The notes beneath the pieces are model-generated. The model saw nothing but the letters and a program-made list of their open reading frames with translations, did not search any database and was not told where the DNA came from. A DNA stretch of 64,000 bases from the IMG/VR virus record IMGVR_UViG_3300045015_000053; one strand, given 5' to 3'. Positions 1 through 64,000 of the stretch are shown here, in pieces. The first letter of the stretch is position 1, and the number at the start of each line of letters is the position of its first letter. The position numbers and the translations under genes are program-made. This stretch comes from a virus (taxonomy: Duplodnaviria; Caudoviricetes).

Positions 1-1
1 T

Positions 2-124
2 GACGACAACCCGATGATGATCTACGACGTTCCGAGTCTCAGCGAAGACGAACGGGACGACCAGATTCTTAACGGCATCCGTCAGCTTTTGGGCAAGAAC
101 CAAAAACAAGCGACCGACAGCTAA
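2..124 (+). CDS. 3' end of a gene truncated by the window edge; possibly YeaH/DUF444 (context guess only)
   Basis: Open frame DDNPMMIYDV...QILNGIRQLLGKNQKQATDS* ends at TAA 122-124, directly upstream of SpoVR, where YeaH usually lies in prkA-yeaH-spoVR operons. Confidence 0.35.
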   Translation, partial: DDNPMMIYDVPSLSEDERDDQILNGIRQLLGKNQKQATDS

Positions 125-148
125 GTCGCTCGAAATAGGGGACAGAAC

Positions 149-1768
149 ATGGCTTCTCGATTCATGGCCGGTATGCCACTGCTGATGGGCGACAACACGG
201 TTCCAGGCGCACCGATGCCGAAGGAACTGAAGGAACTGATTCCGACCATCTTCAAGGTATGCACGGAGTTCGGCCTCGACTACTACCCGACCGTCGTCCA
301 ACTCCTCACCTACGACGAGGTGAGCGAGATCGCGGCCTACGGCGGGTTCCCCGTCCGCTACCCCCACTGGCAGTGGGGCATGGAGTACGAAGAACTCCAA
401 CGCGGCTACGAGTACGGGATGCACAAGATCTACGAGATGGTGATCAACAGCAACCCGTGCTACCTGTACTGTCTGCACAGCAACACGCTGGTGGACAACA
501 TCACGGTGATCGCGCACGCCCTCGGCCACTGCCACTTCTTCAAGAACAACGTGTTCTTCGAGCCGACGCAGAGGTTCGCGCGTGACTACAACATGATCAA
601 CGAACTCGCGAACCACGGCAACCGGGTTCGCGAGTACATGGGTCGTTGGGGCAAAGAAAAGGTCACCGAGTTCATCGACCACATCCTCCGCATCGACTCG
701 CTCATCGACCCCGCCTCGGCGTGGGACGAGAAAGAGTCGAAGGACGTGGTCGTTCGCGACACCCGCAAGTACCAGCAACCGCGTCGGCTCAAAGTCGATC
801 AGGGTCGCCGGCACATGGAAGACTGGATCAACCCGCGTGAGTGGAAGGAACGCGAGAAGAAGCGGATCACCAAGAACGAGGCGTCCGAAGACCTCGGTCT
901 GTTCGGGGGGCCGCTGAAGGACATCATGGGGTTCCTCCGGGTCAACGCCCCGCTCCGTCCGTGGCAGGCCGACATCTTCAGCATGCTCTACGAGGAAGCC
1001 CTGTACTTCTCTCCGCAGGGCAAGACGAAGATGATCAACGAGGGCTTCGCGTCGTGGGTGGACTTCAACATCATGGCGCGAATGGGGTACATCGGCCTCG
1101 GCCAGAGTCATCACTCGGCCGGCATCATCGAGTACGCCGACCACAAGATGGGCGTACTCGGCGGTCACTACTCGCTCAACCCGTACAAGCTCGGCTTCAG
1201 CATCCTGCTCGACATCGAGGAGCGGTGGGACAAGGGCCAGTTCGGGAAAGAGTGGGACGAGTGTAAAGACCTGAAGAAGAAAGAGGCGTGGGACACGAAG
1301 GCCATGCTCGGCAAGCAGAAGGTGTTCGAGGTCTGCCGCAACTACGACGACCCGACCCTGATCGCCGAGTTCTTCACCGAAGACCTCTGCCGCAAGATGG
1401 AGTTCTTCACATGGAAGCATTACCCGAACGGCGACACGAAGTACGAGAGCAACGACTACCCGGCGATCAAGGCCAAGCTGATGCGGCGGTTCATCAACCG
1501 TGGTCTGCCCGACCTGAAACTGGTCGAGCCGAACTATCGCGGACGCGGGTATCTGCTGCTCGAAGACTTCAGCGAACCGGGCCACACGCTGTACGACCCG
1601 TACCTGCGAGAAGTGCTGACTTCGATCCGCTACCTGTGGAACAACGACGTGGTCGTCGTGACTAAGAACAAGGACGGCGCGGAGATCGTCTACCACTGCC
1701 ACGGGTCCGACGCCGACAAGGGCGTGTCGGTCAAGTCGCGTGAAGCGTACCTGAAGGACGGATACTAA
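149..1768 (+). CDS. spoVR: SpoVR/YcgB family protein
   Basis: Motifs GFPVRYPHWQWG, KIYEMVIN, AHALGHCHFFKNN, TKMINEGFAS, LNPYKLG. Confidence 0.9.
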   Translation: MASRFMAGMPLLMGDNTVPGAPMPKELKELIPTIFKVCTEFGLDYYPTVVQLLTYDEVSEIAAYGGFPVRYPHWQWGMEYEELQRGYEYGMHKIYEMVINSNPCYLYCLHSNTLVDNITVIAHALGHCHFFKNNVFFEPTQRFARDYNMINELANHGNRVREYMGRWGKEKVTEFIDHILRIDSLIDPASAWDEKESKDVVVRDTRKYQQPRRLKVDQGRRHMEDWINPREWKEREKKRITKNEASEDLGLFGGPLKDIMGFLRVNAPLRPWQADIFSMLYEEALYFSPQGKTKMINEGFASWVDFNIMARMGYIGLGQSHHSAGIIEYADHKMGVLGGHYSLNPYKLGFSILLDIEERWDKGQFGKEWDECKDLKKKEAWDTKAMLGKQKVFEVCRNYDDPTLIAEFFTEDLCRKMEFFTWKHYPNGDTKYESNDYPAIKAKLMRRFINRGLPDLKLVEPNYRGRGYLLLEDFSEPGHTLYDPYLREVLTSIRYLWNNDVVVVTKNKDGAEIVYHCHGSDADKGVSVKSREAYLKDGY

Positions 1769-2043
1769 TGGGCAGGCAACTGCTTCAAGTAGAAGATATT
1801 CTGTATTACCGGGACAAGGTACTCGACAACGACCCCTATGTCGAGTACGTTGGGTGGGAGTTCCCTGACGGGAAGATCCTTCTGCTTCATCCGGTCGTTA
1901 AAATCTTCGAGTCGGTGGACCACATCCGCCGACACCCCGGATCGACACTGTGTCTGCAAACGGTTGCCAGACCAGACGGAACCAAAGACTACCTGCCACC
2001 AGAAAACATGAAAAAGAAATGGTGGCAGTTCTGGAAAAAATGA
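1768..2043 (+). CDS. hypothetical protein with C-terminal KKWWQFWKK
   Basis: ATG overlaps the spoVR stop. Confidence 0.65.
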   Translation: MGRQLLQVEDILYYRDKVLDNDPYVEYVGWEFPDGKILLLHPVVKIFESVDHIRRHPGSTLCLQTVARPDGTKDYLPPENMKKKWWQFWKK

Positions 2044-2207
2044 TGGAAGTGAACATTTTCCACAACGAAACTGCTCAGGACGTGATGGAGCAGCTTCGTT
2101 TCATCCTGATGGAGTTCGGCGTCAAACTCGAAGTCAAAGAGTCTGACAAAGAAAGTACCACTTACAAGTTCTCGCACGCATTGCCGCTCGAAAAACCCGA
2201 CGAATGA
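2040..2207 (+). CDS. small hypothetical protein (55 aa)
   Basis: ATGA overlap with the previous gene. Confidence 0.55.
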   Translation: MMEVNIFHNETAQDVMEQLRFILMEFGVKLEVKESDKESTTYKFSHALPLEKPDE

Positions 2208-2220
2208 CGTGCGGTCCAAG

Positions 2221-2226
2221 TAGATA
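2221..2226 (+). promoter_or_regulatory. putative late promoter TAGATA, 5 nt before ATG
   Basis: gTAGATAcggtcATG; recurrent motif and spacing. Confidence 0.6.
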
Positions 2227-2231
2227 CGGTC

Positions 2232-2924
2232 ATGAAAAAGAAGAAACCCGTTCTACCGCCGTCATACGACATCTTCGACGCCCTGAATCAAGTCCACCGC
2301 GACAGCATCTGTACGGAAACCAGAGAGATCTGGCTGCACAGTACGCACGCGGGCGACGACGAACCGGGCGTCGAATATCGTATGGCGACGATGTTCCTCA
2401 AGAACCTCAACCTTCTTGAGAAGGACGGGAGCCGCCGGCCCATACTCGTTCACATGCACGTTACGGGCGGCGAGTGGAACGACGGGATGGCGATCTACGA
2501 CGCCATCAAGCTCTCCCCCTGTCCGATCACCATCATCGCCTACGCTCAAGCGTCCTCGATGTCGGGAATCATCCTCCAAGCCGCCAAAACCCGGCTGATG
2601 ATGCCCAACTGCGAGTTCATGGCTCACACCGGCAGTCTCGACACCAACAACGAAACCCTTGTCGCTTTCAAGCTCGCGCAGCGGAACATGGAGTGTCACA
2701 AGCTGATGCTCTCGATCTTCGCCGAGCGGTGCATGAAGGTCGAAAAGTACAAGGGTCTGGCTCTCGAAGAGGTCATGGCGAAGATCGACTGGTGGATGAA
2801 GAACGACGGCGAGATCAACATCCTCGCGGCCGAGGCCGTCGAGAACGGGTTCGCCGACGCCGTGATCGGAAGCAAAGAATACCCCACGGTTTATGACGCC
2901 TGGGGACGAATCATGTCCGGCTGA
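2232..2924 (+). CDS. clpP: ClpP-like serine protease
   Basis: GGEWNDGMAIYDAIK, AQASSMS (catalytic Ser), RLMMPNCEFMAH (His), AAEAVENGFADAVI. Confidence 0.85.
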   Translation: MKKKKPVLPPSYDIFDALNQVHRDSICTETREIWLHSTHAGDDEPGVEYRMATMFLKNLNLLEKDGSRRPILVHMHVTGGEWNDGMAIYDAIKLSPCPITIIAYAQASSMSGIILQAAKTRLMMPNCEFMAHTGSLDTNNETLVAFKLAQRNMECHKLMLSIFAERCMKVEKYKGLALEEVMAKIDWWMKNDGEINILAAEAVENGFADAVIGSKEYPTVYDAWGRIMSG

Positions 2925-2926
2925 TC

Positions 2927-2955
2927 TTGACAGTGGCTCTCGCCTTTCTTAAAGT
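2927..2955 (+). promoter_or_regulatory. sigma70-type promoter for the dnaE N-half unit
   Basis: TTGACA-17 nt-TAAAGT. Confidence 0.7.
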
Positions 2956-2979
2956 TGCTCTACCTCAGAGGGCAGGGCC

Positions 2980-3102
2980 ATGCTTGGTTTTGAACACCTT
3001 CACAGCGGTTTCGATTTTTCGATTCTGGATCAGTTCGTCACATGGGAACCCGACCATGAACCAATGGTTGAAGGCGATTTGGATGCGGAGTGCGTTTCCT
3101 AG
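2980..3102 (+). CDS. 40-aa ORF resembling the first strand of the DnaE PHP domain
   Basis: MLGFEHLHSGFDFSILDQF vs DnaE GLEHLHLHTDFSLLDGF; purine-rich RBS upstream. Confidence 0.45.
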   Translation: MLGFEHLHSGFDFSILDQFVTWEPDHEPMVEGDLDAECVS

Positions 3103-3292
3103 CGGGACACAGGTACGCATCACCGGCAACCACACCCTGGTAAAAGGGTCTTTGGTTTTGAACTGCACTGGTCTGACTGGCATAGTTGACCGCTATTGCC
3201 ATTGGTCCGACTGTTTCGTTGTGCTTCTGGACGATCCGCCGCACCACGAACTCTGGCTCGGCGAACTGGAGATCCAAAAGGTATTACCATGA
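3056..3292 (+). CDS. hypothetical protein
   Basis: ATG 3056; ATGA overlap with the dnaE start. Confidence 0.55.
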   Translation: MNQWLKAIWMRSAFPSGTQVRITGNHTLVKGSLVLNCTGLTGIVDRYCHWSDCFVVLLDDPPHHELWLGELEIQKVLP

Positions 3293-4710
3293 GCATCCCT
3301 GTCACCGGCCTGGAACACCTTCACCTGCACACGGATTTCTCGCTTCTCGACGGGTTCGGGATGGTGGAGGAGTACACGGAGCGGTGGAAGAAGCACGGCC
3401 GCTTCCTGTGCATCAGTGACCACGGGATGATGGGAGCCGTACCGCGCCAGATCAAAGCCTGTGAAGCCGTCTGCGAAGAACTCAAAGACAAAAACGCCTT
3501 CTCGCCCATCTTCGCCTGCGAACTTTACGTCAACCGCTACCACACCGAAGCCACGCCCGACGTTGCCAGCCGCGAAAAGCTGCTCGCGGGCATGAACCCT
3601 GATGAAAAGGCCGGTTTCAAAGTCCGTGGCAGTCACCTGCTCGCCATCGCCTACAACGAAGTTGGCTACAGTAACCTCGTCAGAATGACGACGTGGGCGT
3701 ACCTGAACGGTTTCTACGGCAAGCCCCGCGTCAACTACGAACAACTTCTGAAACACAAAGAGGGTCTGATCTTCACGAGTTGCTGCTACAACTCCGAGAT
3801 CGGTCGCGCCTTCGAGTACGGCGGGACCAGTTACGAAGAGAAGCGTGACGCCGCCGCTGTCGTCATCGAGCGGTACATTCAGATGTTCGGTTCGGAATAC
3901 TTCTACCTCGAAATCATGCTCCTCGATTTCGAGAAACAAAAACCCTACGACAAGTTCATCATCTGGGCGGCAGATAAGTACAAGCTCCGTCTGATCGTCA
4001 CCAACGACTGCCACTACTGTCTGCCCGAAGACTCCGAGTACCAGCGTCTGATGTTGATGCAGCAGACCGGAAAGACAATCAAAGACATTCAAAAGGCACT
4101 CAACGAAGAGGGCATAAAAGACCTGTTCGAGCTTCAGGACCAAAACTTGTGGATGAAGACCGAAGAAGAACTGAATGACATGTGGGTGAAGAAGTACAGC
4201 GACACTATCGATCTGGACATCTTCCAGTGCGCCAAAGCGAACACCGTCAAGATCTGCGAGATGTGTAAGGGCGTGAAGCTCGACCGCCGCAACAAACTGC
4301 CCAAGCTCAAGAACGCCGAGGACGAACTCCAAACCCACATCCTGAATGGGTTCAAGGAACGCCACATCGTCGGCAAACACTACAAGGCTCGCGCGGCTCA
4401 GGAATACGAACTGATCTGTCGCAAGGGGTTCGCGTCTTACTTCCTGATTCAGAAGAAGATGGTGGACGAAGCCCGGCGGTACTACCGCGACGTGCTGAAG
4501 CTCGGAAGTGGCTACGAGGCTGTGGGTCCGGGCCGTGGGTCGGCCGTGGGCGCACTCACCTGCTATCTGTTGGGCATCACCGACGTTGACCCGGTGGAAG
4601 AAGATCTGCTGTTCGACCGCTTCTTGAGCGACAGTCGCGGCGGTCGGCAGATCAAACTGCGGTTCTCGAACATCGACCCGATCATCACCAAAAAAGAAGA
4701 AGCCGCTTGA
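3289..4710 (+). CDS. dnaE: DNA polymerase III alpha, N-terminal half (PHP domain to GPGRGS motif)
   Basis: HLHLHTDFSLLDG, ISDHG, IVTNDCHY, GPGRGSAVGALTCYLLGITDVDP...LLFDRFL; ends before the catalytic DxD. Confidence 0.92.
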   Translation: MSIPVTGLEHLHLHTDFSLLDGFGMVEEYTERWKKHGRFLCISDHGMMGAVPRQIKACEAVCEELKDKNAFSPIFACELYVNRYHTEATPDVASREKLLAGMNPDEKAGFKVRGSHLLAIAYNEVGYSNLVRMTTWAYLNGFYGKPRVNYEQLLKHKEGLIFTSCCYNSEIGRAFEYGGTSYEEKRDAAAVVIERYIQMFGSEYFYLEIMLLDFEKQKPYDKFIIWAADKYKLRLIVTNDCHYCLPEDSEYQRLMLMQQTGKTIKDIQKALNEEGIKDLFELQDQNLWMKTEEELNDMWVKKYSDTIDLDIFQCAKANTVKICEMCKGVKLDRRNKLPKLKNAEDELQTHILNGFKERHIVGKHYKARAAQEYELICRKGFASYFLIQKKMVDEARRYYRDVLKLGSGYEAVGPGRGSAVGALTCYLLGITDVDPVEEDLLFDRFLSDSRGGRQIKLRFSNIDPIITKKEEAA

Positions 4711-4722
4711 GGCGGCTTCTTC
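4696..4722. terminator. bidirectional hairpin between convergent genes
   Basis: GAAGAAGCCGC-ttgag-GCGGCTTCTTC, perfect 11-bp stem. Confidence 0.75.
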
Positions 4723-4725
4723 GGG

Positions 4726-5964
4726 TCACATGTCGTCGTCTTCTTCCCACGGCATCTTTTCATGCTCGTCGTCTTCGTCGTCCGAGTCGTCGTCGTCTTC
4801 GTCATCGAGGTCGTCATCCCCGCTTTCATTGTCGTCATCTAGACCCAGATCGTCGCTGAAGTCGAGTTTGTGGTCGTCATCCCCGCCTTCATCTCCCATC
4901 CCGCCCTTGCCCGGAGGTGGCGGCGGGCTGTCTTCGTCCCCGCCGGCCATGTCGTCCATCTCCCCGCCGAGGTCCGGCTTCTCGCCGCTGTCTCCGAGGT
5001 CGTCGCCGCCCATGTCACCCTTGCCCGGTGGCGGTGGCGGCATGTCTTCGTCACCGCCTTCGCCCGGACCACCTTCATCATCCAGATCGAGGTTGTCTCC
5101 AACATCGCCGCCGTCTTCGTCCCCTTCGCCGTCGTCGTCTAGATCGAGGTCGTCCTCTTCGTCGCTGACTTTACGTTTCTCTTCTGACGGGTCAACGTCT
5201 TCGATGTCCATGCTGTCGTCGTGGGCCGGCTCGTCAACTTCTTCGCGGATCGCATGTTCGAGACGCCGCTGGAACGCTTCGCCCTTTTTGCTTTCGATGA
5301 TCTTGGCGAGAGCTTTGAAAGCCTCTGGGATCGTCAGCAAGTCGTTCACGAGAGCTTGAACCCCTCCGCTCCGGTTGATTTCGCGGACGAGGGCGTTACG
5401 CAAGTTGGCGTTCTCGTTGGCGAGGTACGCGACGTACCGAATCGCCTGAACCGGGTCCGGGTAGAACGCGCCGGCCGAGTGCGCAACGACGTGCGGTGCC
5501 TTTTTGCTCTTAACGTTCTCGGTCAGCCCCTTCTTGACGTGCTTGGCGAATTCGGCCGTCGTCATGCCTTTGGTGGCTTTGAGGAACGATTCGGTGGTCG
5601 TGGGACCGCCCTTCGGCCAACTTGCCACGGACTTTCCGCCGGACACGCCCTGTGTGGACTTGCTCACTCCGTTTTTGCCACCGTACCAGCCGTCACCCGG
5701 CTCGTACACGAGTCCTTTGTCGCCCATGTGTGCGAAGCCGCCCTTTTCAGCCTTCTTGGGGGCTTTGTCGGTGCCGCTCTTGTACGGCGCGGGCGTACCT
5801 TTGCTGCCGACGTTGGGGACTTCCCAATTCTTGCCTTTGGTCGAGCCTTTCTTGGGGCTTTTCTCTTTTGGGCCTTTGTAGTCTGGGGTCGCTTCGACTG
5901 GCGGTGCGGTGACGACTTTCCCTTTAGAGGAAAGGTACTCTTTGAATGTCTTGAACGATTTCAT
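4726..5964 (-). CDS. putative head-internal/prohead-core protein with long acidic D/E/G/P tail
   Basis: GGAGG RBS; starts MKSFKTFKEYL; TAAATA 57 nt upstream; two PPPPPGKG repeats. Confidence 0.65.
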   Translation of the reverse strand: MKSFKTFKEYLSSKGKVVTAPPVEATPDYKGPKEKSPKKGSTKGKNWEVPNVGSKGTPAPYKSGTDKAPKKAEKGGFAHMGDKGLVYEPGDGWYGGKNGVSKSTQGVSGGKSVASWPKGGPTTTESFLKATKGMTTAEFAKHVKKGLTENVKSKKAPHVVAHSAGAFYPDPVQAIRYVAYLANENANLRNALVREINRSGGVQALVNDLLTIPEAFKALAKIIESKKGEAFQRRLEHAIREEVDEPAHDDSMDIEDVDPSEEKRKVSDEEDDLDLDDDGEGDEDGGDVGDNLDLDDEGGPGEGGDEDMPPPPPGKGDMGGDDLGDSGEKPDLGGEMDDMAGGDEDSPPPPPGKGGMGDEGGDDDHKLDFSDDLGLDDDNESGDDDLDDEDDDDSDDEDDEHEKMPWEEDDDM

Positions 5965-5974
5965 GTTCCTCCGG

Positions 5975-6412
5975 TTATTGCAATGGCCGTGCGGCAGGAC
6001 CACTGCTCTGGCCGATGAGTGTATTTAGGAAGACTTCGACCAACTCGTCCAAAGTTGTTTGATTGGTCTTCAACTCGCTCAGTCTCTTCGCGATGTATGT
6101 GACGATGCTGATGTTGGCCGGCTGAACCGCCGCTTGGAAAATGGCGACCGCGATCTTCGGAACCAGATTCCGTTCTCGCGCGGCTTCGTAAATGGCTTCA
6201 TAGGCGGCGTCAAGGCGGTTCTTGTCCTTCGGCACCTTACTCAGTCTCTTGACGAGTTCTTGTGCCGCCCCCATCGCTTTGCTGCTGGCCGAGGGTGGGG
6301 AATACGGTTTTTCGCCCGTGCCGGACGCAACACGGTCCAGTCTGCGTTCACCGCGACTCGGCACCAGACCGGCGAGGGCTTCGGCCACCCATTCGGTGAA
6401 CTTCGTTTCCAT
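5975..6412 (-). CDS. hypothetical protein with CTS-like N-terminus
   Basis: METKFTEWVAEA; GGAG RBS. Confidence 0.65.
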   Translation of the reverse strand: METKFTEWVAEALAGLVPSRGERRLDRVASGTGEKPYSPPSASSKAMGAAQELVKRLSKVPKDKNRLDAAYEAIYEAARERNLVPKIAVAIFQAAVQPANISIVTYIAKRLSELKTNQTTLDELVEVFLNTLIGQSSGPAARPLQ

Positions 6413-6458
6413 GCTTCTCCGGTAGAAATCTTTGTCTCGAAGGTATATACTTGCAACT

Positions 6459-6695
6459 ATGATTTCTTTCCGCGAGTATCTGGAACGCGACCGGCTCAAG
6501 AAGCACGTTCGCCACCACAACACGACAAAAGCGTTGGAAGACGCTTTTCCGGGTGAAGAACTGGACAAAGCCAAAAACGCGGTCTATACTAACTGGCGTG
6601 GAAGGAATAAGAGAGCCGCGATGAGGAAATTCATCGCGGACAAGGATACGAAGTGGGCGAATCTTTGGGGTAAGATCCGAAACGACGCTGACTGA
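6459..6695 (+). CDS. small basic protein with CTS-like N-terminus
   Basis: MISFREYLER; TATATA 6444-6449 upstream. Confidence 0.65.
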   Translation: MISFREYLERDRLKKHVRHHNTTKALEDAFPGEELDKAKNAVYTNWRGRNKRAAMRKFIADKDTKWANLWGKIRNDAD

Positions 6696-6701
6696 GTAAA
6701 T

Positions 6702-7079
6702 GGGGATGAAAAGGTTTCGATACGGTACGGAGGTTGTGAGTTGCACGCCGTGGTTGAGCGAAGGGCCACGTTAAAAATCGTTCAAACTCCATCTGGCAAA
6801 ACCAGTGGTCTGCGTCTGGTGGGCGACCGCCCGGCGCTCCGTCTCGCGGCTTGACCGCGACGGGTCCGCGAGGGACTTCAGATAACTCGCGGGTCCGCAA
6901 CACATCTGGATCGGTCATCAGGGTTGCTCCCTGACTGATGGCCGGAACTACCAGGGAAGCTTGCTCGTGACCTTGATGTCGGTAAGAGGTTACGGGGACT
7001 CCAGGCCCGACTAAGCGTGTGAACGAAATTTACAGTTGAAGTAGCGTACACGCGGGTTCGACTCCCGCCATCTCCACTA
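6702..7079 (+). ncRNA. ssrA: tmRNA, tag (A)GKTSGLRLVGDRPALRLAA
   Basis: 5' GGGGATGAAAAGGTTTCGA; 3' T-arm GCGGGTTCGACTCCCGC and CATCTCC-A with G3:U wobble; tag frame 6795-6854 ends LAA-TGA. Confidence 0.93.
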
Positions 7080-7115
7080 GAATACCCCGCGATTGCTCGC
7101 GGGGTATTCTTGTTT
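7080..7115 (+). terminator. intrinsic terminator after tmRNA
   Basis: GAATACCCCGCGA-ttgc-TCGCGGGGTATTC then TTGTTT. Confidence 0.85.
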
Positions 7116-7128
7116 CCAGAGGCAGATC

Positions 7129-7659
7129 ATGTTCGCAATCTTCTCCGGTCAGCACGACGATCATCAACTCGACGGCATATTTTCGACGCAAGAGAAAGCC
7201 GATGCCGCTCTTGTCGAAGTCTCGAAGATCCGCGACCATGCTGTCATTTCTCAAATCGTTGTTGACGAGTTGTGCGGGCGAAAAGCGATCCCTCATTGGC
7301 GTGCAACAGTAAACGTGGCTACTGGTGAGCTTTTGTTCGACAAAGAAGACGGATCGTATCGATTCTACGAGGGTGTGAGTTACAACTGGGAAGATGCTCC
7401 CTACCCCGAACTCGACACTTATGTCAATGTGATTCAGATAATCCCTTACCGTCACAACGGCTACATCCCGAAAAACTTCTCAGTCTTCTCGGCCAAAAGT
7501 CAGGAAGCCGCAAGAGAGTTGGCGCTTGCGGCGTGGGCGGAACTGAATCGGAGGCTCGATTTAAGCAAGATCTACCACGCGACCGGCTCGATCTGGTATC
7601 CGAAGGAATTGACCGAAAAACTGTACGAAGACGGGGTTTGCAAATTCCCTTCGGCTTGA
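7129..7659 (+). CDS. hypothetical protein
   Basis: ORF with GAGG RBS. Confidence 0.65.
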   Translation: MFAIFSGQHDDHQLDGIFSTQEKADAALVEVSKIRDHAVISQIVVDELCGRKAIPHWRATVNVATGELLFDKEDGSYRFYEGVSYNWEDAPYPELDTYVNVIQIIPYRHNGYIPKNFSVFSAKSQEAARELALAAWAELNRRLDLSKIYHATGSIWYPKELTEKLYEDGVCKFPSA

Positions 7660-7751
7660 TCGGTCTATATTGTCGTCGTGGTGACTGCTGGCTTGTTCGT
7701 GACCTCCCTTTCTGATAGACTTTCAAAGTCACTCAGTTACGGAGTTTAGCG

Positions 7752-8009
7752 ATGTTTTCCAAAGCCGGTCACTGGATTTCTTACAAGTGGTTCTCGTTCA
7801 TCCTCTGGGCCTTTCCCAGTCGCGCCGAACGGTTCCACGAACGTAAAGGTATGAGAAGGGCAATCGGCGGGCGGTGGGGTCTGTGGGAAGTTGACATGGG
7901 CGGCTGGATGGGGAAGTTTCACATCTGGTTGCGATCCCAATGCGAACACTACCCTTCCCCGCCGTTCGCCACCTCAACTGAACCTCTGGAAACGGAAGAG
8001 TACAAATGA
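7752..8009 (+). CDS. Trp-rich hypothetical protein
   Basis: ORF with ATGA overlap to the next gene. Confidence 0.55.
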   Translation: MFSKAGHWISYKWFSFILWAFPSRAERFHERKGMRRAIGGRWGLWEVDMGGWMGKFHIWLRSQCEHYPSPPFATSTEPLETEEYK

Positions 8010-8401
8010 AGCGTCTCATCTTGGCCGTCGCCCTGTTCGCTCTCGTCGGCTGCGGCCCGACTCTGTACGAACTGAAACAACGTACCACCTCGGATTTGAA
8101 CGTCATCGCTCAAGAGTGGGACGGGAAGGCGAATCCCCCCGATCTGAAGGGCCGGCTCGATCCGTGGGGCAACCAGTACCAAGCCGCCGTGACAAAGGAA
8201 AAGCTCAACTACAAGTTGAGCGTCCGGTCGCCCGGACCAGATCGTCTGCCGTACAATTCTGATGATCTTGTCGTCACGCGACAAGCCGCTCACGGCGAAA
8301 CCACACAGAATCTCGAAAACGAGGGATTCTTTTACTCCATCTCGAAGGGCATCTTTGGCGGCGCACGCGACGGCGTCACCGGCAAAGAGTCCAAAAAGTG
8401 A
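8006..8401 (+). CDS. lipoprotein with GspG/T2SSG-like C-terminal motif
   Basis: Lipobox ALVG-C; DPWGNQY ... SVRSPGPDRLPYNSDDL. Confidence 0.65.
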   Translation: MKRLILAVALFALVGCGPTLYELKQRTTSDLNVIAQEWDGKANPPDLKGRLDPWGNQYQAAVTKEKLNYKLSVRSPGPDRLPYNSDDLVVTRQAAHGETTQNLENEGFFYSISKGIFGGARDGVTGKESKK

Positions 8402-8436
8402 TCAGCCCGAACCTCTAACGACCGGATGAGGACAAT

Positions 8437-8919
8437 ATGTCACTCGTACTTTCCAGCAGCAACCCTCGCGTCCGCGTGAAGACCTACGGCTTCGCCGAGG
8501 AAGTGGTCACGATTACATGTGAGGATCAGTGGAAGCCGCCGTTCCGACAAGTGGACGTGCCGATCAAGAAGTTCCTACAAATGGCGACAAGCTTCTTCCA
8601 GAGCTACGTCAGCGGCCAAGAAGCGCCGGCGTCAATTCGGATGTGTGGGGACCGGGTGCTGATGAATCTGGCCGAAGGGTGTCTGTTCGACGTGGCGGCG
8701 TGTGATTTGTTTCACATGATTCGCTACGTCATGACCAACACCGACGTGCGGCCTAACGACCCAAGACACCAGTTCTTCGAGTCGTGCAAGAGTCTGCCGA
8801 GGCCGAAATCGGAGGCGAACGGCACCGTGGACGTGATGATTCGATTCTTACAGGACGCCAAGATCGTGCCGGGCTTCAATACCCACCTCGGCAATAATTC
8901 AACTCGATACCAAGTCTAG
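8437..8919 (+). CDS. hypothetical protein
   Basis: ORF with GAGG RBS. Confidence 0.65.
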   Translation: MSLVLSSSNPRVRVKTYGFAEEVVTITCEDQWKPPFRQVDVPIKKFLQMATSFFQSYVSGQEAPASIRMCGDRVLMNLAEGCLFDVAACDLFHMIRYVMTNTDVRPNDPRHQFFESCKSLPRPKSEANGTVDVMIRFLQDAKIVPGFNTHLGNNSTRYQV

Positions 8920-8920
8920 G

Positions 8921-8972
8921 TTGGATTCTTTGTTTATGGTCTGTTATACTTCCTGAGTCACCACTCAGGAGG
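8921..8972 (+). promoter_or_regulatory. extended -10 promoter plus RBS-sequestering hairpin
   Basis: TTGGAT-18-TATACT with TG at -15/-14; TCCTGAGT-cacc-ACTCAGGA covers AGGAGG. Confidence 0.5.
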
Positions 8973-8978
8973 TATGAC

Positions 8979-10028
8979 ATGAGCGACGACAAAGAACTCA
9001 ACGATATACTCGACGCTTCGCCCTCTCGCCGTCGTCGGCGGGACAGGGCCGACCACGACGAATCTCCCGCCGTCTGCGAAAAAGGGGTCGATCCCGACGC
9101 ATGGTCGCGGAGCAACGTTCAATGGACGAGCGGCGACGACCTCCGCTTCATCCCCGCCGCAAAGACGTGCCGTAAGCTTCCGCCCGGCGCATACGAAATC
9201 AAGTCCAATCCGAACGTCGGCACTTACTTCGAGAAGATCCCCGTCAGCATCGACGGGCTGGTGCGGTTTCCCCAAGCCAACACCGACAAGGTGCTTCTGG
9301 AGATCCAGAAGTTCTGGGAACGCGAAGCACTGTTCCGCGAGTACCGTCAGACCTACAAACGCGGCATCCTGATGTGGGGACCGCCCGGCGGCGGTAAGTC
9401 ATGCTGCATCAAGTTCGTGATGAAGGACGTGATCGAGGAACGCAAGGGCATCGTGATCAAGTTCACGAACCCGCACATGTTCGTTGAGGGCATGCGGATT
9501 CTGCGTGAGATCGAGCCGAACACGCCGGTCGTGGTGCTGCTCGAAGACATCGACTCGACCATCGAGCGGTGGAGCGAGACGGAAGTTCTCAACATCCTCG
9601 ACGGCGTGGACAAGATCGACCGCGTGGTCTTCCTCGCGACCACCAACTACCCCGAACTCCTCGGCGCGAGAATCATCAACCGGCCGAGCCGCTTCGACAA
9701 GCGGTTCAAGATCGACAAGCCGAACCCGGAATCGCGGATGATCTTCCTCAAGCACATCCTGTGCGACGAGGCGCGGGCGGCGAAAGAGAAACTGACCCCC
9801 GAAAAGCGGGAGCAGTTTATCAAGAAGCGTGCCGCCGAACTGGGCATCAATCTCGACAAGTGGGTGCGGGACTCGGACGGCTTCAGCATCTCGCACCTGA
9901 AGGAACTGTTCATCGCCGTCATCATCCTCGGCGACGAGTACGCCGACGCCATCAAGACCCTGAAGTCGATGAAGGATCAGATCAGGCACGGCGACGACGA
10001 CGGCACCACGAAGATGGGCTTCATTTGA
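8979..10028 (+). CDS. AAA+ ATPase (classic AAA clade)
   Basis: Walker A GPPGGGKS, Walker B LLEDID, SRH ATTNYPE...NRPSRFD. Confidence 0.88.
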   Translation: MSDDKELNDILDASPSRRRRRDRADHDESPAVCEKGVDPDAWSRSNVQWTSGDDLRFIPAAKTCRKLPPGAYEIKSNPNVGTYFEKIPVSIDGLVRFPQANTDKVLLEIQKFWEREALFREYRQTYKRGILMWGPPGGGKSCCIKFVMKDVIEERKGIVIKFTNPHMFVEGMRILREIEPNTPVVVLLEDIDSTIERWSETEVLNILDGVDKIDRVVFLATTNYPELLGARIINRPSRFDKRFKIDKPNPESRMIFLKHILCDEARAAKEKLTPEKREQFIKKRAAELGINLDKWVRDSDGFSISHLKELFIAVIILGDEYADAIKTLKSMKDQIRHGDDDGTTKMGFI

Positions 10029-10037
10029 AGCGGCGGT

Positions 10038-10080
10038 CAATGCAAGAACCCGGCCGCAGAATGGCCGGGTTCTTGCATTG
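10038..10080. terminator. 18-bp perfect hairpin
   Basis: CAATGCAAGAACCCGGCC-7 nt-GGCCGGGTTCTTGCATTG. Confidence 0.75.
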
Positions 10081-10106
10081 ACAACACAAAGAAACCCATC
10101 GATAAT
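10078..10106 (+). promoter_or_regulatory. sigma70-type promoter for the dnaE C-half
   Basis: TTGACA-17 nt-GATAAT. Confidence 0.75.
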
Positions 10107-10135
10107 TTGCTGTCCACCAGCCAGCGAGATCAATC

Positions 10136-12991
10136 ATGAAGAACGAGGAAGTTGACACACTTCGCATGATGTGCAAGGACGCCCTCGCCGCACGCAACCT
10201 TCAAAACTGCCCGATTCACACCAAGCGACTGAAGTGGGAGATCGCCGAGATCAAGGCCCAAGACGAGGCCGCGTACTTCATCGACCTTCACGCCCGTGGC
10301 GTGAAGTACCCCAAGAACGAAAACAACCTTCTCGTCGCGTGGCTGCTCGGCATCTGCGACGACTATGAGATCGAGAAAGACCCTGAGTGCAACTACGGGG
10401 AGTTCCCCGACATTGACGTGGACTACCTCAAGGTGGTCCGCGACTACCTGAAGAACGAGTGGGCGTTGAAGGAGTTCGACGGCCAGGGCTTCCATACTTG
10501 CAGCATCGGCAACTACAACACCTTCGGGATCAAGCAGGGCTTCATCGAGTGCGCGGTCACCTACGGGGAAGACCGCCACGAGATCAACGCCATCACCAAG
10601 CAACTCAAACTCAAGGACGACGAGGGCAAGGGGCTGACGTTCGACAAGGCTCTCGAACTGTATCCCGAACTCAAGGCGTATTCCGAGAAGTACCCGCACA
10701 TCGCGCGGGCGGTGAAGAAGATGCTTCACCGAAACAAGAACATGGGGAAGCACGCGGGCGGTCTGATCATCGCCGACAGCCCCATCGACAACCTCGTGCC
10801 GCTCGTCAAGAACGCGAAGGACGGGAGCATCAGTTCGGCGTGGGTGGAGGGTCTGCACGGTCAGGACTTGGGGCCGGTAGGTCTGATCAAGTTCGACATG
10901 CTCGTCATCGCGGACCTTGAACGGATCGCGATGATCAACCGGATCATCAAGAAGCGGCACGGGCTTCAGGGCGTGTGCGCCAAGCCGGAAACGCCGGACT
11001 GGGACTGGAGCGACGGCAGCTACCGCCACGACCCGAAGACCCTCGAACTGGCGAACAAGGCCGACCTTCTGGGCATCTTCCAGTTCGACTCGGACGGGAT
11101 TCGGAAGTTGGTCCGCGAGGGCGGGGTGACCAACTTCCGCGACATCGTCGCGTACAGTGCGATCTACCGGCCCGGCCCGCTCAACATGAAGATGGACAAG
11201 GCGTACACCGAGCGGAAGCACGGCCGGGAGGAGTACACCGTACACCAACTGCTCGAAAAGTACCTCGGCTACACCTACGGTGTCATGTGCTTCCAAGAGC
11301 AGGTAATGCAGATGCTCCACTTCGCGGGCAACATCCCGCTGAAGGATACCTACGCCGTCGTCAAAGCCATCGCCAAGAAGAAGGTCAAGGGTTTCGCCAA
11401 GTACAAAGAAAAGTTCATGAAGAACGCGGCGGTCAATCTCGGCCTGACCGAAGAACAGGTTGTCCACCTGTGGGGTCAGATCGAGAGCTTCGCCGAGTAC
11501 GGTTTCAACCGCTCGCACAGTTGTGCGTACAGCTACATATCGGCGCGTCTGCTGTATCAGAAGGCCAACTACCCGTTGGAGTTCTGGGCCGGCACGCTCG
11601 CGTGCGAAGAAGACACTGACACGCTGAACCTGTACCGCCGTCAGGCTCAACGGGCCGGGGTGTCGCCGAACTACATCGACCTGAACAAGAGCCACCACAC
11701 TTTCAGCATCTGCGACGAAGACAATCAGATCTACATGGGCTTCGGAAACATCAAGGGCGTGGGCGAAGCCGCCGCCCGGAAGATCGTGGAGGTGCGAGAG
11801 GCGGGCGGGCCGTTCAAGGGCATCGAAGATTTCATGCTGCGGTACGGAACCGACGCGAAAGTTCTCCGCGCCCTCATCGGGTTGAGACTGTTCAAGGAAA
11901 GCGACCCAGTGACGCTCGCGAAGTTCGTGGAGAACTACAAGGAGTACATCACCAAGCAGCGGCAGCGGCACCAGCGGTACAAGGACAGCATGGAACGCTA
12001 CGACGCCAAGATCAAAGAACTGGTTCCGACCAATCTCCACCCTTTCATTTACCGGGACGGTTTCCTAGACAGCGTTCAGAAGAAGCTCGACAAGGACTTG
12101 GAGAAGGAAGTCGAGATCGAGGAAGAGTACGAAACTGGCGAGACGCAAGAGATCGAAAAGGTCGTTCGCGTTCCGAAGAATGACAACAGCGAGGCTTACG
12201 AGGCCGGCGAAGACATTCTTGTTTACGAGGCCGGCGAGGGCGATCAGGACTACGAGGACGTTGAAGCGTACACCGAGGTTGTCGAGAAGGTGACCGTTCC
12301 GGTGATGGCCACTCGGATCATCAAGAAGCTGAAGAAGTACAACCCGTATAAGCAATTGAAGAAGGAGTTTCAGTTGCGGGCGCGGACCATGAGCCAGTAC
12401 GTCGAGCGGAACGAAGAAGAGGCGAAGAACACGCCGAGTCTGGCGACGTTCAATTCGTCGTCCGTCACCATCGACCCGAAATACGTCGCCCTGCTCCGCT
12501 CGCGGTTGCAGTCCGAGGTGACGTATCTGGGGTTCGAGTGGCAGACGGAGATGGAACGCAGCCCGGATTTCAACCCAGACACGCCGCACACTTACGACGA
12601 CGCGGAGATTCTGGCTTCGCAGGGGAAGAGTACCGTGATGCTGGACGGCCAGATCATGGAAGTGCAAAGTAAATTGGCGAAGAACAAGCGGACGAAGTAC
12701 CACTCTCTTGTATTGATAGACGCACTCGGTCGGCGCGGGTACATCAACGTATGGTCGGACGACTGGGAGCGGTGCAAGGACATTCTCAAGAAGGGGAACT
12801 TGGTCCGCTTGGTGGTCCGACAGCCCACCAAAGGATTCAGCAGCTACTCGCTGTGGTCCCCTCGCGACCGTCGCAGCGGTCTGGGCGGTGTCGTCCAAGC
12901 CGTCCGTCTGATGAAGGCGGAAGAAGAAACGCTGTCGGAAGACGACTTCGAGAAGAAGATGACCGAATTAACCGGGGAGACAGATGAGTGA
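10136..12991 (+). CDS. dnaE: DNA polymerase III alpha, C-terminal half (catalytic palm, fingers, HhH, OB)
   Basis: FPDIDVDY, GKHAGGLII, IKFDML, GIFQFDS, AIYRPGP, YGVMCFQEQVM, YGFNRSHS, GFGNIKGVG. Confidence 0.93.
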   Translation: MKNEEVDTLRMMCKDALAARNLQNCPIHTKRLKWEIAEIKAQDEAAYFIDLHARGVKYPKNENNLLVAWLLGICDDYEIEKDPECNYGEFPDIDVDYLKVVRDYLKNEWALKEFDGQGFHTCSIGNYNTFGIKQGFIECAVTYGEDRHEINAITKQLKLKDDEGKGLTFDKALELYPELKAYSEKYPHIARAVKKMLHRNKNMGKHAGGLIIADSPIDNLVPLVKNAKDGSISSAWVEGLHGQDLGPVGLIKFDMLVIADLERIAMINRIIKKRHGLQGVCAKPETPDWDWSDGSYRHDPKTLELANKADLLGIFQFDSDGIRKLVREGGVTNFRDIVAYSAIYRPGPLNMKMDKAYTERKHGREEYTVHQLLEKYLGYTYGVMCFQEQVMQMLHFAGNIPLKDTYAVVKAIAKKKVKGFAKYKEKFMKNAAVNLGLTEEQVVHLWGQIESFAEYGFNRSHSCAYSYISARLLYQKANYPLEFWAGTLACEEDTDTLNLYRRQAQRAGVSPNYIDLNKSHHTFSICDEDNQIYMGFGNIKGVGEAAARKIVEVREAGGPFKGIEDFMLRYGTDAKVLRALIGLRLFKESDPVTLAKFVENYKEYITKQRQRHQRYKDSMERYDAKIKELVPTNLHPFIYRDGFLDSVQKKLDKDLEKEVEIEEEYETGETQEIEKVVRVPKNDNSEAYEAGEDILVYEAGEGDQDYEDVEAYTEVVEKVTVPVMATRIIKKLKKYNPYKQLKKEFQLRARTMSQYVERNEEEAKNTPSLATFNSSSVTIDPKYVALLRSRLQSEVTYLGFEWQTEMERSPDFNPDTPHTYDDAEILASQGKSTVMLDGQIMEVQSKLAKNKRTKYHSLVLIDALGRRGYINVWSDDWERCKDILKKGNLVRLVVRQPTKGFSSYSLWSPRDRRSGLGGVVQAVRLMKAEEETLSEDDFEKKMTELTGETDE

Positions 12992-13553
12992 CATTGTGAT
13001 CACCAACGAGAATTTCAGCCAGCACTTCCACGACGTGCGGACCAACAGTCCCAAACGCGGGCAGGTGATGGCTCGGTACGCTGCCACGGCCGAACTGGTG
13101 GACGGCGATTTGAAGCGGGACATCATCGACATGTTGTGCCTGCACGAGCAGATCGAGTCGGTCATGAAGATCCTCCGCAAGCTCGCCGGCGCGACGGAAA
13201 AGGATGCCATCAAGATCCCGCTGGAGATGTCGCGTGACCTGTTGACGATGACGCCCGACGAGGTGGCCGCGAAGCCCTATCCTTACGTCTGTGAGTTCTT
13301 CTTCTATACGAAGAAGGAACTGATCCCGGTCGATCCGCACTGGACGTGTATCAGCATCGACAACTTGGAGCAATTCCTCGACGCGGCCGACAACAAGTGC
13401 AAAATGACTGCCCGCGTCCTTTCTGACGAGGAGAAACCGAAGGTCGAGCCTACATACGGGCATGACGAAGCAGGAAGCTCCGGTACGGCGTGTACTGACG
13501 ACAGAGAGGCCGAGGCCGGGTCAATTTTCGACATCGATCCAAGCACACCCTGA
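12984..13553 (+). CDS. hypothetical protein
   Basis: Overlaps the dnaE stop; codon pattern like its neighbours. Confidence 0.65.
   Translation: MSDIVITNENFSQHFHDVRTNSPKRGQVMARYAATAELVDGDLKRDIIDMLCLHEQIESVMKILRKLAGATEKDAIKIPLEMSRDLLTMTPDEVAAKPYPYVCEFFFYTKKELIPVDPHWTCISIDNLEQFLDAADNKCKMTARVLSDEEKPKVEPTYGHDEAGSSGTACTDDREAEAGSIFDIDPSTP
13451..13456 (+). promoter_or_regulatory. putative late promoter TACATA, 5 nt before ATG 13462
   Basis: cTACATAcgggcATG. Confidence 0.45.
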
Positions 13554-14001
13554 CGGCACGATGGTTTCCGGTCAGTGGTGGGACTGTCGGGAGTTGTTTC
13601 AAGAAGACTTTACGAAGCGGACGACCACAATTCTGTTAGCGCACCGGCAAGGTCACTTCAATCGAGTCAGGTCTTTCGTGTCTCTGGCCGAAGAGATCCT
13701 CGGCGTCTCGAACTCCGAGATCGGGCCGACACAACGCAAAACGATCAGCCACATCCTCCCATCGGACTTTTGGGTGAACTGTCCGATGAGGAGGAGCTTG
13801 TTTTCCATCTTGTTGCGTGTGGCCTTGAAGTACGAGGGTGATTTTGACGAGGCTGTTGAGAAGAACCACTACGCTCAGAAAACCAAACCGGCCATCGAGC
13901 GGTTCTTTGCGGGCTACACCCACTACACCGGGCGGATGACCGGCTGGTGCGACCAGTTCGCCGGCCGATCTTCCAAGAGAGTCGAGAGATTGTTGGTGTG
14001 A
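13462..14001 (+). CDS. hypothetical protein, paralog of 42464..43114
   Basis: Shared W..CRE.F, P..FW..C..RRSL..ILLR, TKPA..RF..G.T. Confidence 0.7.
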   Translation: MTKQEAPVRRVLTTERPRPGQFSTSIQAHPDGTMVSGQWWDCRELFQEDFTKRTTTILLAHRQGHFNRVRSFVSLAEEILGVSNSEIGPTQRKTISHILPSDFWVNCPMRRSLFSILLRVALKYEGDFDEAVEKNHYAQKTKPAIERFFAGYTHYTGRMTGWCDQFAGRSSKRVERLLV

Positions 14002-14042
14002 GCTTCTAAATAGTTGGTGCCTAAGCACGCAAAGGATGAACA

Positions 14043-14702
14043 ATGAGCAAAATACTTGGACCGGAATTTGACGACTGGGTCGCACAATGGGAGAAGGCGC
14101 AATCTGACGGCACGTTCGAGAACGCGCCGAAGCCGCCCGTTCAAAACAACAACAGTTTCTTCGGCATGAACTATTCGACCGAGGATTCCGACCTTCCGCC
14201 GGGCGATGCGGACACCCAATACTGGAACCAAGTTTACCAGCGTTCCGACCATTCCGGCCAAGCCCCGGACATCGCCGCTCCAGAAGAGATGTTGACCGAA
14301 ACCAAGAAAAAGCCGGTCGAGAAGAAGCCGGAACCGCCCAAGAAGAAGGTCAAGCCCCTACCCGAACGGCGTCCGCTGAACGAAGAGGCCGTCGATCCGA
14401 ACATCAAGAAGATCGTGAAGGGCAACCAAAACAGTCCGAACCCGATTTACTACTACAGTGCCGGCAAGGACCAAGAGCCGCACGTCACGCCGAACTTCAC
14501 TGACGGCCCGAAGATGCGCGAACTGATCGACCTCAAGTTGAAAGTTCACGCTCTGGAAGGCAAGGTCAACACTATGATTGGAGAAGGTAAGCCCGACACG
14601 CAGGTGGACAAAGTCGAGAGGGAACTTCGCAAAATTCGTGAAAAGCTCGATGAACTGAGCGACACCTTGAACGGCGGATGGGCAGGCTCAATAGAGGACT
14701 AA
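14043..14702 (+). CDS. hypothetical protein, late-promoter associated
   Basis: TAAATA 14007-14012; AAGGA RBS; C-terminal coiled coil. Confidence 0.65.
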   Translation: MSKILGPEFDDWVAQWEKAQSDGTFENAPKPPVQNNNSFFGMNYSTEDSDLPPGDADTQYWNQVYQRSDHSGQAPDIAAPEEMLTETKKKPVEKKPEPPKKKVKPLPERRPLNEEAVDPNIKKIVKGNQNSPNPIYYYSAGKDQEPHVTPNFTDGPKMRELIDLKLKVHALEGKVNTMIGEGKPDTQVDKVERELRKIREKLDELSDTLNGGWAGSIED

Positions 14703-14705
14703 CTC

Positions 14706-15254
14706 ATGGCGTTGAAACCCTGGACCGCACCAGAAACGGTCAACAAGTTGCTCGAAAAAGTCTTTGACAAACACCACGGCGACCGACTGACTAACCTGAA
14801 GATCTCAGTTAGTTTTGACGATTCCAAGCCGTTCGCCAAGAACAAGATGAATCTCGGAAAACTGGTGAAGGTCAGGGATCTTGACAAGTTGCACATGTCC
14901 GTCAAGTACGACTACTACGTCGTGGTTTCTTCGGATTTGTGGCACTCGGCGTTGAACGATCACCAGCGGGAAGCCTATATTGACCTGCACCTGACCCGAT
15001 TGGCTCCCGAATACCAGCCCGTGACCGTTGTCGAGGGCAAGAAAAAGAAGGTGGTGAAGGACCAGTGGGGTCGGGTAGAATACACAAAGGATCTCAAGCT
15101 GGATGCTAACGGCGATCCGATATGGCGTGTGTCGCCGATTGACCTCTACACTTGTGCCGAAAACGCCCGCAAATACGGGCTTTGGCTTGAGGCGATGGAG
15201 GAGTTCGACGCGGCTTGTCGGCACGGGAAGGCCACTGCTAAGGACCAGCAGTAA
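14706..15254 (+). CDS. phage metallopeptidase-like fold protein lacking an intact HExxH
   Basis: DYYVVVSSDLW...HQREAYIDLHL resembles the W..L...Q..AL.DHEL.H family. Confidence 0.45.
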   Translation: MALKPWTAPETVNKLLEKVFDKHHGDRLTNLKISVSFDDSKPFAKNKMNLGKLVKVRDLDKLHMSVKYDYYVVVSSDLWHSALNDHQREAYIDLHLTRLAPEYQPVTVVEGKKKKVVKDQWGRVEYTKDLKLDANGDPIWRVSPIDLYTCAENARKYGLWLEAMEEFDAACRHGKATAKDQQ

Positions 15255-15275
15255 GCCGCTATACCAGAGGGGAAA

Positions 15276-16433
15276 ATGAGTAAGTCAGAGAAGACCGCCG
15301 GGTTGACCGAATCGACCGGCGGCGAGAAGCATGGTCAAGATTCGGACGACAATTCCAAGCAAGATTCAGACCGTAAACCTACCTGTCTGGACCGCGCCTA
15401 CAAACTCTGTGCGGAGCGGCTCCAAGACGCACCTCGTCGGGTGGCGATCTTCGCCCACCCGGTTCCCGACCCTGACGCCATCGGCTCGATGATGGGCCTG
15501 TCGTGGTTCATGCGGAAAGCCTTCGATGTCGAGGTGGACTGCTTCTACGACGGTGTCATCAGCCACCCGCAGAACGTCTCCGTGGTAAACCTTCTTGACC
15601 CCGAACTCAAGAACATGGAAGACTTCCAGACGCAGAACTATGCGTTGCGGATGCTGGTGGACACCGTTCCGTCGCACGCCGCAGTCGGCAAGAACCAAGT
15701 CGATTTCGACTTGGTGTTCGACCACCACAAGGAAACTCCCAACGGCGGTTTCCGTGGCATCTTCGTCAATCTGAAGGCCGGTAGCTGTTGCGCTACCATC
15801 TACCAGTTCATCAAGTCGCGCGGCCTCGCGTTCGACTCCGGTAACGACCGGGACAGCCAGATCGCGACCGCGATGATGGTCGGCATCGCCACCGACACCG
15901 AGAACCTGCTCTCGGACGACACGACCGAGTACGAGTTCGAGGCGTACTGGAAGCTGTTCCCGTACCGCGATTCGGACGCACTGAAAAAGATCGTCAACTA
16001 CAAGCGGCCCAAGTCGTGGGTGGACGCGAAAGCGAACGCTTCTCGTGAAGCGGTCATCAACGGCGAGGGCGTAGGCGTCGTCGGCCTCGGCTTCATCAAC
16101 AGCCGCCAACGCGACCTGATCGCCGACGTTGCCGACGAGATGTCCACATGGGTCAACGTCGAAACCGCAATCGCTTTCGCGGTCGTGGACGGCGACCGGA
16201 TCGAAGGTAGTGTTCGCTCCACGAACCCCAGTGTTTCGGTTCCGGCCTTGTGCAAGGAACTGGGCATGAAGTGCGGTTCCGGCGGCGGCAAGCTCGGCAA
16301 GGGTGCCTACCGCTACGGTCTGGGCGGCGTGTCGGTCGAAGAGGACGAGGAAGAGGATACACGGGCCAAGATGTGGGAGTTCATCAAGACGAAGGAAACC
16401 CGCCGAATCACAAAGATTGCTCGCGGTAGCTGA
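15276..16433 (+). CDS. DHH/DHHA1 phosphoesterase (NrnA/DhhP-like)
   Basis: HPVPDPDAIGS, LVDT, FDHHK, GIATDT, C-terminal GGG. Confidence 0.88.
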   Translation: MSKSEKTAGLTESTGGEKHGQDSDDNSKQDSDRKPTCLDRAYKLCAERLQDAPRRVAIFAHPVPDPDAIGSMMGLSWFMRKAFDVEVDCFYDGVISHPQNVSVVNLLDPELKNMEDFQTQNYALRMLVDTVPSHAAVGKNQVDFDLVFDHHKETPNGGFRGIFVNLKAGSCCATIYQFIKSRGLAFDSGNDRDSQIATAMMVGIATDTENLLSDDTTEYEFEAYWKLFPYRDSDALKKIVNYKRPKSWVDAKANASREAVINGEGVGVVGLGFINSRQRDLIADVADEMSTWVNVETAIAFAVVDGDRIEGSVRSTNPSVSVPALCKELGMKCGSGGGKLGKGAYRYGLGGVSVEEDEEEDTRAKMWEFIKTKETRRITKIARGS

Positions 16434-16456
16434 AAACTGTTAAGATCGCGCGTGTA

Positions 16457-16493
16457 AATAGCGTCGTGCCGTTTTGTGCGGCACGACGCTATT
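16457..16493. terminator. 15-bp perfect hairpin overlapping a TAAATA motif
   Basis: AATAGCGTCGTGCCG-7 nt-CGGCACGACGCTATT. Confidence 0.7.
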
Positions 16494-16509
16494 ATGATTT
16501 AGGAGGCGT

Positions 16510-16770
16510 ATGACGCAGAGCGAAGTGGTTAAACTTCAACCACAACCGGCAGAACAGCAGATCCATGTGGCCGATTATGTGCCGAACCAACCACGATTCA
16601 GCATCCGCTGTCAAAAGTGTCGTTGGGCGGTTGTGAACGGCGGCACGCGACCCGAACTCGCCGGTCTTCACGAGATCCCGAACAATTGCCCGACCTGTGG
16701 CAAAGCGAGGCAGTTCAAGTGTCCGAAGTGTGGCCGACCGGCGAAAATGACGCGAGTCAAGGGTGCCTGA
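16510..16770 (+). CDS. small zinc-ribbon protein
   Basis: CQKC, CPTCG, CPKCG; AGGAGG RBS. Confidence 0.7.
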   Translation: MTQSEVVKLQPQPAEQQIHVADYVPNQPRFSIRCQKCRWAVVNGGTRPELAGLHEIPNNCPTCGKARQFKCPKCGRPAKMTRVKGA

Positions 16771-17993
16771 TCCACAAGAAGGGCGACCTCCCTTCTTGTA
16801 GCGGCAGGTTCGTTCCGCACATCAACTACGTTGACGGGAACGGTCTTTATCGCGGCAAAGAGAACACCCCCGCCGAACTCAAGTTCAAGGTGTTCAAGTT
16901 TTCCAACAGGAAGCGTCCCGACGACATCAACAAAAGACTCATCGTCTCCGTCTTCAGCGAATTCGGGTGTGAGTCCCTGGCAGTCAACTACTGCTTGCCG
17001 TTCCTGTTCAATACACAGCCGCAATACTACCGGATCGCGGTCAGTTGGTACGGCCGCGAGTACCTCTATCGCCACTTGGTGGACGAGTTCTGGGAGCTTG
17101 AGGAGCCGCACCAGTGGCTCCGCGAGTACAGCCGGGCGTTCGCCCACGAGTCGAAAACGATGGACAAGATCGAACGCGCCCTGTCGCAACAAGGCGTGTT
17201 CCTCCCCGCCGCCGTGTTGGGCAACTTCTGCGTCGGCTACTTCTGCACGCAGTGCAAGATTTACTGGGGCGATCCGACCAACAGCGCAAAAGTCTGTCAG
17301 CAGTGCAAAAGCCCGCACCTCGTCCACAGCATGTTCTCCCGCGTTCCAGAATTCCGACCCCACATCACTCCGGTCCCGCGTCCCGGCCCCGAAGCGATGA
17401 AGAAGGTCGCTCACATGGTCAAGCCGAATATGGTCGGCATTTTCGCGCGGCGGCGAGTCTCTTATGGCAGGAACCTGTCTGCGGATTTTTACGCCGATCT
17501 GATCCGGCGTTTGGAATCGATGGGCTACAACGTGATTTGGCTCGGAGAGAAGCAAAGTACACTCCCGTGTCCGCTGCCGCACGTCACGGACTTTTCACGC
17601 ATGCCAGAATCGCGTGATCTCGAACTCACCCTGTCGATCATTTCGCAGTGCAAGTTCACGGTCCAACTTTGGACGGCCTCAACACGGTTTGCGGCGATGA
17701 TGGGGGTTCCGTACCTGATCGTGGAGACGCCGGACCAAATCGCCGGCCCGCCCGGACAGGAAGGCATTCGCCTCGCTCTTTTGACGAAGAGTTACAAGCA
17801 CAAGAAGATGGTGTACTCGCACTTCCGGTGTTTCGAGGACGACACCCCTGGCGGGCTGGCCGCAATTGAGAGGGGCATCAGGGAAATGGAAGCCGGCAAC
17901 TTCAAGGACGTGATCGGCCCGGTCGAGAACGAGTACAACGTCATCAAAAAAATGTCACAGTGCAAAGTATGGGACAGTATGGAGGACAGGTGA
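16617..17993 (+). CDS. GT9-like glycosyltransferase with Zn-finger insert (true start uncertain, probably near 16767)
   Basis: RNLSADFYADLIRRL..GYNVIWLG...LELTLSIISQCKFTV...AAMMGVPYLIV. Confidence 0.65.
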   Translation: MSLGGCERRHATRTRRSSRDPEQLPDLWQSEAVQVSEVWPTGENDASQGCLIHKKGDLPSCSGRFVPHINYVDGNGLYRGKENTPAELKFKVFKFSNRKRPDDINKRLIVSVFSEFGCESLAVNYCLPFLFNTQPQYYRIAVSWYGREYLYRHLVDEFWELEEPHQWLREYSRAFAHESKTMDKIERALSQQGVFLPAAVLGNFCVGYFCTQCKIYWGDPTNSAKVCQQCKSPHLVHSMFSRVPEFRPHITPVPRPGPEAMKKVAHMVKPNMVGIFARRRVSYGRNLSADFYADLIRRLESMGYNVIWLGEKQSTLPCPLPHVTDFSRMPESRDLELTLSIISQCKFTVQLWTASTRFAAMMGVPYLIVETPDQIAGPPGQEGIRLALLTKSYKHKKMVYSHFRCFEDDTPGGLAAIERGIREMEAGNFKDVIGPVENEYNVIKKMSQCKVWDSMEDR

Positions 17994-19129
17994 ACCGACT
18001 GGATCTCAAAGAGTACCTCGATTTGGCCTGCAAGCGTAACGGCCTCATCCGGCACTCCTACGAAGACAAGAACATCCCCAACGAGTTCGAGAACATTTGC
18101 GTCATGCCGTTCTTCGGCGACACGCGGCACACGTTCTTGGCTTCGAGTCTGTTGATGAGGCGATACCGAGAGGAGACAAAGGGGTCCAAATACTTTGTGC
18201 TGATCTCTTGGCCGGGCCATCAGAACTTGTTCTCGTGTGCCGACGAATTCTGGTCGCCAGATCCGAGTCTCGCCAAGAAGTTGTTGTCCGGTGTCAGTCG
18301 GTTTTCAAACAAGTCCGACGCCTATTCGTTGATGTTGACCGGCGTCCTCGAATCGTTCCGCGACGTGTCGAAGCCAGAGGTTTTCAACGAGTACCACTAC
18401 AACGGCATCCAACAGGCGTTCTGGGATCGTTACCGTCACGTCAAGGTTTGGTTGCCTCAGATCTCTTCGCACGCCGTTTTGAACAAGGAATTCAGTCGGG
18501 AGGTCGCTGCGGCTCCGGGGTACAAGGTGTTGCTGTTGCCGACGCTGTCTGTCGATTCGTGGAAGTTGGGGCGAGTCGTCCAGACGCCGGTCCACAGAGA
18601 CTTCTGGATCGCTCTGGTCAAACACTTGAAGCGTGAGGGTTTCGCGCCGGTCGTAGTCAGGAACTACAACACCTACGACATCAGCCAGGATACCGCCGCC
18701 GACGCGGTCCATTTGGCCGATCCCGATGTCAACAAGCTGACTGCGGCGATGAGGCTGTGCGGGTGCGTTCTCGACGTGTTCAACGGTGCGTCTAGGTACG
18801 CGATAGCGGCCCGGACGCCTTACCTGTGCTGTGACGAGCGGTCGCGGTATTTTGGGAGCCGGGACTACGAGGTAGACGACCTGTGCGGGTCTAAGGTGCC
18901 GCGAGAGTACGTCTATACTTTTTCTTCAATTTGTCAGATGCCGGCCCCCTATTGGGAACCCTCGCTATTTCGGCACGTTACAATGAAGCTGCAAGAGTTT
19001 CTGCCGGGCCTCGACCGTGATCGCTGGCCGCTGACGACAGAGACGAACCAGATTGTTCCTTACGACTCCGTGCGGAAGATCAAAAGGAAGAAACTGGGTA
19101 CAAAACTTCTCAAGATTATTAGGGACTGA
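17990..19129 (+). CDS. second GT9-like glycosyltransferase
   Basis: GTG with GGAGG RBS; RDFWIALVKHL..GFAPVVV...LTAAMRLCGCVLDVFNG.SRYAIAARTPY. Confidence 0.6.
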   Translation: MNRLDLKEYLDLACKRNGLIRHSYEDKNIPNEFENICVMPFFGDTRHTFLASSLLMRRYREETKGSKYFVLISWPGHQNLFSCADEFWSPDPSLAKKLLSGVSRFSNKSDAYSLMLTGVLESFRDVSKPEVFNEYHYNGIQQAFWDRYRHVKVWLPQISSHAVLNKEFSREVAAAPGYKVLLLPTLSVDSWKLGRVVQTPVHRDFWIALVKHLKREGFAPVVVRNYNTYDISQDTAADAVHLADPDVNKLTAAMRLCGCVLDVFNGASRYAIAARTPYLCCDERSRYFGSRDYEVDDLCGSKVPREYVYTFSSICQMPAPYWEPSLFRHVTMKLQEFLPGLDRDRWPLTTETNQIVPYDSVRKIKRKKLGTKLLKIIRD

Positions 19130-19138
19130 GGGCTTTAT

Positions 19139-19423
19139 ATGTCAGTCGCGAATGTTCGGGTGGTTGCGAGCAACACGTCGTACAACGCCACCCGCGATGA
19201 ACGTGATCGGAACTTCAAGCATTTGTTCAAGGCTTTCAAGAGGGCGGTCGGTGCGGCCGGCGTGTTGAAGGAGTACAAGCGTCACGAGAGCTACGAGAGT
19301 CCTGCCAGGAAGAAACGCAGGAAGAAGCGTGAGTCCATGATCAACGCCTTGCGAGCCAAAATGCGTGAAAGCTTCCCGTACAGCAACAAGGACAAACCCA
19401 ATAAAGAGAGGGAAGTTGAGTAA
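19139..19423 (+). CDS. rpsU: ribosomal protein bS21
   Basis: FKHLFKAFKRAVGAAGVLKEYKRHESYESPARKKRRK matches the bS21 FKR...AGVL.E....E.YEKP core. Confidence 0.85.
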   Translation: MSVANVRVVASNTSYNATRDERDRNFKHLFKAFKRAVGAAGVLKEYKRHESYESPARKKRRKKRESMINALRAKMRESFPYSNKDKPNKEREVE

Positions 19424-19718
19424 AGGCAAAAAGCAGGACATCGCCAGCTTCAGCATGCCGATGGCGATGCAGGAAAAGCTCAAGCGGGTCAAAGAGAAAA
19501 AGGGTATCAAGTCGGTCAGCAAGCTCGTGCGTGATCTTGTTGACCGATATGTCATCGAAGACGACGACGTGGTGCCTGTAGTTCTGAAAGTACCCGCCCA
19601 ACTCAAGGGCAACCCACAAGCACTCCGTCAATGGCTCGACAACCGCATTCCGAACGTCGTCGCGGCCCTCAGCCAGCCCGAAAAGGTGGAGAAGAGTGAA
19701 GAAAGCGATGAAGAATAA
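19416..19718 (+). CDS. ribbon-helix-helix (CopG-like) DNA-binding protein
   Basis: TTG start; SFSMPMAMQEKLKRVKEKKGIKSVSKLVRDLVDRY. Confidence 0.6.
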   Translation: MSKGKKQDIASFSMPMAMQEKLKRVKEKKGIKSVSKLVRDLVDRYVIEDDDVVPVVLKVPAQLKGNPQALRQWLDNRIPNVVAALSQPEKVEKSEESDEE

Positions 19719-20187
19719 GTCGCTCGTTGCGTATTCGGAGGTGCCGAGGAAGACCGAAGAGGTCAGCCGCGACGATCCGGCCGAAGTTTTCAAAAAGCTG
19801 AACTGTCTGCGGGTCATCTGCGCCCGCGAACGTGGGATCGGCCTCGCCGCCGTCCAAATCGGTATGACCGACCGGATGTTCGTAGTCCGCAACCCGGACG
19901 ACAGCTTCAGGTTCTTCATCAACACCAAGTATCTCCCGGTCGGCGAGCAAACTTTTACCAGTTGCGAGTCGTGCCTCTCCATCCCCGGTCGCATGTTTCT
20001 TGTTCCCCGAAAGAGCGAGATCCGGGTGGTCGGGACGGAAGTGTTTGTCGGATCTGAGGTTACGTTCAAGGATGTCGATTTTACCGAGTCGGACCCGCTT
20101 TACTCGGCGGTTTTCCAGCACGAGATCGACCACTGCGACGGGGTGATGATCAACGAGGTAGGTCAGGAAATTCGGGTTCGATGTTAA
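19708..20187 (+). CDS. def: peptide deformylase
   Basis: GIGLAAVQIG, CESCLSIPG, FQHEIDHCDG. Confidence 0.92.
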   Translation: MKNKSLVAYSEVPRKTEEVSRDDPAEVFKKLNCLRVICARERGIGLAAVQIGMTDRMFVVRNPDDSFRFFINTKYLPVGEQTFTSCESCLSIPGRMFLVPRKSEIRVVGTEVFVGSEVTFKDVDFTESDPLYSAVFQHEIDHCDGVMINEVGQEIRVRC

Positions 20188-20257
20188 AAGAACGGCTTTA
20201 CGACTTGGCCGGTTCTGCCTATACTGAAAGTCGTGCCAACGGATCATTGGAGATTCC

Positions 20258-20533
20258 ATGCTCAGTCGTAAGCACTTGAACGACGTGTGTCTTCTGTATT
20301 CTGGAGACTCACGTCGTTGCCGTTTTCTCACGCAAGACGATTCCGACCCCTCGAAGTGGCACTGTTTGAAGCTTACCTCGCGCCGTCAGGACATAGACGT
20401 TGAAGTGGCCGATTTCATCAAAGACTGTCGGCGGAAGGGTCAAGACCCTGCGAAATCTGGGATGCCGCTCGGTGACAACTGCGGCGGCTACCCTGTATTG
20501 AAGAACATCAATCAGGGCTATGATTGCCCATAG
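20258..20533 (+). CDS. Cys-containing hypothetical protein
   Basis: GGAG RBS. Confidence 0.6.
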   Translation: MLSRKHLNDVCLLYSGDSRRCRFLTQDDSDPSKWHCLKLTSRRQDIDVEVADFIKDCRRKGQDPAKSGMPLGDNCGGYPVLKNINQGYDCP

Positions 20534-20557
20534 GTGAAAAAACCGCAAACCATGATC

Positions 20558-20563
20558 TATATA
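20558..20563 (+). promoter_or_regulatory. putative late promoter TATATA, 5 nt before ATG 20569
   Basis: cTATATAcgatcATG. Confidence 0.6.
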
Positions 20564-20568
20564 CGATC

Positions 20569-21099
20569 ATGGAAGACATGACAGGAAAGGTTCTCAACCG
20601 CCAGAAGGTCATCGAGATCGTAGAGGGGACAAAAAGACCTATCCTCTGGAACGTAAGATGTCTAAACTGCGGTGCCGAGAGAACTAACAATCGCGCCAAC
20701 TTCTTAAAGGGGTACGGTTGTAAAACGTGTAGTATGCTCGCAAAGGGCCAAGCTGGTCTGAACAGGTTGTTTAGACAGTACAAGCGACAAGCGAAGAATC
20801 GTGGATTCCAACTTACGCTTGAAGACTTGAAGTTTTTGAGTGGTTCCAATTGTCACTATTGCGGTGTGGTTCCTCAATCCGTGATATACGGCAACTCTCC
20901 AGGGACTTGGAGTGAGTATATGTACAATGGAATCGACCGCAAAGATAACACCCAGGACTACGTTCTGACAAACTGCGTCTCCTGTTGTTGGCGTTGCAAT
21001 AGAACATTTGGTCCTTTGTTTGATTACGAAGAAAAACTGATACTCGCCGAGGCGTTGCGAAAAATCGACCGGCGGCGACAAAGTCAAGACTGTCCCTAA
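20569..21099 (+). mobile_element. free-standing HNH/His-Me finger homing-type endonuclease
   Basis: CHYCG...NGIDRKDN..DY...NCVSCCWRCN; visibly more AT-rich than its flanks. Confidence 0.75.
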
Positions 21100-21137
21100 T
21101 CCGGCCGTTTTCATCAGTCACCCGTGGAGACTCGCGT

Positions 21138-21545
21138 ATGAGCGATCAAGTCTTGGACGACGATTTGGATGAGGACAAGAAAGACCAGCCCACAGTCAAG
21201 GACGTGGTCGCGGACGCGAAGTTGTGGATGGGCAGTTACTTCTCGGACAAGCCCTACTACTGCGGCGGTTCGATACCCCATCACATCCTCTACAACCAGA
21301 AGCGGATCAACCTCGTCCTCGACTGCACGTTCGATCACGCGATGGACATCGCCCACGAAGCGTTGGAGAAGAACTTGACCGACGAGGACTGGGAATACAT
21401 CGATGCCGGCGGGGTCGGCCCTGACATCAAAAGCCTGATTTCCGTGCTACATAGCATGTCGGACGAGAAGGTGCCGCAGGAGTACAGTCCGGGCATGCTG
21501 GTCGTCTACCTCGAACTCTGCATGGGTCTTGATGTCGCGTATTGA
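21138..21545 (+). CDS. acidic hypothetical protein
   Basis: GGAG RBS. Confidence 0.65.
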   Translation: MSDQVLDDDLDEDKKDQPTVKDVVADAKLWMGSYFSDKPYYCGGSIPHHILYNQKRINLVLDCTFDHAMDIAHEALEKNLTDEDWEYIDAGGVGPDIKSLISVLHSMSDEKVPQEYSPGMLVVYLELCMGLDVAY

Positions 21546-21918
21546 ATTCGTCTGGACGCCTGAGATGGACCTGTGGTTCATCTCAGGCGATTTCTTTGAG
21601 CAGCCCATCCCCCGCGAAAAAGAGTACCTGCTCAAGTATTTCGAGTCGCGGCTCCAGCGGCAGTTCGTGAGATACTTTTTGTTGTTTCGGTCGCCGCGAA
21701 ACTTCACCGATCACACCGGCCTTCGGGTTCTCCCGCTCTGGCTTCGCAAGCTCCGCAAGAAGATGAACATTCTCGAAACCGCCCACGCGAAGGCGAAGGC
21801 GGATTTTGATTTGGAGCTTGTAGCAAAGATCGAAACCGGCGTATATAAGGTATGTCACTCCTCACGTTCAAAGACTGGCGCAAAAAGCAAAACGAGTCCA
21901 GTCCACAAACCCGTTTGA
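21529..21918 (+). CDS. hypothetical protein
   Basis: ORF overlapping the previous stop. Confidence 0.55.
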   Translation: MMSRIEFVWTPEMDLWFISGDFFEQPIPREKEYLLKYFESRLQRQFVRYFLLFRSPRNFTDHTGLRVLPLWLRKLRKKMNILETAHAKAKADFDLELVAKIETGVYKVCHSSRSKTGAKSKTSPVHKPV

Positions 21919-22076
21919 TGCAAGGTATCGCGCGAGGCAACTACCCGCCGACCGCGTCCCCGTTCACCCACTCCACGCCGGCTCCGTGGCAGTTGGACGC
22001 CAACGAAAAGGCGCTGAAGAAGGGCAAAAAGCGTAAGCATCGGAAGAAAAAGGGCGGTGCGAAAAAAAAAGACTGA
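21852..22076 (+). CDS. basic protein with CTS-like N-terminus; possible -1 frameshift extension to 22252
   Basis: TATATA 21842-21847 plus 4 nt; MSLLTFKDWRKKQNES; A9 run at 22062-22070. Confidence 0.65.
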   Translation: MSLLTFKDWRKKQNESSPQTRLMQGIARGNYPPTASPFTHSTPAPWQLDANEKALKKGKKRKHRKKKGGAKKKD

Positions 22077-22217
22077 AGAGGCCGAAGAAGATCGACCGGC
22101 CTCGTCCGTTCAACGGCAGTCTTGACCAGTGGGTTGCGGCGGCGGATAATCTTGAGAAGGCTCTTTTGAAACTCAAAGACGCCCGATCCAAAGCCAAGTT
22201 GAAGAAACCCAAAGCCA

Positions 22218-22655
22218 ATGAACGAGATAACCCTCAATCAAAAACAACATGACGACATGGAGGTCGTTGTCGATCAGAGCGGCAGCACGTTTCTCATCGT
22301 CGCCGTTCAACACAAGGATTCGTCTCGGAACACACTGAACCGGATCACCTGCAAACGTGGCGTGCCGATGGCCGGACACGTTTACGACTCCAAACAAGAC
22401 TGCTACTTCTTCCCTTGCGTTGATTACTTGCTGATCGGCACCATCAATGCCGCCGCCCACGTCATCTCCAAGAGCAACGGCTGGTCGCTCCGCGTTCCCA
22501 TCGCCCTGTCGATCATTCCCGGCCTGCTCGAAGACGTTCAGAAGTCCGACCTCAAGCATTTTGTGGAGTCGTATGACCCAGAACAACACACTTTCAAGTA
22601 CCTCCAACTCATCGACGCCAACGAGTCGTACCCTCCCGTCAAACAATCGGTATGA
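22218..22655 (+). CDS. hypothetical protein
   Basis: ORF; start may be 22257. Confidence 0.6.
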   Translation: MNEITLNQKQHDDMEVVVDQSGSTFLIVAVQHKDSSRNTLNRITCKRGVPMAGHVYDSKQDCYFFPCVDYLLIGTINAAAHVISKSNGWSLRVPIALSIIPGLLEDVQKSDLKHFVESYDPEQHTFKYLQLIDANESYPPVKQSV

Positions 22656-22677
22656 CGATCTGCCGCTGGCCGTCACA

Positions 22678-23001
22678 ATGGTCGCGAAGTCCCTGACACG
22701 CTACGGCGTGGCGGCGGTCATTTGCGACCGCCAGCTTTTCGCCATCGGACAGGGCGACACGGCCGAACTCGACGCGGTCGCGGCGTTCGGAACTGACCTC
22801 AACTCGGCCACGATGTACACGACCCGTAAACCCGACCAAGCGGTCATTACGCTTCTGGAAAAGTGCGGGCTGCGGCGGATCGCGGTTTTGCAGACGGCAC
22901 CGGACGGACACGATTCGTCGCGCGGGATCGTGGACTACTTGGGCGGGTGCGTTTTCCGCATGAGGGACATGATGAAGTCTTTGCCGGGGATGGATAGATA
23001 A
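22678..23001 (+). CDS. cytidine-deaminase-fold protein lacking Zn ligands
   Basis: TAELDAV...ATMYTTRKPDQAVITLLEKCGLRRI vs HAExxA...ATLYVTxEPCxxC...GIxRV. Confidence 0.5.
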   Translation: MVAKSLTRYGVAAVICDRQLFAIGQGDTAELDAVAAFGTDLNSATMYTTRKPDQAVITLLEKCGLRRIAVLQTAPDGHDSSRGIVDYLGGCVFRMRDMMKSLPGMDR

Positions 23002-23006
23002 GCTTC

Positions 23007-23801
23007 ATGGGATGCTCGAACTCTAATATGTCGGTCAACGCCACGTTTCCGACCGTCGATACAAACACCTGCCCCGACCGTCTCGGATGTCCTCCGGGCG
23101 TTTGCCCCGATTTCACAATCCGCCGTCACGACACCAAGCCGCCCTTCAAGGTACATGTCGAAGACTGCGACGGCGCTTTGGATCTGCAAGACAAGGTCGT
23201 TGAGTTCAGCATGTGGGCGAAGGCCAAGCTGAAGACCGACATCACCACTTCCGACTTCACCCTCTCTTTTGCCGACCGCATCGGATTCGATCAGGTACTC
23301 GAAGGCGACATCTTGATCTTCGACCGCGCTCGCGGCCCGGAACACATGAAGGTGATCGGGTTCGATGAGGACAACTACATCGTCATCGTCCAGCGGGCCG
23401 TTAACGGCTCGTCACCCTCGAATTGGAAGAAGGGGACCGTCATCAGGATCATGAAGGAGATGAGTGCGCCCGCCTCGTCCGAACTGATCCTCCAAGACAT
23501 CGTCAACAAGGACGGTACGACGGACAAAGACCAGTTGACCGACAGTTTCCTCGTCTACGAGTGGCAGCCGAGGGACACCTGCCTGCCGGGGTGCTACTGG
23601 GCCGAGTTCAAACTACTTTCTTTGAAGTTGATGGAAACAGACCCAGGTGGGGACGAAGACGACACTACTATAACGATGACGATTTCTCCTTCCGACGCCG
23701 GATGCAAATTGGGCGAGGGGGTAGAATGGGTTAGACGTTTCCCGGTCAGCGGTGAAGGTTATCTGATTAAGGTGTTCGATAGTCCCACCGCAGAACTATA
23801 A
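23007..23801 (+). CDS. virion protein with BppU N-terminal-like domain
   Basis: FTIRRHDTKPPF..HVED..GALDL....VEFSM and GCYWAEFKL; TAGATA 22995-23000 upstream. Confidence 0.55.
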   Translation: MGCSNSNMSVNATFPTVDTNTCPDRLGCPPGVCPDFTIRRHDTKPPFKVHVEDCDGALDLQDKVVEFSMWAKAKLKTDITTSDFTLSFADRIGFDQVLEGDILIFDRARGPEHMKVIGFDEDNYIVIVQRAVNGSSPSNWKKGTVIRIMKEMSAPASSELILQDIVNKDGTTDKDQLTDSFLVYEWQPRDTCLPGCYWAEFKLLSLKLMETDPGGDEDDTTITMTISPSDAGCKLGEGVEWVRRFPVSGEGYLIKVFDSPTAEL

Positions 23802-23813
23802 CGGAGAGGGAAC

Positions 23814-25469
23814 ATGCCGACGACAGCGGAGTTTCAGGTCGAGCGTCTCGAAAACGCCGGCATCAAACACGTTTTCACAGTGCCGGGCGATTTCTGCTTG
23901 GGCTTGTGCGATGCGATCTCCAAGAGCAAGATCAAGCTCGTCAACTGTGCCGATGAAGCGTCGGCCGGTTTCGCCGCAGACGCCTACGCACGGGTTCACG
24001 GCATCGGGTGTGTGCTTACGACCTACAACGTCGGCACCCTGAAGTTGTGCAACGCCATCGCCGGGGCATACGCCGAGCGGTCGCCGGTCATCGTGTTGGC
24101 GGGTGCGCCGGGCATGAACGAGCGGCACGAGGACTTCAAGCTGCACCACATGGTTCGCGGCTTCAACATGCAACAGAAGATCTTCAAGGAACTGACGTGT
24201 GCGTCCGTCGTACTTGACGACCCCGTCAGAGCCGCCTTCAAGGTCGATGAAGCGATGGAAGAGATGTACTGGCACCGCCAGCCCATCTACATCGAGATCC
24301 CCCGCGACGTGGCGAACATGCGGGTGAAGTACGACGTGTACCAGCAGGGTACGCCGAAGTCCCAGACGAACAACCAGCCCGCGATGAAAGAGGCGATGTC
24401 CGAAGCCGTCTCGATGCTGCGGGACGCCAAGCGGCCGGTCATCTTTGCCGGCGTGCAGCTACAGCGGTTCGGACTCGGCAAACAGATGCTGCGGTTCGCG
24501 GAAAAGAACAACCTGCCGTTCGTTACGACACCCCTCAGCAAATCGCTGGTGGACGAGCGACACGACCTGTTCCTCGGCGTTTACGCCGGGATGAGTACCG
24601 AGTCGCGGGTGAAGCAGTACGTCGATCAGAGCGATTGCGTGTTGATCTTGGGGGAGATGTTGACCGACATCACTCTGGGGTTCCAGAAGGCACAGTTCAA
24701 GACGGAGAACAGCATCTTCGTGACGGCGGAAGGGTTGGCGATCTGCAACCACAACTATCGCGGAGTTCGGTTCACCGACTTCTGTGCGGAACTGTTCAAG
24801 GTGACATCCGTGAATCACGACCACCCGGTCATTGAGGTGCCGGGCAAGCCGGCTTACAAGCCCGAACCGGAAAAGAAACTGACGGTGCAGCGGTTTTTCG
24901 ACAAGGTCGAGTCGGTTTTGAACGAAGAGACGGTGGTGTGCGCCGACATCGGGGAGAGCCTGTTCGGTTCGATGCACATGAACATGAACGGCGGGGAGTT
25001 CATCTGCCAAGCGTTCTACACCAGCATGGGCTTCGCGATCCCCGCCGCCTTGAGCGTCGGGTTGTCGAAGCCGGCAATGCGTCCGCTGGTTCTGGTCGGC
25101 GACGGTGCGTTCCAGATGTCCGTGGCCGAATTGGGGACCATCGTCAAACAAGGTTTGAATCCCATCGTGTTCGTGCTGAACAACAGCGGGTACGGAACCG
25201 AGCGTCTGCTTTTGGACGGCCCCTTCAACGACATTCCGGCGTGGGAATACCACAAAGTAGTTGAAGTGTTCGGCGGCGTCGGGTATAAAGTGCAGACCGA
25301 AGGCGAGTTGGAAGAGGCCGTCAAAGCCGCTCTCCAAAACAAGAAATTGACTGTGATCAACGTTGTAGTTGATCCCAAAGACACGTCTTGGTCCCTCAAA
25401 CGTGCAACCGAGGGCTTCAAGGCAAACCGCTTCCTAGAAGAAGCGAACAACACGAACGGAAGGAAATAA
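23814..25469 (+). CDS. ThDP-dependent 2-oxoacid decarboxylase (pyruvate/indolepyruvate decarboxylase family)
   Basis: VPGDF, ADEASAGFAADAYAR, LHH, GDGAFQMS...NN.GYGTE. Confidence 0.92.
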   Translation: MPTTAEFQVERLENAGIKHVFTVPGDFCLGLCDAISKSKIKLVNCADEASAGFAADAYARVHGIGCVLTTYNVGTLKLCNAIAGAYAERSPVIVLAGAPGMNERHEDFKLHHMVRGFNMQQKIFKELTCASVVLDDPVRAAFKVDEAMEEMYWHRQPIYIEIPRDVANMRVKYDVYQQGTPKSQTNNQPAMKEAMSEAVSMLRDAKRPVIFAGVQLQRFGLGKQMLRFAEKNNLPFVTTPLSKSLVDERHDLFLGVYAGMSTESRVKQYVDQSDCVLILGEMLTDITLGFQKAQFKTENSIFVTAEGLAICNHNYRGVRFTDFCAELFKVTSVNHDHPVIEVPGKPAYKPEPEKKLTVQRFFDKVESVLNEETVVCADIGESLFGSMHMNMNGGEFICQAFYTSMGFAIPAALSVGLSKPAMRPLVLVGDGAFQMSVAELGTIVKQGLNPIVFVLNNSGYGTERLLLDGPFNDIPAWEYHKVVEVFGGVGYKVQTEGELEEAVKAALQNKKLTVINVVVDPKDTSWSLKRATEGFKANRFLEEANNTNGRK

Positions 25470-26083
25470 TGCACAACAACTCGAACCCTGCTCAGGGCAA
25501 CCAGCAACAACCGTACCGGCCGCAGCCACAGGGCAACCGCCCGTGGCAGAAACGCGACGACCGGCCACCTGAGAAGGGCAGGCACCGCATCAACCTGAAC
25601 ATTCGTGTTCCAGAGGTGCGGGTTGTGCAGGACGGCAAGCAACTCGGCGTCATGCGGACGAGCGAAGCGATGGCCCTCGCGACGGAAGCGGGGCTGGATC
25701 TGGTCGAGATCGCGCCGCAGGGTCGTCCACCCGTCTGTTCGATCATGGACTACGGACAGTTCAAGTACCAAGAGAAGATCAAACAAAAAGAAAACGACAA
25801 GAAGCAGCGGGAAGCTTCGCACCAACTCAAGGAAATTCGTCTATCCCCGACCATCGGCGATAACGACATCGCCGTCAAGGTCAAGCAGGCGAAGGGCTTC
25901 TTGGCCGAGGGCAAGAAGGTTCAGGTGGTGGTCGTTTTCCAGCGGCGTCAACTCAGTCACAAGGACATGGGGTTCGAGGTCGCGAAGAAGTTCATCGACG
26001 CCCTCGGCGAAGAGGTGACTGTCGAGGCGCAACCGAAACTCGAAGGCAACAAGCTCACCTGCCGAGTTGCCGCGAAGCCGTAA
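25469..26083 (+). CDS. infC: translation initiation factor IF3
   Basis: RINLNIRVPEVRVV, GLDLVEIAP...PPVCSIMDYGQFKY, LKEIRLSPTIGDND...K.KQA..FL..G.KV. Confidence 0.95.
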   Translation: MHNNSNPAQGNQQQPYRPQPQGNRPWQKRDDRPPEKGRHRINLNIRVPEVRVVQDGKQLGVMRTSEAMALATEAGLDLVEIAPQGRPPVCSIMDYGQFKYQEKIKQKENDKKQREASHQLKEIRLSPTIGDNDIAVKVKQAKGFLAEGKKVQVVVVFQRRQLSHKDMGFEVAKKFIDALGEEVTVEAQPKLEGNKLTCRVAAKP

Positions 26084-26086
26084 AAC

Positions 26087-27256
26087 ATGGTTCCAGACGC
26101 CAAAGAGTTCAACCGGGCGGTCATCGACCGCCTGAAGGGTTCCGGCCCGCCCGTCACCTCGTGTGGCGAGTGGTACGCCGACTTCGTAGCACTGCCGGAA
26201 GACGTGGTCGAAACGGTCTTCGGCACCGCCGGGGTCAACCTGCAATACTTCCTCGGCCAGATGGACCTGAAACACCCCGATCTGCGGGACAACGTCGAAG
26301 AACGGATCTTCAACTCTCATTCGTCTACAACATTCGGCTCAATGGTCGGGCTGGTCAAACTAGCCATCGATTCCAACAAAAAAGAACTGCTGCCGGCCCT
26401 CTCGCAAGTCGATTTCATCCCCCGCGATTTGTACGAACAGGCCGACACCGAAAGACACATCAGGTGCCTGAAGGATGCAGTCACCCGCCAAGAGTATCGC
26501 AAAAACAAGAAATCTCAGGCCGTTGACACCGCGACGTTCTCGCGGCGCGGCGAAGAGATCTGGAACATGCAGCCCGCGTCGTTCGTTTCTCTGATGCGGT
26601 ACGAGAAGGCTTACGACGAAGAGGTCAAGGCGGCGAAGCACCGTGCGAAGAGGTTCCGCGACCTCGGCTGTGTCGCGATGGCCGGCGAGGTCATGAAGTC
26701 GGTCGAATTGTTCGAGTCGCAACTTTCCGACTCGTATCTCGGCTTCAACCGGCTTACCTTCAACTCCGCGTTGGTGATCCTCGCCAAGTGGCACAAGTAC
26801 GACTTCACCGCGCCGTACATTCTGTCGGCTTGGCCCACCGAGCGGAACTACAGGATCTTGGTTCCCGCCCGTTACTTCGCCGACTACGATTTCTTCGAGA
26901 AGTCCGAAGAACAGGCGATGTGCTGGAACTACAGCCCACGGATCTACCCGCTCGCGGATCTGGAACCGTTGACGCCCGACATGAAAGAAATCATCGGGCT
27001 GTGCGAGGAACACCCGCAGTACGGCAACCGGCCGCTGTTCGATCACTATGTCGTGATGTTGCCGGGCGTAGATTATCCGTCGTTTCGCGAGAAGTCATAC
27101 ACGTTCCGAAGCGACACCGGCTCTTTGACGAGCTTCGATGACTACAACAAAGCTCGGCACTCTCTCGACCGCACGCTCTTGCACGCCGGCGCGTTCAGCG
27201 GGGTCGTGATGGGCGAACGCGACGGCAAATGCTACTTCATCTCAGTTTGGAGTTAG
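26087..27256 (+). CDS. hypothetical protein
   Basis: 389-aa ORF in operon. Confidence 0.7.
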   Translation: MVPDAKEFNRAVIDRLKGSGPPVTSCGEWYADFVALPEDVVETVFGTAGVNLQYFLGQMDLKHPDLRDNVEERIFNSHSSTTFGSMVGLVKLAIDSNKKELLPALSQVDFIPRDLYEQADTERHIRCLKDAVTRQEYRKNKKSQAVDTATFSRRGEEIWNMQPASFVSLMRYEKAYDEEVKAAKHRAKRFRDLGCVAMAGEVMKSVELFESQLSDSYLGFNRLTFNSALVILAKWHKYDFTAPYILSAWPTERNYRILVPARYFADYDFFEKSEEQAMCWNYSPRIYPLADLEPLTPDMKEIIGLCEEHPQYGNRPLFDHYVVMLPGVDYPSFREKSYTFRSDTGSLTSFDDYNKARHSLDRTLLHAGAFSGVVMGERDGKCYFISVWS

Positions 27257-27259
27257 ATC

Positions 27260-27595
27260 ATGAATCTCATCGTTACCGAAAAGGCGTTGAAGGAACTGCG
27301 GCACATCATGGCCGATCAAAACTTCGACGCCAACGTCACCTACGCCCGCCTCACCATCCTCGGCGGCGGATGTTCCGGGTTCCAGCACAAGTTCCACCTT
27401 GATGAGAACTTCAATGAGAAGACCGACATCCTTGTGGAGATCGATGGGCTGAAGTTCGTGACGGACAAGAGGTCGGCTCTGTACCTCGACGGCACCACGG
27501 TCGATTTCCTCGAAGATTTGAACAAGAGGGGTTTCAAAATGAGCAATCCCTCGATAAAGTCAACCTGTGGATGCGGTTCGAGTTTTTCAATGTGA
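27260..27595 (+). CDS. HesB/IscA A-type Fe-S carrier
   Basis: GGGCSGF, YLDGTTVDF, NPSIKSTCGCGSSF. Confidence 0.92.
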   Translation: MNLIVTEKALKELRHIMADQNFDANVTYARLTILGGGCSGFQHKFHLDENFNEKTDILVEIDGLKFVTDKRSALYLDGTTVDFLEDLNKRGFKMSNPSIKSTCGCGSSFSM

Positions 27596-27614
27596 ATCAT
27601 TTCTGGAGATCCAG

Positions 27615-29072
27615 ATGAAGAATTTCATCGACGGCAACTGGACCGATCCGAAGAACGGGGAATCGCTCTCCAAGTTCGACCCCTGTACCGGGAAGGAAGC
27701 CTACAAGGTTCCCAACTCGACGCGAGAAGATGTCGAAGCGGCCGTCTACGCGGCGAAAGCCCGTCAACCCGCTTGGCGGGCGAAGGGCAGGGTTCGTCGG
27801 GCCGAAGTCCTGTCGGACGTGGTCGCCGCCCTGAAGAACAACGTCGATTTGTTCACGAAGCTCATCAGTCTGGAAACCGGCAAGCACCAGAACGAGGCGA
27901 AGGCCGAAGTCCTCGAAAGCCTACACATGCTCGAATACACGGTCGCGCAAGGGCGGGCCGAGTGCGGGCAGTGGCTTCCGTCCGAACTGCCGGAACGCGA
28001 CATCGCGATCATCAGGAAGCCGAAGGGTGTGGTGGGCATCATCAGCCCGTGGAATTTCCCGATGGCAATCGGGGGTTTCTGGTGTGCGGCTCCCGCGTTG
28101 CTCGAAGGTAACGCGGTGGTCTGGAAGCCGAGTGAGAACACGGCACTCGTTGCCGAAGCCGTAGTCAAGATGTACGCGGAGGCGGGTCTTCCGCCCGGTC
28201 TACTCAACCTCGTCCACGGTGGAGGTGTGACCGGCGCGGATCTGGTGAAGGAAGATGTGGACCACATCTGCTTCACCGGCTCACGGGACGTGGGCCAATA
28301 CATCCGCCGCGTGTGCGCTGAAACGTGGGGCAAAACCTGCTCGCTGGAGACTGGGAGCAAGTCTGCCGTCATCGTATTCTCGGACGCCGACGTTGACTTC
28401 GCGGTCAACGCTTGCATTCCAAGCGCATTCAAGACAACCGGCCAGCGGTGCGTTTCCGCTGGCCGGTTGCTCGTACAACGTGATCGGTGGGGCAGTTTCG
28501 TAGACGCCTTCGTCGCCGCCGCCCGAAAGATCACATGGGGCAACCCGTTCCAAGAGAACGCACCGTACTACGGCCCGCTCATCACCGAAAAACAGATGCA
28601 CCGCGTCCTGCGGTACAACCAGATGACCCTGAAGCACGCCCTGCTCGAAGGCAAGTGCGAGGAGATGGACGGCGGCTACTACATGTCGCCGCACATTTAC
28701 AAAGCCGAATGGGACAATCTGGCTCTCGCCGTGCCGCTCCGCGAAGAGGTCTTCGGCCCACACGTCGCCATCATCCCGTTCGACACGGTGGACGAAGCCA
28801 TCAACATCTACAACGACACGCCCTACGGCTTGTCGTTGGGGGTGATTACCCCGGACGCCGTTAAAGCCCGGCAATGTCGTGAAGGGTGCGAGTACGGGAT
28901 GGCCTACTGGAACAACGGGTGTGTCGGTGCGGAGAGCCACGTTCCGTTCGGAGGCGTCAAGGCGAGCGGCTACGGCGGCGCGAGTGCGGCCGGGACGTTC
29001 GACACCACCTCCCACAAAGTTGCGTGGAGCAGCAACTACGGAGAAATCGGGTTCCCGCAAGGTCTGAAGTAA
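27615..29072 (+). CDS. NAD(P)-dependent aldehyde dehydrogenase
   Basis: IISPWNFP, WKPSE, FTGS, LETGSKS (Glu), GQRCVS (Cys), EEVFGP. Confidence 0.93.
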   Translation: MKNFIDGNWTDPKNGESLSKFDPCTGKEAYKVPNSTREDVEAAVYAAKARQPAWRAKGRVRRAEVLSDVVAALKNNVDLFTKLISLETGKHQNEAKAEVLESLHMLEYTVAQGRAECGQWLPSELPERDIAIIRKPKGVVGIISPWNFPMAIGGFWCAAPALLEGNAVVWKPSENTALVAEAVVKMYAEAGLPPGLLNLVHGGGVTGADLVKEDVDHICFTGSRDVGQYIRRVCAETWGKTCSLETGSKSAVIVFSDADVDFAVNACIPSAFKTTGQRCVSAGRLLVQRDRWGSFVDAFVAAARKITWGNPFQENAPYYGPLITEKQMHRVLRYNQMTLKHALLEGKCEEMDGGYYMSPHIYKAEWDNLALAVPLREEVFGPHVAIIPFDTVDEAINIYNDTPYGLSLGVITPDAVKARQCREGCEYGMAYWNNGCVGAESHVPFGGVKASGYGGASAAGTFDTTSHKVAWSSNYGEIGFPQGLK

Positions 29073-29087
29073 ACGGCCGATCAAATT

Positions 29088-29119
29088 AAGAAATCCCGGT
29101 TCGATGACCGGGATTTCTT
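29088..29119 (+). terminator. intrinsic terminator
   Basis: AAGAAATCCCGGT-6 nt-ACCGGGATTTCTT then GTTT. Confidence 0.8.
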
Positions 29120-29184
29120 GTTTGGTAACTACAATAGGTGTCAGGAGAACCTGAATCTGAAAGACAACAAGAAAAGGATGAGAC

Positions 29185-29565
29185 ATGTCCAAGCACAAGC
29201 CACTGATCACTCTCGAAGGTTCCGACGTTCCGGGCCTCATTCTCGCCAACGGCGAGACGGTGACGAAGAGAATCCTCTCCGTCAACCCCTGCGGCAGTCA
29301 AGTTTTGGTAGAGCTTTTGACTTACAACGAACAGAACCCAAGTACCGTCTTGACGAGCGGCAAGTTCAACAAGGACGAAGCACGTCACGGTTGGGTCCGC
29401 AAGTTGGGGCCGAGTGTGAAGACCGCTGACTGGAACTTCAAGGCGGGCGACCGCGTCCTCATCAACGGCACCGGCACCCCGGTCCCGAAGTTCGGCGACA
29501 GCGACCGCGAGTGGGTGCTGCTTGAGCCGTACACGCTCAAGGCGGTTCTGGAGGAAGGGTACTAA
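29185..29565 (+). CDS. GroES/Cpn10-like co-chaperonin (gp31 analogue)
   Basis: NPCGSQVLVE...GWVRKLGP...FKAGDRVL...EWVLLE..LKAVLE. Confidence 0.65.
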   Translation: MSKHKPLITLEGSDVPGLILANGETVTKRILSVNPCGSQVLVELLTYNEQNPSTVLTSGKFNKDEARHGWVRKLGPSVKTADWNFKAGDRVLINGTGTPVPKFGDSDREWVLLEPYTLKAVLEEGY

Positions 29566-29577
29566 GCACGAGGTCAG

Positions 29578-30645
29578 ATGGACTACTACCAAGTCTTCGA
29601 CCTCCCCAAAACGGCAACACAGGACGAGATCACCAAAAAGTATCGCGTTCTAGCCAAGCAATATCACCCGGACAGAAATCCGGGTGACAAGGCTGCCGAA
29701 GACAAATTCAAAGAAATCAGTGCGGCATATGACGTGATCGGCGACCCGGAGAAGCGTTCCTTCTACGATGCGCACGGTCACGCACCCGGCCGACGTTCAG
29801 CACCGCCCCCGCCACGACCCAGTACCGTTCAGGCTTCGGACTTCTACAAGTCCGTGTTCAACACGTTCTTCGGCGGGGACGTGAGCGGCCGGCACGTCCA
29901 AGTCCGGCTCGAAATCGATCTCGAAGACACACTCAAAGACATCGTCAGAAACGTCACATACTCCAAACGCAAAACGTGTCCGACGTGTCGCGGGTGCGGG
30001 GCTTCTTCGTTCAAGCCGTGCGGCCACTGCCTCGGCAGCGGCCAAGTCACCAAGACCGAAAACCCGCCGTTCGTTTTCACCGGCCCGTGTCCGCACTGCC
30101 AGGGACAGGGCAAGACCGACGCCGTTAGGTGCGGGGACTGTAGCGGCAGTGGCTACAGTCTGATCAAGGACTGCAACATCGACGTGAAGATCCCGGCCGG
30201 TATCGATCAAGGCATGCAGGTCAGGGTTCGCGGCGCGGGCGAGGCCGGCTCTCCGGGCGAACCGCCCGGAGATCTGTTCGTCGTGGTGTTGATCAAGAAG
30301 CACGAGTTCTTCTCGCGAGAAGGGGCCAATCTCACCATCGAGATCCCGGTCAGTTATTCCACTTTGGTAGCCGGCGGCGAGATCCTGATCCCCACACTCG
30401 ACAAGACCTTCATGAGTGTGAAGGTTCCTCCCGGCACTCAGAACGGCACCCGGTTCCGTCTCAAAGGACGCGGGATGCCCGACATTCAGAAGCCCAAGAA
30501 CACCGGCGACATTCTCGCGTCGGTCAAGTTGGAAGTTCCGCAGGGCGTGGACGACGAGTACAAAGAACTGATCGAGAAGCTGAGAGAGGTCGAGGCCAAG
30601 AACCCGTCGCCGAGGGTGAAAGCATATTCGGATCGCGTCAAGTGA
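29578..30645 (+). CDS. dnaJ: DnaJ chaperone
   Basis: J domain HPD; four CxxCxGxG repeats; C-terminal GDL, RLKGRGMP. Confidence 0.95.
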   Translation: MDYYQVFDLPKTATQDEITKKYRVLAKQYHPDRNPGDKAAEDKFKEISAAYDVIGDPEKRSFYDAHGHAPGRRSAPPPPRPSTVQASDFYKSVFNTFFGGDVSGRHVQVRLEIDLEDTLKDIVRNVTYSKRKTCPTCRGCGASSFKPCGHCLGSGQVTKTENPPFVFTGPCPHCQGQGKTDAVRCGDCSGSGYSLIKDCNIDVKIPAGIDQGMQVRVRGAGEAGSPGEPPGDLFVVVLIKKHEFFSREGANLTIEIPVSYSTLVAGGEILIPTLDKTFMSVKVPPGTQNGTRFRLKGRGMPDIQKPKNTGDILASVKLEVPQGVDDEYKELIEKLREVEAKNPSPRVKAYSDRVK

Positions 30646-31003
30646 TGTGGCAGGACTGAACTTTCGACGGCATCTTGCTCCTGTCGGTGGGGTTCCTCTG
30701 GAACACCACCGTCGCCGTTTTACCGAGTCCCGGTGATCCCTTGATCCGGCGGAACTGGTCCCATGTGAAGAACAGTTGTGTGCCGTCCTCCATCTGCATC
30801 ATGATGGGATTTTTGTCTTTGATAAGGAGTGCGATTTTACCGACTTTTGTTAGACTGGGAAGTGCCAGATCCATGCTCGGTAGGGTGACCGGCTGACTCA
30901 TCATGTTGTCGGGCTGTTCGCTCCCGGTCCAGTTCGACGGCAATATCGCCGCAGAACCGCCGTTGAGATACTCCATTAGTGTCACGAAGCCTTTGAAGTT
31001 CAT
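30638..31003 (-). CDS. hypothetical protein with CTS-like N-terminus
   Basis: TAAATA (31016-31011) plus 7 nt; MNFKGFVTLME. Confidence 0.6.
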   Translation of the reverse strand: MNFKGFVTLMEYLNGGSAAILPSNWTGSEQPDNMMSQPVTLPSMDLALPSLTKVGKIALLIKDKNPIMMQMEDGTQLFFTWDQFRRIKGSPGLGKTATVVFQRNPTDRSKMPSKVQSCHIT

Positions 31004-31025
31004 ACTCTGGTATTTAGGAGCCGAC

Positions 31026-31304
31026 ATGAAGCTTTCGGTCAAATCCTGCAATCTGATCGCCGTGAGCGTTGCCGTCGAAACCGATTCGGGCGTTACGATT
31101 ACCGTTCCGGTTTTTTACGACCCGCTTAACCAAGAGGTCATCTTCGTGGACGACAACGCCGCGTGGAACCATGAAGAGTTTTCCGCAGCGATCAGGGACT
31201 ATATGAAGAGTGCGGCGAGCGAAACCTCGATCCCCGTCAACGAAGAAACGTGGAGCCAAATCCGCACCCTGAAAGCCCTCGCCAAACCACCTTCAAAGAA
31301 GTGA
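31026..31304 (+). CDS. hypothetical protein
   Basis: AGGAG RBS. Confidence 0.6.
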   Translation: MKLSVKSCNLIAVSVAVETDSGVTITVPVFYDPLNQEVIFVDDNAAWNHEEFSAAIRDYMKSAASETSIPVNEETWSQIRTLKALAKPPSKK

Positions 31305-31307
31305 CCA

Positions 31308-31925
31308 ATGCCGCAAGCAGAGAAAGCAATCTTCAGTGTCGTCAACCTCACGGACGCCAACAAGAGCCTGTCCGAGCGTGAAAAGAAGCTCCGAAAGTCT
31401 TGCAATTTGAACCCGATCACGCTGAAGCATGTGATCGATTACATCAACTTGCAGGACATCTCGGCCGAATTGAAAGACGTGTTGCGGAAGAAGGCCAGTC
31501 GTTACCCCAACCAAGCGTTGCAGCAGTTCGTGGACAATTTCAAAAAGACTTTGGCCGTCGAACACCGCAAACTCTACAAGGGCTATGTCATTCCGACATC
31601 AGATCAGACAAAACCGGATTCGGCCGAAGTCGTCAAGCCGATACGCCGCGCCCCCGAACCTAAGCCGACGATCAAGCCGAAGAAAATTGTGGTCGAAGAA
31701 ATCGTGACGGCCCCGGTTGCACCCGAACCCATTCCCGAACCCGAAAAGAGGCCGGTTGAAGATCCGTTCGATGTTGGCGTTGAACTGCCGTTCCCGACCG
31801 AGATAAAATTTGCTGAAATGCCGCCGCCGAATCCGGCACTCAGACCGCCCATGCCGCCTGCCCCGCCCGCGAGCAAGAAATTCGTTCCGTTTTCGGCCAC
31901 CCTTAACCCGGAGGACTTCGAGTGA
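31308..31925 (+). CDS. hypothetical protein with Pro-rich C-terminus
   Basis: ORF in operon. Confidence 0.6.
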   Translation: MPQAEKAIFSVVNLTDANKSLSEREKKLRKSCNLNPITLKHVIDYINLQDISAELKDVLRKKASRYPNQALQQFVDNFKKTLAVEHRKLYKGYVIPTSDQTKPDSAEVVKPIRRAPEPKPTIKPKKIVVEEIVTAPVAPEPIPEPEKRPVEDPFDVGVELPFPTEIKFAEMPPPNPALRPPMPPAPPASKKFVPFSATLNPEDFE

Positions 31926-32359
31926 ATGTTCCCGTCAAGATCATCGCGGTTTCGGATCGCTACATCCCGCAGTACAAGACCGAAGGTGCCGCTTGCGCCG
32001 ACGCCGTCGCGTACTTGCCGGACAGACTGATGATCCCCCCGAAAAAGGTCGCCAAGATCCCTCTGGGGTTCAGCATCGCTCTCCCGCTCGGTTGGGAGAT
32101 GCAGATCCGGTCGCGGAGCGGTCATGCCAGCAAAGGGATCATCGTCGCAAACGGCATCGGAACCATAGATTCCGATTACAGAGGTCCGGTTACCACACTC
32201 CTCTATAATTCAACGGACGAATCGTTCTTCGTTGAAGATGGCGACCGTGTGGCTCAGGTGAGTATCCAGCCGACACCTCGTATCGTGTGGGAACGAACGG
32301 AGTTTCTGGAACAGACCGTAAGAGGTGAAGGTGGCTTTGGATCAACAGGAAACAAGTAG
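31922..32359 (+). CDS. dut: trimeric dUTPase
   Basis: GAACAD, RSRSG, GTIDSDYRG, GDRVAQ, RGEGGFGSTG. Confidence 0.95.
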   Translation: MNVPVKIIAVSDRYIPQYKTEGAACADAVAYLPDRLMIPPKKVAKIPLGFSIALPLGWEMQIRSRSGHASKGIIVANGIGTIDSDYRGPVTTLLYNSTDESFFVEDGDRVAQVSIQPTPRIVWERTEFLEQTVRGEGGFGSTGNK

Positions 32360-32378
32360 GTTCAAAGGCGAGAACGCA

Positions 32379-32618
32379 ATGGACGATGCCCGGCAACAAT
32401 TGTCGGACATGATGGTCAAGGACATGATCGCCGAGATCGACGCCGACACCATTCGGCGTTACAAGCTCGGTCAGCGGATCGTTCAGACCGAACACGGCCC
32501 CGAATGGACTTACTTCGTGGACGCGAACAACAAGGTGGTTGACCAGAACGGGTTCCTGCTCGACAACGAGGGCTGCCCGACTGGTCAACGCGGGACATTT
32601 ACATCTGGAGTTGAATGA
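32379..32618 (+). CDS. small hypothetical protein
   Basis: ORF, ATGA-coupled to the next gene. Confidence 0.55.
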   Translation: MDDARQQLSDMMVKDMIAEIDADTIRRYKLGQRIVQTEHGPEWTYFVDANNKVVDQNGFLLDNEGCPTGQRGTFTSGVE

Positions 32619-32869
32619 AGGCTTACGTCGCATTGACAATTGCAAACGAGATCGACGGGCGGGCAACGGTGGTAAGGGCCGACAAAGCGTCCGCGTCCCG
32701 CGAAAAGCTTGAAGAGTGGATGAGATCACGTCAGTCAAGTTGGCGCGAACAGATCCGTCTCGGCCCGCCCCCGCAACAGGGGTTCAACGTGGGCAACCAA
32801 CCCCCTCAGACCATCATCGACTGTGTCTGTCAGACGCAAGTCATCGAAATCGAAGTTGACGAAAACTAA
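32615..32869 (+). CDS. small hypothetical protein
   Basis: GGAG RBS. Confidence 0.55.
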   Translation: MKAYVALTIANEIDGRATVVRADKASASREKLEEWMRSRQSSWREQIRLGPPPQQGFNVGNQPPQTIIDCVCQTQVIEIEVDEN

Positions 32870-32877
32870 GGAGGACC

Positions 32878-33621
32878 GTGCCTACAGACAAGATCCCGCA
32901 CAACCCGCTTGAGGGAGATAGGCCAGAAATCACCCTCAACCTGCACGACGGCAGCGATGAGCAGGTGAGTATCGTCGTCGTTCACAAGGACCGGCCCGAA
33001 TACCTGAACATATGCCTTCAATCCATTGCGACGTGCAGCTACAACAACAATTACGAGTTGATTGTTGTCGATAACGCATCGGGGAAAGAGTCGCAGGAAT
33101 ACCTCGATGACATTCAGGGCGACGTGAAGGTCATTCGCAACTCTACGAATCTGTACTTCTCGGCAGCCGCGAACAAGGGCGCACAGGCGGCAGACAAAGC
33201 CTCCAAGTACCTCGTCTTCATGCACCCGGATGTGGTTGTCCTCAACCCCGCGTGGCTCGACCTGATGATCAGCGTCAGCGAATCCACCAAGAGCGGACTC
33301 GTCGGACTGGAACAGGGTCGATACCTTTTCGGTTCGCAGAAGGTGGACTTCATTCAGGAATGGTGCATGCTGATGACCAAAGAGTGCTTCAAGGACGTTG
33401 GCCCGTGGCCGGAAGAACTACCGCAGATCGGCCACAGCTTCCTGATGACCGTGAAGGCCACTCAGAAGGGTTACCGCCCGCAGATGATGTCTACGGCGGT
33501 TTGCCACCACTACAAATCCTTCAGCTTGGACATCAACGAATTTGAGAGGATGACCGAGAAGGCGATGACGACGATCCCGAAACTGATCTCGGTCGCGCAG
33601 AGTATCCCGGTCGGTCGATAA
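32878..33621 (+). CDS. GT2 family glycosyltransferase
   Basis: VSIVVVH, ELIVVDNAS, YFSAAANKGA, YLVFMHPDVVV. Confidence 0.85.
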   Translation: MPTDKIPHNPLEGDRPEITLNLHDGSDEQVSIVVVHKDRPEYLNICLQSIATCSYNNNYELIVVDNASGKESQEYLDDIQGDVKVIRNSTNLYFSAAANKGAQAADKASKYLVFMHPDVVVLNPAWLDLMISVSESTKSGLVGLEQGRYLFGSQKVDFIQEWCMLMTKECFKDVGPWPEELPQIGHSFLMTVKATQKGYRPQMMSTAVCHHYKSFSLDINEFERMTEKAMTTIPKLISVAQSIPVGR

Positions 33622-33629
33622 GGAGTCAG

Positions 33630-34094
33630 ATGGGCAATCCGAAAAGGCACATCATGGGCAGTGACATTTTCATTGCCCGTCCGGTCATGGACACCGAACA
33701 CAATCGAGTCACTTTCACGGTTTGGCAGGGACACGGTTACAACCAACCGGCCGAGCATTACGACGAGATCCAAGTCAACTTCTATTCGGCCCCTGATGTC
33801 ATTTTGCAATACTCGAACGGCAACACCACAAAAGACGAGTGGCGTCGGTACTTCAGGTACAACTTCAAGGACTTGAATCTTGTTTCAAAAGAGCAGGATT
33901 TGCTCGCCGAGTATTTCGTCTACACCTACAGTTACGGCGAGTTCAAAGACGAGCATTTCGCTTACGACGACCCCGAACTCGAACGCGACATTCCGATGGG
34001 CAAGTTCGCCGGCAAGACTCTGGAAGAAGTAGCTGAGTACAAGCGGCTGAACAAGTACCAGTTCAAGTCGAACTTCAAACCCCGCGATTCTTGA
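33630..34094 (+). CDS. hypothetical protein
   Basis: AGGAG RBS. Confidence 0.6.
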   Translation: MGNPKRHIMGSDIFIARPVMDTEHNRVTFTVWQGHGYNQPAEHYDEIQVNFYSAPDVILQYSNGNTTKDEWRRYFRYNFKDLNLVSKEQDLLAEYFVYTYSYGEFKDEHFAYDDPELERDIPMGKFAGKTLEEVAEYKRLNKYQFKSNFKPRDS

Positions 34095-34464
34095 ACGGGT
34101 CAACCAACACCCAACGTCGGCCGATTTTCTCGTAGCCGACTTTGGCACAGGCTTTCTTGTTTCTGGTTTTGCTGCAAAGTGTGTCGCAGGCCGAACGTTT
34201 TCTTTCGTTGAAGCATGCGTTTTTCAGAGCATCTATCTGCTCTTGGGTCAAAGGCTTGAAGTGATCGCCGTAGGCGTCCCAGGCCGCTTGTGCGGCCTGT
34301 GCGACCGGCTTGCTGTTCAGACCGAGTTCGTTGCCGGTTGGCAAGCCGGCCATCTGCGCGGCCACTTCCGCCCCGCTTTTGGCTAAGGCACCGAGCCAGC
34401 CCCACCCTTCGTCTTGTCGCTTTTCACGTTCGATCAGCCACTCTGAGAACTTCATGGTATTCAT
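34075..34464 (-). CDS. hypothetical protein with CTS-like N-terminus and Cys-rich C-terminus
   Basis: M(NTM)KFSEWLIERE; ATGA overlap with the upstream gene. Confidence 0.65.
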   Translation of the reverse strand: MNTMKFSEWLIEREKRQDEGWGWLGALAKSGAEVAAQMAGLPTGNELGLNSKPVAQAAQAAWDAYGDHFKPLTQEQIDALKNACFNERKRSACDTLCSKTRNKKACAKVGYEKIGRRWVLVDPFKNRGV

Positions 34465-34898
34465 TTCGGCACCTTGTTTTTGATGAAATCGACCCACGCC
34501 TCGTGGTGGTGGGTCAGCGGCGGGTGTTTGGTGTAGCAGGCCGCGTAAGCCATGCAGAAGTTTTCTTCGTCGTTGTCTTGGTTCTGTTTCTTGTTCTTCT
34601 TGGCACAGGCCGTCCACGCCTTCTTCAGTTCCGGCGTCATCAACTTTTCCCACACCATGTGGCCGATCTCGTGTAGTGTGGTGAACTCGCGGCCGTAATT
34701 CCACGGGCCGGCGACCGTCACGGTCTTCCCTTTGATCAACCCGATGTGTTCGTCGTCGCCCTTCAGGGTGTTGCCTGGGACGTACTTGAACTTGAACCCT
34801 TTCATGAGGTCCGCGTGTTTCTTGGGAAGCTTCTTCAACATCGCCTTGATGTTGCGTTCTTCCTCTTCCGCTTCTAAAAGGAACTGACTGAAGTCCAT
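34461..34898 (-). CDS. zincin-like HExxH protein with CTS-like N-terminus
   Basis: MDFSQFLLEA; TTLHEIGH...DEENFCMAY. Confidence 0.7.
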   Translation of the reverse strand: MDFSQFLLEAEEEERNIKAMLKKLPKKHADLMKGFKFKYVPGNTLKGDDEHIGLIKGKTVTVAGPWNYGREFTTLHEIGHMVWEKLMTPELKKAWTACAKKNKKQNQDNDEENFCMAYAACYTKHPPLTHHHEAWVDFIKNKVPK

Positions 34899-34903
34899 GA
34901 TCG

Positions 34904-34909
34904 TATATA
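34904..34909. promoter_or_regulatory. palindromic TATATA, putative bidirectional late promoter
   Basis: Exactly 5 nt from ATG 34898 (-) and from ATG 34915 (+). Confidence 0.7.
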
Positions 34910-34914
34910 GATTG

Positions 34915-35709
34915 ATGCTAAACTCGTTTTCAAACTGGTTCCGCGTAGATGAGGCCGCGAACGTGGAATATCAGGAAGGTCTTGTCGCTTCGTTCTTTTC
35001 CAAGCGGATCGCCGAAGCCGTCAAGAAGTTCTTCGAGGAGGACCGGCGGGAGTCTCTGCCGTACTACCTTTCTCAGATCGTCACTGGTGACGTGAAGGAC
35101 GATGTCGGCGTTTTCCCAATCCCTTCGCAGATCGGGCGTGTCAGTCTGACGCCCGATTTCAGCGGCTGGAAGGTCGAGTTGAAACCCGCCAACGAGCGAA
35201 CCTATGCGTTCGCCGGCGCGGGGAACATCGGCATCCCGTATGACAAGTCGGTTCTGAGAAACGCCCAGTCTTTTGAAGACCCGGCGGTTGACGGCATGTT
35301 GAGTCGCATGGACGACCAACTCGTTCACGAGTGCAGCCACATTTCCACCTCGAAGATCGGGGACGACGCAACGATTAAGGGCAAGCCCTACTGGGAGAGG
35401 TTTCAAAAGGGAAGCCCGGAATACGCAGAGGCTCAGATCAAGTATTACACCGATCCGGGCGAGGTTCGCGCTCACGCCCGTCAATACGCGAACATTTATC
35501 TGAAACGATACGGGAGCGACTTCGACCGTCGCAAGTTCGAGCAGATGGCGTGGAGCGACAACAAGTTGCACAGGTTCGTAAATCGGCTCAGGGATAAGGG
35601 TGTTCAGGGGCAGTTCCCGCAGTTGAGCGAGAGGATGTCTAAGGCGTATTCGGACTTCATGAGTTCGGTGGAATACTTTGTGGACCAGGGACGGATTATT
35701 TTCAGTTGA
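34915..35709 (+). CDS. zincin-like HExxH protein with CTS-like N-terminus
   Basis: MLNSFSNWFRVDEA; LVHECSH...YYTDPGEVRAH. Confidence 0.7.
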   Translation: MLNSFSNWFRVDEAANVEYQEGLVASFFSKRIAEAVKKFFEEDRRESLPYYLSQIVTGDVKDDVGVFPIPSQIGRVSLTPDFSGWKVELKPANERTYAFAGAGNIGIPYDKSVLRNAQSFEDPAVDGMLSRMDDQLVHECSHISTSKIGDDATIKGKPYWERFQKGSPEYAEAQIKYYTDPGEVRAHARQYANIYLKRYGSDFDRRKFEQMAWSDNKLHRFVNRLRDKGVQGQFPQLSERMSKAYSDFMSSVEYFVDQGRIIFS

Positions 35710-35728
35710 GCGACCCTACAATACAGGC

Positions 35729-36436
35729 ATGGGCAAAGCTTCAAAAGCATCAAAAAATCCAAAAGGCGAGAAACCAATGTCTCCTCGTCGCAACTCAACC
35801 GGGTCGTACCGACTCGAATTCCTCAACCCCGCTCAGAAGCTCGCTTGGGCCACAATCGATTCACACGACGTGTGTTTCCTTGTGGGTCCGGCCGGTACGG
35901 GCAAGACACAACTGGCGACCGCTTACGCGATCCAGAGGTTCTTGGCCGGCGAGTGCCGCAAGATCTTCATCACTCGACCGATTGTCGAGGCCGAAGAGAA
36001 GTTGGGGTTCCTTCCGGGGTCGTTCGAGGAAAAGGTCTACCCGTACATGCTGCCGATCTACGACTCCATCGAAAAGTGTGTCGGTCTAGACACCCCGATG
36101 GCCGAGAAGATCAAGAAGTGTCTCGAAGTCGCGCCGCTGGCGTACATGAGGGGTAGAACCCTTGAGAGTGCCGTGTGTATCCTTGACGAAGCCCAAAACT
36201 GCACACGCAGCCAAATCAAACTGTTCCTCACCCGTCTCGGTGCCGACTCGAAGATGATTGTCACCGGCGACCCGATGCAGAGCGATTTGCGTGGCGGTAC
36301 CGAAGGACTCGAAGACGTTCTGGACGATCTCTCCGATCTCGAAGGAATCGGCATCGTGGAAATGAAGGCCGACGCCATCGTCCGTCACCCGCTGGTCGGA
36401 AAGATCATCGAGAGATTCGAGAGGCCGCGTGAATGA
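35729..36436 (+). CDS. phoH: PhoH family ATPase
   Basis: GPAGTGKT, TRPIVEA..LGFLPG, PLAYMRGRTL, LDEAQN, TGDP.QSDL. Confidence 0.95.
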   Translation: MGKASKASKNPKGEKPMSPRRNSTGSYRLEFLNPAQKLAWATIDSHDVCFLVGPAGTGKTQLATAYAIQRFLAGECRKIFITRPIVEAEEKLGFLPGSFEEKVYPYMLPIYDSIEKCVGLDTPMAEKIKKCLEVAPLAYMRGRTLESAVCILDEAQNCTRSQIKLFLTRLGADSKMIVTGDPMQSDLRGGTEGLEDVLDDLSDLEGIGIVEMKADAIVRHPLVGKIIERFERPRE

Positions 36437-36837
36437 ACGCACTCTACGATAAAGGCCGTCAGAAGTTCTTGGAAGGGGCCGTCGCTTGGTTGACCGACGA
36501 CATCAAGTGTTGTCTGGTCAACGGCACCGATTACACCGTTAACCTCGGCTCTGACGAATTTCTCTCCGACATTCCCGGTGCGGCGATCATCGCCACCAGT
36601 GGCAATTTGGCTTCCAAGACAAGCACTGGTGGTGTCGCGGACGCCGCCGACATCAATTTCACAGCGGTTAGCGGCGACCAAATCGACGCAATTGTGATCT
36701 ACAAGGACACCGGCTCGGACGCCACCAGTCCGTTGCTGCTCTACTGTGACAGCGGCGTCGGCTTGCCTTTTACTCCTATCGGATCTGACATCCTTCTCGG
36801 ATGGGAAAACGGGTCCACGAAGATTTTCAAGCTGTAG
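36433..36837 (+). CDS. putative virion structural protein
   Basis: NALYDKGRQKFLEG..W..D.IK..LV..DYT...EFLSDI resembles a recurrent phage tail-associated family (recall). Confidence 0.55.
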   Translation: MNALYDKGRQKFLEGAVAWLTDDIKCCLVNGTDYTVNLGSDEFLSDIPGAAIIATSGNLASKTSTGGVADAADINFTAVSGDQIDAIVIYKDTGSDATSPLLLYCDSGVGLPFTPIGSDILLGWENGSTKIFKL

Positions 36838-36869
36838 CAATTTAGCGTAAGTCTGCTGTAAATAGGACG

Positions 36870-38945
36870 ATGGCAGACATCGATCAAGTAGACGACACTG
36901 GTAGCGAAGAAGCGGTGGGAAGTCCGACTTTGGGCTTTCTTTACATCGGCGGCGGCACCATCTACGTCGGTAGCATTGGTAGTAACGTACCAAGCAACCG
37001 ACTGGATTTTCCGCTGGAGCTTTCTTGGTCCGTTAACAAGACGATCTCCTCCAAGCTCAGTTTCGAGTGGTCGGTAGGGGAACAGCCGAACTATTGGTTC
37101 CGTGTCGTCGGCGATTGCCAGCAGACCGACCAGTGCAGTTCTTCGATGCCGATCAGCACCCCTCAGCGTTGCATGCAGGGGTCTTACTTCATGACGATGG
37201 TGTTGGCGACATCCCCACAAGACGTGTGCCGTCAGCTTTCCAAGAGCAATTTCGTTTGGCGTATCACGGAGATGGGGCGGTTTTCCACCCCTGCGAACGC
37301 CGAAACAGCAAGGGCGATGGCAGACGCGGGGTTGATCGACCTCAACTGTAACACCCTGATTCCGGTTCCGTTCTCGCAGTTCGCCGACTGCTTGCAATTC
37401 AACTTGTCGGGCGACGAAGTCGTCGCTGTCGGCGGTTACATGAAGGTGTACGACACCTTCTTCAGCTACGAAGGCACGGGCGGTTTCGCGATCTCAGGAT
37501 CGGCCGAAAGCCCAGACCCGAACGAACTGGAAGGGAGCGGCGGGTTCCACCTCGGCGGCGGCGCGACCTACACGTCTACTCAGTTCAACTACGTTGGAAG
37601 TGGCGGATTCCACATCGGCGGCGGTGCGTCGAATACGAGCAGTCAGTTCAACGTTTCCGGCAGCGGCGGGATTCACGTCGGCGGCAGTGCGGACGTTACT
37701 TCTACGCAGTTCGATGCGGAAGGCGAAGGCGGATTCCATCTAGGCGGCAGTGCCGAATCCGTAGTCAGGTTGTCGTTCACTTCGAGCGGGTACGGAATTT
37801 TCGGCCCCACTTTTGCGGGCGTCCAGTTGAAGGGTTCTGCGGCCGTCGCCGCACAATACTACTTCAGCTACGAAGGGACGGGCGGGTTCCACATCGGCGG
37901 GTCCGGTGTCGGCGCGAGCAGTCAATTCAACGCAGAGGGCAGCGGCGGGTTCCACATCGGCGGTGAAGTTTTGACGACTTCCCCCGATTACAACCCCGAA
38001 GGTAGTGGCGGGTTTGAACTCGGCGGCGGTGCCGAGTCGTCTTTCAGTCTGGAGGCGTCCGGCAGCGGCGGCGCTCACCTGGGCGGCAGTGCGTTGACTT
38101 CTTTGAAGTTGCCGGCGGTTGGTAGTGGCGGGTTCCACATCGGCGGCGGCGGGTTGGGCAACAGGTTCTTCGGTAGCGGCGGCTTCCACTTGGGCGGCAG
38201 TGCCGTTGTCGATTCGACTTGGAAGGGCGAGTACATTGACGAGGCCGGTTGGGACGCCGTTTGTTTGGATCTTTCTCCGAACTTCGGTGCGGGGACGCCG
38301 ACCCTTTATGTTCCGACCGTATCGACCGTGAATGTTTGCGGTGCGAGGGGCATACCCACTAGCTTGCAAGTGGTTCAGAATTTCTCCGGGTCGAAGTTGC
38401 TGGACAACTTCCTGACCCGCAACGGACTGACCTTCCCGAACATTTTGAAGATCAGCTATCGCCGGTCCAGTGGGACTTGGCACGGCACATACCAGTACCG
38501 TGGTGCGGCCAACGACGTTTCGCGCGAGCGGTGGAACTTCTTCGTGGAGTTCGGTTGTGTGTCGGACGCCTACGGCCTTTCGGTTTCGCCGGTTTGGAAG
38601 TTCGACTTCAACGTGACGCGGGTCAACGAGCAGAGCGGACTCAGCTTCGACACGCGGATCTTGTCGTATTTCAATACCGAACCGCTGTCTGGCTACTTTA
38701 ACAAGAATGGCGTGGACCTGAACCTGGGATTGAATCCGAAGACGAAGGTCTTGAACATCATTTCCTCGAACGCGGTTCTCCAAGAGGTGACGCTGTTCGA
38801 CGGCATCGGACTTTTCTCGCCGGCCGCGTGGGGAACGAAGGACTTCCAGTACCGCGTACAACTGGTCGGCACCTTCAGTCAGTCGCCGAGCTACGACATC
38901 TTCCCGGTCTTCCCGAAACCGGAGGAGTACGCAGTAACAGTTTGA
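36870..38945 (+). CDS. Gly-rich repeat virion protein
   Basis: TAAATA 36859-36864 plus 5 nt; about 11 GSGGFHLGGSA-type units. Confidence 0.65.
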   Translation: MADIDQVDDTGSEEAVGSPTLGFLYIGGGTIYVGSIGSNVPSNRLDFPLELSWSVNKTISSKLSFEWSVGEQPNYWFRVVGDCQQTDQCSSSMPISTPQRCMQGSYFMTMVLATSPQDVCRQLSKSNFVWRITEMGRFSTPANAETARAMADAGLIDLNCNTLIPVPFSQFADCLQFNLSGDEVVAVGGYMKVYDTFFSYEGTGGFAISGSAESPDPNELEGSGGFHLGGGATYTSTQFNYVGSGGFHIGGGASNTSSQFNVSGSGGIHVGGSADVTSTQFDAEGEGGFHLGGSAESVVRLSFTSSGYGIFGPTFAGVQLKGSAAVAAQYYFSYEGTGGFHIGGSGVGASSQFNAEGSGGFHIGGEVLTTSPDYNPEGSGGFELGGGAESSFSLEASGSGGAHLGGSALTSLKLPAVGSGGFHIGGGGLGNRFFGSGGFHLGGSAVVDSTWKGEYIDEAGWDAVCLDLSPNFGAGTPTLYVPTVSTVNVCGARGIPTSLQVVQNFSGSKLLDNFLTRNGLTFPNILKISYRRSSGTWHGTYQYRGAANDVSRERWNFFVEFGCVSDAYGLSVSPVWKFDFNVTRVNEQSGLSFDTRILSYFNTEPLSGYFNKNGVDLNLGLNPKTKVLNIISSNAVLQEVTLFDGIGLFSPAAWGTKDFQYRVQLVGTFSQSPSYDIFPVFPKPEEYAVTV
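37461..38210 (+). repeat. intragenic degenerate tandem repeats of about 20 aa
   Basis: xEG[ST]GGF[HE][LI]GG[SG]A repeated about 11 times; approximate bounds. Confidence 0.8.
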
Positions 38946-38968
38946 AAACCATGAATTTGGAGGAATGA

Positions 38969-39565
38969 ATGATTGAAACGCTTGCAACCACACTGATCGT
39001 CATCTTCTGTGTGTTGATCTTCTTGGCCCAGTCAGCGGGCATAGCCAGTTTCTTTTTCTTGCTCTCGCAGAACCGCAAGTTGGCGGCTGCGAACGCCCAG
39101 TTGTTGGCCGACGCTGTACAACGCGATGCGAATCACAAAAAGGTCGAAGACTTGTTCAAGGAACTGGTCGAATTGACCTCGAAGGGGGTCAACGCTCACG
39201 CGGCAGTTACGGATCAACAGAAGAAGATCGAGGACTCGTTGAAAGAGGTGGTCAACGGTCAGTTCCAACTCGCGAACCTCACGACCGAGGGCATCAAGGC
39301 CACCACTGAGTACGTCGGCAAGACCTCGAAGGCGATGACGGACAGCGTCTTCGACTTGATCGAGAAGAACACCGACGACGTGTTGAAGCTGAACACCGAA
39401 AACGCCCAGAAGGTGTACGACTCGCTCTACGTCAACATCCAGATGATGAACTCTCTGATGAGTGCGATGGGTTACCGGCCGACCGGACCCGTCGAACCCG
39501 GCCTACAAGACCCGAAGCGGGGACAGAACTATTCCGCGCCACCGGCCCCATCCGAGGGCTTCTAA
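38969..39565 (+). CDS. membrane-anchored coiled-coil protein
   Basis: N-terminal hydrophobic helix followed by heptad-rich helix; GGAGG RBS. Confidence 0.65.
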   Translation: MIETLATTLIVIFCVLIFLAQSAGIASFFFLLSQNRKLAAANAQLLADAVQRDANHKKVEDLFKELVELTSKGVNAHAAVTDQQKKIEDSLKEVVNGQFQLANLTTEGIKATTEYVGKTSKAMTDSVFDLIEKNTDDVLKLNTENAQKVYDSLYVNIQMMNSLMSAMGYRPTGPVEPGLQDPKRGQNYSAPPAPSEGF

Positions 39566-39598
39566 CTCCCTAAAATGAAGATATGGCGGGGGTTAACG

Positions 39599-40558
39599 AT
39601 GAACTACAAGAGCTTCACCAGCCGTAGGGCTTTCGGCATCGAGCTTGAGACATCTCAGACGTTGTCGCAGAGCAAGATCAAAAAACTGATTACCGAGAAG
39701 CACCACCGGCCGGTGACGGTCAAGGAGTTCATGCACTCCAAAAACAACCGCAACTGGCACGTTAAAACCGACGCCAGTTGCGGCGGTCCTGGGGAGAGCT
39801 ATGGCCTCGAAGTGGCGAGCTACAAGGGGTCGGGCGTCGAAGACATGATCTCGATTGCAGACACGGCCCAACACCTTCGAGACAACGGTCTAAAGGTGAA
39901 CCGGAACTGCGGCCTGCACGTCCACGCCGATGTCAGCGATTTCACAACTCAGCACGTCGGATTTTTGTTGGCGCGGTGGATCGCCATAGAGCCGTGGATC
40001 TTAAACGCGGTTCCGATCCGTCGCAGTTTCAGCGTTTACTGTCGCGGCCTGCGATACGTTCGGCCGCTCAAGGACAAGATCTACACCGCAAACGAGCTTT
40101 GGGAACACTTCAAACCCGACAACCCCGCCTACACCAACGGCTTGTTCGGGTTGGAACTTCAAATGCCGCAGGACTACCGCCGGGTCGCTTTGAACTTGGT
40201 CAACTTCAACGACGAACACCTGAAGGCGCGTAAAAAGCGGTGTACGGTCGAGCTTCGGTTGCCGGAAGGAACGCTGCGGCGGGTTGATGTGAAAAACTGG
40301 CCCCGGTTCTTCGTCAATTTGGTTGACGCCGCGTTCCGAGACAAGAAGACCGTTCCGTTGACCGCCGAAACACTTGACGAGTTTTTTGACGCCTGTGGGG
40401 TCGGTCACGAGGGCGATTTTTCCATCCTCAGTCCGGGCCTTCGGGAGACTAAACTCTGGCTCCTGCACCGTTTGCGAAAGTACCACTTCAAGCTCGATTC
40501 TAAGGCCATTGACGATTACATCCATCGGATGACTTGGCCCGAAAAACTGGCCTTCTGA
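39599..40558 (+). CDS. putative amidoligase (COOH-NH2 ligase family)
   Basis: FGIELE, W....DAS, LEVAS, CGLHVH, TVELRLPEGT. Confidence 0.8.
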   Translation: MNYKSFTSRRAFGIELETSQTLSQSKIKKLITEKHHRPVTVKEFMHSKNNRNWHVKTDASCGGPGESYGLEVASYKGSGVEDMISIADTAQHLRDNGLKVNRNCGLHVHADVSDFTTQHVGFLLARWIAIEPWILNAVPIRRSFSVYCRGLRYVRPLKDKIYTANELWEHFKPDNPAYTNGLFGLELQMPQDYRRVALNLVNFNDEHLKARKKRCTVELRLPEGTLRRVDVKNWPRFFVNLVDAAFRDKKTVPLTAETLDEFFDACGVGHEGDFSILSPGLRETKLWLLHRLRKYHFKLDSKAIDDYIHRMTWPEKLAF

Positions 40559-40709
40559 ACTCGTATATAATTGACTTGACCGGGTTGACGAATTGTGTCA
40601 TCTTGGTCACCAGACGAGTTTCTGCAAGTTGATTTAGGTCAACCGCAGTTTCTCGGCCTTACTACCGACTACTACCGACAAGTACCGAACACTAACCCGA
40701 AGGACCACC

Positions 40710-41216
40710 GTGAATACTACCGTATCCACCAACGACCAACTTGTGACCGACCACATCCGTTTCGCCGATTCCATTGCGGCCCGGCGTAAGCGGAGAATCC
40801 CGCCCTGCGTCTCGCTCGAAGAACTCCAGTCTGCGGCCTACATGGGGCTGGTGGACGCATCGAAGCGGTACGACGGGCAGCAGGCGTTCAAGACGTTCGC
40901 CGGGCCGAGGATCGAGGGAGCGATCACCGATTACCTCCGCGAACTGCGTTGGGGCAGCCGCCGCTCGCCGGTGAAGACCCAAGCCGTTGGCGAAAGCGAC
41001 CGCAGCAACGAAACGGAAGTGAACGATCTGTTCGAGGTTGCCGGCCGTTTGGCAAACGACAACACCAGAGAGATTCTGAAGTGGCACTTTGTCGAGGGGC
41101 AGACGCAGAGCGAGATCGCGTCGAGGCTTGGGAAGACCCGTTCTTCCGTCAACCAGACGATTCAGAACTTTGCAAAAGAGGCGCGGTCGCGTTGGACGCA
41201 GGAACGCCTCTGTTGA
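40710..41216 (+). CDS. sigma70-family sigma factor (FliA/WhiG-like regions 2 and 4)
   Basis: EELQSAAYMGLVDASKRYD..AFKTFA..RIEGAITDYLR; HFVEGQTQSEIASRLG.TRSSV. Confidence 0.85.
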   Translation: MNTTVSTNDQLVTDHIRFADSIAARRKRRIPPCVSLEELQSAAYMGLVDASKRYDGQQAFKTFAGPRIEGAITDYLRELRWGSRRSPVKTQAVGESDRSNETEVNDLFEVAGRLANDNTREILKWHFVEGQTQSEIASRLGKTRSSVNQTIQNFAKEARSRWTQERLC

Positions 41217-41226
41217 GGGCCGAACA

Positions 41227-41460
41227 ATGACGGCGAAGGCGCGAGAAGATTGGCGTGCGAACGTCAAGACTATGGACGGCCTTCGCCGTCGTTATTCCCA
41301 CCTGCACCCGTTGATCCTTCAGCGGACCATCGAACGTGCGGAGTCGGCCGGCGAGGTGTTCGACATTCTCGAAGCCATGCCGCTGGCGTATCCCGTGGTG
41401 TGGGACTCAGAGACACGCAGGTGGGTCGAGCCGCCTGACATCTGGTTGGAAAACAAATGA
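41227..41460 (+). CDS. small hypothetical protein
   Basis: GAGG RBS; ATGA overlap with the next gene. Confidence 0.6.
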   Translation: MTAKAREDWRANVKTMDGLRRRYSHLHPLILQRTIERAESAGEVFDILEAMPLAYPVVWDSETRRWVEPPDIWLENK

Positions 41461-42074
41461 AGTTGTACGAAAAATTCCTCTCTCGATTGGGCCTCGATCT
41501 GCCCGTCATCGAACACTCTTCCAATTGGTCGTTCTTGTTTCGGACCTACGGTGACGGGTGGCTGACACCCTTCATCACCATGAAGGTCGATTGGGTCTGC
41601 CCCGAAAACCGCGTCGGCTACTACCAACTGCTTTTCCACCAGCCCATTCACGACGGCTACTCCATCCGCCGCTTCTTCGAGGAGTACAAGCAGCTTCGTT
41701 TGACTTGGGACGAGTACGACACCTTCTTCGAGAACTGGGAGGTTCGTCGCTACATCAAGCCGGGAATGCAAGAAAGTCTCGAACCCGTTTACGGCGACGA
41801 TCTCGTCCTCCGCGCCTGGGAGGTGTTCGTCTACACTCACGACAGTTGGATCGCGAAGCAGCCGTCCGAGTTTCGGATGTACGTCGAGAACGTCATTGAC
41901 GACACCAAGTCAAAAGACCAGCGACTGGCCGCGTACCAGAACGCTTTGATTTTCATGTCGAACTGCGAGCCGTCTGCTTTAAGGGTCTGGAAGAACGAAA
42001 TCTTTGAACGGTGGAATAATAACTACGCTCACTGGTTGGGTAAGTTCCTGACCCCCGAAGGAAAGAAAGCATGA
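41457..42074 (+). CDS. aromatic-rich hypothetical protein
   Basis: ATGA-coupled ORF. Confidence 0.65.
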   Translation: MKLYEKFLSRLGLDLPVIEHSSNWSFLFRTYGDGWLTPFITMKVDWVCPENRVGYYQLLFHQPIHDGYSIRRFFEEYKQLRLTWDEYDTFFENWEVRRYIKPGMQESLEPVYGDDLVLRAWEVFVYTHDSWIAKQPSEFRMYVENVIDDTKSKDQRLAAYQNALIFMSNCEPSALRVWKNEIFERWNNNYAHWLGKFLTPEGKKA

Positions 42075-42439
42075 AAAGAAAAATGTCAGTCTGCAAGATC
42101 TGGATGATCGGATCTCCCGCTTTGGTGTTGGGCATCGCCCACTACTCCGAAGACGACCCGAACGACGCATATTGGACGAAGTTCCAGTTGTTCACTGGGG
42201 AAGAGTATCTCGAATCCGCAGATCCCGGTTTGAAGAATTACGCCGCGAAGAACGTCAAGTACCACGGCGACACGATAATCCTTGTCGGCAAGCAACTTCA
42301 AGTTTTGAAGAAGGTCCACGACTTCGATCTGGGCGAGGCACCTTCCGTCGAAATCACCAAAGAGGAGGCCGACCTCTTGCACAAGGAACTGGCCGTAGAC
42401 GGCTGGCAGGATTTCGACTGGGAAACTTGGGGCAAATGA
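42071..42439 (+). CDS. hypothetical protein
   Basis: ATGA-coupled ORF. Confidence 0.6.
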   Translation: MKRKMSVCKIWMIGSPALVLGIAHYSEDDPNDAYWTKFQLFTGEEYLESADPGLKNYAAKNVKYHGDTIILVGKQLQVLKKVHDFDLGEAPSVEITKEEADLLHKELAVDGWQDFDWETWGK

Positions 42440-42463
42440 CCTTCCGCCTTTAACTGGAGCAGT

Positions 42464-43114
42464 ATGGGTGCGACTTTTGGCGATCAAAAGTCCGTCCTGA
42501 TCGTTGACGAAAACCCCGAACCCGGTCGGTTCGCGTTGTACGCGGACCCGCCGAAGCAGCCCTCTTGGGAGAAGTGTCGGGAGAAGTTCGCGGCGATGAT
42601 CAAACCGGAGACGCCGGGTTTCTTGTTCAGTCACAGCCCGACTCAGGGGACGCATGTCGCGGGATTTCTTTCTAAGTCCGAAGACATACTTGATCTGAAT
42701 CTACGAAGTGTGTATTCTTTGACCGACCGGGAGAACGTCCTGTGGGTCGAGCCGGCACGTTTTTGGATGGACTGCTGGATTCGTCGCTCGCTGCTCACCA
42801 TCCTGCTGCGGTGCGGGATGTACTACGACTGCGGCAGCGACAACTACGAGGATGCGTTGTTTGGCAAGGGCGATGAAAAGGATCAAGCCCGTGAGTACAC
42901 TAACCGGACGAAACCGGCTGTGATGCGGTTCATGTTCGGGTTCACCAAGTTTGTGATGCCCGAAGGGATGTCCGAGCCGACCGGCGTAGTCCAGTCAAAA
43001 ATCTGGGTGGACGTTTTCAACAGCAAGACGACGCAGGAACTGAAATCGATTCTGGTGGCCGAAACACCCATGCCCTGTTTCGGCCGACTCGGAGCAGACG
43101 CAATCTGGGCATAG
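42464..43114 (+). CDS. hypothetical protein, paralog of 13462..14001
   Basis: GGAG RBS; shared motifs. Confidence 0.7.
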   Translation: MGATFGDQKSVLIVDENPEPGRFALYADPPKQPSWEKCREKFAAMIKPETPGFLFSHSPTQGTHVAGFLSKSEDILDLNLRSVYSLTDRENVLWVEPARFWMDCWIRRSLLTILLRCGMYYDCGSDNYEDALFGKGDEKDQAREYTNRTKPAVMRFMFGFTKFVMPEGMSEPTGVVQSKIWVDVFNSKTTQELKSILVAETPMPCFGRLGADAIWA

Positions 43115-43123
43115 GAGACAAAT

Positions 43124-43441
43124 ATGCTGAACCTCACCGATGAAACTTTCAAGGCCGAACTCGCGAAGCCGGGTGTTCTGGTGGTCGATTTCTGGGCCGT
43201 CTGGTGTCCCCCGTGCCGCGCCATGTCACCCGTTCTCGACAAGGTAGCCGCCGCGTTCCCGAACGTGACCTTTGCGAAGGTCAACGCCCCGGAGAACAGT
43301 GAACTATCGACCGAGTATCAGATCCAGACCATCCCGGCGTTCTTGATTTTCAAAGACGGCAAGCTGGTACACCGCTGGAGCGGTTCGTGCAGTGCCGAGC
43401 AGTTCGGACAGATTTTGAAGGACCACGGTGTAACCGGCTGA
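43124..43441 (+). CDS. trxA: thioredoxin
   Basis: VVDFWAVWCPPCR, IQTIPAFLIFKDG. Confidence 0.93.
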   Translation: MLNLTDETFKAELAKPGVLVVDFWAVWCPPCRAMSPVLDKVAAAFPNVTFAKVNAPENSELSTEYQIQTIPAFLIFKDGKLVHRWSGSCSAEQFGQILKDHGVTG

Positions 43442-43504
43442 ACAAACCGGGGAATTTTGTCTATAGTGACCCTGTTCCAGACATTCCCCAGTTACGAGAC
43501 AGCC

Positions 43505-43888
43505 ATGAATACGCCTGCAATGCAGTTCAAAGACGCCGACGCCGCGAAGAAGTGGGAAGAGGGTTTGAGCAAGAACACCGACTCCTACGGTCGCGGCGTG
43601 TACACCTACGCATCGCGGTGGGCGCTGCTGATGGAGCAGAAGCTTGCCGAGGGCAAGAAACTTCAAGAGGTCGCCGAGAAGACCTCGCACGAGGCCGATA
43701 CGGAAGGCATCACCGGGTACATGTACGGGTGCGCCGTGGGCATCCTCGCGACCGTGTGGGTCCACGGCGAAATGCTTCGCCGGTGGCACAACAAGGAAAT
43801 CCAAATCGGGACCGAGGGCGATGAGGCCAACGAGAAGCCCGGAGCCGTTCTCAGCCCGGCCCTGCTCGGCGTCTCCCAGAGCAACTAA
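43505..43888 (+). CDS. hypothetical protein
   Basis: ORF. Confidence 0.6.
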   Translation: MNTPAMQFKDADAAKKWEEGLSKNTDSYGRGVYTYASRWALLMEQKLAEGKKLQEVAEKTSHEADTEGITGYMYGCAVGILATVWVHGEMLRRWHNKEIQIGTEGDEANEKPGAVLSPALLGVSQSN

Positions 43889-43917
43889 GAAACCGGCATC
43901 CAACAGAGGACCGAACA

Positions 43918-44748
43918 GTGAGTTCCCCCAACGTGTTCTTTACGTCCGATACGCACTTCGGACACGACAATATCATGAAGTATTGTCGGCGCGACAAGTT
44001 CATGACGGCCGAAGAAGTTCAGATGCTCGACGCTTCCGACCGGGGCGAGATCGACCAGCGGAAGGTCCGCATCAGTCCGGCGAGCATCGACCGGATGAAC
44101 ACCGCGATGATCGACAACATCAACGCGGTTGTCAAGCCCAACGACGTGCTGTGGCACTTGGGGGACGTGTTCTGGGGTCACAACAACTTCGACTTCGCGA
44201 AGTCGATCCGCGACCGGATCAACTGCAAGACGATCCACCACGTCTGGGGCAACCACGACGAACCGGAGATCGTGTCGCTGTTCGCGTCCTCGCAACACTA
44301 TGCCGAGGTGGTGGTCGAACACCAGAAGATCTTCATGTGCCACTACCCGATGCGGGCGTGGGACAAGAGCCACAAGGGTTCGTGGCAACTCTACGGCCAC
44401 GTCCACGGCGGCAAGTGGGACGAAGACAAGTACGGTCTGGAAGCCAAAACTCGTTCGGCTCTCGAAGGTCGCTTCCGTGGGACTATCGACAAGTTTTACA
44501 AGGAAATGGGCCTGAACGTCAGTAGTGCGGTCGATTCGTGGGTGGGCGATCTCGCCCGGCTACTGTCGCAAGACGTGGCCGACGAGAACTGCCACATGCT
44601 GACGCTGGACGCGGGTGTCGATACGCACGACTATCGGCCGTGGAGCATGGACGAACTCCGCGCCGAACTCAAGCCGAAGCTGGAAGCGGCTCGGTTGCGT
44701 CGTGAAGCTGAAAAGGCCGCGATCCCGGCCGGTTCCCGCAAAGCCTGA
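43918..44748 (+). CDS. calcineurin-like metallophosphoesterase
   Basis: SDTHFGH, LGDV, GNHD, CHYP, GHVH. Confidence 0.88.
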   Translation: MSSPNVFFTSDTHFGHDNIMKYCRRDKFMTAEEVQMLDASDRGEIDQRKVRISPASIDRMNTAMIDNINAVVKPNDVLWHLGDVFWGHNNFDFAKSIRDRINCKTIHHVWGNHDEPEIVSLFASSQHYAEVVVEHQKIFMCHYPMRAWDKSHKGSWQLYGHVHGGKWDEDKYGLEAKTRSALEGRFRGTIDKFYKEMGLNVSSAVDSWVGDLARLLSQDVADENCHMLTLDAGVDTHDYRPWSMDELRAELKPKLEAARLRREAEKAAIPAGSRKA

Positions 44749-44769
44749 TCTTGTTCCCAGAGACGAGCC

Positions 44770-45210
44770 ATGCAACGGACGAGAATGACTTTCGCTCAGT
44801 TTGACGAACAGTTCATCGTAAAAGGTGGACTGTTCCTCGCCGTCCACTCGAAACTCGCAACCAACTGCAACGGCGACCGCGTCAAAATCTTCGAGATCGA
44901 TTTGATCTGCGAATGGCACGGCACAGACAAGCTCCGCTACTTCGCCGTCGAGTTCGACACCGAGAAGCAATACGACCGCATCGTAGTATACCTGAAACTC
45001 TGCGCCGACCTCCTTCGGGATTCGGTCCTTTCCAGCATCGATACGCTCGATGAGTTCGAGGCTGCCGGCCCGCGTACCGAAACACACGCATGCCTCGTTT
45101 GTGCGGGGCGGGGTCTGGTTTGGGAACGCATGGTAATTTCGGGGGTTGAAAGCAACGCTAGTTACTGCCCCAATTGCAGTGGCGCAGGCAAGACCACTCA
45201 CCCGGTGTAA
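44770..45210 (+). CDS. hypothetical protein, tandem paralog A (C-terminal CxxC...CxxC)
   Basis: Shares G.RV...D.ICEW...FDTE......YL...A.LL with the next gene. Confidence 0.65.
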   Translation: MQRTRMTFAQFDEQFIVKGGLFLAVHSKLATNCNGDRVKIFEIDLICEWHGTDKLRYFAVEFDTEKQYDRIVVYLKLCADLLRDSVLSSIDTLDEFEAAGPRTETHACLVCAGRGLVWERMVISGVESNASYCPNCSGAGKTTHPV

Positions 45211-45211
45211 A

Positions 45212-45652
45212 ATGAAACGCGACCGCATTGACTTCGCCACGTTCAAGGCGAATTTCATCGACCACCCGGACGGCTACTTCTCGGTCTATTCCAATCTGGA
45301 AGAGGACTACGAGGGGAACCGTGTCAGGTTACTGTTGCTCGACATGATCTGCGAGTGGCGGCTCGATGACGGGTGCATCAAGTTTGTCGAGGTGCCTTTC
45401 GACACCGAGGAAGAGTTTAAGCAACTCATCGCGTACCTCCGCGTTACCGCCGGTCTGCTCAATGCCGCGATTTTGGAGCGGATCGGCGAACTGTCCTATA
45501 CTGAGAGCAGACCCGAATCGGAGGCCGTTCCTTTCCCTCCGAGCAGTCTCCCGAAACTGTCCGACGAGAAGCTGGAACAGATCAGGAAACAGGTGGTCAG
45601 CTACGAGCTTTCGCTGCTCGCGGACGCTCTGCGTGAACAACGGGGAGAATGA
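45212..45652 (+). CDS. hypothetical protein, tandem paralog B
   Basis: As for paralog A. Confidence 0.65.
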   Translation: MKRDRIDFATFKANFIDHPDGYFSVYSNLEEDYEGNRVRLLLLDMICEWRLDDGCIKFVEVPFDTEEEFKQLIAYLRVTAGLLNAAILERIGELSYTESRPESEAVPFPPSSLPKLSDEKLEQIRKQVVSYELSLLADALREQRGE

Positions 45653-45653
45653 C

Positions 45654-46097
45654 ATGTTCGGTTTGTTCGGCTGGCTGTTCGGTCGGAGTTCCAACAAGGG
45701 GAAATCGCCCAAGAAGCCCGTCGAACCCGAACGGCTTCGATTCGTCAAAGCTCTTTGCGAGCGTAATCCAGAGGTCAACAAGTCCCCCGGCCAGTGGTCG
45801 TTGGGTTACATGTACACCTTCTGCATGATTTTCCCTGACGGCATCAAGATTGAAGTCGAATACAACATCGTGCGGCGCGAGTGGGACATGGAAATCTGGA
45901 GTGCCAACGCCGGCACCTTCCTGTACTACTACGACTGCCTCGACCGCAAGCCTTACGAAACCATCGACTACTTGATTGATCGTTTCGGCTTGCAGGCCAA
46001 GCTGAACAGGGCCATCGCAGAGAAGAAAGCCCGCGAAAGCAAGAAGAATGATCAAGTCGCCAAAATCAAGGCGAAATACCTCGGAGATCAGTCGTGA
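45654..46097 (+). CDS. hypothetical protein
   Basis: GGAG RBS. Confidence 0.6.
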   Translation: MFGLFGWLFGRSSNKGKSPKKPVEPERLRFVKALCERNPEVNKSPGQWSLGYMYTFCMIFPDGIKIEVEYNIVRREWDMEIWSANAGTFLYYYDCLDRKPYETIDYLIDRFGLQAKLNRAIAEKKARESKKNDQVAKIKAKYLGDQS

Positions 46098-46432
46098 CTC
46101 GTGACATTGAAGACAAGGCGACAGAACGCGCCAGAAAAGTCGATACCACTCTGTTGCCGTTCAAGTCCTCGGCGACGGACTGGCTGACGTGGATCAACGA
46201 CGCCGGACAGTGGATGTTCATCGAGAAGGCGGTCGTAGCCGCCGCCGCAACCCACTACGGTTACGAGTTCGACGCCGCGTTCAAGTGGGTGGGACAGACC
46301 ATTCTCGACTGGTTGCAGAAACCGGAGAACGCCATCAGGCCGCGTGAGATCTGGAACTTCAACTTCCGTGGTGGGTTCAGTGTGAAGTTCGGCGCGTTCC
46401 AGAACCAGTGTTTTGTGTTCATGCCGCGATAG
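46094..46432 (+). CDS. hypothetical protein
   Basis: GTGA overlap. Confidence 0.55.
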   Translation: MTRDIEDKATERARKVDTTLLPFKSSATDWLTWINDAGQWMFIEKAVVAAAATHYGYEFDAAFKWVGQTILDWLQKPENAIRPREIWNFNFRGGFSVKFGAFQNQCFVFMPR

Positions 46433-46434
46433 CG

Positions 46435-46464
46435 AAGAAGCCCCGGAGATCTCCGGGGCTTCTT
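46435..46464. terminator. 30-bp perfect palindrome between convergent genes
   Basis: AAGAAGCCCCGGAGA/TCTCCGGGGCTTCTT. Confidence 0.8.
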
Positions 46465-46467
46465 GCT

Positions 46468-46767
46468 TTAGAACGTCAGTTCCGAGGCCGCGAACGACAA
46501 GAGCATGCCGTTGTCGAGTGCGACGAGCCAGTTCGGAACCGAAACTCTGGCCTCCGACACTTTCTTGACTTTCTCTTTGCCGTACTGGTTTTTCTTGTCG
46601 AGCTTCACTTTGAACTCGTGGATGTACGGATAGGTGTATGGCCCGGCCAACACCGTACCCATCAAGTCCTGAAGTGCGCCCCCAACGGAATTGACTTTGA
46701 CCCGCTTGCCCTCGTCGTTTCGTCCCTGGACGAGTGTGGCATCATCGGACAGTTTGGGATGGAGCAT
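46468..46767 (-). CDS. hypothetical protein
   Basis: ORF converging on the terminator. Confidence 0.6.
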   Translation of the reverse strand: MLHPKLSDDATLVQGRNDEGKRVKVNSVGGALQDLMGTVLAGPYTYPYIHEFKVKLDKKNQYGKEKVKKVSEARVSVPNWLVALDNGMLLSFAASELTF

Positions 46768-46921
46768 AGCAATTAAGTAGTAACCCGGCTCAGAATTTGC
46801 TCCTGCGGCATACGATAAGAGATCGGCAAAAATCTGGAATTAGGGTTTACAAAGTCCGGGGGTTTGTCGATACTGAAATTGTGACGGGTGGGACGCGACG
46901 AGCAAATAAAACAACGACAAG

Positions 46922-46950
46922 TTGACAAACTGCTCCGAACGGCCTACACT
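46922..46950 (+). promoter_or_regulatory. sigma70-type promoter of the long non-coding unit
   Basis: TTGACA-17 nt-TACACT. Confidence 0.8.
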
Positions 46951-47135
46951 GACTTGACAAGACACCGGAGACACGCCGTGCCGGGTAGGATCGAATGAAT
47001 GGGCGACGTTCGGTCGCCGGCACGGTGTGCTTATGGCGGTCGGTTTGAAACGGCAAGCACGCAAAAACGGACAACGTTCAACTAAGATTGCGTTCTCCAA
47101 ACTTGTGCGACCCGTATGCCTTCCGACCGCCTCCT

Positions 47136-47230
47136 GGGGGAGTAGCTCAGAGGCCAGAGCGCAATCTAGGGAGCCGATTAAAAACCGGCAAACGTGATTG
47201 AGGTCGTTGGTTCGACTCCAACCTCCCCCA
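47136..47230 (+). ncRNA. tRNA-like RNA with 29-nt insert in place of the anticodon loop
   Basis: GGGGGAG/CTCCCCC-A acceptor, GCTC/GAGC D stem, CAATC/GATTG stem, GTTGG-TTCGACT-CCAAC T arm. Confidence 0.75.
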
Positions 47231-47635
47231 CTCGGCAGGATGTTAGTAGCGGACTACATTACACCAACACCAATGTGTCTCTACGATTTTTTGCCTGCCA
47301 CAACATGCCCCTGGTGGGGCGATCTGCCGGAATGGGCGACGGCAGACGTAACGCCAGGGGCTTCTTAAATCCAGAACGGGTCAGCGAAAAAGCACCAACG
47401 GCATGTAAGAGTGCCTACCCGTTCTGGACTCGTCTTCCGCCTTATCAGCGGAAGTGGTGGAGGCGACGGTGTCACCAACATCGCTGCCCTTCGGAGAGTA
47501 AACTCCGAGCGACTCCGGTCGCGAAACAAATCTGGTGGATCGCTGGCTACTGCCGGCCCCCGGAGTACAGTCTTCGGACGGGCTTGACCCGGAAACAAAA
47601 CTGATGTGGAGTTCCTGTAAAAAGGGGCTTCATAT

Positions 47636-47707
47636 GGGGAGCAGGTGTCAAGGGACACGTCCTGGCTAATCACCGGGAAGAGTGGGGTTCGATTCCCCGG
47701 CTCCCCT
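47636..47707 (+). tRNA. atypical tRNA, anticodon AAT (Ile-like) with C37 and 4-nt D loop
   Basis: GGGGAGC/GCTCCCC; GTGTC-AAGG-GACAC; CCTGG-CTAATCA-CCGGG; TTCGATT T loop. Confidence 0.55.
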
Positions 47708-47921
47708 CTGGCGATGGGGATATACCCCTCGCCTCTCACTCGCAACATTTTTGACCCGGTCGGGGTGCGATCCCCGTGGGTATGCAGTAGCGGGTGTACA
47801 TTCATGAAAAGCGGAGGGACGTAATGTCCGAACACTACCAGAGGGGACCGCCCCTGAGAATGTACTACCCCTATATGGCACCCATGTCCGCATACCGCAT
47901 CTGATCGCGCGGGCCGGGTGA

Positions 47922-47959
47922 CAAAAACCCCAGTGAAACCCACTGGGGTTTTTGTTTTT
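47922..47959 (+). terminator. intrinsic terminator
   Basis: CAAAAACCCCAGTG-aaacc-CACTGGGGTTTTTG then TTTTT. Confidence 0.88.
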
Positions 47960-47974
47960 CAAGATAGATACAGC

Positions 47975-48769
47975 ATGCACACCGTCTTCGCCGAGTGGCT
48001 GTTCGAGCGGACCACCGATCCCGAACGCCGCGCCAGAATCGACAAGGCTTTCAACACCCTGAAGGCGTTCATGGAAAAGGTCGTCAAAGAAGACACCTTC
48101 TCCGACTACTTCCAGACGGACGGCGACTTCTACTACTTCTTTCCCTGCGTCAAGCACCTGCCCGAAGTCTTCAAAGGGAACATGGAGTTCATCGCTCAGA
48201 AGTTCGACAAGGAAGCTCAACAAGACACGAACCCTCTGATGGGCCAGCAGATCGACTACAGCGGCGGGTTCAACTTCCTCGACCACGATCCGCCGCTGTT
48301 CACCTTCGTCTTCCAGACCGACCGCAAGACGTTCATCCAGAACTTTCCGAAGTATTGTGCCAACTGGTTGTCACAGGTTCGGCAGACCTTCAATCACGAG
48401 TACAACCACTACCTCGACTGGCTCGACTCGGACGGGAAGGCGATCCCCGCCAAGAACATCTGGAACGCCGGCGCGGGCGAGGCCCAACGGAAGAAATACT
48501 TCAACTCGACGCACGAGGTCAACTCGTTCTTCACCGACATGGTGATGGACGACTTCGAGTTCGTGCGGGGCGGGATGTTCTCGAAGATGCCGCCGGCCAA
48601 GAAACTCGCGGTGTTCGAGAAGATGTACGGCCGGGACGCTCGCGAGTACGTCGCCAAGTTCTGGACCCGCAAACAGGGCTTCTCCGAGTTCTCCACGGAA
48701 ACCCGCAAGCGGCTGTCGAAACGACTGTACGCCGCCTACCAGCAACTGAAGGCCGAAATCTCGGCTTGA
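47975..48769 (+). CDS. zincin-like HExxH protein with CTS-like N-terminus
   Basis: TAGATA 47965-47970 plus 4 nt; MHTVFAEWLFER; FNHEYNH...YFNSTHEVNSF. Confidence 0.7.
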   Translation: MHTVFAEWLFERTTDPERRARIDKAFNTLKAFMEKVVKEDTFSDYFQTDGDFYYFFPCVKHLPEVFKGNMEFIAQKFDKEAQQDTNPLMGQQIDYSGGFNFLDHDPPLFTFVFQTDRKTFIQNFPKYCANWLSQVRQTFNHEYNHYLDWLDSDGKAIPAKNIWNAGAGEAQRKKYFNSTHEVNSFFTDMVMDDFEFVRGGMFSKMPPAKKLAVFEKMYGRDAREYVAKFWTRKQGFSEFSTETRKRLSKRLYAAYQQLKAEISA

Positions 48770-48775
48770 AATGTC

Positions 48776-48792
48776 GCGCAATTTCGGAGACT
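48776..48792 (+). repeat. 17-bp intergenic direct repeat, copy 1
   Basis: GCGCAATTTCGGAGACT, identical at 50749-50765. Confidence 0.8.
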
Positions 48793-48842
48793 GTTTTCCC
48801 CGTGCTTGTTGGTAGTGTTCACACTCTACCAATGAGGGAAAC

Positions 48843-49151
48843 ATGCTGCACTACGTCACGCCGGAAATGGGCGACAAGGCTCCCGAAAGCGCCAAGACGT
48901 TCGCCAAACTCGCCCACTACGGCCGGCACTATTTCCTCGATTCCACCCTCGGCCCGGACGTGATCAAGGGCATGGGAGTCGTCTACCGTGGGCAGTACAA
49001 GGAAGACGCCAGCGACGACCCCCTCAAGATGGAACTGCGTTGCGAGAAGGGTTCCAAACTCGCGAACCACTACAGCTACAAGGTGACCATCCGGGCGTTC
49101 GAGAAACTTGGTAAAACCATCGACATCGCAGTGGACTGCCCACTGGATTAA
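48843..49151 (+). CDS. hypothetical protein
   Basis: GAGGG RBS. Confidence 0.6.
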   Translation: MLHYVTPEMGDKAPESAKTFAKLAHYGRHYFLDSTLGPDVIKGMGVVYRGQYKEDASDDPLKMELRCEKGSKLANHYSYKVTIRAFEKLGKTIDIAVDCPLD

Positions 49152-49159
49152 GGAGCAAC

Positions 49160-49573
49160 TTGTCAGAGATCGCTGTAGTTTGTACGCACTGTCAGAATCC
49201 GATGAACGTCCCGAAAACGTTCACCGGCCGGTTCGCCGAGTTCCATTGCAAGAACTGCGGCCGGTCCTTCGGTGTGACCCCGACCGACTCTCAGGTCCGC
49301 ACTCTCAGTCGCGGCGCGGAGTCGATGAGGGGGAAGGTCGCCGAGCAGATGGCTAAGGCCGGGCAAGAGATCCTCGGCCTGCCCGTTCAACTGACCCAGA
49401 TGAAAGAGGTCAAGTGGGCGGTCCAGTGCCGAGTCGAAGCTGTCACCCCCACAGGGGTCGCCATTCCGCTCGGAATTGTTCGATTTTCTGATGCGGGCAA
49501 GGTGTATTCCGAGCAATCCGGGTCTACACTGTCCGAGATCATGGACCGCGTAGACCCCAAATCCCGATGCTAA
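49160..49573 (+). CDS. zinc-ribbon hypothetical protein
   Basis: CTHC...CKNCG; AGGAG RBS with TTG start. Confidence 0.6.
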   Translation: MSEIAVVCTHCQNPMNVPKTFTGRFAEFHCKNCGRSFGVTPTDSQVRTLSRGAESMRGKVAEQMAKAGQEILGLPVQLTQMKEVKWAVQCRVEAVTPTGVAIPLGIVRFSDAGKVYSEQSGSTLSEIMDRVDPKSRC

Positions 49574-49582
49574 GGTGCTTCA

Positions 49583-50452
49583 ATGGGACGTGAAGTTCGT
49601 CGTGTGCCGGCCGATTTCAACTGGCCGCTCAAGAAGGTCTGGTCGGGCTTTCAGATGCCCGACGAACTTCACAGTCTCCCTTGCTACCACTGCGGCGGGC
49701 AGGGCGTGAACGCGGCCACCCGCGTTCTGTCCGATAGCTGGTACGATCAGGCCGGTTTCGTGATGGTGGGCTACCAGTTCGCACCGCACGTCACGGACGC
49801 AGAGATCGCCGAGATGGTCAAGAAGGCCGGTGGGCGGTGGACGTACCGTTACGGCCAAGACCGCAACGGGAACGTCGCGGAACGCCCGCCGTGGAAGGTC
49901 ATCGGCGACTATCGCGGCTGGTGTCACGACCTCACCCAAGACGAAGTTCAGCTTCTCTTCGATGAGGGTCGTTTCTACCGGCTCAAAGAAACGGGCGTCT
50001 GCCCCACCGCCGCTGAGATCAACGAGGCGTACCAGCACGGCATGGGCCACGACGCCATCAACATGTGGATCTGCGTCAAGGCCCGCGCACAACGCATGGG
50101 CATCTACGGCCACTGCACCCACTGCAACGGTGAAGGCCGACTCTGGCGGGACGAAGAACACAAGCGGTTGCACGAAGAGTGGCAAGAGACGCCCGTTCCC
50201 GAAGGTCCGGCCTACCAAATCTGGGAGACGGTCAGTGAGGGTTCGCCCGTTTCGCCGGCCTTCTTGAAACCAGAAGACCTCGCGCGGTGGATGGTGCGTA
50301 ACGACGACTCCGTCACCAGCGGCACCAGCTTCGAGGGGTGGGTCAAGTTCATCACGAAGGTCGGGTTCGCGCCGAGTGGTGTGGGCGTCGGCGGCAACAT
50401 CAAGAGCGGCGTCGAGACACTTTCCGAACGTGTCGAAGAGGACGATCAGTGA
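49583..50452 (+). CDS. phage hypothetical protein with split CxxC.G.G motifs
   Basis: MGREVRRVP; CYHCGGQG; CTHCNGEG; YQIWETVSEGSPVSPAF. Confidence 0.7.
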   Translation: MGREVRRVPADFNWPLKKVWSGFQMPDELHSLPCYHCGGQGVNAATRVLSDSWYDQAGFVMVGYQFAPHVTDAEIAEMVKKAGGRWTYRYGQDRNGNVAERPPWKVIGDYRGWCHDLTQDEVQLLFDEGRFYRLKETGVCPTAAEINEAYQHGMGHDAINMWICVKARAQRMGIYGHCTHCNGEGRLWRDEEHKRLHEEWQETPVPEGPAYQIWETVSEGSPVSPAFLKPEDLARWMVRNDDSVTSGTSFEGWVKFITKVGFAPSGVGVGGNIKSGVETLSERVEEDDQ

Positions 50453-50742
50453 AAATCTCCGTCACGCAGGCCGACATCGATCAGGCCGCGAATTGGCAAG
50501 AAGACTTGCAACGAAACCCGGTCGCGTGGGCGATTCGCCGGACGACCGGCATTCCAACCTCGGCCGGGCCGGGCGCGGCGGTGATCGACTACTGCACGCC
50601 GTGGCAGTCCGAGTGCTGGTTGCCGGACGAGATCATCGACTGGCTCGAAAACTTCAACAACGGCGAGGAGGTCGAGCCGATTGAGTTCGAGATCGATTTC
50701 GATCTGGAGGCTCACGAGACGCGGCGGGCCGGTCGGCGATAA
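50449..50742 (+). CDS. hypothetical protein
   Basis: GTGA overlap; MKISVTQADID. Confidence 0.6.
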   Translation: MKISVTQADIDQAANWQEDLQRNPVAWAIRRTTGIPTSAGPGAAVIDYCTPWQSECWLPDEIIDWLENFNNGEEVEPIEFEIDFDLEAHETRRAGRR

Positions 50743-50748
50743 ACTTCG

Positions 50749-50765
50749 GCGCAATTTCGGAGACT
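50749..50765 (+). repeat. 17-bp intergenic direct repeat, copy 2
   Basis: GCGCAATTTCGGAGACT. Confidence 0.8.
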
Positions 50766-50819
50766 CGGTCTGGGCGGTTTCTAAGTGGTGGAGACGGTTT
50801 CGCGAACGGGAGACGGGCC

Positions 50820-51131
50820 ATGACGTTCGGCGACGAAGTGATGGTGATCGAACGGCTGGTGCGGTGTGGTTCGGGAGTCAACTACAACTCCCGAACCATG
50901 TATCCGGCCTTGATCGGTAAAACCGGCGTCGTCAAGTTCTACGACGACGAGGCGTACAACACCGACTACCCGACCGGGTACGAGCGTGTGACTGTGACGG
51001 TCGAGATCGACGGGAAGGAACACGACGTGGACGGCGCACACGTCGTCAAGGTGTGTCAGGTGTGCAAGCACATGGGTTGTCGCGGCGGCGAACATACCTA
51101 CAACCAAACCTGCCTTTGCACTCGGAAGTAA
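50820..51131 (+). CDS. hypothetical protein
   Basis: GGAG RBS. Confidence 0.6.
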   Translation: MTFGDEVMVIERLVRCGSGVNYNSRTMYPALIGKTGVVKFYDDEAYNTDYPTGYERVTVTVEIDGKEHDVDGAHVVKVCQVCKHMGCRGGEHTYNQTCLCTRK

Positions 51132-51132
51132 C

Positions 51133-51363
51133 ATGAAGATCTTCTCACGCATCACCGTTTACCAGATGCTCGACGGGATGGAGAAGCGGGGTGACATCAA
51201 CGGTCGCCCCTACAACTTCTCGCTGACCGTGACCTTCTACAAGCTGAAGGCCGGGTTCAAGTGGACCCTTGATAGCGGGAACCGGGTACGAAACCTTCGC
51301 GGGCCGTTCGCGACCATCGAAGAGGCTGAAGCTGCGGCGAAAACCCAACTCGAAGCTTTCTGA
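51133..51363 (+). CDS. small hypothetical protein
   Basis: Coupled ORF. Confidence 0.55.
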   Translation: MKIFSRITVYQMLDGMEKRGDINGRPYNFSLTVTFYKLKAGFKWTLDSGNRVRNLRGPFATIEEAEAAAKTQLEAF

Positions 51364-51371
51364 GGTGTCCA

Positions 51372-52001
51372 ATGTTTGACGAAGTGACCCAAGAGTTCAT
51401 CGACAGCATGGAGTGGTCGCCGGAAACCCCGGACGACATCAAGAAGCTCGTGATCGGCAACCTCAAGGGGCTGTCGATCATGATGGAGACGCGGCACAAG
51501 CAGCGTCCCAAACTGTACCTGTTCATCGCGCGGAAGGACAGCAGCGAGGATTACTGTCGCGGCCACCGAATGGCGAGCTATAGTTCCGACTTCGAGATGA
51601 AGAACTTCCTCACCCGCGACGAACTGATCAAGTTGTGGGCCGAGTACCTTCAGAAGAACATGAACCTCGACTGCAACGAGTCGGGTTACGCCTTCGCCGT
51701 CTTCCGCGACGGAACCAAACTGTTCGATGACCATGTTACGTTCGACGGCGGCGAGCGGTTCGGCTACAACACCGACGAGTATTACGCCAACTACGAACGG
51801 CTCGAAGTCGAAGAGGCCGACTGCAACGTCGAGATGACCGAGATCTACGCTCTGGTACGCGAAGCGGCCAACAAGCTGCAAGGTGCCAAACTCACGCAGG
51901 AAGAACGCGAGAGGGCCGAGAGAGCTAACGCCGATGCTGCCGCCGCGAAGGAAAACCGCCGGTTGCAGTTCCTCCAACTTCAGAAGGAGTTCGGACAATG
52001 A
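51372..52001 (+). CDS. hypothetical protein
   Basis: GAGG RBS. Confidence 0.65.
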   Translation: MFDEVTQEFIDSMEWSPETPDDIKKLVIGNLKGLSIMMETRHKQRPKLYLFIARKDSSEDYCRGHRMASYSSDFEMKNFLTRDELIKLWAEYLQKNMNLDCNESGYAFAVFRDGTKLFDDHVTFDGGERFGYNTDEYYANYERLEVEEADCNVEMTEIYALVREAANKLQGAKLTQEERERAERANADAAAAKENRRLQFLQLQKEFGQ

Positions 52002-52441
52002 GTCGCCGTCAAAGTGCCTACGAGATGCCGCCGCCCCCACCGCCCCCGCCTCTGGTGCCGATCAGAGGACGTTTCGACGCCGGTCGCGTGCCGGACTACT
52101 ACGCCGAGCGTGGGTGGTGCGAGGAATGGGCCGGTTGGAACAAGTTGACCGTCTGCACGCAGAAGTACCTGCGTGATCTGCTGCGGCAACTGTGGGAGAA
52201 CAAGAAACATCACGGGGAAAACCCGATTGTTTCGATCCACGTCAAGAACCCGTCCGGCAAGGGCAGTCGGATTCACGAGTGCTGCCGCGTGGACGGCTGG
52301 CAGACCGGGTTCGAGGCGGAATACAACCGCGAGATCGAATACTTCTGTGTGACCGAGACGGCGCTCTGCACGGACGGCAAAGACCACCAGTTCTGGCACA
52401 AGTTCAAAATCGAGGATGTCATCTGGGTGATGGTGACGTGA
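51998..52441 (+). CDS. hypothetical protein
   Basis: ATGA overlap. Confidence 0.6.
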   Translation: MSRRQSAYEMPPPPPPPPLVPIRGRFDAGRVPDYYAERGWCEEWAGWNKLTVCTQKYLRDLLRQLWENKKHHGENPIVSIHVKNPSGKGSRIHECCRVDGWQTGFEAEYNREIEYFCVTETALCTDGKDHQFWHKFKIEDVIWVMVT

Positions 52442-52443
52442 AT

Positions 52444-52474
52444 GAGAAGGCCGGGCAAAGCGCCCGGCCTTCTC
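52444..52474. terminator. hairpin between convergent genes
   Basis: GAGAAGGCCGGGC-aaagc-GCCCGGCCTTCTC. Confidence 0.8.
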
Positions 52475-52477
52475 TCT

Positions 52478-52690
52478 TTACTGCGATCTCGCACAGTCGG
52501 GACAGATCACGAGTTCCTTCACGATCTGTTTCCCGACCCCTCCGTTGTCGATGCACTCCATGTGATCGAACTTGCCGCGTTTGAATACGGGCTTGTACCG
52601 GGCGGGGTGGACTACTTCTTGGTAAAACGTGACCTTGTGCTGCTTCACCCTCGGTTGGGTGACGTTCCTGCAATTGGAGCAGACGTACAT
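52478..52690 (-). CDS. small zinc-ribbon protein
   Basis: MYVCSNC...CPDC; start chosen at an internal ATG. Confidence 0.5.
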   Translation of the reverse strand: MYVCSNCRNVTQPRVKQHKVTFYQEVVHPARYKPVFKRGKFDHMECIDNGGVGKQIVKELVICPDCARSQ

Positions 52691-52774
52691 TGTCTCGGCC
52701 GTTTTTGGATTGCCTTCTCGACAGGCCGAAGCCGGAAGGGTAAAGTGAGGTACACCGTATTGTGGGAGTTTCAA

Positions 52775-53008
52775 ATGGAAGATATGAGCAAACTCGAAAA
52801 ATTGCTGGACGTACCGATTGTCTTCGGGCTACAAGCTCAGGGACACATCCCCACGATCCAGAAGATGCTCGCGGCCGGCGCGACGTGGAAGGAGATCGGA
52901 AACAAGATCGGCTGGTGCCAAAACACCGCCAAAGAACACTACGAACGCTACCTTCAAAGGGAGAACGGCAATGCAAAGGGAAAGACACCCGCTGCCGATG
53001 GAGTCTGA
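52775..53008 (+). CDS. small HTH-like protein
   Basis: GGGAG RBS; GATWKEIGNKIGW. Confidence 0.5.
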   Translation: MEDMSKLEKLLDVPIVFGLQAQGHIPTIQKMLAAGATWKEIGNKIGWCQNTAKEHYERYLQRENGNAKGKTPAADGV

Positions 53009-53279
53009 CGAGATGGCCGAAGCCCTCCGGGTTTCGCATTGCGACCGCAAGAGGCAGAACCACAAGTGTCAGGGCGTCGTCACCATCGCCCCCGGCCAAC
53101 TGCGGCTCGACTGCAAACTGTGCGGCGAGGATCGGCACACGCTGGACGAGACGATGGTTCTGGTGCGAGAGGCCAGAGAGATCTGTGACATCGTCGGCGT
53201 GAACTACGACGCACTGGACGCTCAGAAGAGACGTGAATTGTTGTTGGCGGTACTGGATCTGGCTCAGAACGGCCTGTGA
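52971..53279 (+). CDS. Cys-containing hypothetical protein
   Basis: GGAG RBS. Confidence 0.55.
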   Translation: MQRERHPLPMESDEMAEALRVSHCDRKRQNHKCQGVVTIAPGQLRLDCKLCGEDRHTLDETMVLVREAREICDIVGVNYDALDAQKRRELLLAVLDLAQNGL

Positions 53280-53335
53280 CGCACTCAGTCCGGCAGATTC
53301 CACATTGCTGCTTCCTCTGCCGGACTGAGGGTTGT

Positions 53336-53761
53336 TCACTCGAAGTAGAAGTTGAAGTCGGCTCTCAACACGTTGATCTGCTTGTCGGCTTTGCCTTCGT
53401 CCAAAACAAACGTTCCCAAGATGAGCTTGCGTTCGCCTGCGGTCCTGTCTTCCATCTCTTTTTCGATTTGGAACAACTTCTCGATGATCTCGTTCAGATC
53501 CTGCCGCCACATGGTGTGGATTCTGCCTTTGAATGACATCCGCCATCGGTCAATCGATTGCAGGCTGAAGGAGATCATCGGCAGGTTGATCTTATCGACG
53601 CCCTTCTCGATGTCTTCGGCGACCAGTTCACGCGGGAGCAGCGAGGTCGATTTCTCTTCGCTGGCGTAAATCGTTTTGACTTGGTGTTCTTTGCCACTCT
53701 TGTCTCGTACCGTCACTTTTTGAAACAGCTTCATCAGTGCTTCTTCGTTCTCGCGGATCAT
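53336..53761 (-). CDS. hypothetical protein
   Basis: GAGG RBS. Confidence 0.6.
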   Translation of the reverse strand: MIRENEEALMKLFQKVTVRDKSGKEHQVKTIYASEEKSTSLLPRELVAEDIEKGVDKINLPMISFSLQSIDRWRMSFKGRIHTMWRQDLNEIIEKLFQIEKEMEDRTAGERKLILGTFVLDEGKADKQINVLRADFNFYFE

Positions 53762-53842
53762 TTTTCCTCGGTTGTTTGAACTCCTCGGTCGGCATCTACA
53801 TCTTAGTCACTTGTTTTCTTTTGGTTTGGGGTAGATACCGTT

Positions 53843-54724
53843 ATGCACGACCTCAAGTTCTCCGATTGGCTCAACGTCCAAGAAATGGCGCTCAGGAAAA
53901 TGGAACTGGTGCCGCCGCACAACCCGGACGATCCGAAATCCGCTTGGGGGCCAAAAGGCCGCAAGTACGGTTGGGACGACACCGACCGCAAGCTCGTCAC
54001 GTCCGAGGGCGGCGTGAAGAAATTCACGAAGCTGTTCGCGAACACCGAGTGGGACTTCGAGTTTTACCTCGTGCGGTCCAAAGAAGCCGCGAAGTGGGTC
54101 GAACACGGCGAAGTGACGACAGAGTGGGTTCACGATAACATCCCGCAGATGGCGACGTACCAACCGGCCGAAGACGCCATCAACGTGATCTTCACCAACA
54201 ACACCGGCGCGGAGAAGATGCACTTCTCGGCGTGGACCGCCGCTCACCGCTTGGGCCACGTCATCCAAAGGAGTCCGAACGTCGAGTATTGGAAGGAGTT
54301 CACGGCCGGTCTTCAAAGACAAATGGAAGGCATTCTGAGCCGCCACTACAACCACAAGGCCACCAGAGCTTTCTACGGCAGTAGTTTCCCAGACCAGAAG
54401 ACGGAGAAGTTGCTCGGCCGACTCGCGACGAACATGGGTACGATGCGGTCGGCTCGCCAAAACAACATCCGCAACTACTTCGAGTTCGCCTACGAACTCC
54501 TGGCCCAGTTCCTGACGACCAAGAACAAAGTTCAGTTCAACGGGCAGTTGGAGCGGATGCTCGCGACCAAGTTCGCGTGGGGCAAGCCGAGCGGCGGGGC
54601 GTACCAGAAGTACGACTCCGACAAAGAACAGATCGCGAGCGAGGTGGAGGACATCGCCGATTACTGTAACGAGTACCTCGAAGAAGTCATGCGAGAGTGC
54701 GTCGGCCGAACATTCGTGATGTAA
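53843..54724 (+). CDS. protein with CTS-like N-terminus and degenerate HxxxH (HRLGH)
   Basis: TAGATA 53832-53837 plus 5 nt; MHDLKFSDWLNVQEM. Confidence 0.7.
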   Translation: MHDLKFSDWLNVQEMALRKMELVPPHNPDDPKSAWGPKGRKYGWDDTDRKLVTSEGGVKKFTKLFANTEWDFEFYLVRSKEAAKWVEHGEVTTEWVHDNIPQMATYQPAEDAINVIFTNNTGAEKMHFSAWTAAHRLGHVIQRSPNVEYWKEFTAGLQRQMEGILSRHYNHKATRAFYGSSFPDQKTEKLLGRLATNMGTMRSARQNNIRNYFEFAYELLAQFLTTKNKVQFNGQLERMLATKFAWGKPSGGAYQKYDSDKEQIASEVEDIADYCNEYLEEVMRECVGRTFVM

Positions 54725-54729
54725 CACAA

Positions 54730-54760
54730 CGACCCAGGTGGCAATGATCCATCTGGGTCG
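54730..54760. terminator. bidirectional hairpin
   Basis: CGACCCAGGTGG/CCATCTGGGTCG. Confidence 0.7.
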
Positions 54761-54764
54761 CTGA

Positions 54765-55089
54765 ACTTTTGGGGTTATGATTGGTCCGGCTCGCTCTGTG
54801 GTGCAAACGCTAAACGGGCTTGAATCAGCCCTTTCACTCCCACAGGGAGCTATCCTTGACGACATGCCCTTCCTCTATGGCTCTGCCGGGCCAACGGGCC
54901 ACTTCCACCGCCTAGCGGTCTTAACTAGAGGTTCCGCAACATGACGTATTCTTCCGAGAGATTTCCAACCACTCGTATCCTTTTGCCCTCGGTTGCGATG
55001 TCGTCTTTCCGTCCATTTGGTTTTTCGGTCGAAACCTACTGGCCGTTAGAACGGTTTTGTCTCCTCGGACGCCGAAGCGTTTGAGGGTT
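54765..55089 (-). ncRNA. about 325-nt structured non-coding RNA (family unassigned)
   Basis: Minus-strand TAGATA at 55100-55095; UUCG hairpins; long-range helix 55005-54998/54865-54858 with nested helices; no ORF. Confidence 0.6.
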
Positions 55090-55097
55090 TGACTTAT

Positions 55098-55898
55098 CTA
55101 GGCACTCACCTCAATTGTTGGTTTCAGCCACTGTACAAAAAGGTGTGGGTTTTCTCGCACATACGCCGGCATCATTTCGAGCGACACCACCTTGTTGCGC
55201 GACTCGTCCAGCGGCATTTGGCGGTCGAACGGGTCTTTGCCGGCCTTCATCCGCTCGGCGATCTTGTCCACGTCCGTAAATTGCGGCAAGTCGAACTCGA
55301 CGTGCATGTACGATTCGATCTTCTTCTTCACCCGCTCCGCGCCTCCCATGAACCCGAAGTGCCAGCCCCCTTTGTCCATCGTCAACACCGGCGACTTGTG
55401 GCGGAACGTGTGCATGTCCCACCGCTGTTCGTAGATCAGCCCCATCCGGGCGATCCGCGTACCCATCCAGTTGCTGCCGATCCGCAGGTTCAAGTAGTAT
55501 TGGTAGATCTCCTGCTTGAAGGCGATGTCGCCGCGATGAAGGTAGTCCACCGCTTTTTTGACGACTGCCGCGTTGGGGATCTCGTCAACGTCCGACATCA
55601 TCACGGTGTCTTCCGGCTTGGCCCCTATCTGCAACAGCCCCTGCCACGCCATCTGCCGCTGGAACTGTTCGCGTGCGTGTGGCTCGCCTTTGGGCAACTG
55701 CGTCTTGATCACCGCAAGCTTGCGACCCCACTTGGCAAAGAACTCGCGCCGCTCATTGAACAGGAACGGCTTCGGCTTCCCCGAATGGGTACTGTCGGCT
55801 TCGACCAACACGAACTTGTCAACGACCGGGTCCAGTTCGTTGAGCCGGATCGTCAGTAGCTCGAACTCGTTGAAGAATGGGAAGCAGTCGTAGATCAT
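55098..55898 (-). CDS. GT17 (MGAT3-like) glycosyltransferase
   Basis: IYDCFPFFNEFELL.IRL.EL..VVD.FVLVE...THSG, SDVDEIP, GGWHFGFMGG. Confidence 0.88.
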   Translation of the reverse strand: MIYDCFPFFNEFELLTIRLNELDPVVDKFVLVEADSTHSGKPKPFLFNERREFFAKWGRKLAVIKTQLPKGEPHAREQFQRQMAWQGLLQIGAKPEDTVMMSDVDEIPNAAVVKKAVDYLHRGDIAFKQEIYQYYLNLRIGSNWMGTRIARMGLIYEQRWDMHTFRHKSPVLTMDKGGWHFGFMGGAERVKKKIESYMHVEFDLPQFTDVDKIAERMKAGKDPFDRQMPLDESRNKVVSLEMMPAYVRENPHLFVQWLKPTIEVSA

Positions 55899-57334
55899 TT
55901 CAGCCCCTTCACGCGGATCACCTTGTTGTCGTAGACCTCGCGCAACTTGCCCTCTTTCAGCAGCCGGTATGATTCTTTCCAGTGCGAGCCGACGAACGGG
56001 TGGTGGTTGCCGGCTTCAATAGCCTCGGTCCCGATCTTGATCTTCTTGGCGTACCGCTCGTAGCCCCTGATCGGGTAGTGGTGCAACCACATTTCTTTCA
56101 GAAGGCCGATGGCCCCGGCGTAGTCGATGATGTTGTCCTGCCCCATCCCGATCTTGATGCCCTTGTAGGGGCGGTAGGCAAACCGGCCGCTGCACCACTT
56201 CCCGAACTTGCGGTCGTGGCGGTGGTAGATGGGCATCTGCTTGGTGCTGAACGGCTCCTCGATAAGATCGGTCGGCGGATGCTCGTAGAGGCAATCAGCC
56301 AGCACCGCTCCGAAGTTGGGCTGCACCATTCTCAGGTTTTCCATACCGCACCAGAACTCGTCGCCGTCGATGGGAACGACCCATGACGCCCCCCGTTCCA
56401 ACGCCATCTCCCCCATTCGGCTCTGCCACAGGTCTTGACGGTACTCGTTGGACGGTTCGTCAACGATGTGGACGTTCTTGAAAGTGGCCGCGATCTCACG
56501 GGTGCGGTCGGTCGAGGCGTTATCCATTAGGATCACTTCGTCAACGCCGTTGGCGAAGTTGTGTTCGAGGCATTCGGCGAGGATGTCCTCTTCGTTACGC
56601 ACCAGCATGGTGGCGACGATTTTCTGTCGTTGGTGTTCGAGCTTGATCATGCCGGGTGCCTCGCCGTTCGCGTTCTTGTAGTGCAAAGTGGGCAACTTCT
56701 CTTTGTTCAGGCCGTGTGCCTTGAGTTGGTGATCGATCAGGTGTTCGTGGCACCACGTCGCCGACTCCTTCAGCAAGTAGGTGTCCATCAGGTCGGGGAG
56801 CGTCATCATGACTTCCATCGTGTTCCGATCCGCGATGAACAGGTTGTCCGTCAACTCCATGAACACGCTGTTCTGGGGGAAGTAGACCGTTCCGGGCTTC
56901 GGCGAGAAGTCGATGGGGAGGCCGGTGAAGACGTAATCGGGGCGGAATCTAATGACGGTGTCGTACCTGAAGCCGTTCCGCTGTTCGTAGTCCTTTAGGA
57001 GCATCCACGCCCGCTTCAGGATGTGGAACATGCAGAAGCTGTCGTGACCCTGTCGGTTCTTGTGGCAACTGGCGTCGAACTTCCGGTACTTCTCGAAGTA
57101 GCGGTTCTTCAGCACCGCCGATTCGAGTACCGCGTTGAAGTTCGAGATCTCCACCGTCTTCGCGTTGAAGATGGCCTTCGTCTTCTCCGCGTCGATCAGG
57201 GGTGCGTCGGGCGTGCATTCCTCGCGGTCCCATGTGGCGAGAAATATGTCCGCGTGGAACTTGTTTTTCATCTGCCTGACGAACTCTTCGCTGTTGTAGC
57301 GGAGGTGGCCGGAAAGGAATATCGCTTTACGCAT
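55895..57334 (-). CDS. two-domain glycosyltransferase-like protein (C-terminal GT2-like)
   Basis: KAIFLSGHLR...YDTVIRFRPD; VRNEEDIL..CLEH...G....I.MDNASTD, W...IDGDEFW. Confidence 0.78.
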   Translation of the reverse strand: MRKAIFLSGHLRYNSEEFVRQMKNKFHADIFLATWDREECTPDAPLIDAEKTKAIFNAKTVEISNFNAVLESAVLKNRYFEKYRKFDASCHKNRQGHDSFCMFHILKRAWMLLKDYEQRNGFRYDTVIRFRPDYVFTGLPIDFSPKPGTVYFPQNSVFMELTDNLFIADRNTMEVMMTLPDLMDTYLLKESATWCHEHLIDHQLKAHGLNKEKLPTLHYKNANGEAPGMIKLEHQRQKIVATMLVRNEEDILAECLEHNFANGVDEVILMDNASTDRTREIAATFKNVHIVDEPSNEYRQDLWQSRMGEMALERGASWVVPIDGDEFWCGMENLRMVQPNFGAVLADCLYEHPPTDLIEEPFSTKQMPIYHRHDRKFGKWCSGRFAYRPYKGIKIGMGQDNIIDYAGAIGLLKEMWLHHYPIRGYERYAKKIKIGTEAIEAGNHHPFVGSHWKESYRLLKEGKLREVYDNKVIRVKGLK

Positions 57335-57336
57335 GC

Positions 57337-57903
57337 TCAGTTCTTGATGAAGAGGGGTTTGTTGATTTTGAATACCGTACCGACCTTCTTGGCGAGCATT
57401 TCGACGTAGCGGCCGTCGTCGGCGATGTCGTTGCCGGGCCACGGGGTCGTCTTCACCACGTCGGCGGCGGCGATCCAGTTGCCCAGGTCGCACTCCGTGA
57501 TCTTCGGCTGACAGCGGCAGACGCTCCAGCCGAACTCGCGGTGGAGCATGTCGCACATGACCATCTTGCAGTCGTTGCTGTCGCGGAAGACCTTCAGCAT
57601 TTCTTCGAGGTAGCCGGGGACGTAGTAGTTGTCGTCGTTGGTCAAGCCGATCACGTCGCCGGTGCAGTGCTTGATCGCGAGATTGCGATACGGGTGGCCC
57701 CAGAATCCCAGAAGTGCGGGGGTTTCGAGCATGACGAGACGTGGGTCGGCGAACGACGCGACGAGTTGTTTGGCGTTGTCGTTCGGGCCGTCAGTCGTTA
57801 TGATCGCTTCCCAGTCCTCGTGCGTCTGACGCTTCAGACAGAGGATCATGGCGAGCAGTCGGTCAACGGGGTACTTCACACGCACGCAGATGGATGCTTT
57901 CAT
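57337..57903 (-). CDS. GT2 family glycosyltransferase
   Basis: QTHEDWEAII..DGPND, RNLAI...TGD.I..TNDDNYY.P. Confidence 0.82.
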   Translation of the reverse strand: MKASICVRVKYPVDRLLAMILCLKRQTHEDWEAIITTDGPNDNAKQLVASFADPRLVMLETPALLGFWGHPYRNLAIKHCTGDVIGLTNDDNYYVPGYLEEMLKVFRDSNDCKMVMCDMLHREFGWSVCRCQPKITECDLGNWIAAADVVKTTPWPGNDIADDGRYVEMLAKKVGTVFKINKPLFIKN

Positions 57904-57954
57904 CTGAAAGCATTGTAGTCCGAAACTTTTTCTAGATTTTTTTCAAGTCTGGTG

Positions 57955-57983
57955 TTGGAAATCGAAAACAAGGTCGCTACTAT
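57955..57983 (+). promoter_or_regulatory. sigma70-type promoter of the tRNA array
   Basis: TTGGAA-17 nt-TACTAT, 5 nt before the first tRNA. Confidence 0.6.
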
Positions 57984-57988
57984 AAACA

Positions 57989-58059
57989 TGCGGAGTGGAG
58001 GAGAGGTTCCTTGTGAGGCTCATAACCTCAAGACGCTGGTTCGAGTCCAGCCTCCGTAA
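57989..58059 (+). tRNA. tRNA-Met(CAT), initiator-like, copy 1
   Basis: TGAGG-CTCATAA-CCTCA; GCTGG-TTCGAGT-CCAGC; U1-A72. Confidence 0.85.
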
Positions 58060-58065
58060 CTAGAC

Positions 58066-58136
58066 TGCGGGTTGGAGGAGAGGTTCCTTGTGAGGCTCAT
58101 AACCTCAAGACACTGGTTCGAGTCCAGTACCCGCGA
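58066..58136 (+). tRNA. tRNA-Met(CAT), initiator-like, copy 2
   Basis: D and anticodon arms identical to copy 1; U1:G72. Confidence 0.85.
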
Positions 58137-58138
58137 CT

Positions 58139-58505
58139 CAGGCAGACGGAAAGAATTTTGGAAATCTGCCAAAAGGCGTGAACCACTTACGGGTGAAAGC
58201 GTCTATACTACACGGGCCGACGATGTCCATCCAAAAGGGATGGCTCACTCGACCCAAACCCAATGAAGCCGTAGGGGTGGATTTGGGGTCCAAATAATGC
58301 GAGTTCAATCTCGCGGAAGTCACTGCCATGTTCGTCGTAAACCACAAGCCAGGGAAACAGATGCAAGCGCAGGCAGTGCGCGTTTGCACTGGCATTACCG
58401 TCAACGGACCCGCCGCCGCATGGTGCGAACGTCCGCAAGGTAATGATAAGACCAAGACTCCCTGACTTCTCATCAGAGATCAGTCGGGGATTAACTCCCC
58501 CGGCG
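58139..58505 (+). ncRNA. about 365-nt structured non-coding RNA (family unassigned)
   Basis: Helices GGCAGA/TCTGCC, CCATCC/GGATGG, GCGAG-TTCAAT-CTCGC, ACTGCC/GGCAGT, CATTACC/GGTAATG, TCCCTGACT/AGTCGGGGA; terminator follows. Confidence 0.62.
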
Positions 58506-58514
58506 ATAGCACAC

Positions 58515-58560
58515 AAGAACCCTCGCCGGGGTCAAAGCTCTGGCGAGGGTTCTTTCGTTT
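58515..58560 (+). terminator. intrinsic terminator
   Basis: AAGAACCCTCGCC...GGCGAGGGTTCTT then TCGTTT. Confidence 0.8.
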
Positions 58561-58601
58561 GGGAGACTGAGATGACGTATAAACGCAGGGGCTTTTAATC
58601 T

Positions 58602-58675
58602 GGCCCCGAAAGCTTTAGCTAGATGAGCAACAGCCTTTTAAGCTGTGGAAGAGGGTGCGATTCCCTACGGGGCTA
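58602..58675 (+). tRNA. tRNA-Lys(TTT), non-canonical (A8, T loop TGCGATT)
   Basis: ACAGC-CTTTTAA-GCTGT; GGCCCCG/CGGGGCT. Confidence 0.8.
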
Positions 58676-58681
58676 CTGAAT

Positions 58682-58754
58682 GGCCCGCTTGCTACAACGG
58701 AGAAGCGCCGAGCTTTTAACTCGGTCACGGTCGGTTCGATTCCGACGCGGGCTA
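58682..58754 (+). tRNA. tRNA-Lys(TTT)
   Basis: CCGAG-CTTTTAA-CTCGG; TTCGATT T loop. Confidence 0.9.
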
Positions 58755-58771
58755 CTCCAAATGACGTGTAA

Positions 58772-58859
58772 TTGTGTTGTCGTTGTCACCGCGAGTTGCA
58801 TGCCAACTTGCTTGACAAAATCACACTGCAAAAGACTTACGAAGCTGAATGGGAAAGAC
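58772..58859 (+). pseudogene. 3' remnant of an HNH endonuclease
   Basis: After TAA 58769 the frame reads LCCRCHRELHANLL, like the CANCHRKIHHGLI/CSNCHRKLH ends of the two intact HNH genes. Confidence 0.55.
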
Positions 58860-58933
58860 GGCTGTGTAGCATAATTGGTAGTGCGACGGTTTCATAAGCC
58901 GTGTCAGCGTCGGTTCGACTCCGACCACAGCTA
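58860..58933 (+). tRNA. tRNA-Met(CAT), elongator-like (Ile2 not excluded)
   Basis: GGCTGTG/CACAGCT; ACGGT-TTCATAA-GCCGT. Confidence 0.85.
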
Positions 58934-58989
58934 CTAACGCCTGGATTCATCTCCGGGCCGTTCTTTGACAAGTAGGTAAGCCATAATAC

Positions 58990-59030
58990 GGTGACTCACA
59001 CGTCAATTACCAGTTGACGTGTGAGTCACC
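58990..59030. other. 17-bp perfect inverted repeat
   Basis: GGTGACTCACACGTCAA-ttaccag-TTGACGTGTGAGTCACC. Confidence 0.85.
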
Positions 59031-59036
59031 TGAAAC

Positions 59037-59108
59037 GGCCCGTTCGACTTCTGGCGAGGTCAGCAGTTTTTCAAACTGTTCAGGCGAGATCGAAACTCGC
59101 ACGGGTCA
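59037..59108 (+). tRNA. tRNA-Glu(TTC), non-canonical (T loop ATCGAAA)
   Basis: GGCCCGT/ACGGGTC; GCAGT-TTTTCAA-ACTGT; GCGAG/CTCGC. Confidence 0.75.
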
Positions 59109-59174
59109 CTGCACGACATTGCGGATGATAGAACCTGTCAAAAGGTTTAGCGCCTTCTGTAATGCGTGCTACAT

Positions 59175-59246
59175 GGCCCATTCGACTTCTAGTGAGGTCA
59201 CCTGTTTCTCGAACAGGTCAGGTCGGAGCGTAACCGACATGGGTCA
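59175..59246 (+). tRNA. tRNA-Glu(CTC), non-canonical (T loop AGCGTAA, no D-loop GG)
   Basis: GGCCCAT/ATGGGTC; CCTGT-TTCTCGA-ACAGG; GTCGG/CCGAC. Confidence 0.72.
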
Positions 59247-59265
59247 CTGACGGCTTCCAAAGAAT

Positions 59266-59336
59266 GCGGGATTGATGAAGTGGTATCGTGTCACGCTTCC
59301 AACGTGAACTCGCCGGTTCGATTCCGGCATCCCGTA
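59266..59336 (+). tRNA. tRNA-Gly(TCC)
   Basis: TCACG-CTTCCAA-CGTGA; A73. Confidence 0.9.
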
Positions 59337-59393
59337 CTTGCAAGGTTCCATTTTTGTCTATAGTGTGTGGGGCAACTCAAACACGAGGCAATC

Positions 59394-59690
59394 ATGAAAC
59401 GGCAAAAGATCAAGCTCGAAGGCGGTCCACTGGATGGCGCGGAGATGGAGGTCGATGAACACATCTTCAAGTCCATCTTGGCTCAAGGTGGGCTGACGCT
59501 GGAGTGGCCCTTCGAGGAAGAAAAGTTCGATCCGATGAAGTTTACAGTCAGGGCGAACAAACCCGTGACGTATCAGGATCGAGGAATGTCGTCAATCGAT
59601 GATCAACCGATTTACGACTACGAATCGGCGTACCCTCTGTGGTACGAAAACGACAAGGACCAGATCATGGAAATGATCAAAGGTAATTAA
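59394..59690 (+). CDS. hypothetical protein inside the tRNA array
   Basis: GAGG RBS; IKLEGGPLDG motif. Confidence 0.65.
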   Translation: MKRQKIKLEGGPLDGAEMEVDEHIFKSILAQGGLTLEWPFEEEKFDPMKFTVRANKPVTYQDRGMSSIDDQPIYDYESAYPLWYENDKDQIMEMIKGN

Positions 59691-59699
59691 GTTGATCTT

Positions 59700-59832
59700 G
59701 TTGTGGTAGCTCAGTAGTAGAGCAGCGGACATGGCGAAAGCCTGTTGTCTCGCAATTTTTGCCCGCAAGGGATGCCTGATGGGATTACATTTTAATCCGC
59801 CGGTCGCAGGGTGCGAATCCTTGCCCACAACA
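59700..59832 (+). tRNA. tRNA-Lys(TTT) with 59-nt intron-like insert (59731-59789) between positions 32 and 33
   Basis: GTTGTGG/CCACAAC-A; GCGGA/TCCGC stem; removing 59731-59789 gives loop C-TTTTAA. Confidence 0.75.
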
Positions 59833-59838
59833 CTAGAC

Positions 59839-59913
59839 TGCCGAAGATTCAGTGCTGGTACTGTAGTTCGCCTTTGAAGCGAAATGTCTCAGGTTCGATT
59901 CCTGATTCGGCAA
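59839..59913 (+). tRNA. tRNA-Gln(TTG), non-canonical D region
   Basis: TTCGC-CTTTGAA-GCGAA; G8 and extra linker nt around CAGT/ACTG. Confidence 0.8.
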
Positions 59914-59918
59914 CTTAC

Positions 59919-59992
59919 CAGGGCGTGGGAAAGCTTGGAAATCCGCTTGCGTCGGAAGCAAGAGATCGGCGGTTCAAATCCGCCCGCCCTGA
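59919..59992 (+). tRNA. tRNA-Pro(CGG), copy 1
   Basis: CAGGGCG/CGCCCTG; CTTGC-GTCGGAA-GCAAG. Confidence 0.85.
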
Positions 59993-59995
59993 CTT

Positions 59996-60066
59996 CGGGG
60001 ATTGGTATAGTGGAAGCACACATGCTTCGGGAGCATGTAGCGCAGGTTCGATTCCTGTATCCCCGA
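59996..60066 (+). tRNA. tRNA-Pro(CGG), copy 2
   Basis: CGGGGAT/ATCCCCG; CATGC-TTCGGGA-GCATG. Confidence 0.88.
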
Positions 60067-60116
60067 CTGAATAGGAAGGAATAGGAAAGCCTTCCGAAAT
60101 GATCGAAGTAAAACAT

Positions 60117-60191
60117 TGTCGAGGATTGAGTGCTGGTACTCTTGTCTGCCTCTGAAGCAGAATGTCTCAGGTTCGATTCCTGACTCGACAA
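60117..60191 (+). tRNA. tRNA-Gln(CTG), non-canonical D region
   Basis: TCTGC-CTCTGAA-GCAGA; variable and T arm identical to the 59839 copy. Confidence 0.8.
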
Positions 60192-60244
60192 CTAGATTGG
60201 CTCTGAGATTTGTGTTTTTCAGAGCCGACTTGCTAAGATAGTGT

Positions 60245-60664
60245 ATGAAGAAATGCACTATTTGTCGGCAAGATAAGGCTCTTGCCGACTTCAACAAAAA
60301 GCCAAGTACAAAAGACGGATACCAGACAAAGTGTCGCAAGTGCAGTAAGCGTCTTGCAAAGGCGCGGTACTACGACAATCGCGACACTGAAATGAAAAGA
60401 ATCAAGGACCGTCAAGAAGATCTTGCTAATCGGTTTTATGAATTCAAGCGAACTTTGCGGTGCGAGTTTTGTCCTGAGACAACAGCTTGCTGTTTGGACT
60501 TCCATCACCGCGACCCGAACTCGAAGGAATTCAACATCGCATTCGCTTGTCGCCAGGGTTACTCTTGGGACAAGCTCATGGAGGAAGTGAATAAGTGTGT
60601 GGTGGCCTGTGCGAACTGTCACAGGAAGATACATCACGGTTTGATTGATTGCCCGCTCGTATAA
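60245..60664 (+). mobile_element. HNH endonuclease, stop codon inside the next tRNA
   Basis: CTIC...KDGYQTKCRKC; CEFC...LDFHH...KCVVACANCHRKIH. Confidence 0.88.
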
Positions 60665-60720
60665 CGGTAGTACAACTGACTCTGACTCAGTTAGTGAAGG
60701 TTCGACTCCTTCGTGGGCAT
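60650..60720 (+). tRNA. tRNA-Gln(CTG)
   Basis: ACTGA-CTCTGAC-TCAGT. Confidence 0.88.
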
Positions 60721-60725
60721 CTGAC

Positions 60726-60796
60726 TGAGGAATCATCTAATGGTAGGATGCAAGGCTTTGACCCTTGTCGTGGCGGTTCGAGTCCGTCTTCCTCAA
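60726..60796 (+). tRNA. tRNA-Gln(TTG)
   Basis: CAAGG-CTTTGAC-CCTTG. Confidence 0.9.
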
Positions 60797-60798
60797 CT

Positions 60799-60856
60799 TC
60801 CGACATGTTAGGAGAGAACACGCCAAGTGCGGCAGGTTCGAGGTCTGCTGTCGGAT
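60799..60856 (+). ncRNA. 58-nt tRNA-like RNA without a normal anticodon arm
   Basis: TCCGACA/TGTCGGA; TGTT/AACA; CGC-CAAGT-GCG; GCAGG-TTCGAGG-TCTGC. Confidence 0.6.
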
Positions 60857-60858
60857 AC

Positions 60859-60929
60859 GCGGGATTCGTTTAGTGGCAAGATCCAACTTTCCCAAAGTTG
60901 AGTCGCCGGTTCGATTCCGGCATCCCGTA
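60859..60929 (+). tRNA. tRNA-Gly(CCC)
   Basis: CAACT-TTCCCAA-AGTTG; A73. Confidence 0.88.
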
Positions 60930-60933
60930 CTGT

Positions 60934-61006
60934 GGGCCATTGGCATGTCTGGCGATTGCAGCGGACTGTTAACCCGCCGAGGTTGGTTCGATTCCAACAT
61001 GGCCCT
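60934..61006 (+). tRNA. tRNA-Asn(GTT)
   Basis: GCGGA-CTGTTAA-CCCGC. Confidence 0.88.
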
Positions 61007-61026
61007 CTCGCTCCAAGAAAGGCAAC

Positions 61027-61281
61027 ATGAGCAAGACAACGTATTACCGGCAGTGCCGACTTCAACGCGGCAATTGCCACCAAGTGAGTTGGATTCCCGA
61101 ACCGTACTGCGTCAAGGACAAAGTCCTGAAGCTCAAGAACAGTGACGGTGTTTGGGAGAACGGATGGGTGGTGAAGGGAGCCGGAACCAACCGGATCACC
61201 GACGTGCCGCACGCCGAAGGTTTGATTCGCGCACACCGGAAAGCTACTGGTGATTCGCTGCCGAAAGGTCCGAACAATTGA
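61027..61281 (+). CDS. hypothetical protein inside the tRNA array
   Basis: AAGG RBS; YRQC.L...VSWIP. Confidence 0.65.
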   Translation: MSKTTYYRQCRLQRGNCHQVSWIPEPYCVKDKVLKLKNSDGVWENGWVVKGAGTNRITDVPHAEGLIRAHRKATGDSLPKGPNN

Positions 61282-61284
61282 AAC

Positions 61285-61342
61285 AGGGGCAGGGTTTAGC
61301 CACCCTGATCGGTCGGGAGTAGCTACCCCGCCCGTGGCCCCT
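61285..61342 (+). ncRNA. two-arm tRNA-like element
   Basis: GGGGC/GCCCC closing helix; AGGGT-6 nt-ACCCT; GGtcGGG-AGTAGCTA-CCCcgCC. Confidence 0.4.
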
Positions 61343-61346
61343 ACAC

Positions 61347-61417
61347 GCGGGATTCGTTAAGTGGTAAGACGCATGCTTGCCAAGCATGAGACGCCGGTTC
61401 GATTCCGGCATCCCGCA
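61347..61417 (+). tRNA. tRNA-Gly(GCC)
   Basis: CATGC-TTGCCAA-GCATG; A73. Confidence 0.9.
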
Positions 61418-61544
61418 CTCCGATTTTGAAGGCTCTGGTTCCCCTTGTGGGTGGTAAAAAGATCGCGCATAATCATCACGTTGCTGCGATTGGGCTGTAG
61501 AAATCGAAACCCCCAATGTCTGCGTAGCAGACAGGGAGTAAGTG

Positions 61545-62720
<1,176 letters not shown>

Positions 62721-62783
62721 AGATCTAGTAGTTAAACAGGGGGAGAACTGGCCCCCACCCCGTCGCGAGACGGGGCTACTGAT

Positions 62784-62854
62784 GGCCCTATAGTCTAGTG
62801 GCAGGACGTAACCCTCTCAAGGTTAAGATTGGAGTTCGATTCTCCATAGGGTCA
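62784..62854 (+). tRNA. tRNA-Glu(CTC)
   Basis: TAACC-CTCTCAA-GGTTA; TTCGATT T loop. Confidence 0.9.
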
Positions 62855-62903
62855 CAGGCTCGACTACGTCCGACGCTCAGTTTTTCGGACGTTATAATTT
62901 GTC

Positions 62904-63329
62904 ATGGAGAAGACATGTTACAAGTGTAAACAATTGAAGCTTGCGGACGAGTTCTCGAAAGATACTCGGAGTAAAGATGGGTTGTGTGCGGCTTGTAGAG
63001 CTTGCCGAAGCGAGCTTAAAAAGCAGTATTACAACCGCGAACATGATGGCTTGAGGATCAAGCAGCTTGAGAAGCGTCGGAAGCTTCAGGATTGGGTTAG
63101 CACATTCAAGAAAGAGTGTAGTGTTTGCGGAGAGGATCATCCGGCTTGTTTGGATTTTCATCATGATGGCGAGAAGGAAGCAGGTATTGCCAACATGATC
63201 AATCGCAACAATATGACCGACGAAATGAGATCGAAGGTTTTGGCTGAGATCGCCAAATGCAAAGTCTTGTGTTCAAACTGTCACAGGAAGTTGCACTGGA
63301 AAGAAAGAAGAGAAGGCCCATTCGTCTAG
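62904..63329 (+). mobile_element. HNH endonuclease (paralog of 60245), stop codon inside the next tRNA
   Basis: CYKC...KDGLCAACRAC; CSVCGEDHPACLDFHH...KCKVLCSNCHRKLH; TATAAT plus 5 nt before ATG. Confidence 0.88.
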
Positions 63330-63385
63330 TGGTAGGACATCAGATTTTCACTCTGACAACCGGAGTTCAATTCTCCGATGGGTCA
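63315..63385 (+). tRNA. tRNA-Glu(TTC)
   Basis: TCAGA-TTTTCAC-TCTGA; TTCAATT T loop. Confidence 0.9.
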
Positions 63386-63441
63386 CTCAAAAGAAAGAAA
63401 CGAATCGGTATATACCCCACAGGCCGAACACAAGGGGTTTC

Positions 63442-64000
63442 ATGTTTAGTTTCAAAGAATGGTTTGACGAGTCTCTAAAGTGGGATTACCTCGCGAGCGA
63501 AGCCGAGTTGTATCCCGAAGGGTTCCGTGATTTTGCGAACCGGATGCTCGGCCGCAAAAAGAAGCCGATGGATTTGCCAGACGACGGCACGTTGCCGATG
63601 GCTGCGTCCGAAAAGAATCCGGCCGTCTATCCGGGGATGAACAATCCCAGAGACGCAATCGCAGCCACCAAAGACAAACCGGCGGTTTACCCAGGCGTGA
63701 ACAACCGAAGGGACGCGATTGCGGCGACCAAAGACAAGCCGGCCGTGTATCCGGGTGTGAACAACCCAAGAGATCCGATTGCGGCTACGAAGAACAAGCC
63801 GGCCGTGTACCCAGGCGAGAACGACGAAAAGCTCCCGATGGGACACGAGTTGAATAGCGTTATGCACGTTTACAAGCAGGTGCAGGACGGTATCACACGG
63901 ATCTGGAAGGATGACGCTGTGAGGGCGTTGTTCAAAAACGATCCGAGCGGAACGAATCAAAAGAAGGCCGACGACTTGGTGAAGTCTTGGAACGCCTTCA
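63442..64000 (+). CDS. protein with CTS-like N-terminus and 20-aa tandem repeats (runs off the window; not in the ORF track)
   Basis: TATATA 63409-63414; AAGGGG RBS; MFSFKEWFDES; no stop to the window end. Confidence 0.7.
   Translation, partial: MFSFKEWFDESLKWDYLASEAELYPEGFRDFANRMLGRKKKPMDLPDDGTLPMAASEKNPAVYPGMNNPRDAIAATKDKPAVYPGVNNRRDAIAATKDKPAVYPGVNNPRDPIAATKNKPAVYPGENDEKLPMGHELNSVMHVYKQVQDGITRIWKDDAVRALFKNDPSGTNQKKADDLVKSWNAF
63619..63819 (+). repeat. 60-bp tandem repeat, about 3.3 copies
   Basis: PAVYPG[MV]NN[PR]RD[AP]IAATK[DN]K at 63619, 63679, 63739, partial at 63799. Confidence 0.9.

What the first reader, a model, noticed from the sequence alone, without database searches (positions are those of the whole stretch)
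59700..59832. tRNA-Lys(UUU) interrupted by a 59-nt structured insert at position 32/33
Seen: a complete cloverleaf whose anticodon loop holds a 59-nt insert (59731-59789). The insert has two GNRA hairpins (GGC-GAAA-GCC, CCC-GCAA-GGG) and can form an alternative GGATTA/TAATCC pairing over the anticodon. Precise removal restores C32-U33-UUU-A37-A38. Known: bacterial tRNA introns are group I (hundreds of nt, ending in G) or group II; archaeal ones need a bulge-helix-bulge. This insert is too short for group I, ends in A, and I could not build a BHB in this register. Inference: an unclassified small tRNA intron, or a protective cap hiding the anticodon from host nucleases until processing.
Basis: partly seen in the sequence, partly recalled or inferred. 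Interest (0 to 1): 0.85.

Follow-up and report, generated by a model that had tools for sequence, protein, structure and literature searches.

The report
Phage tRNA-shaped Y RNA, Ro60 handle
The "interrupted lysine tRNA" is real, but its 59-base insert is a copy of the docking site that bacterial and phage Y RNAs use to bind the Ro60 protein, which this giant lake-water phage also encodes, so the gene is most likely a tRNA-shaped Y RNA wired in an order not yet described and probably not a tRNA with a new kind of intron.

Summary
Window 59700-59832 is a full cloverleaf, and deleting 59731-59789 gives a sequence ARAGORN calls tRNA-Lys(UUU).

The insert is not an orphan. It is the Ro60/Rsr-binding module of YrlA-type Y RNAs, here closed by a GCAA loop. 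The evidence:
- The same module sits in three other tRNA-shaped genes of this phage and in tRNA-shaped genes of two other huge phages.
- It stands alone as 60-78 nt hairpins between tRNA genes.
- It forms the terminal stem of RNAs that Rfam's YrlA model matches (44.6-56.1 bits, below its 69-bit gathering score) next to Ro60 genes in two further phages.
- Its main helix covaries.
- A covariance model built without this gene finds the insert at 43 bits (E 2e-7).
- The phage encodes a Ro60 orthologue.

Group I, bulge-helix-bulge and known-ribozyme tests all fail. No RtcB or splicing endonuclease was found.

Best reading (about 0.6): an unspliced tRNA-order Y RNA that docks phage Ro60. Splicing (about 0.2) is not excluded, because the phage has Rnl1- and Rnl2-like ligases and no RNA data exist.

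This is a new variant of a known kind. The scan had already noted tRNA-order Y RNAs in neighbouring windows of this genome and in other phages.

The parts
59700..59832 (+). Whole gene: 133-nt tRNA-Lys(UUU)-shaped RNA carrying a Y-RNA module (member 'A' of the family)
   Evidence: Sequence. ARAGORN calls tRNA-Lys only after removal of the insert. In a relative's contig the upstream flank changes exactly at 59699.
59700..59706 (+). Acceptor stem, 5' strand (GTTGTGG)
   Evidence: Perfect 7-bp complement of 59825-59831. All seven tRNA-order family members have different acceptor stems: six pair perfectly, B has one U-U mismatch.
59709..59723 (+). D arm (GCTC-AGTAGTA-GAGC); the D loop has A in place of G18
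   Evidence: The A18/G55 combination is shared with tRNA-Glu(CUC) at 59175.
59725..59730 (+). Anticodon stem 5' strand GCGGA plus C32
   Evidence: Pairs with 59796-59800.
59731..59789 (+). 59-nt insert: an extra GNRA hairpin plus a closed Ro60/Rsr-binding module of YrlA type
   Evidence: Model R1, built without this gene, scores 43.1 bits, E 2.2e-7. The insert alone folds into the family structure, -15.7 kcal/mol. It corresponds to Rfam YrlA consensus positions about 2-24 and 88-110.
59733..59742 (+). GGC-GAAA-GCC hairpin, specific to this member
   Evidence: Absent from members B-G.
59747..59751 (+). Helix Pa, 5' strand (GUCUC)
   Evidence: Pairs with 59781-59785. Family-wide covariation.
59752..59761 (+). 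Internal loop, 5' side, ending in the invariant UUG
   Evidence: Invariant columns. Matches 'aaAaAcUuG' of the Rfam YrlA consensus.
59762..59771 (+). Distal helix Php closed by GCAA (CCC-GCAA-GGG). In canonical YrlA this helix is formed by the RNA's 5' and 3' ends.
   Evidence: The open 4-9 bp versions in L008 and L052 covary.
59772..59780 (+). Internal loop, 3' side (AUGCCUGAU); together with the preceding stem it corresponds to the GNCGAAN0-1G / AAUGC Rsr-binding motif
   Evidence: consensus cggCgaAUGC; PMC4201824. Here the sequence reads GGGAUGC.
59781..59785 (+). Helix Pa, 3' strand (GGGAU)
59786..59789 (+). UACA, end of the conserved GGGAUUACA block (the 'YUAY' of YrlA)
   Evidence: Invariant. 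YUAY is described in PMC4201824.
59790..59800 (+). U33-UUU-A37-A38 and anticodon stem 3' strand TCCGC
59806..59824 (+). T arm: 6-bp stem GCAGGG/CCTTGC, loop UGCGAAU (G55)
   Evidence: Strain variants at 59808 and 59809 keep the pairing.
59825..59832 (+). Acceptor stem 3' strand and discriminator A; no encoded CCA
47234..47299 (+). Stand-alone minimal Y RNA (module with open ends, no tRNA body), 3 nt after a tRNA 3' end
   Evidence: Sequence: GGCAGG...CCTGCC terminal stem, AUG..., CUACAUU, GUCUCUAC...UUUUUG. Only part of it was folded.
47734..47802 (+). Closed module with an extended distal hairpin, not inside a tRNA
   Evidence: R1 scores 22.7 bits, E 0.0085. Fold.

Best explanation
Window 59700-59832 encodes a tRNA-ordered Y RNA. 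It has the body of a lysine tRNA: an open 7-bp acceptor stem, D arm, T arm and a 5-bp anticodon stem. Its anticodon loop carries a closed copy of the Ro60/Rsr-binding module of YrlA-type Y RNAs.

Shown here:
- The module consists of helix Pa, an asymmetric ...UUG / AUGC... internal loop, a distal helix and then UACA. It is homologous to the terminal stem of YrlA RNAs.
- The module recurs in this genome inside other tRNA-shaped genes and on its own.
- Helix Pa covaries across the family.
- The phage encodes a Ro60 orthologue.

Inferred:
- The gene is transcribed with the surrounding tRNA array and cut out by RNase P and 3'-end processing like its neighbours.
- It folds into an L shape.
- The insert stays in the mature RNA and docks phage Ro60.
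- The tRNA-like body is then the effector end. It could tether Ro60, and perhaps a host exonuclease such as PNPase, to tRNA-binding partners. It could also act as a lysine-tRNA look-alike during infection.

Compared with published YrlA, the RNA is circularly permuted. The ends lie at the acceptor stem and the Ro60 helix is closed by a loop.
For: 1. A model built without this gene finds the insert. R1, built from six relatives (B-G), hits 59744-59791 at 43.1 bits, E 2.2e-7. Over 872 kb of other phage DNA it hits only family members and a Ro60-adjacent YrlA array.

2. Rfam YrlA (RF02553) matches the canonical-order relatives next to Ro60 genes. The scores are 56.1 and 44.6 bits in G002 and 56 and 49.2 bits in G003. 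The printed alignment shows the consensus cggCgaAUGC..ggGgaaCUAc at the 5' end and uucCcc..aaAaAcUuGucGccg at the 3' end. These are exactly the two strands of the insert.

3. Helix Pa covaries.
- The cognate partner is the best of 13 candidates in 10 of 13 members. Mean duplex energy is -9.4 versus -4.8 kcal/mol, permutation p about 5e-5.
- On a model-fitted alignment, 88.6% of cells are paired versus 71.8% after shuffling (0 of 500 shuffles as high).
- 7 of 11 pairs change on both sides, and the slid controls score far lower.

4. The module exists without any tRNA exons. There are 60-78 nt hairpins at genome 83010-83069, 84403-84464, 84613-84673 and 85337-85414 and at window 47234-47299.

5. 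Ro60 is present.
- P0001 is 597 aa, encoded at genome 132725-134518.
- Pfam vWA_Ro60 scores 52.6 bits and TROVE 31.6 bits, both above cut-off.
- The PDB match to Rsr (2nvo) has E 5e-18.
- Homologues are found in G002, G003 and G004, E 1e-50 to 1e-71.
- In G004 two tRNA-order members lie about 230-400 nt downstream of the Ro60 gene on the same strand.

6. 'Restoration' of a canonical anticodon arm also occurs in canonical-order YrlA units, in one of which (L8-2) a UUCG loop closes the acceptor stem. L8-2 gives CUGAUAA and G3-a gives CUGUUAA. Restoration is therefore a property of the family's architecture and does not indicate splicing.

7. The RNA looks selected. Every family-invariant module position is kept. 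Strain variants at 59808 and 59809 keep T-stem pairing.

8. No RtcB or tRNA-splicing endonuclease was found in any of five genomes, three of them complete.
Against: - No RNA data exist, and binding to Ro60 was not tested.
- This member is the outlier of its family.
  - The module sits in the anticodon loop (32/33), whereas in the others it sits in the 5' strand of the anticodon stem (28/29 or 29/30).
  - Its Pa helix is among the weakest, and its cognate partner ranks only 8th of 13.
  - The unconstrained MFE fold (-50.0 kcal/mol) uses other pairings. The family fold costs -41.2 kcal/mol, or -45.3 with only the cloverleaf enforced.
- The Rsr motif reads GGGAUGC here, where the published motif is GNCGAAN0-1G.
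- Rfam YrlA does not match the gene.
- The gene lies 64 kb from the Ro60 gene, while published Y RNAs lie within about 4 kb.
- Exact removal gives a fully canonical Lys anticodon loop.
- The gene sits among deviant Lys/Glu/Gln tRNAs.
- The genome has Rnl1-like and Rnl2-like RNA ligases. All three of these last points would fit a spliced tRNA.
Confidence: 0.62

Rival explanations
1. Genuine pre-tRNA-Lys(UUU). The Y-RNA module acts as a removable intron or cap, perhaps held by Ro60. It would be excised by an unidentified endonuclease, or by self-cleavage, and the halves joined by the phage Rnl1- or Rnl2-like ligase to give a decoding tRNA.
For: - Exact removal of 59731-59789 gives a canonical C32-U33-UUU-A37-A38 loop on a perfect 5-bp stem, with a 7-bp acceptor stem and A73.
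- Members E, F and A give Phe(GAA), Thr(GGU) and Lys(UUU) loops with U33 and a purine at 37.
- The gene lies in a run of deviant Lys/Glu/Gln tRNAs, the classes attacked by anticodon nucleases, and shares their A18/G55 peculiarity.
- G000 encodes Rnl2-like (55.3 bits) and T4 Rnl1-like (47.1 bits) ligases.
- Wang et al. [quoted passage not shown]
Against: - There is no splice signal of any known class. The insert has no bulge-helix-bulge, lacks group I size and a terminal G, and gives no ribozyme match in Rfam at E up to 10.
- No RtcB or EndA was found in five genomes. The complete genome G004 has tRNA-order members but no RNA ligase of the three families tested.
- The module occurs alone and in closed-acceptor RNAs that cannot become tRNAs.
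- Members B and D would give C37 and member C gives no regular stem.
- The junction position relative to the conserved UUACAUU differs between this member and the others.
- An intact tRNA-Lys(UUU) already exists at 58682-58755.
Confidence: 0.2
2. Non-functional relic: a tRNA-Lys paralogue disrupted by recombination or gene conversion with a neighbouring Y-RNA gene. It would be carried along in the array without a role.
For: - The 3' 35 nt of the insert are 92% identical to member B while the 5' part is unrelated. This suggests a recent exchange.
- Pa is weak and the MFE fold prefers other pairings.
- The T and D loops are deviant.
- The insertion point is unique in the family.
Against: - All invariant module nucleotides are retained.
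- The acceptor, D, anticodon and T stems are all intact.
- The two substitutions seen in related strains both preserve T-stem pairing.
- A18/G55 is a paired change at two positions that touch in tRNA, and it recurs in a neighbouring gene.
- The insert is unchanged in the contigs laid from four other runs.
Confidence: 0.12
3. New small self-splicing or self-cleaving intron unrelated to Y RNAs.
For: The insert is compact and structured with two GNRA loops. No known intron class fits.
Against: - Homology of the insert to the YrlA Ro60-binding stem.
- Stand-alone copies without exons.
- Co-occurrence with Ro60 in four of five genomes.
- The conserved nucleotides are those of the protein-binding loop of Y RNAs.
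Confidence: 0.04

Closest known systems
YrlA (Y RNA-like A; Rfam RF02553; Chen et al. 2014, PMC4201824; crystal structure in Wang et al. 2018, bioRxiv 10.1101/312249), partner of bacterial and phage Ro60/Rsr
   Same: - A tRNA-like D arm, T arm and acceptor-type stem are joined through the anticodon-stem position to a helix / asymmetric loop / helix module.
- The module carries the AAUGC (GNCGAA-type) strand, the ...CUUG strand and a following YUAY.
- It is encoded in genomes that have Ro60.
- Several copies occur per genome, including in phages.
   Different: - Published YrlA has its 5' and 3' ends in the Ro60-binding stem, a loop-closed acceptor stem, and no anticodon loop.
- Here the ends are at a free 7-bp acceptor stem, as in a real tRNA.
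- The Ro60 helix is closed by a GCAA loop.
- A complete Lys anticodon stem and loop sequence is kept around the module.
- The Rfam model does not match.
- The motif reads GGGAUGC.
- The gene is 64 kb from Ro60.
Deinococcus radiodurans Yrn1 and the RYPER complex (Ro60-Y RNA-PNPase); Thermus phage phiLo Ro60 with Yrl1/Yrl2 (PMC12135203)
   Same: Y RNAs tether Ro60 to an effector. A phage Ro60 with phage-encoded Y RNAs has been shown to bind host PNPase in vitro. Yrn1 already shows that the order of the tRNA-like arms relative to the ends can differ between Y RNAs.
   Different: In Yrn1 the Ro60 stem takes the acceptor position. None of these RNAs has a free acceptor stem together with a closed Ro60 module. 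No PNPase link was tested here.
Permuted and intron-bearing tRNA genes of Cyanidioschyzon merolae and Archaea (Soma 2007; Chan 2011, as cited in bioRxiv 10.1101/312249)
   Same: The same RNA fold occurs in two gene orders within one family: 3' half, acceptor loop, 5' half, versus the normal order with an insert in the anticodon arm. Some canonical-order relatives even encode CCA plus a short linker in the acceptor loop (L8-1, G3-a).
   Different: Those genes depend on a bulge-helix-bulge motif, a splicing endonuclease and a ligase, and they yield decoding tRNAs. Here there is no BHB and no endonuclease gene, and the insert is a protein-docking module.
Group I introns in bacterial and phage tRNA anticodon loops (Rfam RF00028)
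   Same: An insert in the anticodon loop of a phage or bacterial tRNA gene.
   Different: The insert is 59 nt where group I introns are at least about 200 nt. It has no terminal G, no P1-P9 core and no Rfam match.

Membership tests
YrlA-type Y RNA (RF02553) | Ro60/Rsr (TROVE + vWA) gene in the same genome | tested here: met
   P0001 is encoded at genome 132725-134518. vWA_Ro60 scores 52.6 bits and TROVE 31.6 bits, both above cut-off. PDB 2nvo gives E 5e-18.
YrlA-type Y RNA (RF02553) | Ro60-binding module: helix, asymmetric internal loop, helix, with the 5'-strand motif GNCGAAN0-1G | tested here: inconclusive
   The architecture and the flanking conserved UUG, AUGC and YUAY are present and align to the Rfam consensus. 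The motif reads GGGAUGC here. Canonical-order relatives have GACGAAUG, GGCGAAUA and GGUGAAUG.
YrlA-type Y RNA (RF02553) | tRNA-like domain with D arm, T arm and acceptor-type stem | tested here: met
   Cloverleaf. T loop and D loop are deviant (G55, A18).
YrlA-type Y RNA (RF02553) | Gene order: 5' Ro60 strand, V, T arm, closed acceptor stem-loop, D arm, 3' Ro60 strand | tested here: not met
   The order here is acceptor 5' strand, D arm, module (closed), T arm, acceptor 3' strand. It is the circular permutation of the published order.
YrlA-type Y RNA (RF02553) | Reaches the Rfam gathering score (69 bits) | tested here: not met
   No YrlA match at E up to 10 in 59600-59900. The best YrlA hit anywhere in the genome is 17.3 bits. 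Canonical-order relatives reach 44.6-56.1 bits.
YrlA-type Y RNA (RF02553) | Encoded within about 4 kb of Ro60 on the same strand | tested here: not met
   Same strand, but about 64 kb upstream of the Ro60 gene. The feature is met for tRNA-order members F and G in G004 (about 230-400 nt downstream).
YrlA-type Y RNA (RF02553) | Physically bound by Ro60 | not testable with these tools
   Needs EMSA or co-immunoprecipitation.
Group I intron | Conserved P3-P8 core, terminal G, size of at least about 200 nt, match to RF00028 | tested here: not met
   The insert is 59 nt, ends in A, and gives no Rfam match at E up to 10.
Archaeal/eukaryal protein-spliced tRNA intron | Bulge-helix-bulge at the two junctions | tested here: not met
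   By inspection, the intron 3' end (GAUGGGAUUACA) has no complement to the 5' exon end (GCGGAC) that could form the 4-bp central helix.
Archaeal/eukaryal protein-spliced tRNA intron | Splicing endonuclease (PF01974) and RtcB ligase available | tested here: not met
   Neither was found in G000-G004, of which three are complete. Host enzymes were not examined.
Small self-cleaving ribozymes (hammerhead, twister, pistol, hatchet, HDV-like) | Match to the family covariance model | tested here: not met
   No match at E up to 10 in 59600-59900.
Functional elongator tRNA-Lys | Uninterrupted cloverleaf recognised by tRNA finders; G18/U55 and G19/C56 tertiary pairs | tested here: not met
   Not called by ARAGORN or Rfam as encoded. 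A18 and G55 replace G18 and U55. It is recognised only after in-silico removal of the insert.

The most novel reading that the evidence does not exclude
The Y-RNA module is a Ro60-guarded, removable cap on a phage tRNA-Lys(UUU), the classic target of host anticodon nucleases. The anticodon loop would be kept open and unrecognisable until an unknown endonuclease and the phage Rnl1/Rnl2-type ligases excise the module and reseal the loop. That would be a protein-docked tRNA intron of a kind not known in bacteria or phages.
Probability: 0.12. Interest if true: 0.9.

Novelty: new variant of a known kind. Interest (0 to 1): 0.55.

Why it matters
Y RNAs and Ro60 are conserved from bacteria to humans, yet it is still unknown what the tRNA-like end of bacterial Y RNAs binds.

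A phage that keeps a Ro60 gene and about ten Y-module RNAs gives a natural series for asking that question. Four of those RNAs are wired as true tRNAs, with free acceptor ends and in some cases canonical anticodon loops. The series could show:
- what the tRNA mimicry is for;
- whether such RNAs can receive CCA or be charged;
- whether Ro60 is being aimed at tRNA-handling enzymes or at anti-phage nucleases. A Ro60-like protein of phage Bas63 was reported to counter the Ppl defence (PMC11482910).

There is also a practical consequence. 'tRNA genes with inserts' in phage arrays should be checked for Y-RNA modules before they are called introns or pseudogenes.

Tried and rejected
- ARAGORN with intron search (-i, 0-200 nt) does not find the gene.
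- Rfam at gathering score and at E up to 10 gives nothing on the insert.
- blastn of the tRNA array against 50,697 phage records finds only ordinary tRNA matches.
- The first pattern (GCGTAAA...TTACATT...AGGACGAGG) hit four near-identical small contigs without tRNA features (L003-L006). This is probably chance (about one family expected) and was not resolved.
- My early reading of L008 and L052 as 'permuted tRNA genes with a split intron' was replaced. These units are canonical-order YrlA.
- A sequence-only HMM built from six canonical-order modules joined in silico is weak. This gene ranks second in the genome at E 0.037, D at E 1 and B at E 2.8, and the top hit lies in coding sequence.
- The search for related loci with the Ro60 protein found no relative in viral contigs.
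- Myxococcus phage Mx1: no closed module near its Ro60 gene with R1, and no Rfam YrlA match at E below 0.001. A descriptor scan did find two canonical-order units.
- The promoter and terminator scan of 57.8-61.5 kb was uninformative.
- No RNA holder was listed for the stretch in either run search. Only DNA contigs could be laid.
- After in-silico splicing, the gene is at most 70% identical to any tRNA of the window and 64% identical to the intact tRNA-Lys(UUU). It is therefore not a recent duplicate.

Full report
**What is there.** The window is part of a 188-kb IMG/VR virus record, estimated 37% complete. It is a huge lake-water phage with a tmRNA and a long tRNA array.

At 59700-59832 the sequence forms a complete cloverleaf:
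- a 7-bp acceptor stem, a D arm, a 5-bp anticodon stem GCGGA/TCCGC, and a 6-bp T stem;
- the anticodon loop is split after C32 by 59 nt (59731-59789).

ARAGORN, with or without its intron option, does not call the gene, and neither does Rfam's tRNA model. After deletion of the 59 nt, ARAGORN calls tRNA-Lys(UUU) with loop CUUUUAA.

**The insert is a member of a family.** A search of the phage's own record found the 3' 35 nt of the insert again, 92% identical, 4.5 kb downstream. Motif scans then showed three further tRNA-shaped genes in this genome with the same internal block:
- B at genome 73327-73454;
- C at 73993-74119;
- D at 122501-122624.

Pattern scans of IMG/VR added more:
- member E, in a 262-kb phage;
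- members F and G, in a 184-kb phage;
- units in two other phages (L008, L052) in which the same block is split: its 3' strand lies upstream of a tRNA 3' half, an acceptor hairpin follows, then a tRNA 5' half, then the 5' strand of the block.

All 13 modules share one anatomy. Twelve of them also fold to it as their minimum-free-energy structure, the exception being the present gene. The anatomy is:
- a helix Pa of 5-11 bp;
- an asymmetric internal loop whose 5' side ends in UUG and whose 3' side begins (A)AUGC;
- a distal helix;
- UACAUU after Pa.

Pa covaries:
- The cognate partner is the best of 13 candidates in 10 of 13 members, with permutation p about 5e-5.
- On a model-fitted alignment, 88.6% of cells pair against 71.8% after shuffling.
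- Seven of 11 pairs change on both sides, and the slid controls collapse.
- Caveat: that alignment was fitted to the structure being tested.

A covariance model built from B-G only finds the insert of the present gene at 43.1 bits, E 2.2e-7. In 872 kb of other phage DNA it finds only family members.

**What the module is.** I tested that suggestion here.

The phage encodes a Ro60 orthologue:
- 597 aa, at genome 132725-134518;
- Pfam vWA_Ro60 52.6 bits and TROVE 31.6 bits, both above cut-off;
- PDB Rsr 2nvo at E 5e-18.

Homologues are present in three of the four other phages carrying the module, at E 1e-50 to 1e-71. The fourth record is only half complete.

Rfam's YrlA model matches the 'split' units of L008 and L052 at 44.6-56.1 bits. 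That is below the family's 69-bit gathering score, but the E-values are 4e-13 to 8e-10, and the units lie right beside the Ro60 genes. The printed alignment shows that the YrlA consensus ends (cggCgaAUGC..ggGgaaCUAc and uucCcc..aaAaAcUuGucGccg) are the two strands of my module.

Chen et al. 2014 (PMC4201824) place the Rsr-binding motif GNCGAAN0-1G and a conserved YUAY exactly there. The split units are therefore ordinary YrlA-type Y RNAs. The insert in the present gene is the same Ro60-binding stem, closed by a tetraloop.

**Decisive for 'module, not intron'.** The module also stands alone in this genome as 60-78 nt hairpins placed a few nucleotides after tRNA 3' ends:
- genome 83010-83069, 84403-84464, 84613-84673 and 85337-85414;
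- window 47234-47299.

It also occurs as a closed copy outside any tRNA, at window 47734-47802 (22.7 bits).

In the 184-kb phage, the two tRNA-order members lie about 230-400 nt downstream of the Ro60 gene on the same strand. That is the classic position of Y RNA genes.

**Why restoration of the anticodon loop is not evidence of splicing.**
- In most members the module leaves the 5' strand of the anticodon stem after 2-3 bp. A 2-3 bp hairpin with a 7-nt loop follows it, so removing the module always rebuilds a 5-bp stem.
- This also happens in the canonical-order units: L8-2, whose acceptor stem is closed by UUCG and which therefore cannot be charged, gives an Ile-like CUGAUAA loop, and G3-a gives an Asn-like CUGUUAA loop.
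- Members B and D would have C37, and member C gives no regular stem.
- The family therefore mimics a whole tRNA, anticodon arm included, with the Ro60 handle as a side branch.

**Tests of known intron classes.**
- There is no group I, group II or ribozyme match.
- There is no bulge-helix-bulge, by inspection.
- No RtcB or splicing endonuclease was found in five genomes, three of them complete.
- The phage does have Rnl2-like and T4 Rnl1-like RNA ligases, so ligation capacity exists.

**How this member differs.**
- It is the outlier of the family. The module sits in the loop at 32/33, it has an extra GGC-GAAA-GCC hairpin, and its Pa is weak.
- The thermodynamic optimum (-50.0 kcal/mol) uses other pairings than the family fold (-41.2, or -45.3 with only the cloverleaf enforced).
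- Against decay: it keeps every invariant module nucleotide.
- The two substitutions seen in related strains (59808 A>G, 59809 G>A) keep T-stem pairing.
- Its unusual A18/G55 pair recurs in the neighbouring deviant tRNA-Glu(CUC).
- In one relative the upstream flank changes exactly at 59699, which marks the gene's 5' edge.

**Mechanism proposed.** Shown: homology of the insert to the YrlA Ro60-binding stem, covariation, presence of Ro60, and stand-alone copies. Inferred:
- the RNA is released from the tRNA array transcript by RNase P and 3'-end processing;
- it keeps its insert and binds phage Ro60 through it;
- it presents a lysine-tRNA-like body as the effector end.

What that end engages is unknown. 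Published leads are PNPase tethering (PMC12135203) and a Ro60-like protein of phage Bas63 that counters the Ppl defence (PMC11482910). The authors of the Bas63 work also suspected that some annotated tRNAs next to that gene are Y RNAs.

**Novelty.** Phage Ro60 and YrlA-type RNAs are known. Yrn1 shows that arm order can differ between Y RNAs. I found no paper describing Y RNAs with a free tRNA acceptor end and a loop-closed Ro60 stem. The verdict is a new variant of a known kind.

Other agents of this scan reached the same reading for neighbouring windows of this genome and for other phages. I reproduced B-D, Ro60 and the stand-alone hairpins independently before seeing the same-genome notes.

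No RNA evidence could be obtained.

Noticed in passing
window 47136-47231: A 96-nt tRNA-shaped gene with normal acceptor, D and T arms and a stem CAATC/GATTG. Its 'anticodon loop' is 27 nt long and contains the hairpin GCCG-AUUAAAAAC-CGGC. ARAGORN calls it Ser(GGA), or, with the intron option, Pro(GGG) with a 22-nt intron. The insert is not the Y module.
   Followed up: no
window 47234-47299 and 47734-47802: Two more Y-RNA modules in the window. The first is a stand-alone hairpin 3 nt after the gene above. The second is a closed module with an extended distal hairpin, preceded by another hairpin at 47710-47733 just after tRNA-Ile(AAU).
   Followed up: partly
window 59037-59247, 59839-59914, 60117-60192: Deviant tRNAs flank the gene. 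Glu(UUC) has T loop AUCGAAA. Glu(CUC) has T loop AGCGUAA and A18 (the same A18/G55 pair as the Lys-shaped gene), and both have 6-bp anticodon stems. There are also two 76-nt Gln genes with an odd D region. Canonical copies of the same anticodons lie at 60650-60797 and 62784-63386.
   Followed up: partly
window 61542-62720; 60245-60664; 62904-63329: A 392-aa ORF in the tRNA array matches a phage 'translation elongation factor' family (phrog_6880, E 2e-26). Two HNH endonuclease ORFs (phrog_2255) are interspersed among the tRNAs.
   Followed up: partly
window 6702-7079: Phage-encoded tmRNA (Rfam 113 bits). Myxococcus phage Mx1 has one too, in the same kind of array.
   Followed up: no
window 58603-58674: Rfam calls a weak tRNA (30.5 bits) that ARAGORN misses, directly upstream of tRNA-Lys(UUU) at 58682.
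   Followed up: no
L008 about 6330-6480 (- strand); L052 about 6640-6770: Canonical-order YrlA units whose acceptor loop encodes discriminator + CCA + a short linker before a 7-bp 5' strand. They should be RNase P substrates, as reported for M. smegmatis YrlA. L052 holds a tandem array of at least five such units separated by U-rich spacers.
   Followed up: partly
L157 8257-8378 and 8607-8710 (Myxococcus phage Mx1, OR576727.2 about 45171-45292 and 45521-45624): Two unannotated canonical-order Y-RNA-like units in the tRNA array of a cultured phage whose Ro60 is 41% identical to this phage's. The second is overlapped by an annotated 'hypothetical protein' CDS (WNM70101.1).
   Followed up: partly
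window 59367-59690: A 107-aa ORF ends 9 nt before the gene and has no PHROG match. In a related strain (run X9) a tRNA 3' end abuts position 59699 in its place.
   Followed up: no
L003-L006: Four near-identical small viral contigs match GCGTAAA...UUUACAUU...AGGACGAGG and also share UAUUGCC, but have no tRNA features around the match. Chance or a distant relative; unresolved.
   Followed up: no

What the first reader, a model, noticed from the sequence alone, without database searches (positions are those of the whole stretch)
60799..60856. 58-nt anticodon-less mini-tRNA inside the array
Seen: a perfect 7-bp acceptor, a 4-bp D-like arm and a T arm with TTCGA, but only a 3-bp/5-nt hairpin where the anticodon arm should be. 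It is spaced 2 nt from both neighbours, like a normal array member. Inference: an elbow-preserving mimic (EF-Tu, RNase P or toxin decoy; tmRNA-TLD-like) rather than debris.
Basis: partly seen in the sequence, partly recalled or inferred. Interest (0 to 1): 0.6.

Follow-up and report, generated by a model that had tools for sequence, protein, structure and literature searches.

The report
Orphan anticodon-less mini-tRNA in huge phage
Between two normal tRNA genes of a huge uncultured phage sits a 58-base gene shaped like a shrunken tRNA with no anticodon, laid out like the vertebrate mascRNA; its design does not look accidental, but no related phage has it, so a function is not shown.

Summary
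60799-60856 has a 7/7 Watson-Crick acceptor, a T arm with TTCGA, and a 26-nt core that tiles, with no linker bases, into a 4-bp and a 3-bp hairpin. That tiling occurs in 0.02% of shuffled cores (0.4-2% on looser rules) and about 0.1% of simulated tRNA deletions. The core is not a one-step deletion of an ordinary tRNA. Length and arm coordinates equal those of mascRNA, a known linkerless L-shaped mimic. It is identical in three other assemblies of this phage, so it is not an artefact. Against function: it is an orphan. The closest relative (tuf 95% nt) has only a 6-nt spacer there, five other relatives lack it, and no homolog was found in IMG/VR, GTDB or a metagenome sample. It also carries G53·U61 and G60 (0 of 179 clade tRNAs) and lacks C74, and a rod fold is predicted to be more stable. 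tmRNA-like or charged EF-Tu roles are unlikely (no alanine or glycine identity set). Best reading: an uncharged tRNA-shaped RNA cut out of the operon transcript, a lineage-specific decoy or handle (0.45); an inert passenger remains possible (0.3). The scan has already noted conserved anticodon-less mini-tRNAs in other phages; I found no sequence homolog among them.

The parts
60799..60856 (+). 58-nt anticodon-less tRNA-like gene (whole element)
   Evidence: identical in three other assemblies L041-L043
60799..60805 (+). acceptor stem 5' strand (U1-A72, C2-G71, C3-G70); this acceptor belongs mostly to tRNA-Asn elsewhere
   Evidence: pair probabilities 0.83-1.0; 62 of 88 distinct matches read GTT
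60806..60820 (+). D-like hairpin starting directly at nt 8, 4 WC pairs, 7-nt purine loop with GG at 60811-60812
   Evidence: a drawn fold, not the predicted minimum
60821..60831 (+). 3-bp/5-nt hairpin in place of the anticodon arm; no variable loop
60832..60848 (+). T arm, loop TTCGAGG; non-canonical G60 (60843) and U61 (60844, G53·U61 wobble)
60849..60856 (+). acceptor 3' strand and U73 discriminator; no encoded CCA and no C74
60726..60797 (+). upstream neighbour tRNA-Gln(ttg)
60859..60930 (+). downstream neighbour tRNA-Gly(ccc); RNase P cleavage at its 5' end would free the element's 3' end (inference)
57989..63386 (+). context: part of the phage tRNA array with interspersed small ORFs and a planctomycete-type EF-Tu gene (61542-62720)

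Best explanation
A lineage-specific, non-decoding tRNA mimic. Shown: it keeps an ordinary tRNA top half (acceptor plus T arm) and replaces the bottom half with two short hairpins joined without linker bases, the layout of mascRNA. Inferred: it is co-transcribed with the tRNA array and released as a small RNA when host RNase P cuts at its own 5' end and at the 5' end of Gly(ccc), followed by 3' trimming and possibly CCA addition. It would fold into a compact L through GG/T-loop contacts and stay uncharged. It would then act as a decoy or binding handle for proteins that read the acceptor-T helix and elbow (processing, modification or tRNA-attacking defence enzymes), not on the ribosome. The partner is not identified.
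For: Acceptor plus T arm close the spacer exactly (0 of 100,000 shuffles). Linkerless 4+3 WC tiling: 0.02% of shuffles, 0.065% of genome 26-mers, 0.07-0.12% of simulated 1-4-deletion products of real tRNAs (2.6% if G·U is allowed). The top half is intact (30 of 32 positions equal to a real tRNA-Asn, though 20 of these were fixed by my search pattern), while the core resembles no tRNA. Uniform neutral decay would not give that asymmetry. Coordinates match human mascRNA (acceptor 1-7/51-57, T stem-loop 34-50, no linker residues, GG at 14-15; PMC11693755); here GG is at 13-14. mascRNA is reported inactive in aminoacylation (PMC9976931). This phage group carries other non-decoding tRNA-shelled RNAs in the same block.
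Against: No homolog, so no covariation test was possible. Absent at the same slot in L050, whose flanking tRNAs are 90-93% identical. G53·U61 in 0 of 179 and G60 in 0 of 179 clade tRNAs; C74 in 169 of 179 but not here (that set is biased to canonical genes by ARAGORN). The Rfam mascRNA consensus keeps C61. A rod fold pairing the D-like loop with the T loop is predicted 1-6.6 kcal/mol more stable, whereas all 48 correctly parsed tRNAs of this record are within 2.5 kcal/mol of their T-arm fold. A pyrimidine discriminator is disfavoured by the human CCA enzyme (PMC4477674). No expression data.
Confidence: 0.45

Rival explanations
1. Inert passenger: the remnant of a U1-A72 tRNA (Asn or Gln class) or of another tRNA-shelled RNA, remodelled by several deletions or a recombination, recently gained in a fast-turnover array and tolerated. 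It would be excised with the spacer and degraded, probably folded as a rod.
For: Orphan status; absent in six relatives. U61, G60 and loss of C74 are what relaxed selection gives. Rod fold favoured. Removing the 57 paired nt leaves CTTAC, a spacer used elsewhere in this array. The same block takes other lineage-specific inserts, including an HNH-like ORF here and a 139-nt element in L050. A tRNA parent supplies D and anticodon stem pairs for free.
Against: A one-step deletion is rejected. Random deletions give the all-WC linkerless junction in about 0.1% of cases. No mismatch in the 12 acceptor and T-stem pairs while the core is unrecognisable.
Confidence: 0.3
2. Cis-acting processing signal only (t-element): the fold gives RNase P and a 3' nuclease an extra cut between Gln(ttg) and Gly(ccc), and the released RNA has no role.
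For: The top half is the part kept. Spacers are 2 nt on both sides. Plant mitochondrial t-elements act this way (PMC1920247).
Against: The two neighbours are processed without it in L050, where only 6 nt separate them, so no extra signal is needed. U61 departs from the GGTTCRANYCC motif used to define t-elements.
Confidence: 0.17
3. Aminoacylated or ribosome-entering mimic (tmRNA tRNA-like-domain type, SmpB sink or EF-Tu cargo).
For: An EF-Tu gene lies about 700 nt downstream. U73 alone confers cysteine identity on minihelices (PMC9976931). A TLD-only RNA exists in mycobacteriophage DS6A (PMC4131195).
Against: No G3·U70, A73 or G2-C71 (alanine). It meets only U73 and C2-G71 of the bacterial glycine set, and only U73 and C3-G70 of the cysteine set. 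No tag frame; ARAGORN calls no tmRNA. No SmpB in the held 188-kb fragment (record about 37% complete). PTH2 lies 71 kb away.
Confidence: 0.08

Closest known systems
mascRNA / menRNA (Rfam RF01684; structures in PMC11693755)
   Same: 58 nt; acceptor 1-7/51-57 and T stem-loop 34-50 at the same coordinates; 26-nt core of two hairpins with no single-stranded linkers; GG in the D-like loop at nearly the same position; no anticodon; no encoded CCA.
   Different: Vertebrate, at the 3' end of MALAT1/MEN-beta, conserved. Arm sizes are swapped (D 11 nt and anticodon-like 15 nt in mascRNA; 15 and 11 here). The Rfam consensus keeps C61. No RF01684 match here at E up to 10. An analogue, not a homologue.
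Canonical tRNA (RF00005), U1-A72 class, mainly tRNA-Asn(GTT)
   Same: Acceptor sequence, U8 and most of the T arm; position inside a tRNA array.
   Different: No anticodon loop, no variable loop, no nt 8-9 linker; G60, U61, U73 instead of G73; no RF00005 or ARAGORN call.
Plant mitochondrial t-elements (PMC1920247)
   Same: Non-canonical tRNA-like structure with a T arm and acceptor that could be cut by RNase P and RNase Z.
   Different: t-elements mark mRNA ends; this one lies between two tRNAs that need no extra signal.
tmRNA tRNA-like domain and the TLD-only RNA of mycobacteriophage DS6A (PMC4131195)
   Same: Small, phage-borne, lacks an anticodon stem-loop.
   Different: No alanine identity, a paired D-like stem, no tmRNA call.
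Phage T4 RNA C and RNA D (species 1 and 2; PMC12685909)
   Same: Phage non-coding RNAs of unknown function; their location in the T4 tRNA cluster is from my own knowledge.
   Different: About 120-140 nt; sequences were not compared here.

Membership tests
tRNA (RF00005) | 7-bp acceptor stem and T arm in canonical register | tested here: met
tRNA (RF00005) | 5-bp anticodon stem with 7-nt loop and U33 | tested here: not met
   3 bp and a 5-nt loop
tRNA (RF00005) | G53-C61 and Y60 | tested here: not met
   G53·U61 and G60; 0 of 179 clade tRNAs
tRNA (RF00005) | Covariance-model score over 29 bits | tested here: not met
   no hit at E up to 10
mascRNA-menRNA (RF01684) | About 58 nt, linkerless four-way junction, acceptor 1-7/51-57, T stem-loop 34-50 | tested here: met
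   (pairing potential; not the predicted minimum)
mascRNA-menRNA (RF01684) | [quoted passage not shown] | tested here: inconclusive
   GG at nt 13-14 versus 14-15 in mascRNA; the contact cannot be tested
mascRNA-menRNA (RF01684) | Sequence and structure match to the family model | tested here: not met
mascRNA-menRNA (RF01684) | Lies 3' of a triple-helix lncRNA end in a vertebrate | tested here: not met
   lies between two phage tRNA genes
mascRNA-menRNA (RF01684) | Processed by RNase P and RNase Z and CCA-tailed | not testable with these tools
   needs RNA data
tmRNA tRNA-like domain | Alanine identity (G3·U70, A73, G2-C71) | tested here: not met
   C3-G70, U73, C2-G71 (identity table)
tmRNA tRNA-like domain | SmpB binding | not testable with these tools
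   no smpB in the held fragment, which is incomplete
t-element | GGTTCRANYCC T-arm motif | tested here: not met
   reads GGTTCGAGGTC; motif from PMC1920247
t-element | Ends coincide with mapped transcript termini | not testable with these tools
   no transcript data
tRNA pseudogene by single deletion | Core equals the 5' and 3' parts of an ordinary tRNA core | tested here: not met
   minimum 12 mismatches; shuffles median 11; real deletion products median about 4
YrlA / bacterial Y RNA (RF02553) | Match to the YrlA model | tested here: not met
   no hit at this place at E up to 1

The most novel reading that the evidence does not exclude
A bacterial virus has independently arrived at the mascRNA architecture, a 58-nt linkerless L-shaped tRNA mimic, and uses it as a stable uncharged RNA that binds or distracts a host tRNA-recognising protein such as a defence nuclease or a synthetase.
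Probability: 0.25. Interest if true: 0.7.

Novelty: new variant of a known kind. Interest (0 to 1): 0.4.

Why it matters
If it folds as drawn, it is a bacterial-virus case of the minimal linkerless tRNA fold so far solved only for vertebrate mascRNA and menRNA. That would show the fold can arise independently, and it gives a 58-nt RNA that is cheap to test for the minimum that RNase P, CCA-adding enzyme and defence nucleases need. It also adds to the picture that huge-phage tRNA arrays gain and lose non-decoding tRNA look-alikes quickly. If it is a passenger, it matters little. Conserved mini-tRNA families noted in other phages are better first targets than this orphan.

Tried and rejected
Assembly artefact: rejected; identical in two JGI assemblies and one Logan assembly. 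Degenerate Gly(GCC), suggested by GCCAA in the small loop and U73: not supported, acceptor lacks G1-C72 and G3-C70 and the core scores no better than shuffles. Derivation from the 126-133-nt tRNA-shelled family through its D arm: 10.5% of shuffles score as well. Co-transfer with the upstream HNH-like ORF: homologs at 36-64% identity carry no such element nearby. Link to PTH2: the gene is 71 kb away with no mini-tRNA beside it. Promoter and terminator scan uninformative. One paper search failed on a two-letter term.

Full report
Setting. The window lies in a 188,369-nt linear virus record, about 37% complete, with 50 ARAGORN tRNA calls and no tmRNA. An EF-Tu gene follows the array; its named homologs at about 72% identity are from Gemmataceae and Planctomycetes, so a planctomycete host is likely (inference). 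The same phage has a 475,914-nt assembly, so it is a huge phage.

Observation. The element sits between tRNA-Gln(ttg) 60726-60797 and tRNA-Gly(ccc) 60859-60930. It reads acceptor 1-7, hairpin 8-22 (4 WC pairs, loop AGGAGAG), hairpin 23-33 (3 WC pairs, 5-nt loop), T arm 34-50 (loop TTCGAGG), acceptor 51-57, U58. No shuffle of the 61-nt spacer in 100,000 gives acceptor plus T arm. The linker-free 4+3 WC tiling appears in 0.02% of shuffled cores, 0.3-0.4% with G·U, and up to 1.7% with two linker bases; the statistic was chosen after the fact, so the looser values are the fairer ones. The sequence is identical in three other assemblies. ARAGORN and Rfam miss it.

Departures from a normal array member. 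Among 179 tRNAs of this phage and its six nearest relatives, all have C61, none has G60 and 169 have C74; the element has U61, G60 and A74. Other spacers in this record are 3 nt or more and start with CT; 2-nt spacers do occur once each in two relatives. ViennaRNA prefers a rod in which the D-like loop pairs with the T loop, -22.6 against -16.0 kcal/mol. The gap is 5.2 with coaxial stacking and 1-5 with other parameter sets. All 48 correctly parsed tRNAs of the record lie within 2.5 kcal/mol of their T-arm fold. A gap this large occurs in 28% of shuffled cores, so it is unremarkable for such short arms, but it leaves the fold unproven.

Conservation. EF-Tu homologs gave six relatives with the same Met-Lys-Glu-Gly-Gln-Pro-Gly block: L050 (tuf 95% nt; flanking tRNAs 90% and 93%), L044, L045-L047, L048, L049 and L221. 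In L050 Gln(ttg) and Gly(ccc) are adjacent with a 6-nt spacer; none of the six has the element or a full tRNA with its acceptor in this block. Pattern, BLAST, covariance-model and descriptor searches found no homolog. The element is an orphan in the data reached, and covariation could not be tested.

Origin. The acceptor is common in real tRNAs: 62 of 88 distinct matches are Asn(GTT), mostly with G73, and one Asn equals the element at 30 of 32 top-half positions (20 were fixed by the pattern). The 26-nt core matches 936 tRNAs no better than shuffles. It is 12 mismatches from the nearest single-deletion product, against a median of 11 for shuffles and about 4 for real deletion products. An intact top half over a wholly remodelled, fully paired bottom half points to selection on shape at some time, though not necessarily now.

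Mechanism. Shown: no anticodon loop, so no decoding; no complete acceptor identity set for alanine, glycine or cysteine (table in PMC9976931). Inferred: it is transcribed with the array, released by RNase P cuts at its 5' end and at Gly(ccc) plus 3' trimming, folds into a compact L through GG/T-loop contacts, and stays uncharged, acting as a decoy or handle for proteins that read the top half and elbow (0.45). Rivals: inert passenger (0.3); processing signal only (0.17), weakened because L050 needs none; charged or tmRNA-like mimic (0.08), weakened by C3-G70, no SmpB in the held fragment and PTH2 71 kb away.

Comparison. Human mascRNA has acceptor 1-7/51-57, T stem-loop 34-50, D 8-18 and anticodon-like arm 19-33, lacks the eight linker residues, and forms an L through G14/G15 (PMC11693755). 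The element has the same length and outer coordinates, the two inner arm sizes swapped, and GG at 13-14. It is not a family member: no RF01684 match, the consensus keeps C61, and the context differs. It works, if at all, like mascRNA or a t-element (PMC1920247), not like the TLD-only RNA of phage DS6A (PMC4131195). T4 RNA C and D are older examples of phage non-coding RNAs of unknown role (PMC12685909). I found no paper on such an element in phages in seven searches, which does not cover most subscription journals. Earlier scan notes list conserved anticodon-less mini-tRNAs in other phages; I did not check them, and the sequence look-up matched only this window.

Verdict. Real and non-random, a new variant of the non-decoding tRNA mimics, with function unproven because it is unconserved and carries three non-canonical positions. 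Interest 0.4.

Noticed in passing
window 59700-59832 (G000 68822-68954); paralogs G000 73327-73454 and 73993-74119; L050:8559, L044:8229 and 12704, L045:8770 and 12290, L048:8973 and 12532, L049:1719, L221:2084 and 3948: Conserved 126-133-nt tRNA-shelled RNA with a 7-bp acceptor and a 6-bp T stem (13-bp branch) in 13 copies from 7 phages, acceptor sequences varying while paired. The anticodon loop is replaced by a long insert with conserved TTTTGCCC-GCAA-GGGATG and GGGATTACAT blocks. No Rfam hit.
   Followed up: partly
L050:9080-9218: The closest relative has its own insert one slot upstream: a 139-nt RNA closed by a terminal stem of about 15 bp and holding a 38-nt acceptor-plus-T minihelix at 9158-9195.
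   Followed up: partly
window 60245-60664 and 62904-63329: Two HNH-like ORFs (DFHH and CxNCH motifs; no Pfam hit) whose last codons overlap the 5' ends of tRNA-Gln(ctg) 60650 and tRNA-Glu(ttc) 63315; homologs also lie in phage tRNA arrays.
   Followed up: partly
window 60193-60291: Three tandem perfect or near-perfect hairpins between tRNA-Gln(ctg) 60117 and the HNH-like ORF, the last two overlapping its start; no match in relatives.
   Followed up: partly
window 58170-58245; L050:7407, L044 near 6310, L045:7671, L048 near 7905: Conserved structured non-coding block after the second tRNA-Met, with a shared GGCGACGA-GTCCA motif; no Rfam hit.
   Followed up: no
L044:8512-8616, L045:9229-9348, L049 near 2400-2513: A roughly 100-nt element with a shared GCCGAGCTAG...GTAGG motif between tRNAs in three relatives, absent from this window.
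   Followed up: no
L048 near 9426, L049:3949-4030, L221 near 3049-3129, L044 near 9650: An element of about 80 nt with GCCGGT...GCCCGGAGT and CTATA...GACG...AAAGTC blocks next to Gly or Asn tRNAs in four relatives.
   Followed up: no
window 58603-58674: A deviant tRNA-Lys(ttt) missed by default ARAGORN, Rfam 30.5 bits.
   Followed up: no
G000 133511-133699 and 140802-141155: A weak TROVE (Ro60) match, E 2.3e-5 and under the cut-off, and a clear PTH2 gene elsewhere in the record.
   Followed up: partly
whole clade arrays (G000, L044, L047-L050, L221): CCA is not encoded; 164 of 179 tRNA genes are followed by CT after the discriminator, a strong processing signature.
   Followed up: partly
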